Assembly (NCBI GenBank): GCA_964016885.1
Contig: OZ024747.1
Location: 79,174,001-79,238,000, forward strand
DNA length: 64,000 bases
Source of the DNA: Eledone cirrhosa
Lineage: Eukaryota
Direction: 5' to 3'
In this document: positions 1 to 64,000 of the stretch, piece by piece
How the letters are laid out: every line of letters begins with the position of its first letter
How positions within the stretch are numbered: position 1 is the stretch's first letter
The notes under the pieces: model-generated
What the model was told of the DNA's origin: nothing
Database searches by the model: none
Seen by the model: only the letters and a program-made list of their open reading frames with translations
Translations under genes and position numbers: made by a program

Positions 1-117
1 CGCTAGGAGAGAGAGAGAGAGAGAGATGAAATCTGTACATTACGTTTACATGATTTTCGTTCGGACAGCAGGCAAAGAAATGAAATTTGGCGAAGTGAAT
101 TCCTATCATATATTTAT

Positions 118-161
<44 letters not shown>

Positions 162-695
162 CGAGGGTAGGGGGCCACATGATGGCTGTGGGTGTTAGGC
201 GTTTGACCGCCCCGTGCCTTCGAAGAAGGAAGAAGGAAAGGATTTTGCTTTTTTTGTTTTTTGAAGATACGCTAGAATTAGGGATTGGGGTTTGAAAATA
301 CGTTAGGAATTAAGGTTTGAAAATAGCTAGCAAGAAGGTAATGATTGAGATGAAATACGTTAGGAATTAAGGTTTGAAAATAGCTAGCAAGAAGGTAATG
401 ATTGAGATGGGTCTATGCATTTAACAAGCGATTAACAAAAATACAAAATTTGTTCAGTTAAATACGTCCAAAAACCTAAACGTATTTAGCACTTAATAGG
501 AACAGAAAATGTAGTTTGTTTTAGCGATAGAATGGCTATTTGGACTTGAAATACGAAATGTGAATTGTTTTGAGAATACGCTAGGAGAGAGAGAGAGAGA
601 GAGATGAAATCTGTACATTACGTTTACATGATTTTCGTTCGGACAGCAGGCAAAGAAATGAAATTTGGCGAAGTGAATTCCTATCATATATTTAT

Positions 696-737
<42 letters not shown>

Positions 738-1833
738 CGAGGGTAGGGGGCCACATGATGGCTGTGGGTGTTAGGCGTTTGACCGCCCCGTGCCTTCGAA
801 GAAGGAAGAAGGAAAGGATTTTGCTTTTTTTGTTTTTTGAAGATACGCTAGAATTAGGGATTGGGGTTTGAAAATACGTTAGGAATTAAGGTTTGAAAAT
901 AGCTAGCAAGAAGGTAATGATTGAGATGAAATACGTTAGGAATTAAGGTTTGAAAATAGCTAGCAAGAAGGTAATGATTGAGATGGGTCTATGCATTTAA
1001 CAAGCGATTAACAAAAATACAAAATTTGTTCAGTTAAATACGTCCAAAAACCTAAACGTATTTAGCACTTAATAGGAACAGAAAATGTAGTTTGTTTTAG
1101 CGATAGAATGGCTATTTGGACTTGAAATACGAAATGTGAATTGTTTTGAGAATACGCTAGGAGAGAGAGAGAGAGAGAGATGAAATCTGTACATTACGTT
1201 TACATGATTTTCGTTCGGACAGCAGGCAAAGAAATGAAATTTGGCGAAGTGAATTCCTATCATATATTTATAGGGAGAGAGAGAGAGAGAGAGAGAGTGC
1301 GAGGGTAGGGGGCCACATGATGGCTGTGGGTGTTAGGCGTTTGACCGCCCCGTGCCTTCGAAGAAGGAAGAAGGAAAGGATTTTGCTTTTTTTGTTTTTT
1401 GAAGATACGCTAGAATTAGGGATTGGGGTTTGAAAATACGTTAGGAATTAAGGTTTGAAAATAGCTAGCAAGAAGGTAATGATTGAGATGAAATACGTTA
1501 GGAATTAAGGTTTGAAAATAGCTAGCAAGAAGGTAATGATTGAGATGGGTCTATGCATTTAACAAGCGATTAACAAAAATACAAAATTTGTTCAGTTAAA
1601 TACGTCCAAAAACCTAAACGTATTTAGCACTTAATAGGAACAGAAAATGTAGTTTGTTTTAGCGATAGAATGGCTATTTGGACTTGAAATACGAAATGTG
1701 AATTGTTTTGAGAATACGCTAGGAGAGAGAGAGAGAGAGAGATGAAATCTGTACATTACGTTTACATGATTTTCGTTCGGACAGCAGGCAAAGAAATGAA
1801 ATTTGGCGAAGTGAATTCCTATCATATATTTAT

Positions 1834-1877
<44 letters not shown>

Positions 1878-2411
1878 CGAGGGTAGGGGGCCACATGATG
1901 GCTGTGGGTGTTAGGCGTTTGACCGCCCCGTGCCTTCGAAGAAGGAAGAAGGAAAGGATTTTGCTTTTTTTGTTTTTTGAAGATACGCTAGAATTAGGGA
2001 TTGGGGTTTGAAAATACGTTAGGAATTAAGGTTTGAAAATAGCTAGCAAGAAGGTAATGATTGAGATGAAATACGTTAGGAATTAAGGTTTGAAAATAGC
2101 TAGCAAGAAGGTAATGATTGAGATGGGTCTATGCATTTAACAAGCGATTAACAAAAATACAAAATTTGTTCAGTTAAATACGTCCAAAAACCTAAACGTA
2201 TTTAGCACTTAATAGGAACAGAAAATGTAGTTTGTTTTAGCGATAGAATGGCTATTTGGACTTGAAATACGAAATGTGAATTGTTTTGAGAATACGCTAG
2301 GAGAGAGAGAGAGAGAGAGATGAAATCTGTACATTACGTTTACATGATTTTCGTTCGGACAGCAGGCAAAGAAATGAAATTTGGCGAAGTGAATTCCTAT
2401 CATATATTTAT

Positions 2412-2459
<48 letters not shown>

Positions 2460-2750
2460 CGAGGGTAGGGGGCCACATGATGGCTGTGGGTGTTAGGCGT
2501 TTGACCGCCCCGTGCCTTCGAAGAAGGAAGAAGGAAAGGATTTTGCTTTTTTTGTTTTTTGAAGATACGCTAGAATTAGGGATTGGGGTTTGAAAATACG
2601 TTAGGAATTAAGGTTTGAAAATAGCTAGCAAGAAGGTAATGATTGAGATGAAATACGTTAGGAATTAAGGTTTGAAAATAGCTAGCAAGAAGGTAATGAT
2701 TGAGATGGGTCTATGCATTTAACAAGCGATTAACAAAAATACAAAAATAC
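1..2750. repeat. Tandem array, ~562-578 bp unit, at least 4.8 near-identical copies
   Basis: Unit starts at 1, 579, 1155, 1717 and 2295. Each unit has two (GA)n tracts and an internal 57-bp duplication. Confidence 0.97.
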
Positions 2751-3385
2751 AAAATCAATGAATAAAAAGCTTTAAAAAATGATTAGTTCAAATAGACGAG
2801 CCTAGGTCGACTTTGCCTATCATCCATCTTCTAGGTTAATAAAATAAAGTACCAATTCAGGTGAGGTGGCCTGGCAGAATTGTTAGAGTGTTGGACAAGA
2901 TACCTTATAACATGTTCTATCTATTCTGTTTCACTGAAGTTGTTCTTGGTGATTACAATGCTCATCAACCCCCACCCTAGCTCTAACACTCATTCCACGC
3001 TGATGTTTGTGCAGAAACCAAATTTTTTTAGCCATCTTCAACCTTTTATATCAACAAGTTTCATCCCTTACAAACATTCCTGATTGACATACAAACACTC
3101 GTAATCTCTGTCTCACCTCCAAACCAGACCATAACTGTAAAGATCATGGCCATAGACCCCTTCCTCTTGACCTAACTAATGAAAAGAGTGAATCATTACA
3201 AGTAATTTTAAACTAGATACTCTACTTAATTTTGACCACTAATATGCCATTTATTTTATTGCAGTTAGGAAGACTGAATCAAGCAGAGCAATAAGCTTTA
3301 TCTTGTGCTCAATACACCAGCTTCATTTCACAATGATTTTCACCTTTAGCAATAACTAGAACATTAAAAGCACAAAGTAACTTAC

Positions 3386-3564
3386 CTGTTCTTTAGAATA
3401 GGTGTAAGACGTGGGAGGAGATCTTTGATGGGAGGCGTCATCTTGGTCATTCCTATAACATTGACAATACCTTTCAGAGCTCCAAGGATACTACCTAACA
3501 CTTCAGGGTATTCTTCTCCCAAGTACTCATATAATACAACACCCAAGTGACCCATCAATTTCTC
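3386..3564 (-). CDS. SF3B1: SF3B1 exon 17
   Basis: [25 protein letters not shown]...LTPILKN; tag/gtaagt. Confidence 0.95.
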
Positions 3565-6500
3565 CTACAAATCAAACACAAGAAAGAAATCATAAAAAAT
3601 AGTCATTTAAAAATAACAATCAACATTCATTAAAATTCAAAATAAGGCTAAAGACAAAATATTTGTGCCAGATATGCCTTTGCTTGAACAATTGATTATA
3701 TAGATGAGGACCAGGCATGGCCGTGTAGTTAAGAATATCGCCCCAAAACCATGTGATACCTCAGGCAGTTCAACGAAGAGGAGCGATATATACCATACTT
3801 AAAAATAAAGTAGTGGTTAGCATCAGGAAGGGCAACAAACCATAGAAAAACTGCTTCAAAAAGTCTTCTCTTCACCATGTCGGCATAGAAAAGCAGATGT
3901 GACATGATATTTTTGTCAGTTAAAATAAGTTACAGGTATTTCTTTGGAACACAGATGTGTTTTTGTTTTGGTTTGAATATAAAATAGTAAAACCCTGCAT
4001 ACAAATATATAAAATTTCATAATTATTGTATGCGACAAAGGCTCATGTAAATTTTGACATTTGTATGTATTGATAGAACAAAATATTTCAATTAAAAATA
4101 AATAACACTGCCAGTTCATTTGCAAAACTTAAAAAAAAAAAAAAGAAAATAGAAATAAACTATATCTACCTCTTGACAAGTTTTCATAACAACTGCAATT
4201 CTTGATATTAAATCTGCTGCTTGCTGCCTGACTTTGGCAGATTTATTGTTAAGACGCCATAATATAGTACCACAGATCTGGGGCAAATATGGTTTTACTC
4301 TTTTACCGAGGGCATTCACAACAGTTCCGAAGCCATTCAACATGACCACATCCTAGAAATTGTATACAAATAAAATAAGCAATAGATTAGATTATTTCAT
4401 AAGAGAAACTCTTAACCGTTTCATTACCATATTTCTAATGAAATATATACTATGTATTTCAATTAATTTTGATATTAACCAGAAATTTGGAGGAATTTAA
4501 TAAAATAAGTTTTTCATTTTGCCAACATTTTTCTCCACAAAATTGAATTTTATTTGTTAAACAATTATAATTAAGCTGATATAATATAAATATTGATTTC
4601 TAAATTAGGCATAAAGACAACACATTTTTGAGGAAGGGTAAAGTTAATTAAATGAACCCCAGTACTTGACTGGTACTTAATTTTATCAACTCTGGCAGGA
4701 TAAAAGTCAAAGTTGACCTCAGCGAGATTTGAACTTAAAATGTAAGAAGCTAGAACAAATACCACAATGATGTTTTATCTGACAGTCTACCAATCCACCT
4801 CCCTCTTATAATATAAATATTGCAAGAAAAAACAAAAACAAAAACATTACCTCTGTTGTTTGTTCCTGGAAGGCATATAATATGCCATCAATAAGTTGTT
4901 CCTCTAATCTAGAATCTATATCAGCAGCACCAAGGTTACCCATAACCTTCTCTATTGTTTCCATCACCATTTTCCTGTATTGTTCAGCTTCATCTTTCAG
5001 ATCATCCACAATACGTACAATAATTTCGGCAGCTCCGACTTTGTTGGCAATTTCCACTGTTGTGTCTACCAACTAATAAAACATTCAAGTCAGTTAGTTA
5101 TTATACATGTATAGCGTGTAGATGTGAAGTGTGTATTTGATGTGTAACGTGTGTGTGATGCATGACATGCAATTGAGAAGCAAGCAACTAGAATGATATA
5201 ACAGTGTCTTCTTAGAAAATAAGTTTCAACTGGAAGCACTTCATTTACCTCATTAACACATTCAACCCTTTTGTTACCATATTTCTAATGCCTGGCATGA
5301 TAAGAGGACTGTGACACTGCTGACTATAAATTCCAGTCCAGCCTAAACAAAAGACTTGGGGACACAGCATTGTGCCATGTCCAAGGGTAGTAAAAGACTA
5401 CACGGGACTCATGAATGGAGTTGATTATGCAGACCAGTTGAGTGCCAGCTCAACTAGTCTGCATAATCCATAAACTTAGAGCAATTTTGCTATGTCATAT
5501 AAAAAACTATCAATTCTCACTATTTGACTTTGTCAAAACAAAAGATGTCACATACCAAGGGAAGTAACCATATACGACCACAAGGAATACAGGGGGAAAA
5601 TAAGTTAATAATGGTTTTGGAAGGATCCACTAAAATTATTGCTTCGTTATTAAGATAACAAAATGTTTTTATATCAAATGTTGCTGGAATGTTTTAATTT
5701 AAATAGGAACCCCTTTAAATGGACGGTTTTGCTTGATAGAAACAGAAGCAATTTTAGGCAGGTTGGTGTCAAAAGGATTAAAAGATTCATAATTCTAAAG
5801 AACTTATTTCCCCCTCAAACAATCACTTAGTAACTCGGTGTTTTATATTACAAGAAAATGTTGTGTCTGTAATATCAAACAATAGGAGGGAGTGTAAGTG
5901 TATAACACAATTATCAAAATAAAACATTATGAAGAAGCCTACCTGGCGATAATTCCTTCGGTCTAAAGCCATTCTCTGGTTCCAAAAGTGCTTAAAAAAT
6001 GGTGGCAAAATTTCCTCTTTAATGTATTGGGGTTCCACACCGTCTGTAGCACAACACTGCTTCACTACCTAGAAATTTAAAATATAAAGATACAAACATC
6101 TAAATTAAGTAAAAATCAACAACAAAAATATTCATAGACAGTTATATGATGATCCTTTTATTCTATTACTGGCTTCAAATCAGACTGCTACCATGCTGGA
6201 GCACCACCTTGAAAGGTTTTTAATTGATCATAACAATCCCAGTACTTATTCTATCCATTTCTATTTGTGAAAATGCTAACTACAAGACAATCAAACATAA
6301 ACACAGACACACATATTCATCATTACTGTATTATATTCATATTCCTTCATCACACAGCCATTCCTAATATCTACTTTGTTACCGACATAACAGCTTGAAA
6401 AAAAAACCCCATAAAATTCAGTTTAAGAAAATGAATAAGAAATTATTTTTTTAATTGGCTAATGAGGAGAAAGGGTAGTAGTACTCATGAACCACATGAG

Positions 6501-9500
6501 GGCCTCCAAGCCAGGTGAGAGAGAAGAAAGCATTCTCAAACTGCAGACCTCACCTGAACTCCACTAAAGGCACCCTAATGGTGGTGCTGTTTGTTAAATT
6601 GGATGATGGATTAAGTCTACAAACCAAGTAGACCACACCATGTGAGATGTTTTAGAATACAACACAAAGAGTTTACAAACCTTTAACACAATCTTTTTCA
6701 TTTCTTCATCTGGAGACTGAAATTCTCGGATGAGGATCAACATCACTTCTCTGGTATAGTAGTTGGCATATTCAGCATCCATCAATGGAATAAGATAACC
6801 AATGGCTTTCAAAAAGGCAGCTAGACCCTGTGAATCAGACAACCAAAGATAACTTACTACGTGATTTTTATAAATAATATCAATAAAAAATTAATAAAAA
6901 CACAGGAAGTAAATAAACTAATTCTTTCTCTTCTAAGTATCTTTACTAATGATATCTTCCAACTATTTGTCTCAGAGATGGAATAACACAACACATCTAG
7001 CTAGTTACAAATTCATAATTGCAAGTTGTTATATCAATAATAGCTTCCTTCTGAAATGTCTTCTTTTTTTGTCATTCAGACCCTATTCCAATATATACAT
7101 TACAATCCCATCTGAAAGATTGAAAATAAAATAAAATTTAATCATGGAAAGAAGAGCAATGCCCATGACATCTCTATCACATACAAGCAAAGGTGGTACA
7201 GTTGCTGAATGTAATGGTTTATGAATTCTATTAATCCTTTTGATACCAAAACTGTATGTTTTAACGAGTTTATATTTATCTAAACACTTTCCATCATAAT
7301 AAAGGTTCTTGTATAAAATTGTTTCAAACACCAACTTAATAAGAAAGTTAGTTATTCTACTAAATCCAGCCAAATTCTTGATTACTATGAAAATAATTTG
7401 AAAATGTTAAGAGCAAGCACAAAAAAGTAAGACAGATGATGTTTTAACATACCTTTCCTCTGTGTTGTCTGATACCTTTCCACAAGGGTTTGAGCACACT
7501 ATCAAAGGACTCAATACCATAGGGTGTAGCAGCTTCAGCTAAAGCAGCTAAGGCTAAAGCTGTGATGGTTCTTACTTTCTGCTGTTCATCAATCAGACCT
7601 GTAAACAAAGAACAAAACAAAATAATGATCCAATCTTATCTTAAAGCACAAGCTAGTAATTTCATGAAAATAAGCAGATTTTAATTTATATTTTCATTTT
7701 TAAATTTAAATCTCTTCAACACAAAAAAGTATACTGCTTAAAACCCTTTTGATACCAAACCACCTAAAAATACCCCTGGTTTTATGATACAGACTTGTTT
7801 GTTTTAAAATGTTCATATTTAAATCTAAACCTTATGTAAAAAAATTTTGTTATGGAACAAAAATATTATAAAGAAAATATAACAAAAAGTTAACTCACCA
7901 TGTTCAATAATTTCCACTAAACTTTTCAAATGAGGAAGAATAGCACAGCCCATAAGAATAGCAACTTGCTGGACGATTTTTATACCAGTATGTCTCGCCT
8001 GCCAGGATTTTTTGCTTTTGCAAACAGCCTTTAAGAATGGCAGAAGCGAGGGGATTCCAAGAGCAGATGCAACGACTGCAAATGCTCTGGCTGTGGTGTT
8101 ACGTACATATTCGTCCATGTTGTCAATATCTGGTCTCATTGTGGAAATCATGGTAGCTAGACCTGCCGCCTGAAAAAATTCAATAGGAATAAAGTGAATG
8201 AGTCTTTAAAAAATCTTAAAACAAATATAAAAATCTCATATACCATCATTCACCCCGTTTTACCATGCTTGCTTGGGTAAGATGGTTCTTCTCCAGAATG
8301 AGCTTTCCTCCACTTGTTGCATTCCTTTGTCATCATTTCTGTGAGGTTCAATATTCCAAGATCAGCTCTTGCTAACTTCTGGCCCAGATTCATCCGTCTT
8401 GCTCTTCTGCAGCTTGATTCCACAGGGAACTATTGGCACTTTTTCATCAATATCCATGATTCCTCTTATGCCCAGTTTCTCTCTCAGCTCATCTGTACTT
8501 CGTCATTCATGCACACTAACATTACACAAACTATACATGGAGGCACATGGCTTAGTGGTTAGAGCATTGTCCTTGCAATCGAAAGGTTGTGAGTTCAATT
8601 CTCAGACCGGGTGATGTGTTGTTTCCTTGAGCAAGACACTTTATTTCACATTGCTCCAGTTTACTCAGCTGTAGAAATGAGATGATAGGGACTGGGGTCC
8701 ATATCATTCCACTGCAAAGTGGTCGTGGAGGTGCCACGGCAAAAAAGCACCCAGCACTCACTGTAAATGAGGTTGGTGTTAGGAAGGGCATCCAGCTGTA
8801 GAAATCAAGCCAGAATCAGTTCCCGTCCCACCCTTGCAAGTAGGGAAAAGCGGACGTAAAATGATGATGATGATACAAATATTTTAAATAACAACAGCTT
8901 CAAAACAGAAAATAGTACTCAATACTAACCTTTGCCAAGTTGGATATAATTTCTCTACCTTCTACTCTGGCATAGTAGTCTTCATCAATCAATAAAGGTT
9001 CAATAACAACAAGAATTTTGTGCACATACGGTCGCACCAAATCATCTAATTTGTACAAGATACGATCAATAACTTTCACCAATAAATGTCGTTCTTGATC
9101 TTCAAGTGTGGGTGACATTAGCAAAGGTAAGATTTGGTTGAATAATGGACCGGCTCCAAAATCTCGTGCTTTATCAGTGATTTGTCTAAGAGCAGCCTAA
9201 AAAGAGGAAAATTACAGATAAATATATTTTTTTTAAATAAAAGACAATCTGTTTATTTTATTATGAAATTTTAAACATTATATCAAACCAAATACAATTT
9301 TAATGGATTAATAATATATTTTTGAAGAAAATTTCAGAGGATTTTCTCTGGTGAAATTTCTAGAACAATATTATATTTACTCTTCTTGTACTAGGATAGG
9401 GTTGAAAATCCAATCAAAGATTTTAGAAAATAATTTTTCGACATTAACAGAATGTCCTGAACTGCAATGGCAAGGCATTCTTGAAAACTATAAAACCATA

Positions 9501-12500
9501 TAAAAATTTAGTCTTTAGTTTACTGCAAATTTTCACAACAATCTGTTCAGATACTATAAACATTTAAATTAACAAACCTATTTTCACATATCTTCTGCTA
9601 AATCATTACAGGATATTAAGAGTTAATCTTATAAACATCTTGTTACTTAGAGAATAATCTTGAAATTAAATTTGCCAAAATTGCAGTTTAAATTTTTTAA
9701 AGGAAAATATTATAATAATATTTTCAGCTTCAAGAAAACATATTTCTAAAAATATTAGAAACCAAATTGAGTATTTTGCCTTACCTTTCTCATTGGTGGG
9801 GTACCATTCTTAATTTTCAACAGCAATTTCATTATTTTTCTTTCTTTTTGCTCTTTAGGAGTGAGTGTTTCTTCATCCACATCAACCTGTAAGGGAAACA
9901 ATAACAATTGAAAGAGGAGGAAGAAACTGTACAATTATTGTCTTTTACTTTTATCTTGAACCTGTAAATTATATGCTATATAAATATATATATACTTCGA
10001 AGTATTGGTTGACTTTTATATGAGATACATGTGTAAATGTTTTGGTAAAAAGTTTTTGACTAAAATAGAGGGTCGATATGTACATGGGATTGACTTTGGC
10101 ATGAGTAGAGATATATATATGTTTTTTCTCCCCAATTTCCCCGTTCCTTCCTCTCATCACTCTTTACCTTCTATTTCTAACTATCTTCTGATGAAAGACA
10201 AGTATCCAAAACGTTAAGACTCTCTTCCTGCTATTCCAAGCGTTAACTAATATATTTCTTGCATGTACTGTGCTGTTATTTTTGTTATTTCTGTTTTCTT
10301 TTTACACACATTATATATATATAGACTGCGATGATATTGCTTTTTGCTGAACTCCTTTTGTAGAGTTTTCTTTCGGAATGTTTTTGACTGTTGTTTCATG
10401 TAAACAAACATTTGTCTCATTCTGACGTCACCAGCCCTGTTTTTCCACATGTGCATTTATTTTAATAATCACGCATGATGTTAAACTAGCCTGCTTTTAA
10501 ATTCCCTTTTTGGCATATTACCAGTGAGACCTTGGTTACCATGTTGAGCTCTGCTGAGGAACGAAATCCAACCGTGACCATCTCCACTGAAAGTTTTCGT
10601 GAAATAGTCTTTTCAAGACTATACAGAGCATTTGAAGTTGTCCCAAATTGAAGGTTGAGTATTTTAGACTTTGTTTTATCATGAGTTAAGGCTCTATTGA
10701 TTTTTCCCTGGATTTCTCTAAATTCTGTTGGATAAATCTATATATCCTGATTCTTTTTGAATTGAGTCTGAATTATTTTTCCCATATCTTATGTTAACTA
10801 TTTTCCCATTTTGACGCTATAGTTGCATATATGTTATGGAATACTGTTAGCTTCTCGCTACAACAATTTCTATACTTTTCATTTATATAGCATATAATTT
10901 ACCTTTATGAAACAAAATTCTTTTAATCTTATTTTCATTCATTAAAATATGAGAAGGTAATCAATCTTGTCTAAAATATGTAATTCTGCTTTCAAGGAAA
11001 TACAGTTACTTATTCTTATATTATGAAAGACAATAGTAATTATTGTATATTAACAATTAACAAAAATGTTCTTACCAAGAGTTTGTCAAAATATTGCATG
11101 TCGTCTGGTTTCATCATTGGCAAGTTACCTTTAGGCTGCATGTCGACAATTGAAACCTTGTTGTCTGGTGTTTGCATTCGGAATCCCATTGGGGTTCCTG
11201 CCATTGGAGTGGGAGTGGCAGTCAGTTTACGAGCTGGAGTTCGAATTGGTACATACCCAGCAGGTGGTTGTAGGATCTACATAAACAAAAAAAAAGAGAG
11301 ATTTAAATCAAACTGGTATCAATTAAATACAAAAAGACAGCCATAGCAGACTACTTACATTATTATCTTAATATTAATTAAACAAGTGTTAAAATAACTA
11401 TGCTCAACTAGAAGTTTCTACACTCCATAAGCATAGAAAGGGTTACTGAAAAGAGATAACTGTGGGTAAAAGGGAGTGTTGTACTCCTACACATAAGGAT
11501 AAGTCTGTATTGAAGTTATTGAACAAGATATACTTTCATATACCTAGACTATAATTGGGTCTAGTGAATAGATAGCCAGACTACAGTGTTAGTAGAACAG
11601 TATAATTCCAGTGAACACAAAATCCCTGAAATCTATAAGGCCTAGCATTAACTTACATTTTTAACAATGAATCATTGTAACTTTAAAATCCCAGTCTTCA
11701 GACAGTTATGAAATAGTCTCACTGAAAGAATTAAATATTAATATGGACCTCTGCTGGCTTTAACAATGGCTGTTGCAGCTGCTTGACCAACAGATTAGCC
11801 TACTTTTTAAATTAATGTTTAAGTGACTGTGTATTCCTTAACCCTGTAGCATTTAAACCAGCTGTATCTGGCCAGAATTCTCTCGCCTCTTTCTGTTTAA
11901 ACCGGCTGTAACCAGCCACTCATACTGATGTTAAGATATTGTTCTCAAAATGAATAATATCAAAATCTCATAGATTCAATATTATGTGATGTAAAGCCTT
12001 TAAAATATAATAGTAAATATAGAGTAATGTAAATATTGACGATGACATGTGAATATAATGAAGTTACCTTATAGCCTGTAGGAAACATGGAGTCAAGTTC
12101 TTCATCTGACAGAGGTCTGTTTCTCTCATCTAACTCTCTCTGCCAAGTGTAAGCCTGTAGTTGTTCTGGTGTCATAGACATAAGATGGCCCGGTGTTGGT
12201 GTAGCCATGGCCATAGCTTTTTGGCCTGTGGGTGTGGTACCGCCAGGGGTCATGCCTCCGGGGGTCATATTTCCAGGTGTCATTCCAGTCGGAGTCATAC
12301 CACTTGGTGTCATATTTGTTGGTGTCATACCTCCTGGTGTGGTACCACCCGGAGTCATATTTGGTGTCATGCTGCCTGGAGTCATCCCTCCGGGAGTTGT
12401 AGCTGCTGGAGTCTCATCCCATCTAGAGCGACGTTTGCTAGCCCCAGGTGTAGGTGTATCTTGGATAAGATCCCCACCTCGATCTGTCCTTGGTGTTTCT

Positions 12501-15500
12501 GCCCAGCCGCTGCCATGGCCAGGTGTCTCTGGAAATATAAACCAATAATAATTAGCAATCATCATCATCATCACCGTTTTTCGTCTGTTCTTCCACGCTA
12601 GCATAGGTTAACATTATATGTGAAATATTTATCTAAATATGTTTAAACCCCCACCCATAGACTCCATAGGTTAGAGAGAGCTCTTCAGCTGGGTCAATAT
12701 CTACAACTTCCCTAGTGCTAGTGCCATGAAAACTGTACCCAATACACCCTTTAAAGTGGTTAGTGATAAAAAGATCACCCCTTGTAGAAACCATGCCAAA
12801 CTACCTAGTGTTGGTGACCTTCACTATAAATATATCCAGTACACTGTAAAGTGGTTGGTGATAGGAAAGACATCCAGCTGCAGAAAACTTGCCAAACACT
12901 CTTCAATTGTGTCAAAAGAACATATGAAAGGGAGATGCAGGTCTGTGGTCTATTTAAGAGGTCAGTAGCTCTGCTTGAGTACTGACCAGTCTGTGATAAC
13001 ATATCTAACCCTTACTAGCAGAGACCAGATGTTATATTAGAATGTAACATGTATATAAATTTATGTCTAGTGTACATGATATAGATACAAGTAACAGAAC
13101 AGAATAAATGAACTCGAACCTGAGGCCTCCACTATACTGCAGGCCATACCAACTGACTCAACTGGACCTATAATCTGGCTTGAGTATGGGCCTGATGGAA
13201 GCCAATAATGGATATCTCACAACCAGATCATTATGAACTAAGCCTTGCTGCATGTCTACATTATCTCTAGCTTACAGTAAACTATAATTTAACTATGGTA
13301 AGTTGGTTTCACTGCAGTATCTAAACATTTAGTAAATTTTCATTTGTTGTAACTGATTTTACAAAATAACCCTCCTGATCTCAAATCACCTGAAAGTTCT
13401 GGGTATTTCAAAACTTAATAATGAGAAAGTTAGCGACATTAATAAACTGTTAAAGTTCCTAAATATGTTGAAAATTAATTGGAAAATTATCATAAATGCC
13501 TTTCATTAGAAATATGATAATGAAAGGGTTAATGTCTCGTCATTAACCACTAAACTATGAAATAAAGGGTAGAAAAAGATAGAAGAGGAAGAAAGGGTGA
13601 AAGCAAGAGAAAAACAAAGAATTACCTCTTTCTGTCTTTGGTGTCTCATCCCATCTATTTCTGCGAGCACTTGGTGTAGCTTGGTGACCGGGAGTGTCTC
13701 TACCGGGCGTAGCAGCCCCAGGTGTGGCATGACCAGGCGTCGCTTCCCAAGCTCGAGTGCTCGCGCCAGGTGTGGCACTCGGTGTTTCTCCCCCCTTAGA
13801 ACGACCAGGTGTCTCATCCCAGCGAGTGCTGGAAGGGGTGGTAGCTGTTGCTTCTGCAGCATCCCAACTGGAACTCGATGACTTCTTGGCTGGTGTGCTA
13901 TCATCTGTTGCTTGATCCCATCGTCGTCTTTTCACGGGTTGTTTCTGAGCCACAGCTGCCGCCGCCGCTGCTGCTGCTGCTGCCACAGACGCAGATGTGC
14001 TTGAAGCAGATTCTCCTGACGAACCATTCACTGCATGTAACTCTCCTGATTTCGCCTTCTCTACCAGTTGTTGTCGTAAAGCAGCCTGGTAAGAGAGAAA
14101 TATGCAACAGATTTCTATTATAATGGAGCTAAGTGTAATATCCTCATCATTCGCTTCCGATGCAGATATGGATAGGACATACACACATACATCAACTTTT
14201 CCATGCTTGTGTGGGTTGACTGTGTTGTTTCCAACACAACATCCCTCCACCTGCAGTATGGAAAAGAAGGCATGGATGATGATGATGATGATGATGAATT
14301 TAAAGTAGATAGATATTTTGCAAAAGTGGATAAGAGAAAGAACCCCCATCCCATGAAATGAAAGTGAAAAGCAATGAAATATGTATGAGACATCAAAGTC
14401 ATAACCACTCACCTGTTGGTGTGTAAGTCGTTGTTCAACCATCACATCAGAGAAAGTTCGTTTGTTCAATTTTGGATCGGGAGTTTTGCCACCTGAAAAA
14501 GAAAGCAAACAAGGTCACGACAAGATGCCGTGACAAATAAATTCATGTGTAAGGAAATATGAAAACACCTGCATTGCAGTTATCAACTGTAGAACACCTC
14601 CAGAAACCACTTCACACATTAAATCATGTCTTGCCCTTCCAATAATATATAGCATTAATATTGGAAAAGTTTAGAGAGAGAAACAGAGAGAAAATAGATG
14701 ATAAACAGAGAAAGTATTAGAAACCAAACAGTTCCATGTAGTTATGAAAATAATGAGGTGTTATCCTGAAGTAAAGTATATTTTAAAATAGCCAGATGAA
14801 CTAAGGAAACTCTAAGACACAAGGAAATAGGAATCAGTAAATAACCTTAAATGGTAGAGAATAACTTGTAGAGACACTACGCTGGGTTAAAATAGAATAG
14901 AAAGAGTTTGAATCAGATATTCTAAAATTGCCCCTAAAAAGCCATGGTCCAAGTAAACTTTAGAAGGGAGGAATTAACACTGTAAAGAAATATATTTAAA
15001 ATATAACACAGAAAAACATTCTGGTTAACTAGCTAAAGCTAGACCTGAATGAGCAGATGAGATACCATTATCTATGACAAACAATAATGCAACAATATCA
15101 TGTCAGCCTTACTAGAACTGTGTTAGTTAGTTTCCCGGTAATTCAAGGATTTAAGGCTCTGAATGTGCAGTCTTGTCAACTGTTTAACAGAATAAAGTAA
15201 CAAGAGGAAGCTATTGTTTTGATACTCAACCAAAACAAAAGGATAGATAGAAAAGAAGTATGAAGACATCATTCAATATAAACTATCATTTGAAAGAAAT
15301 GAAATAATAGTCAGCATACCTCTACATAAATACATGGATATATCTACACACACACTAATAGATTTACAAAATCATACTATGGCAGTGTAATACCATGCCA
15401 CACTATCTTATTCAAATGTTAACTGAAAGAGAGCTACATATATATTTAAATAGACCAAGTATTATTACTGACCAAACATTCTTCAAAATACCAATAATAC

Positions 15501-18500
15501 TACAATCAAGCAGAATTATTTGTTAACTAAAAAAAGTAAAGTAATATAAGTCTAGGTAAAGGACACATGTAGGGTTTGAACACCTGACTCCTGAGTCACT
15601 GGTTAACATCTTAATCACTGTTCAATATGAAACAGATGGAGCCCAATTCACCCAAAGTATTCAAAATATTTTCTATTTATATTGTTTTAATTGACATTAC
15701 GTATAACAAGTGTCAACTAATTCTGAAAATAGTTGAACATAACTCAAGGACACAACAAAAATTAACCAGTACATATATAAGCAATATGTTTTTGGTCACA
15801 AGATTGACAGCTAGATAAACAGCAAAATGAAAAACATTCAGACCAATATACTGAGAGAGAGAATGAGATATAAACTTTTTCAATACTAAAAACAAATTAT
15901 TGGAAGGGAAAGACAGTGATTAGAGATGATCTGATGATTTTGGAAGAAGAGGAATTAAAGCAAGCATTTCCCCAAAGGTGGGTATCAAATTTCATTAGGT
16001 GCTACAAAAGTAGTTTAAATGACAAAGAAGTAAAGGGAAATGCTTGCTTATTTCACAGCATGGTAAAAAAAAAATACTGTCTTCCTTTTACTATCATACG
16101 TACAGTGCAGCTTCATGAGTTAGTGCCATCTTCCGTTCATGTCTGCTTTCATAAACACCAACCCTAAAATTAGTCTCAGATTAGTGTAGTTCTAAAAACA
16201 GAACAAGGAGAGAGAGAGAGAAAAAAAAAAGGTTCCAAATAATTCTTCTTTTCCATCAATTAATAATGGAACAGCCTTGGCAAAACTAACAACTATAATT
16301 TTCGTTTCTGATTTACTTCTTCAACACTCACTAAAGTATTCAGATAAATTAAACTATAGATGTTTTGTGTATGTGTATATATATATATATGTGTATATAT
16401 ATATATATATATTAATTACATAAAATTATGAGATTCGTATAGAATCTTCGACTTTTACTACATGATGCTACAGAGAAACCAGATTGCATTTCTTTTCTTT
16501 TACAAAACTAGTTTGGGGGATCATATTTTAATATAATTTTAGAGTGACCGATTGCTGTCAAAAGGATGAGGAATTTGAACAATCATCTCATTTGATATCT
16601 GTTGTAGGAGGTAGGAGGATAGATTTCTCATCTGGAGAGGAATGGTGTGGAGAATTCTGAAATCTGTCAAACTGAAATATTTGTTGGGCAATTTCAAATT
16701 TTATCATGTGTGTGTGTGTATGTGTCTACACACATGTGACACACAATATTGTGAACATTTATAAGCTGATAGCAAGCAAAAGACCCATAGATTTATTTTA
16801 TGAACTAACTTCCAGTAGATATGTATGTAGTGTAAATATAAAATCTATATACTGCTATAAAAAGGTAGAACTAAATGAATATCAAGGGAAAGAAACAATC
16901 CCCCTTTTCACTTAAGATATGTTTGTAAATAGATGAGACAAAACTATGGAAAGCAAATCACCAAACTTTTACTTTAGCTGAAGAGAAATTATGGTTAATA
17001 AAGAGTAAAATGAAAGCCAATATATTGAGAAAAATCCAGTGACAGCAATACTGCAGCACAACAGGAAACATCGGGATTGTAAATTATACTGGATAATTCC
17101 AGTGGTTTTTAAACACCCAGTCTTTCTATAGCAACATGTAGTAGACAATAGGATATGAACAAATAAGTTACACTACTATTGTCAGGTATCCTATACATAT
17201 TGTGAATTGTTGTGTTATTTTATCATGGATCAGGTTTATTTAATTTTAAAATAAACACCTAACGCTTTTTTTTGGCATTTAAAAGATATGTAACAACTAA
17301 ATTAAGATTTTTTTAAGAATCCAATCTTAACATTAATGTTTTGACAAGATCAACAATGCAGAAGGAAGGGCACCGAGGTGAAAGCACCTCACATGATAGA
17401 TGTCGATCAGGCACCAACGGCAGCAAGGCATTCCAGAAGCTAGAAAGGAAAGATACATTTAATTAGTACCCAGATTTTTAAGTTGTGCATCAGTTAGTGG
17501 CACTAGTGCCACAACACTGAAAGAGTAGCAGTACTGTCTACTTCATGCAGTCTTTTTAACAGCATGTAAAACAGGTGATACACATTTGCAGTTGTCTCTT
17601 GAAACATATTCTTAGATTCAGTTGAGGTAATGGTGGAGGTACTGATGTAGTTCTATTTAGTGGATCTAGACAGAATTTAGCTAATGGATTAGTTAGATTG
17701 TTTTTTTCTCCTTCACTAATGTCATAAGAATAAAACATCAACCAGTAAAAACAAATTTGCACACGGTTTTCAGGAAGAAAAGTTATTGAGACTTCAAAAA
17801 CTGATATTATAACCACAAATTCTTTAGAATCCTCCAATACATGTCTGATAAATTTTTCAGAGAACTATAAAATTTCATTATCAACAAGATAACTCAAAAT
17901 GTCACCTATCCAATGACATGACAAACTTGAAATATGAAATTTCAATTTCAAAATCCAAGGAACAGATCTGTATCCAAAGAACAGAATTTGGCAGCAAAGA
18001 AAAATATTTTACAACAGTAGTGAATGTTGATGATTGATCTCAATCCTAAGATGACTTAAATATGTAAGAAAAATTCTAATAACATTAGCCAAGCTACAGA
18101 AAGGAAACAATCAAATGGATGCTTAGATAGAAATATCAAAATATGTTAAATACTGGCATAAAAAGGGTAAAATAACTTAAATATCTAAACAAGCTATGGA
18201 CACAAAATAGGAAATGTATTTTGATGTTTTCCAGACTAATCCCACATCAAATGGAACAAAACCGTCTAACCCATGTTAGCGTGGAAGATGGATGTTAAAC
18301 GATGATGATGATGATGATGATGATATATATACTTTGAATGTGAAAAAGAAAATTCTATAAGAACACAAGTATATGAATTCCATTACTTAAAAAGAGAGAA
18401 GAATACAGTCCATTGATATAACCCTAGTATTTTATTAGCATTAATATTATTAACCGAGCATTGATCCCAAACAGAGAAAGATGAGCCACCAAAACCAATA

Positions 18501-19240
18501 CAGTAAACTATCTAGTTCTCTACTCTGATAATAATAGTAATTTAAAATGAAAAAGTACAAAGTTGTAGTAGGAAAGCTAGAGTCTAACAATATCATAGCC
18601 TATGTGATTAATAATGTAGGTGAGAATTAGTTATATATGTACAAATTAATCTTATCATTACCAAATTTCTAACGGAATAAACTGCCTGCGTGTTTCAATT
18701 AATTTTGAAAATAGCCAAAGATTTTGAGGAATTTAATAAAATAATTAAGTTTTTCATTAGTAAGCTGCTATTAAAATAAAATTATAAGGCTAAACATTTT
18801 TAAATGAGCAGTTTCAGGTGGTTTGGTGTCAAAAAGGTTAAAGAACATTCACTGAGAGTGCATTTCATTATAAAAACAATGGCTTACACACTGAATATTC
18901 TTTGAATCAAAATTATTTCAAAAGGAATTTGTTTGATACTTTAATTCTATGCAACATTGGAAGACTATTCTAGGACTATTTTCATATGTAGTCCTAGAAT
19001 ATATATATATATATATATATATATATCGTGAGCATCTTGATTTTTTATATAGGTACACTATATCCTTGTGTGTCATAAGAGGCAACTAAAAGAGTTGGCA
19101 TCAGGAGGGGAATTCAGCCATAAAACTCTACATTAAATCCTGGTCCAACATACGCCAACATGGAAAAGTAGATACAAAAACAATGATATATATATAATCC
19201 ATTTACATTCTCTTTTCTATACTATTATGTGTTTGACATG

Positions 19241-19271
<31 letters not shown>

Positions 19272-19560
19272 AGCAAGGTACGGTACAGCCAACTGGCTCG
19301 ACTTGTCTCATAATGTGAATGACCTGTTTAACCCATGCAAGCATGGAAAAATAGCCATTAAACAGTGATGATGATGATACACATACAGTCTCATACATAT
19401 GTAAAGGAGTGCTTAACCCTATGCGTAATATTTTTGCGGATTCACCCTAAAACTTGAAATGGTTTACAGTAATCAAAAGTGATAACATATAAAATAAGCA
19501 AATTTAATAAATCTTACTATGTAATACTAATGATATATTTTCTCTGGAAAATATATCACA

Positions 19561-19621
<61 letters not shown>

Positions 19622-22600
19622 ATATATATATATATATATACACATATATATATAATTAAACACATGAGAGAGAATAAGATACTCTTTCATAAAGTATTAC
19701 TTGACTGCTAGTCAATAAATTATACATATTAATTTACTTTTTTCACAAGAGCTTAAGTTTAATTACTTGTGTGAAATAAAGAGACTAATCCAAATATTTG
19801 CCTTTATTCAAACAAACGCTCAGAAAAGAATGAGTTTCTAGACTGACAAAATGAAATCCAGATATTTATAATGTTCCTAACCTAAATGAAATAGCTCCAC
19901 CTGGGAAGTTAAAACACATTATAAGGAACTTTCATCAACTGACATATGATGGAATAATGAACAAGGTCAAAACCCAAACAGATATTTCCAATACAACAAA
20001 AATAATCTTCTTAAATAAAATGCAAACAAATTTTTTTGTAAATTTATCTGAATTATTTTGTTTTTAAATGGATTCACAAACTATTCAGTCAGCTAAAACC
20101 TAACAATACTGATAACCATGTGTGAGCTACGGTGGATGATGAAATGTAATATATATGTCAGTGTACATTTTACTGTACTTTTTGTTTGTAAGTTTTGTTT
20201 TGATTTTTCCATTGGGAAATTAAAATAGATATATCTTATTCAGAAAATTCTCAAAGATTGCCAAAGCAATTTAACTGGAATTTCAAGCCAACAACAATTT
20301 TCTATTTGTGGCTCAATTGATTCAATATTGGACTACTTCACGATCCTTGGAACCTAAAATGGAAAATATACAGATATATATTTATAAACTTGCATATGTA
20401 TGTATTCATCTTATACATACACAGAATTCTCTCTTTAATCTCTTGATAAATATTTATATATATATATAAAAATAGATCAGGACTGATGTGTTTTTCCTGA
20501 AAAATTGCTATCAGCCAAACTAGGGAAAAAAAAATCTTCAAAGAAGGGACCCCTCCTTTAAAATTACATTTCTGAAAAAAATTATGTTTTGTTATATTTC
20601 TGAAGACCAAAATATTGCCTCAGTGAATGTTACAAGATCTTAGGCAAATTTTTTTGTTAATTATCAAAACATTTAAATGCTTTTAAACACAAAGATACAA
20701 AAACAAAAAATAGTTTGTGTTTAAAAGTAACTAATATATAGGCTTGTAAAACCCCTTCAAAATCAGATGAAGAATATAAGACGAAAAAAAGTATTCGGGC
20801 AAAAAATGAAAAAAAAAAACTGTAAAAGATTTATAAATAAATTATTTGCAAAATGATAATTTTCAAAAGAAATGACTAACCTTCAGCAAATGGATCATAT
20901 CGTTCAGGAGAAATAATCATTTGCCTACGAATAGCTCTATAGTCATCTTCTCTGTCAGCAATTCGGGCTGGCCGGTTGTCAGCAAGAGGATCATAGTTCT
21001 GAAAAAATGAGATTAAATCAACAAATTATTACAGAAAAACATTGTATCATACTGTACTCCTATATAAGTCAGATTTTATATTTATAATATTTTGACCTGT
21101 ACATAAGTCACATGTTGCTTTTTGTTAATGTTGTTTGCAACTTCACTTGTTATGATAGAACACACCCAGTATATTCTGTAAAAGACATGATAACCTCCCG
21201 TACCTTGGAGATCAGTGTCACTCCAGATAGAGCCGTTACAAATTGAGAGATCACAGCTCCAATACTATGGGCATGTGGCTAGAATGTCCCAGGAAAGAAT
21301 TGCTGGTCAGATTTTACAGGCAAAACCAACCAGTAGGAGACCCAGGAGTAGACCCCAAGCAAGATGGTTGGATAACATCCAAGAGCTTGGCTGGTCTGGC
21401 TTGGGGATCCAGTCGGATTAGTTAGAGACAGTTGCTTCTGACAGAACCCACTGGAAGGAGTGTTTGAGGACTTTGTCCCCACAACCCTCTCAGGAATAAG
21501 TGAGCAAAGAAGAAGAATTTGGTGGGATTTAGTAAAAAAAAAAATAACTTTTTCAGTATTAAGCTGATGTTTAGAATTTAACTTAAGATAGGTTCTTACA
21601 TAAAATTATGATGGAAGGATTTTATACATAGTTTAAAATAACCAATTTTTTCTAGGAGCGTTAGTTTTATACATAAAAATTGGTTGTTTTATACATAGTT
21701 TAAAATAACCAATTTTTTCAGGTGGGTTGCAATCAATAGGATTATAATAAAACCACACACACACAATCAGAACCTTGAACTATAAACATGAACTGTACAG
21801 CTTACTTTGTCATTTAATGTATCATTCAATAAATTCAATGGTGCAGTGAATGATGATTTCTTGGAATAAGATGGCTCCTCTTCTTCGTCCTATAAAGATA
21901 AAACATATTTTAGTTTTAACAATAAAGAAAAATGCTGCCACCAACATCAATAATATCAACAAGACTGGAATAACAGAGATAGCCAAGTCCATAACCAAAC
22001 TGTATGGTGCTTCGCTACTCATTTGTTCTGTGATGACATGACAATAAATAAAATTTAAAAAAATAAAAAAATAAAAAAACAGACCACCCTTTTAGGGTAA
22101 CTCAGTGCTTTTTGAAAACCAAGCCAAAAATGGAGTGTATAAGCAAGACAGGGTAACCTGACCTGTCTGGCCTCATAATGTGACAGACCGTCATGGACGA
22201 ATGGAAAATAGTCAAACAGTGATGAATATAAAGGACCCCTAGGTATGTTGTTTTACATTATTTTTCACTATTAGCCTCATCTTCTGATCATTTTAAAATA
22301 TATATTTCTACAATGTGTTATGAAACTAGGAATCTTTATAACTAAGTGCAGTAATATGTTTATCATTACGATCATGGTGTCAAGTCTCCTTGGACAATGT
22401 TCATAATTATACTTCTCCACTTGTCCCCTATCCAGCATGGCTTCTGCGAGTTCATCAAATCTACACAATAATCTAGCTACTAGTAAAGATATAAACATTT
22501 GAATTAACAAACCAATTTTTTTAATAGATATTTTCTGCTAAATCATTAAAGGATGTTAAGAGTTAAGTTGATGTCCCACTAGGTTTTACTGACTAGACTA

Positions 22601-23189
22601 TGGCACAACCATAAAGGGATTTAGTTGATTATATCAATCCCAGTACTTCCTTTTTTCTAATCTGCTACTTGTTGTCCCATATAACAAATATACACACACT
22701 ATTATCTAAAATATTTGAAGTTCAGTGCATTAGCATTCTGAGATCAAGCTTTGTATAAAAGTCAAATTTAAACTATATTCTTAAAGGTCAATAAAACAAT
22801 ACACATAATAAAATTAATTAACTACGAGTAACTCACACCCCTCCTTACAAAATAGTTCTCCTATCTAAAATATCAACATAATCATTATCATTCCAGTGTG
22901 ATTAACATGGGGGAAATAGACTTCATAATGCAGATTAGAACCAGATGGATAAGAGAACTAGGTCTCATGTATTCCCTTTTGGTATGTGGAATTATTTCTA
23001 TGGATGGTTATGAAAATGAGAATATTCCAAAGAGGGCTATTTCCTAACACTCAAATAGTGAGATCACTTTTCAAGTATTTGCATTGGTGTTCACTCAAGA
23101 TGGATTCAAGCAGCTCTAGGAGGTTGGTTAAACCCATACATGTGTGAGCTACAACATTCTAAGAAACCTGCCACTGTTGCCAGCAGATA

Positions 23190-23230
<41 letters not shown>

Positions 23231-26200
23231 ATCAAGCTGAAATTTTAAAGACACTTACACTTTTCTACATAGAAAATAAATAATTTCTATGCCCTACCCA
23301 CCAGTATTGAGTACTCATTCGGTTAATGTGTGAATGTTTTAAATATTATGGTATTTTAAACACACATTCTTTTATATATATACTAGCATTAAAGCCCGGC
23401 GTTGCTCGGGGTCATTAAGTTACCAAAGTTAGGTTGCACCATCCATTTTATGGCAGCACTTTTTTGTCTGCCAGGCACTGGGTGAATGAATTGCAGACCT
23501 AGAAGCAGGAGCTGCGCCAGCAGTGACAATTGTAGTTTCGCCTATGGATATTATCTCTGTGCAGAAAAGTGTTGAAATTTATTGTTTCACAGTACTTGCG
23601 CAACACGCGCGTAGACAATGCCAGCCAAACAACAGAGCTGCGATGGAGTTGTTCTGCATGGTTGTCTGTGTGTTTTCTAAATTTAAGACAGTAGGGAGGG
23701 TTGTGATATGAGGGAGAGTTAGCTGTTGTTTCTAGCAGGTTTAGTGACCTCATAGAGGATATGTGTTTTCTAAATTTAAGACAGTAGGGAGTGGTGTGAT
23801 ATGGGAGAGAGTTAGCTGCTGTTTCTAGCAGGTTTAGTGACCTCATAGAAGATATGTTTTCTAAATTTAAGACAGTAGGGAGTGGTGTGATATGGGGGGG
23901 GGGGGAGTTAGCTGCTGTTTCTAGCAGGTTTAGTAACCTCATAGAGGATATGTGTTTTCTAAATTTAAGACAGTAGGGAGTGGTGTGAACGGACAGTATC
24001 ACCATCAAGCTTGGAAAGAGAAAGTAGCAGAAAGTATGAAGTTGTATAGATTTTGAATGGTAGTAGAAAGAGTTCAGCAGTTTAAATGAGAGAGAAAAAT
24101 CGTAAAATATTGAGTTTTATCTATTTTTTGCGTAATTGTGGGTGAAATTGAAAAAATTATCTGCGTCAAGGCGCAATCGAAATTATTTCGGATACTGAAT
24201 TGTAAATTTCAATTGAAGAAATTCTATATCGTAGATTTCTATAACGAAGGAGCATGACCACACACTGAGCTTTATAGATTATGATATAGTGAAGAAGTAG
24301 AGTCAATGGAGTATCTATGGTGCAAAGACCAGAAAGACCACAAATTTTCTCTTGAAAAAACTTGTAGAAATGCTGTTGGGATTCTAGCTCTTCATTATAT
24401 ATCACAGAACATGTATTTAAAACATGAACTAATGAGTACTTAATATTGGTGGGTAGAAACATGGAAGTATCTTTAAAATTCCAGTCATACACACATATAT
24501 GTATGTAAAAGGTATATATATATACACACACACAACTTCTTGTTTTTAATTGAAAACAGAATAAAAAATCTTTTATTACTTACATCTTGGTCTTCATTTG
24601 GAGCAATTGAAGTGACGTAACCTTCAAATTTACTTGAAGAAGATCCATAGATATCAGTGTCAAAATGACCTTCGGCACCAAGACCAACACGTTCTCCATT
24701 ATCTTGAAACAATGTATTCTTTTTCTGTTGAATAGTTCGGACTTTCTCTTCAATATCTGCAATGAACAATGATTGATAAGGTTTAATAAAATTGAATAAA
24801 AGGATTATTAGTATAGAACCTGACAGTCATCATAATTTGATTTTTCAATGCTGGCAATAGTTGGATGGGTTGTCATGGTCCAGTTCAATTCTTATTTGGA
24901 ATTACTTCCTTCCTAGAGAGATCAGAGACTATGTCTCTCATACATCCTATTTTTGGTATGGTTTCTGGATGGCCTTTCTATCATTGACCTTTTTCATTCC
25001 TTTATTTCCCATGGGAGGAGAACCAGCATAAGAAGGTTTACATTGCATTTAATAAAGCAACCCCTTCATTGACATACTTTTAATGAAAGACACTACCTTT
25101 AATTTTCAAATAATTTTGAAAATAATCATGTATTTGGAGAGATTTAATGATACAACTTTCTGATTGTTAAGCTGGTACCTAACTTAAAATTACAATAGTT
25201 GTTTTGTTTGTTTGTTTTTATAAATAGAAACACTTTACAGCAAACATTTATATATGATAGGCCCACTGGTGGTTTCAGGGGATTTAGTATCAAAAAGGTT
25301 AATGGTTTTCTTAATTCAAACAATTTAACATTCTATAACTAGTATAATATTATTCTAGCCACAAGTGTTCTTTCAAGGCAGTCAATCTAAAAGAGTTGTT
25401 TGAACATTGGACATTTGTTCTAGTTAAAATCTCACTAAGTTCTACTTTGCTTTTCATCTTTTCGGGGTTGATAAAGAAAGCATCAGCACAGAGCTGGTGC
25501 AGCCCTTTTCCCTTCTAACTGTTGCATCTTGTATGTTTCGCTGGCTAAAAGGAGGGAGAATCAAGAGTGTGTCTGTGCCTGCATGTGCACCTGAAACACT
25601 TAGCATTTATTAAATCTCTTTCAAAAAATTACCTCCCTCATCTAATTGAAGTTTCATATTTAAATCTCTTTCATATAGCATCTAACATGACATTTAAATT
25701 GTAATTTGTTTTTAAATGTCAACAGCCCATCATTTGATTGGGAAATTGATTTCAAGAACTGGATTTTTCATTAAGTATTATCTTTCTATTAGGAACCTTC
25801 TCCAGTTAACATCATTATCGTTTTTACATCTGCTTTTCCATGCTGACATAAGTTAGATGAGATATTTGAGTTAAATACTCTCATTCCCCTGTAAAATACT
25901 AAAGACCTGGCTGGTAGAGAGGAATTAAATCGAAGTTATGGTAGGAAGAGAAATGATTAGGTTGGTACATCGATAATGTAGTTGTGTGAGATAATAATTA
26001 ACTAACATGGCAGCAACATTTAAATACAAGGTCTCTGATGGTAGGAATGTTAAGCTGGATATTAGAAATAGCATGAAGATTGATCTCGGAGGTCAGAATT
26101 TGGAATACTGAGCATTAAAGTTGAGATGACAACAGATTGATAAACTGTAATATGACAAACATATCCAACAATACCAGCATGCAAAATGAACATTAAAACA

Positions 26201-29200
26201 TTGAAGATGATTCACAAATTATACCATTTATTTTACATTCATTTTAAGATTAGATTGACACATGCAAATTAACTCTTTAATATCCTATAATGATTGAGCA
26301 GAAAATATGTTATTGCAGTTTCAGCTTCACCATGAAATACTCATGCCCAAACCATCTTCTTCAGTCAATGACAGTTCAATTGGCGGCAAGTTGTACTGAA
26401 CAATGTCCTGATTTATATTAGCTTGTGTACTTCAATTAAGAAATATATCATTACAGAACTAATGAGGAAGATGTCAAAACATGTTTAATTAATTAGAACT
26501 AAATGAATCATGTCTAGCAAAAGGAATCAATCAATAGAAATAATTGTTTCTATTTTTGGCACAATTACCCAGTACATTACTGGTACTTTATTTTATCGAC
26601 TCCGTAAGGATGAAAGGCAAAGTTAACCTCGGCGGGATTTGAACTCAGATCATAAGGGGACGTAACTCTATGCTTCAAAGCATGGTGTCCAACTCTCTAC
26701 CGATACTGCCAGAGGACCTGTTGTCATCAATAATGATGGCAACAGCATTGAACGAATTTAATTGTTGGAGTCCAGGATTACTGAAGAGAGAAATACCTAG
26801 GATCCATTTTGACCAAGGATGGCAGATCACTAAAGAAGAAACATCATATAGAGAAGCAGCTCCATTAGTTTTCCAGATGTTTAAATAGGCAGTTTGGTAC
26901 CAGAAGCGTTAAAACAAAATTGGATACTGAAAAACTAATTTCTCGATATGATCTGAGAATTGATTGATGAATTTGATGACTGAATGAATAAGTTACCACT
27001 TTGCTACGTGTTTCTAAATGGAATCTTTGAGATGCTGGTGACACAAATCATCAATGCTAATGAAAGAATTGCATACAGAAATTAGGAGATGGAGCATCAG
27101 GGAGGTGAACATCAATGCTAATGAAAGAATTGCAACATAGAAATTAGGAGATATCATGGAGGTAAAAGGTGGTTAGACTAAATTTGTTCTAAGGAAAACA
27201 TGTTAGATGACTTAAAGGAACAGTATTACACTGGACCTTTTATATAAAATTTCTGAAGTTTGCAATTTATGGCTGATCCGAGCCATCAATTTTGATATCA
27301 AAAGGAGTTGGGTATTTCACCATGTGCTGAAAAATGATGAATTTGAGCTTTATGTTTGTCATGACGCGTATTTCCCACATAAGAATAAAAGAAACAGGTG
27401 TTTGTTACAAAGCCCAAGTATGATCTATATTAGCTAAGGATTCTGGGAATAGGAGTTTCACTGGCTTGGATATTCAGGGGAATATTCGTTATCCGTTAAC
27501 CACCAGACAGGAAACGTTAAAGAAATCCAGCGGACTATCCTTGAGAGAAATCTATGATGTATGAAGTAGACCAGTAGCAAAAGCCAAACCCTCGTTGCTA
27601 ACTGCAACATTCACAAGTTTACTATTAATGGCTGTTGGTTACATTTGATATCAACGAGATGACTTAACCCATTTAATAATAGACGTCGTTTGATACAAAC
27701 TTTGCTTTATGTGTTTATATTATAAAACATTCCATTATAATTTTCTGTAAGAACCTTTGTTAAGTTATGTCCCAAACACCAGCTTAATCACGAGAAAGTT
27801 AAATCCCTCCAAATTCTTGATTATTTTCAAATTGATTTGAAAATTATAGTGTTTTTTTATAGAAATATACTAATGAAATTATAGTGTCTTTCATTAGAAA
27901 TATACTAATGAAATAATTAAATGCAATAGATTTAGCCGTACATATTGTAAAACTGGCGGAAATGATGCATTAACCAGACTAAATATAATAATCCTATAAA
28001 ATACACTGGGATGGGAACCCCGGGCTTTACAATCTAACACAGAATTATTTAAAAGCAATAGACAGTTTGATTAATTTTAAACTTTGCGCTTGCAATAACC
28101 AATAAAATTGAGTACAATCTATGATACGCATTCTTGGTGATTGTGCCAAGATTTAGGATTATAAACATGAGGGTCACGGTAGGAAAGCTGTAGATGTGCT
28201 GACATTTCTTTGCGCATGACAATTTTTTTAGAGCACCCACAGAAACCTAATTGAATCAGACTGGCTACTATTTGTTTTGACAATTTTCTTTCAAAACTTA
28301 AAGTCCAGAATACTCAATACATACATGACACACATCAAATTACTTATTTTTACAGAGTAGACGGGTTTCCGTCTTCTTTTTGTCTGCTTCCTTGTTTCTC
28401 CGTCCTATCAAATATATAATGCTTATTAATCTAACATTGCTTTGACCAGCACAACTGCAACTACTACAAATGATTATCTTTAATACCAATAAAATTAATT
28501 TGAACACATACAAGATCCCTAATAGTTCAGGTCAAAAGACGTGTTCATTATGTGTGAGCACCATAGGCCAATCGTGGTAGCAATCTGTATTTACGTTACA
28601 ACATAGAAACTTCCTACCACCATCGTTTAATGTACACACACCCGATACTATAAGTACTAAATAAAATAAAACAGTAAAACTCACACAACACCCGATAAAA
28701 TAAGCCAAATATACAATGTAGCTTTAAGAAAAATGTGCTGATTTTATTTTTAAGACAACATACCAAAATATGACGGATGTCGGGTATTAACCAGACCAAA
28801 CCTATATAGAATAGTATTTTTGATAATATATCAATCCTCTCAAATATATAATATATAGCAAATAAATAGCTTTACTAAGTAAAGTGATTTTTTTTTAGTT
28901 CCGTTGTGGGTTTGACAGCTTTTTCATGGAAACATTAATAGCCATTAACGAACACAACACTGAATTCTTTTGATAATTAAATATTATTTATTAGTCACAA
29001 TAAAAATATATCCTAGTAATGATTTATTGCCAAATATTATTAGTTTCATTAGACATCCATCTAAAAATAATGAAGGACCCAATTTTATAGAATAGATAAA
29101 AGAAAAAAAGCATAAATAGGCTAATATATTATCCGCATGACTACCCAAACAATTTTTTTTAAATCCAAAATATCCACTGACCAGTCGGTCCAGGCAAGTT

Positions 29201-29976
29201 TAGTAGTACGACCATCCACAATAAAAACGACATCCCATGATATACACAATATATACACGCGTGCGCGCGCACAAATATATACGAGGAAAAAACATTTGTC
29301 AAGGATCGTGTGTGTATATAAATATATATATACACACATGAATTTATTTTTATACAAAATACTGTCCACATGATCGAGAGTGGGTTTAAATAAATATATA
29401 AATGTAGTAATGTGTGTAATATGCGAGAGGAAGTATTAGTATATAAATGTCTGTAGTAGTTTACAAAACACATGTTAAGAGCTTCCTAGTATTTCTAAAT
29501 AAAACTCCCGCGCAGATATACGATTATAAAAATGTCTTTTAATTCGTAATATAATAAAATAGAAGTTCAATAATGATCGATATAAATTCATTAATATCAA
29601 GAAGAGTGACCAAAAAGTATGTAAACAATTCACGCTACTTGAATCTGTATAAATATATACACACAGAAAGTATATTTTCTGGTTAGAAACTGGAGGATCG
29701 GTTTTAAATAAATAAAACATTTGTAATTGCTCCCTCACTTTATGCACTAAGCACAACATTACAACGCCATATTGTTATAATGAACGACCACGCATTGCTT
29801 TTTAAATATTTCGAGAATATAAAACAATCTAACGTACAACACAAGAAATTATACACGGCCGTTTGATTGCGCGATATTAAACAATATAAATGAATGCAAG
29901 AAGAAAAATAAAGCAACTAAATAAGCAACAATAATTAAGAAAAAATTTACAAACCTTCTCTAGTAAATCCTTCCAT
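3386..29976 (-). CDS. SF3B1: Splicing factor 3B subunit 1 gene span (exons 1-17, 3'-truncated by window edge)
   Basis: 17 GT-AG exons join in frame (3242 nt). Translation shows RWDETP/ULM motifs, the p14-binding region and HEAT repeats ([22 protein letters not shown]). No stop codon within the window. Confidence 0.97.
4170..4352 (-). CDS. SF3B1: SF3B1 exon 16
   Basis: [15 protein letters not shown]...KTCQE. Confidence 0.96.
4851..5072 (-). CDS. SF3B1: SF3B1 exon 15
   Basis: [13 protein letters not shown]...FQEQTTE. Confidence 0.96.
5943..6068 (-). CDS. SF3B1: SF3B1 exon 14
   Basis: [12 protein letters not shown]...RRNYRQ. Confidence 0.96.
6681..6827 (-). CDS. SF3B1: SF3B1 exon 13
   Basis: [17 protein letters not shown]...KKIVLK. 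Confidence 0.96.
7453..7598 (-). CDS. SF3B1: SF3B1 exon 12
   Basis: [15 protein letters not shown]...KGIRQHRGK; carries the residue equivalent to human K700. Confidence 0.96.
7899..8169 (-). CDS. SF3B1: SF3B1 exon 11
   Basis: [16 protein letters not shown]...[10 protein letters not shown]...IEH. Confidence 0.96.
8540..8875 (+). mobile_element. tRNA-derived SINE
   Basis: A box TGGCTTAGTGG, B box GAGTTCAATTCT, (TGA)n tail; near-identical to the copy at 52921. Confidence 0.85.
8930..9196 (-). CDS. SF3B1: SF3B1 exon 10
   Basis: [11 protein letters not shown]...REIISNLAK. Confidence 0.96.
9785..9886 (-). CDS. SF3B1: SF3B1 exon 9
   Basis: [34 protein letters not shown]. Confidence 0.95.
11076..11276 (-). 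CDS. SF3B1: SF3B1 exon 8
   Basis: [24 protein letters not shown]...QYFDKLL. Confidence 0.95.
11838..12035 (+). mobile_element. MITE family A (right end eroded)
   Basis: Similar to the 51267 copy. Confidence 0.75.
12068..12528 (-). CDS. SF3B1: SF3B1 exon 7
   Basis: [15 protein letters not shown]...[20 protein letters not shown]. Confidence 0.95.
13626..14085 (-). CDS. SF3B1: SF3B1 exon 6
   Basis: KRRRWDQ and RWDETP ULM motifs, poly-Ala tract; cag/gtaatt. Confidence 0.93.
14413..14492 (-). CDS. SF3B1: SF3B1 exon 5
   Basis: [26 protein letters not shown]; cag/gtgagt. Confidence 0.94.
17235..17468 (-). other. Candidate poison / alternative last exon in SF3B1 intron 4
   Basis: TACTAAT branch site, TCTTTCCTTTCTAG acceptor, GC-richer unique sequence with a hairpin, in-frame stop and AATAAA. 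Confidence 0.5.
19564..19653. repeat. (TA)n microsatellite
   Basis: Directly visible in the sequence. Confidence 0.9.
20881..20998 (-). CDS. SF3B1: SF3B1 exon 4
   Basis: [39 protein letters not shown]; cag/gttagt. Confidence 0.95.
21150..21517 (+). mobile_element. RTE-like LINE 3' fragment
   Basis: [11 protein letters not shown]...[14 protein letters not shown] with a (GAA)n tail; homologous to the 61186 fragment. Confidence 0.75.
21806..21889 (-). CDS. SF3B1: SF3B1 exon 3
   Basis: [28 protein letters not shown]; tag/gtaagc; phase 0-0. Confidence 0.88.
23383..24278 (-). mobile_element. Non-autonomous Helitron with internal ~93-bp tandem repeats
   Basis: On the minus strand: 5' A|TCTATAAAG, subterminal hairpin CCCGAGCAACGCCGGG, 3' CTAG|T. 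Repeat units start at 23671, 23764, 23855 and 23953. Confidence 0.78.
24584..24756 (-). CDS. SF3B1: SF3B1 exon 2
   Basis: [13 protein letters not shown]...FDTDIYG...GYVTSIA; cag/gtaagt boundaries. Confidence 0.93.
26540..26712 (-). mobile_element. Second SINE family, antisense copy
   Basis: Highly similar to 49660..49843. Confidence 0.72.
29955..29976 (-). CDS. SF3B1: SF3B1 exon 1 (MEGFTRE)
   Basis: AAAATGG start context and G|gtttgt donor; phase matches exon 2. Confidence 0.8.
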
Positions 29977-31429
29977 TTTGTTATTTTCAGTCCGCTTCGC
30001 TGTAGTTCAAGGAAATATAAAAGTAGTATTCAACTGCCGCACTTGCGTACACACAAATCGATCTCCACACGAATAATATTATATTTTGTAATAATAATGA
30101 TAATTTTTATATATATATATATATATATTTACATATTATATATATTATTATATATACATATATATTATTATGTATATATTATATGTATATATTGTTATGG
30201 ATATGTTATTATGTATATATTGTTATAAATAATAGTACTTTATTCAATATTAAATATATATTTTTGTGCTACTTTTTATAAACCTTTTGAATTTCTTAAA
30301 CCGTGCTGCATATAATTAACGAGATATTCCCAATTGATTTATTTAATGAAAACTAACCATAGAAACGACGCCTCTAGCTTTTATTTCCTCTCTTCGTTGT
30401 CAACTATATATTCCTCCTTTGTTTTTAATGTTTATATCTACTGCTGCTTTTCTATAATTTTGTACTCGTGTCAGATATGTTAGGACTTGATTTATAGAGC
30501 AGTATCGATCTGATAACGTAATGCCTATCAACATAAAACGAAAGAAAACTAATTTAGCCTTTGTCGGAATTAAACAGATTTGACATTGCAACATATTAAA
30601 TTTGTTTAATTTGCTGAAAACCGATTGAGATAAAAATTATTTACTGTTTTATTGTTATTTGTATTAAGGGACGACATTGAGATTAAATATAACTAGGAAC
30701 GTGACAAGTCGAGTGAGTAAATAAATAAAACACAGCCCAAATAAACACACAAGCGCACTATTATATCAGGTGTATTTCAAGGCTCTCTCATCTCTTTAAC
30801 TACATATAGCTTCCTCCCTCTCTTTCTTTTGTTGCTTAATTTTTTTTCTTCCTTTCCTTTCTTTTTTGTTTTCTTATTGTTATGTATATTGTAAAGTTTT
30901 TATCACATTTTTCATCTAGTTTAATTGAAATAAAGCTTCAGTGTTCATTGACGCAACCTAGTTGCATTTCAATACACAACATATATTCGTCCGCAAGGAT
31001 ATGTTTGTTGTTTTTTAATCGGTTAATCAAAATGTAATGTCGTTATACTAATATTGCTAGCATGCATATTAGATACCAATTAAAAAAAGAACACTTTAAA
31101 GTGGCCACCAGTTCAATAACAAAAATTGGTTGTTTAGTTCAAATGAGTGAAGTTTATCAACATTGTATAAAGCGTGGGATGCGAACTACAGTTTTTTTAA
31201 TTTTTATTATAGCTTTTATTATCTCTATTATAGAAGAGCACCAGTCACTGTAGACAGCTTGTGTTCCCCGTGGAGATTCGACAGTTTAATTAGAAACAGC
31301 CACTAAGCATTAAAGATCAATATGGCATTTTAATTTATATATATATATATATATGTATGTGTATATACATATATATACACATACACAACAGTTTAATTAG
31401 AAACAGCCACCAAATATCAAATACCCACA

Positions 31430-32190
31430 ACTGGTGCCGCCAGTCGTTGAGAGTGCCATTGGTCTCTATACTCCATTATGCATAGAAGGTTCGCAGTGTT
31501 ATGATCTATCCAGTCCTTGGTGTTGGCAGACCAGGATTTTCTTTGTCTGCCTCTTCTTAGCATTCTCTCAACTGTGTCCTGAAGGAAGGATTAGACCAAG
31601 GGTCATGATAGGTTATGTGACTGTTCAGGCAAGCTTCCATCTTGTTAACACTACAAGGAATGTTTCTTATCTGCCAGCATATTTGTTGAGTTGTTGCCTG
31701 ACAAAACTGATTGTGTTGTGCTCTGTGTATGTGATGTGTAACAGCCTTCTGAAGCAGTTGTGCTTGAACTTCTAGATTTTTTGTTCCATGTCAGCTGTAA
31801 GAGTCCAACTCTCACACACATACCGAAGGATCAAAGTAACCAGGGACTTGTATTAATTTAGCCTCATTGGAAAACTAATGGAGTTGCTTCTCTATATGAT
31901 GTTTCTCCTTTAGTGATTTGCCATCCTTGGTCAAAGTGGATTCTTGGTACTTCAAGTTATTCTCTTTTCAGTATGGTGTTGGTTGCTGTATTCTGGTTAT
32001 GACTATTAACCAAAATCTTGCACTTTTCTAAGCTGATCTCCATTCCATATGCTCCTGACACTTTATCTAGTCAGATCATGAGTTTCTGGATTTCTGCTTC
32101 ACTGCTTCTGAACAGGTCAACATCATCTGGTTGGAAATGCGTCATTCTTCAATGAAAATGTGGATGTCTTGATGCAACACATCTAACTAG
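31430..32190 (-). mobile_element. Degenerate LINE (RT C-terminal region) in the intergenic spacer
   Basis: Broken minus-strand frames with RTE-like motifs (ADDVDL-like, YVCESWTL). Confidence 0.6.
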
Positions 32191-33512
32191 CTCACAGTAG
32201 TGGGATTGTGTGAGGTCCATATACTTAGGTGGACAGAGATCTGGACACTTAGTATATATTCAGCAGTCTGCTCTGGTGAGCCACTCTGGCAGCCTTCCAC
32301 AAACAACTTTGCCTGGACCTGTGCCTCAGAAGCAAATTTTCTAGGTGCAAATTCCATGGTCATACATGACTGAAGGGGTCTTGACTCTTGCCCTTTACTT
32401 TTTAAATCATATTTATTAAATAAAGTGTATTTATATGATATCATATCAGATCTATTACAAAAATTACTGTAAATAAATTGGGGCAAGCATCTTGTAAAGC
32501 TGACTTGTGGACTTATAAAAAATTGATTATGTAAAAACAAGCTTGAGTAGAGAGACTGAGCAGAGGTTGTCAGAACTGATATCAAAACACTGAACATTTC
32601 AGAGGAGATAATGAAGGAATGCTATGAGTAAAAGGAAGCTGGGCTGAAAAAGACACTGAGAAGCAGACATAAAATGATGATAATGATAACTTTTATTAAA
32701 CAAAAAAATGACAAAAGCATCTCAATATATTCTCCTGCCATTGCATTACTGGTACTTTATTTTATAGACCCCAAAAGGATGAAAGGCAAAATTAACCTTT
32801 AAATCCTGCCGAGGTTAACTTTGCCTGTCATCCTTGCTTTGGAGAGGGAAGTGATAAAGTACCAGTCAAGTATTGGGGTTGAATTAATCAACTTTGCCCT
32901 TCCCCCAAATTTACAGGACTTAGGCCTAAATTATTAATCCTTATTTAAGGAGTTGAAGCAAAATCTTACTAAAGATTTAGCTATTTTGTAAAACGATTCC
33001 ATTTTTGTTGAGATTAAACTCTAACCTGTAAAGGATATATCCAAATATTCTGACATATGAAGCGATTCTTATGGAAAGAGTGTCTAGCTAGTCGAGCACC
33101 TTAACCTCGCTATCACCCTCTGGATGTTTTGGCTTTGTCTAAAAAGTTTCTAGATAGAAACACCAATATTCTTTGTTTTACTTCCTTTCTGATCCTGCTA
33201 ACTTCAAACATTATAAAATCTAATTGGAATAAAATATTCTTACATTTTTATTACCACCTATTGATATCATTCATTTTATTACACACACAAACAAAAATTA
33301 TATATATATAGATAGAACTAAATTAATTATTCTAAAATTTTAATTCACGAAAAATATTATTAATTAAATAATTCTATTATTTTGTCTCACGAATAGAACT
33401 AATATAATGGATTAATTTCCAAAAGCAATGTATGTTTACTTGGAGTAGATTGAGTTAAGAAAGTAGCCTCGTTTTCAGAATAATTAACTTCTGTAACGCA
33501 CATGCATCGAAA

Positions 33513-61153
<27,641 letters not shown>

Positions 61154-61185
61154 TATCTTTGTAACATAGCACACTCTGTACATAC

Positions 61186-61590
61186 TCTTCTTCTTCTCTT
61201 CATATACCCACTTATTCCTGGAAGGGTCATCAGAGCAGTCCTCAGACACACTTCCCAGAGGGTTCTGTTGAAAACAACCATCTCCAAGTGAGAACAATTG
61301 AGCTTATAGATGTTATCCAACCATCTTGTTCATGGTCTTACCTCTTGGTCTTTTGCTGGTTGGCTTTTCCTGTAAAATCTGACCTGTGATTATTTCCTTA
61401 AACATTCAAACCACATGCCTGTATTACCGGAACTGTGATCTCTTGATGCGGAGAAGTAGCGGTTCTACGTGAAGAAACTTCTTGATCTCTGAGCTACACA
61501 TCCTGTCAAGTAATATTACTTCAGAGACACTTTGGCAGAACCTCATTTCAGCCACTTATATTTGTGATCACATTCTTTTGGTCATTACTA
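61186..61590 (-). mobile_element. RTE-like LINE 3' fragment, antisense, just after the POLR1B stop
   Basis: Reverse complement resembles 21150..21517. Confidence 0.72.
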
Positions 61591-61607
61591 TGTTGATAGC
61601 TGTTTCT

Positions 61608-61794
61608 TTAACCCTTTAGCCTTTACATTACTCTGTATGTAATATTATATTTTCGCAGTCTGTGAAATTTTAATTTTATTTATTTTGAAAACAATACCTT
61701 AACATCAGTATGAGTGGCCAATTACAGCCGGTTTGAACAGAAAGAGGTGATAGAATTCTGGCTGGATATGGCCGGTTTAAATGCTAAAGGATTA
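61608..61794 (-). mobile_element. MITE family A downstream of the POLR1B stop (probable 3' UTR)
   Basis: TIRs and body match; has an internal deletion. Confidence 0.75.
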
Positions 61795-62362
61795 CGGCAA
61801 TATGCTGTTGGTAAAAATCACAGAAGGTTTTTTTTTATTATCCTATATATTCATATCAGTTATTTGAAAGCAGCTGTTTGTCAGATTATTGTAAAAAGGA
61901 AAAACTGCTATCAAATGTCTATTGTTTATTTTATCAGCAGCTTGTAATAAACATATTTTTATATATAATTTTAATCTTTTTTTATTTGTTTACAAGAGCA
62001 GTAAGTATATTTTGTTAATAAGAAAGTGAAATCTTCTAAGATTCCTCATACTATTTATGCTCATAAGTCACACTTCTATTTTACATACATTTACACTGTG
62101 CCATATATTTTGAATTGAGGTTTTGTAGGTTCAGTAGTTAAGTCTTGTGCTGGTATTTGTTGCATCTTTGTAGAAAAAGTACAACTTATACAGGTGTATA
62201 TATGGTAATCTTATATGACTTGTATTACAAATAACATGCTGCAACCATTTCTGGTAAGAGTGGTGTAAAGATGGAGATAAAAACTAAACAGATACAATAT
62301 ATTTCTTAAGTTACTTTATTTGGCTCAAAGACAATCAGTGAAAAGAAGTGTTTTTGCTTATT

Positions 62363-62736
62363 TTAAAACTTTAAAGAATCTGGCTGGTCAATACGATGAG
62401 TGTACTGTAACCCAGTGCAGAAAACATTCTGATACATAGGGATTTTCCTATCAATTGCTTCTGTAAAGCTTGTTTTACCTGAAATAATATTTGGAATGTA
62501 ACCATAATTGGGTACATCACAGGGTCTTATCTTATAATTTGAAGACACGTCTTTATGTCGCTTGTAAAGTTGTTCATCTAATACCTCATGATAGTTCTTG
62601 TAGTAACGTCTACATAGCATCGGTGTCATGTGAAATATATCTGATGATTCAGAGTACAAGAGTTCACGTTTGTAGCCATTCAATAACAGTTTGGGATATC
62701 CACTAGGAAGTATGCCAATATTTCTATAACGAAAAC
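62363..62736 (-). CDS. Terminal coding exon of uncharacterised gene
   Basis: tttttttag acceptor, 123 full codons open to TAA, and AATAAA at 62320..62315 on the minus strand. Confidence 0.75.
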
Positions 62737-62781
62737 CTAAAAAAATAAAGTAATAATGTTCTTGTAAAAATATGTCAATAA

Positions 62782-63219
62782 TTAACCCTTTAACATTTAC
62801 ATTACTCTATATTTACTATTGTATTTTCACAGTAAAGGCTTTACCTTACATAATATCTCACATAACATTTACATTACTCTATATTTACTATTGTATTTTC
62901 ACAGTAAAGGCTTTACCTCACATAATATCTCACATAACATTTACATTACTCTATATATACTATTGTATTTTCAGAGTAAAGGCTCTCACATAATATCTCA
63001 CATAACATTTACATTACTCTATATATACTATTGTATTTTCACAGTAAAGGCTACTCACATAATTATCTTACATAATACTGAATCTGTGAGATTTTGATAT
63101 TATTTATTTTCATAACAATACCTTAACATCAGTATGAATGGCCGGTTACAGCTGGTTTGAACAGAAAGAAGTGAGAGAATTCTGGGCAGATTTGGCCAGT
63201 TTAAATGCTAAAGGTTTAA
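62782..63219 (-). mobile_element. MITE family A with internal 4x ~72-bp amplification
   Basis: Both TIRs present; repeat units start at 62791, 62863, 62935 and 63003. Confidence 0.85.
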
Positions 63220-63850
63220 TTTATTTGATTAACTTATAAACATAATATACCACATGAAACTGTATTAGCAAGATATTCTTGAAAAATACAAAACAATATT
63301 TTAATACTGCAAATTTTCTCAATGTTCTGTTCACTGGTAAAGATACTATAAACAGTTGAATTTCAAAGTTAAACATTTGAGGGGCTTTAATACACATCTT
63401 TGCTGAATATATTTAATAACTATATCAAGCACAATCTGTTTGTTTTTCAGAATATTTCAACTTAGGGTTGGAACTTAGAATGTAAATGGTCATAACTCTA
63501 TGCCACAAAGCATGTTACTGATAATGATAATCCAATAGTTTCTAATTTAGGCACAAGGCCAGCAATTTAAGGGTATTTCAGCTCCAAGTGTAAAGAACCA
63601 AAACAAATACTACAAAGCATTTTGTCTGACACTAATGATTCTACCAATCAATCACCCTCTAATAGGTCTTTCTAGTATAGGCACAAGACAAGCAATGTTT
63701 GGGGAGGGGATAGTTGATTATATTGACCCTAATACTGGTAAGAAACTCTCAGGAGAGCTGGATAGCAGAAGGTCTTCATAGAAGGTGGAAGAAGAATAGC
63801 ACACATGACACTTGATTAGAAATATGGTAATGACTGGTTTAAAAGCTTAC

Positions 63851-64000
63851 ATGATGGCGTATCTCTTGACCGAACAAAGTCTACATATTCATCTTCAGAT
63901 TGGATGTCCATATTGTCTCTCTTGATCAAACTAGGTAAGGTCCTGTGCTTATTGTATGCAACCCATCGTTGTTCACTTGGTATATAGTATGCAGGACCTT
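63851..64000 (-). CDS. Penultimate exon of the same uncharacterised gene (5'-truncated)
   Basis: Open frame GPAYYIPSEQRWVAYNKHRTLP...DFVRSRDTPS with a T|gtaagc donor; phase 1 joins the 62736 exon in frame. Confidence 0.7.

Follow-up and report, generated by a model that had tools for sequence, protein, structure and literature searches.

Intron 4 of the octopod SF3B1 gene contains at least two conserved cryptic splice units, here called A and B, which probably act as decoys and keep a share of the transcripts non-productive, with intron 4 retained. This arrangement is likely the invertebrate counterpart of the decoy and retention system in intron 4 of human SF3B1, and likely ancestral to bilaterians. 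Among spliceosome genes, SF3B1 is mutated most often in blood cancers, and it is a drug target; in humans, a large share of its transcripts is controlled by the intron-4 decoys. Few intronic elements are known that can be followed from vertebrates into protostomes.

The octopus copy of the gene is itself the expected orthologue, and the human system has already been published. What is new is the apparently unpublished extension of that system to protostomes, together with a stem conserved at the branch point of exon 5; no published report on elements in intron 4 of an invertebrate SF3B1 was found in open-licence literature listings.

Two cryptic splice units in SF3B1 intron 4

The window (the whole stretch of 64,000 nucleotides that was analysed) holds most of the SF3B1 gene on its minus strand. 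The exons were identified by tblastn with Octopus SF3B1 (P0121), to which they are 78-100% identical per HSP, mostly 97-100%. The features of intron 4 are collected in Table 1. A scan of the intron against Rfam found no family, the only hits being eight of AT-repeat noise below the gathering score.

Table 1. Intron 4 of SF3B1, its flanking exons and the elements within it (positions in the window)
Feature	Position	Strand	Remarks
SF3B1 exon 4	20881..20998	minus	Ends in phase 1, donor AAG|GTTAGT; tblastn with P0121 and boundaries
SF3B1 intron 4, phase 1	14493..20880	minus	6,388 nt; often unspliced in contigs of relatives
Conserved block A, holding the initially annotated element	17344..17629	minus	Alignment to organisms A, C and F
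Predicted 10-bp stem, unit A branch site (17471-17462) paired with candidate exon (17418-17409)	17409..17471	minus	
Unit A acceptor: TACTAAT branch site, pyrimidine tract, AG	17440..17468	minus	Likely decoy 3' splice site
Initially annotated 47-nt candidate exon	17393..17439	minus	Frameshift to TGA in exon 5; no inclusion seen
Hairpin over +3 to +8 of weak donor CAT|GTGAGG	17375..17390	minus	Predicted fold
Proposed terminal exon: in-frame TAA (17335-17333) and AATAAA (17240-17235)	17235..17335	minus	No 3' end seen
Unit B acceptor region, ACACTAAT ... TAATTTTAG	16164..16193	minus	27/33 nt identical to bivalve L003 over 16193-16161
Unit B cryptic exon, 60 nt	16104..16163	minus	In-frame TAA 16122-16120; counterpart of human decoy exon E4e
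Unit B donor T|GTACGTAT	16096..16103	minus	Identical to human E4e donor
9-bp hairpin over predicted exon 5 branch point	14514..14534	minus	Conserved in octopod, bivalve and annelid loci
SF3B1 exon 5	14413..14492	minus	tblastn with P0121 and boundaries

The intron has several of the features by which decoy exons in retained introns are recognised (PMC6097662). It is longer than 1 kb and is represented by unspliced contigs (which give no ratio), and it contains conserved cryptic sites, both those of unit B across phyla and, for unit A, the acceptor across phyla and the donor in octopods only. Inclusion of the cryptic exons leads to a premature stop.

Public runs of five other organisms cover part of the window; all are contigs, and most of the runs are only guessed to be RNA. 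Seven distinct runs out of 24 listed were compared with the window, and six of these cover block A. The one run compared from the window's own organism (X19, share 1.00 in the index) has no contig over the block, and exon 4 was outside the stretches compared. The contigs show presence only: they give no ratios, are not single molecules, lose rare forms and come from untreated tissue in which nonsense-mediated decay (NMD) was not blocked.

Intron 5, which serves as a control, is spliced out in 4/4 runs, and in the same four runs a separate contig extends from exon 5 into intron 4. Thus, the unspliced signal is specific to intron 4. The junction of position 16104 with exon 5 is present in two of four runs, in X18 as a joint and in X8 as 29 letters of exon 5 attached to 16103; X14 lacks it, X24 has no coverage there and organism F has no contig over unit B. 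Contigs that carry the junction are unspliced upstream of it, in X8 right through block A. Additionally, the annotated Octopus isoform X2 (P0122) begins MKLHC|GKTP, which is exactly this junction. Unit B is the exon that is actually spliced, and it was overlooked in the initial annotation, as was the hairpin over the exon 5 branch point. Half-spliced RNA with the 5' part of the intron still in place is presumably nuclear and escapes NMD, so that the junction of unit B with exon 5 would be visible and those of exon 4 with the cryptic exons would not.

The unit B donor forms a U1 duplex of -3.1 kcal/mol. An 88-nt version of the unit with its acceptor at 16192 was rejected, as the conserved stretch there is the branch-site region that ends at the 16164 AG. 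Bivalve L003 does not share the ATG at 16116 with which the annotated X2 protein starts.

Units A and B across phyla

Scanning metagenomes with an alignment of exon 4 yielded 80 loci. Sixteen were set aside by hand (intron missing or doubtful here, mostly GC-rich), three were not parsed and 61 copies of intron 4, 34 of them complete, were used. Locus groups are labelled by the nearest named protein only, and the set holds no intron of a deuterostome invertebrate.

The unit B donor octamer GTACGTAT is found exactly in 23 of the 34 complete copies and in three partial ones. Its carriers are bivalve L003, the annelid group of L019 and its kin, annelid-like L077, L008, arthropod-like L025 and termites L029, L033. 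With the window included, the octamer is present in intron 4 of 7/7 protostome lineages whose intron exceeds 1 kb, where the chance of its occurrence is 0.3-2.3% per lineage. Intron 4 contains it 27 times in 112,870 nt, compared with two copies in 277,641 nt of other sense sequence and one in 390,015 nt of antisense sequence. The 11 complete introns that lack it are arthropod-like (four), bee-like (three) and cnidarian-like (four). The four arthropod-like introns are short and carry the donor variant C|GTA(T/G)GTAT, and neither the three bee-like introns (166-167 nt) nor the four complete cnidarian-like introns contain the units. Across representatives, a YAG|G acceptor before the unit B donor delimits an exon of 49-89 nt, which has an in-frame stop in 11 of 13 cases and causes a frameshift in the other two.

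Comparison of intron 4 across species, a check proposed in the initial annotation, gives the unit A acceptor positional counterparts across protostomes. Under a strict rule, 19 of 27 introns have an acceptor of this type (WCTAAY, tract and AG) 442-1365 nt before the unit B donor, and looser patterns add three more (L023, L037 and, at 200 nt, L025). The bivalve and octopod acceptors share the pattern ACTAATT.AA.G.AT.TTTC.TTT.TAG|C. Sequence downstream of the unit A acceptor is not conserved: three of ten other folded loci have no donor above the cut-off within about 140 nt, and the donors of the others are weak and vary in place.

Exon bodies do not align between phyla beyond the splice signals. 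When the whole of block A was aligned locally with 21 other introns, a single hit exceeded z 2.5 (L037), and it looks like chance. An indirect sign comes from annotated isoforms: among the hits listed, 23 NCBI isoforms of molluscs, nemerteans, arthropods and echinoderms are named X2 or X3, and 21 of them begin in exon 5. This would be expected if annotations across bilaterians record a break between exons 4 and 5. The arrangement is likely older than the split between protostomes and deuterostomes.

Block A and the proposed hairpin switch

Block A is a conserved, non-coding element of SF3B1 intron 4 that bears splice signals. It is about 98% conserved in related octopods, and its conservation reaches from 17344/17351 to 17614/17629, a larger span than that of the initial annotation. 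Over 279 nt, organisms A and F differ from it by 4 substitutions and 5 gaps, and over 271 nt organism C differs by 5 substitutions and 2 gaps; adjacent pieces of coding exon are less conserved (11 differences in 168 in organism F, 8 in 160 in organism C). The flanks of the block cannot be aligned at 80% in organisms A, C and F. The initial annotation described it as GC-richer and unique, and both descriptions hold: GC is 0.50 at 17340-17439 versus 0.20-0.34 immediately 3', and the block has a single match in the 3.0-Gb assembly (the search skips very common words). A repeat origin was rejected, since the block is single-copy in the assembly and no tandem array is present there. Look-up of its sequence found no match.

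The block may instead be conserved as a DNA enhancer or as a structured intronic RNA in which the splice-like motifs are incidental. This is highly improbable, since other phyla repeat exactly the strand-specific order of branch site, tract and AG in the same position with respect to unit B, and the Rfam scan matched nothing, even though about 190 nt of the conserved block sit upstream of the unit A AG, the fold z of the block is -1.9 and no splicing is seen at it.

The motifs of the initial annotation are all exactly where it placed them: TACTAAT at 17468-17462, AG at 17441-17440, the exon at 17439-17393 with CAT|GTGAGG, the hairpin at 17390-17375, TAA at 17335-17333 and AATAAA at 17240-17235. 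As it stated, inclusion of the 47-nt exon shifts the frame to a TGA in exon 5, and read-through stops at the TAA at 17335. TACTAAT alone is common (nine copies on the minus and eight on the plus strand). A rule combining branch site, pyrimidine tract and AG, which was formulated after unit A had been seen, is matched at three minus-strand and four plus-strand places in 64 kb, and unit A is its sole match in intron 4. The unit A donor is weak (U1 duplex -5.0 kcal/mol). The predicted stem over the unit A branch site has a pair probability of about 0.67 and is part of the minimum free energy structure of the block; it was not seen in the other lineages folded.

It had been proposed that the hairpin at 17390-17375 chooses between a 47-nt cassette destined for NMD and a terminal exon ending at the AATAAA. 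The hairpin is predicted with a pair probability of 0.94-0.97 (-7.0 kcal/mol), and perfect 6-bp hairpins of such stability are found at six distinct minus-strand places in 64 kb, two of them in the block. In addition to the presence of every motif, the switch could draw on a small conserved island (17215-17247) that contains the AATAAA; organism B has lost this hexamer and has another about 15 nt further on. It could also draw on arthropod-like L025, the only other folded locus in which a T|GTGAGG after a unit A-type acceptor is overlapped by a GAGG..CCTC stem (10 bp). However, neither the junctions nor the 3' end appear in the contigs. One contig passes unbroken through both 17440 and 17393 in 6/6 covering runs, and no junction of 17393 with exon 5 is among the joints listed in these runs. 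The sequence also carries on past 17235 in 6/6 covering runs, although contigs cannot show ends reliably. AATAAA is unremarkable here (116 copies on the minus strand, four of them in intron 4), and the change of the one at 17240-17235 in organism B also speaks against a terminal exon; the next 40 nt after it are A/C-rich and lack a U/GU-rich downstream element. No covariation backs the hairpin, and donor and hairpin are missing from nine of ten folded loci outside cephalopods. Use of the 47-nt exon and of an alternative last exon is therefore not borne out in these runs, and a switch in which a hairpin selects NMD or polyadenylation is unsupported and very unlikely.

Proposed mechanism and relation to known systems

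The predicted branch point of exon 5 is a weak CGTGAC with its A at 14515, inside a stem formed by 14534-14526 and 14522-14514. The stem is present in the bivalve and in all annelid introns aligned, with 95% of cells paired in 14 chosen rows. Its core is nearly invariant (75 of 500 shuffles). When the 7-bp outer stem of the annelid group is included, there are 10 double-sided changes (0/500), mostly from that one group of kin, and the covariation score was reached by 4 of 500 shuffles. The fold z at the hairpin is -2.2 to -4.5 in 7/7 lophotrochozoan introns; it is -1.5 to +1.3 at the exon 5 acceptor of eight other loci and below -2 in one of the 14 other acceptors of the window. A termite hairpin at the exon 5 acceptor (z -1.9) is in another register and was not counted.

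Units A and B would act as decoys. The strong branch site and AG of unit A would engage U2AF/U2 and the exon 4 donor, and unit A would be a strong competing acceptor for that donor that seldom completes splicing, because its own donor is weak and folded. We infer this engagement by the spliceosome for a unit none of whose junctions is seen in the six covering runs. The weak donor of unit B would compete for the exon 5 acceptor. The productive splice itself would be slow, with the donor AAG|GTTAGT at one end and a weak branch point hidden in a hairpin at the other. Retained and half-spliced RNA would remain in the nucleus, and rare fully included forms, with their early stops, would be led to NMD.

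Alternatively, A and B may be plain poison exons that are included at a rate set by the level of SF3B1 or U2 snRNP and are destroyed by NMD, retention being a by-product. Both exons yield early stops, and NMD would hide the junctions of exon 4 with A and of A with exon 5 in contigs from untreated tissue. In human cells, the intron-4 decoy exons are included when NMD is blocked (PMC6097662), and SF3B3 has a comparable poison exon with a stem-loop that conceals its branch site (PMC11162794). However, unit A has no conserved donor outside octopods, and the abundant form is unspliced. In human cells, loss of one SF3B1 copy lowers the SF3B1 mRNA to about half, a result that speaks against tight feedback (PMC5357138). 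Weak branch points are numerous in introns before SR poison exons (PMC5959240). A strong, consensus branch site would be used even at low U2 and so would be a poor sensor. Plain poison exons are thus rather unlikely, and self-sensing by SF3B1 through unit A, as proposed in the initial annotation, appears unsupported. Decoys that favour retention remain the preferred reading.

The decoys may further belong to an intron-4 brake that is a single device from the last common ancestor of humans, octopuses and insects, its parts and the read-out at its donor taken as one; the chances of this are put at slightly below even. Its parts would be a strong decoy acceptor, a stop-codon exon of the E4e type, the mollusc and annelid hairpin over the exon 5 branch point, and an invariant weak donor with a non-G at -1, never A at +4 and perfect +5 to +8. 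If this is true, SF3B1 output would, through the fixed and unusual donor, report on one specific step of 5' splice-site checking, the U1-to-U6 hand-over, and the U2 core would have been linked to U1/U6 status for over 550 million years. Positions +5 to +8 of the donor are also the complement of U1, and they could have converged.

Intron 4 of SF3B1 in humans and other vertebrates contains conserved decoy exons (E4a-E4f) with early stops and is retained (PMC6097662, PMC7373989). Blocking the E4e donor, which is T|GTACGTAT as deduced from the morpholino sequence, reduces intron retention in human cells from about 26% to 3% (PMC7373989). The published conservation of the decoys is from fish to mammals (PMC7373989), with lamprey rows in a figure (PMC6097662). 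The fish locus of the metagenome set (L002) is too short for E4d or E4e to be recognisable.

The octopod and human introns are identical in gene, position and phase, and both hold several conserved cryptic exons with stops. The parallel with human intron 4 drawn in the initial annotation holds in kind, since the octopod units resemble the human cryptic exons, but the counterpart of E4e is the exon at 16163-16104 rather than the 47-nt exon. The short human SF3B1 isoform presumably uses E4e. The assignment of unit B to E4e follows from donor, length and acceptor. Unit B and E4e have an identical donor, lengths of 60 and 56 nt (PMC6097662, Suppl. Table 1) and similar TAATTTT..AG|G acceptors, TAATTTTAG|G in unit B and TAATTTTCTAG|G in E4e, the latter read by eye from Suppl. 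Fig. S1 (PMC6097662). Unit A lies upstream as E4d does, and a TCTTTCC..AG|C acceptor is found in both (by eye, Suppl. Fig. S1). The 10-mer CAGTACTGCT at 17536-17527 matches the beginning of human E4d (Suppl. Fig. S1); it was treated as chance because it is palindromic, was picked post hoc, lies upstream of the acceptor and recurs in one of 80 metagenome loci at an unrelated place. Since exon bodies cannot be aligned between phyla, homology with E4d and E4e rests on short motifs, order and position.

The two systems also differ. The octopod intron is 6.4 kb long compared with 1.8 kb in humans, and unit A differs from the human decoys in its consensus-like branch site and folded weak donor. The human decoys have been tested experimentally, whereas the octopod units are known here from sequence and contigs. 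The hairpin at the exon 5 branch point goes unmentioned for the human system in the available portions of PMC6097662 and PMC7373989.

This hairpin resembles the SF3B3 stem-loop in that a branch adenosine (a predicted one in SF3B1) is hidden by a conserved stem in the gene of an SF3b subunit; the SF3B3 stem is conserved across animals (PMC11162794). However, the SF3B3 stem precedes a poison exon (PMC11162794), whereas that of SF3B1 precedes constitutive exon 5 and so would favour retention rather than limit it. The two stems also differ in sequence, and that of SF3B1 was found only in molluscs and annelids. Another likeness is to the ultraconserved pseudo-5' splice site of ENOX1/Enox, a short donor motif shared by vertebrates and invertebrates in a homologous intron and linked to retention (PMC13100119). 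Unlike the ENOX1 site, which is never spliced (PMC13100119), the unit B donor is joined to exon 5 and forms the end of a cryptic exon. SF3B1 is named only in the references within the available portions of PMC13100119 and is not mentioned in PMC12179342. The comparison across phyla reduces the device to the letters kept by selection, namely one donor octamer, one strong acceptor and one stem. It thereby shows experimenters which letters to mutate and offers invertebrate models in which to do so.

Conserved elements of octopod intron 4

Block A, the conserved part of SF3B1 intron 4 that holds the 47-nt candidate exon of the initial annotation and the hairpin over its weak donor, contains a second perfect hairpin (GTGGCA-CTAG-TGCCAC), which is adjoined by a second branch-like motif, CACTAAC. 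More motifs of the CTAAC/CTAAT type are also present in the window. Three further islands are conserved in intron 4 of related octopods, and the one that is kept in organisms A, B and C has two acceptor-like sites, CCTTTTGACAG and TTTCTCTGTAG, that possibly serve as additional decoys.

Features of the window
Feature	Position	Strand	Location or extent
Second hairpin	17512-17497	minus	block A
CACTAAC	17499	minus	
CTAAC/CTAAT motifs	17696-17688	minus	
Conserved island, two acceptor-like sites	16456-16589	minus	intron 4
Conserved island	17092-17247	minus	intron 4
Conserved island	15871-16090	minus	intron 4
Stop, one codon, ATG	16122-16104	minus	unit B
Near-identical units with AG microsatellites	1-2800		~7 copies of ~390 nt
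Tandem repeat	23669-23988		intron 2; 3.4 copies of 93 nt
Peptide fragment	21194-21425	plus	intron 3
High-copy dispersed repeat	18230-18330		

Unit B and repeats elsewhere in the window

Within unit B, the 60-nt cryptic exon, a stop is followed by one codon and then by an ATG in the frame of exon 5. Gene predictors call an N-terminally shortened SF3B1 from this ATG, which is not kept in the bivalve locus L003.

The last SF3B1 exons (residues after ~1080) are absent from the window. The repeated units at its start are possibly a tandem array within an intron or an assembly artefact. The short peptide fragment may resemble part of a reverse-transcriptase element. Many unrelated contigs of X19, a run of the window's own organism, stack on the dispersed repeat.

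Cryptic units and stems in distant introns

In the annelid loci of the L019 group, a strong palindromic stem (TGCGACACAC..GTGTGTCGCA) immediately precedes the unit B branch region, on the 5' side of the acceptor and ~75 nt away from it. Intron 4 of the arthropod-like loci L004, L005, L006 and L007 is short (545-614 nt) and retains two cryptic units; the upstream unit ends in a strong AG/GTGAGT donor, and the donor of the unit resembling human decoy exon E4e has T or G at +4. Among ten non-cephalopod loci that were folded, the sole look-alike of the hairpin proposed in the initial annotation is found in arthropod-like L025 (2270-2365), where T/GTGAGG stands 3' of a unit A-type acceptor and is overlapped by a 10-bp stem that starts with GAGG and finishes with CCTC.
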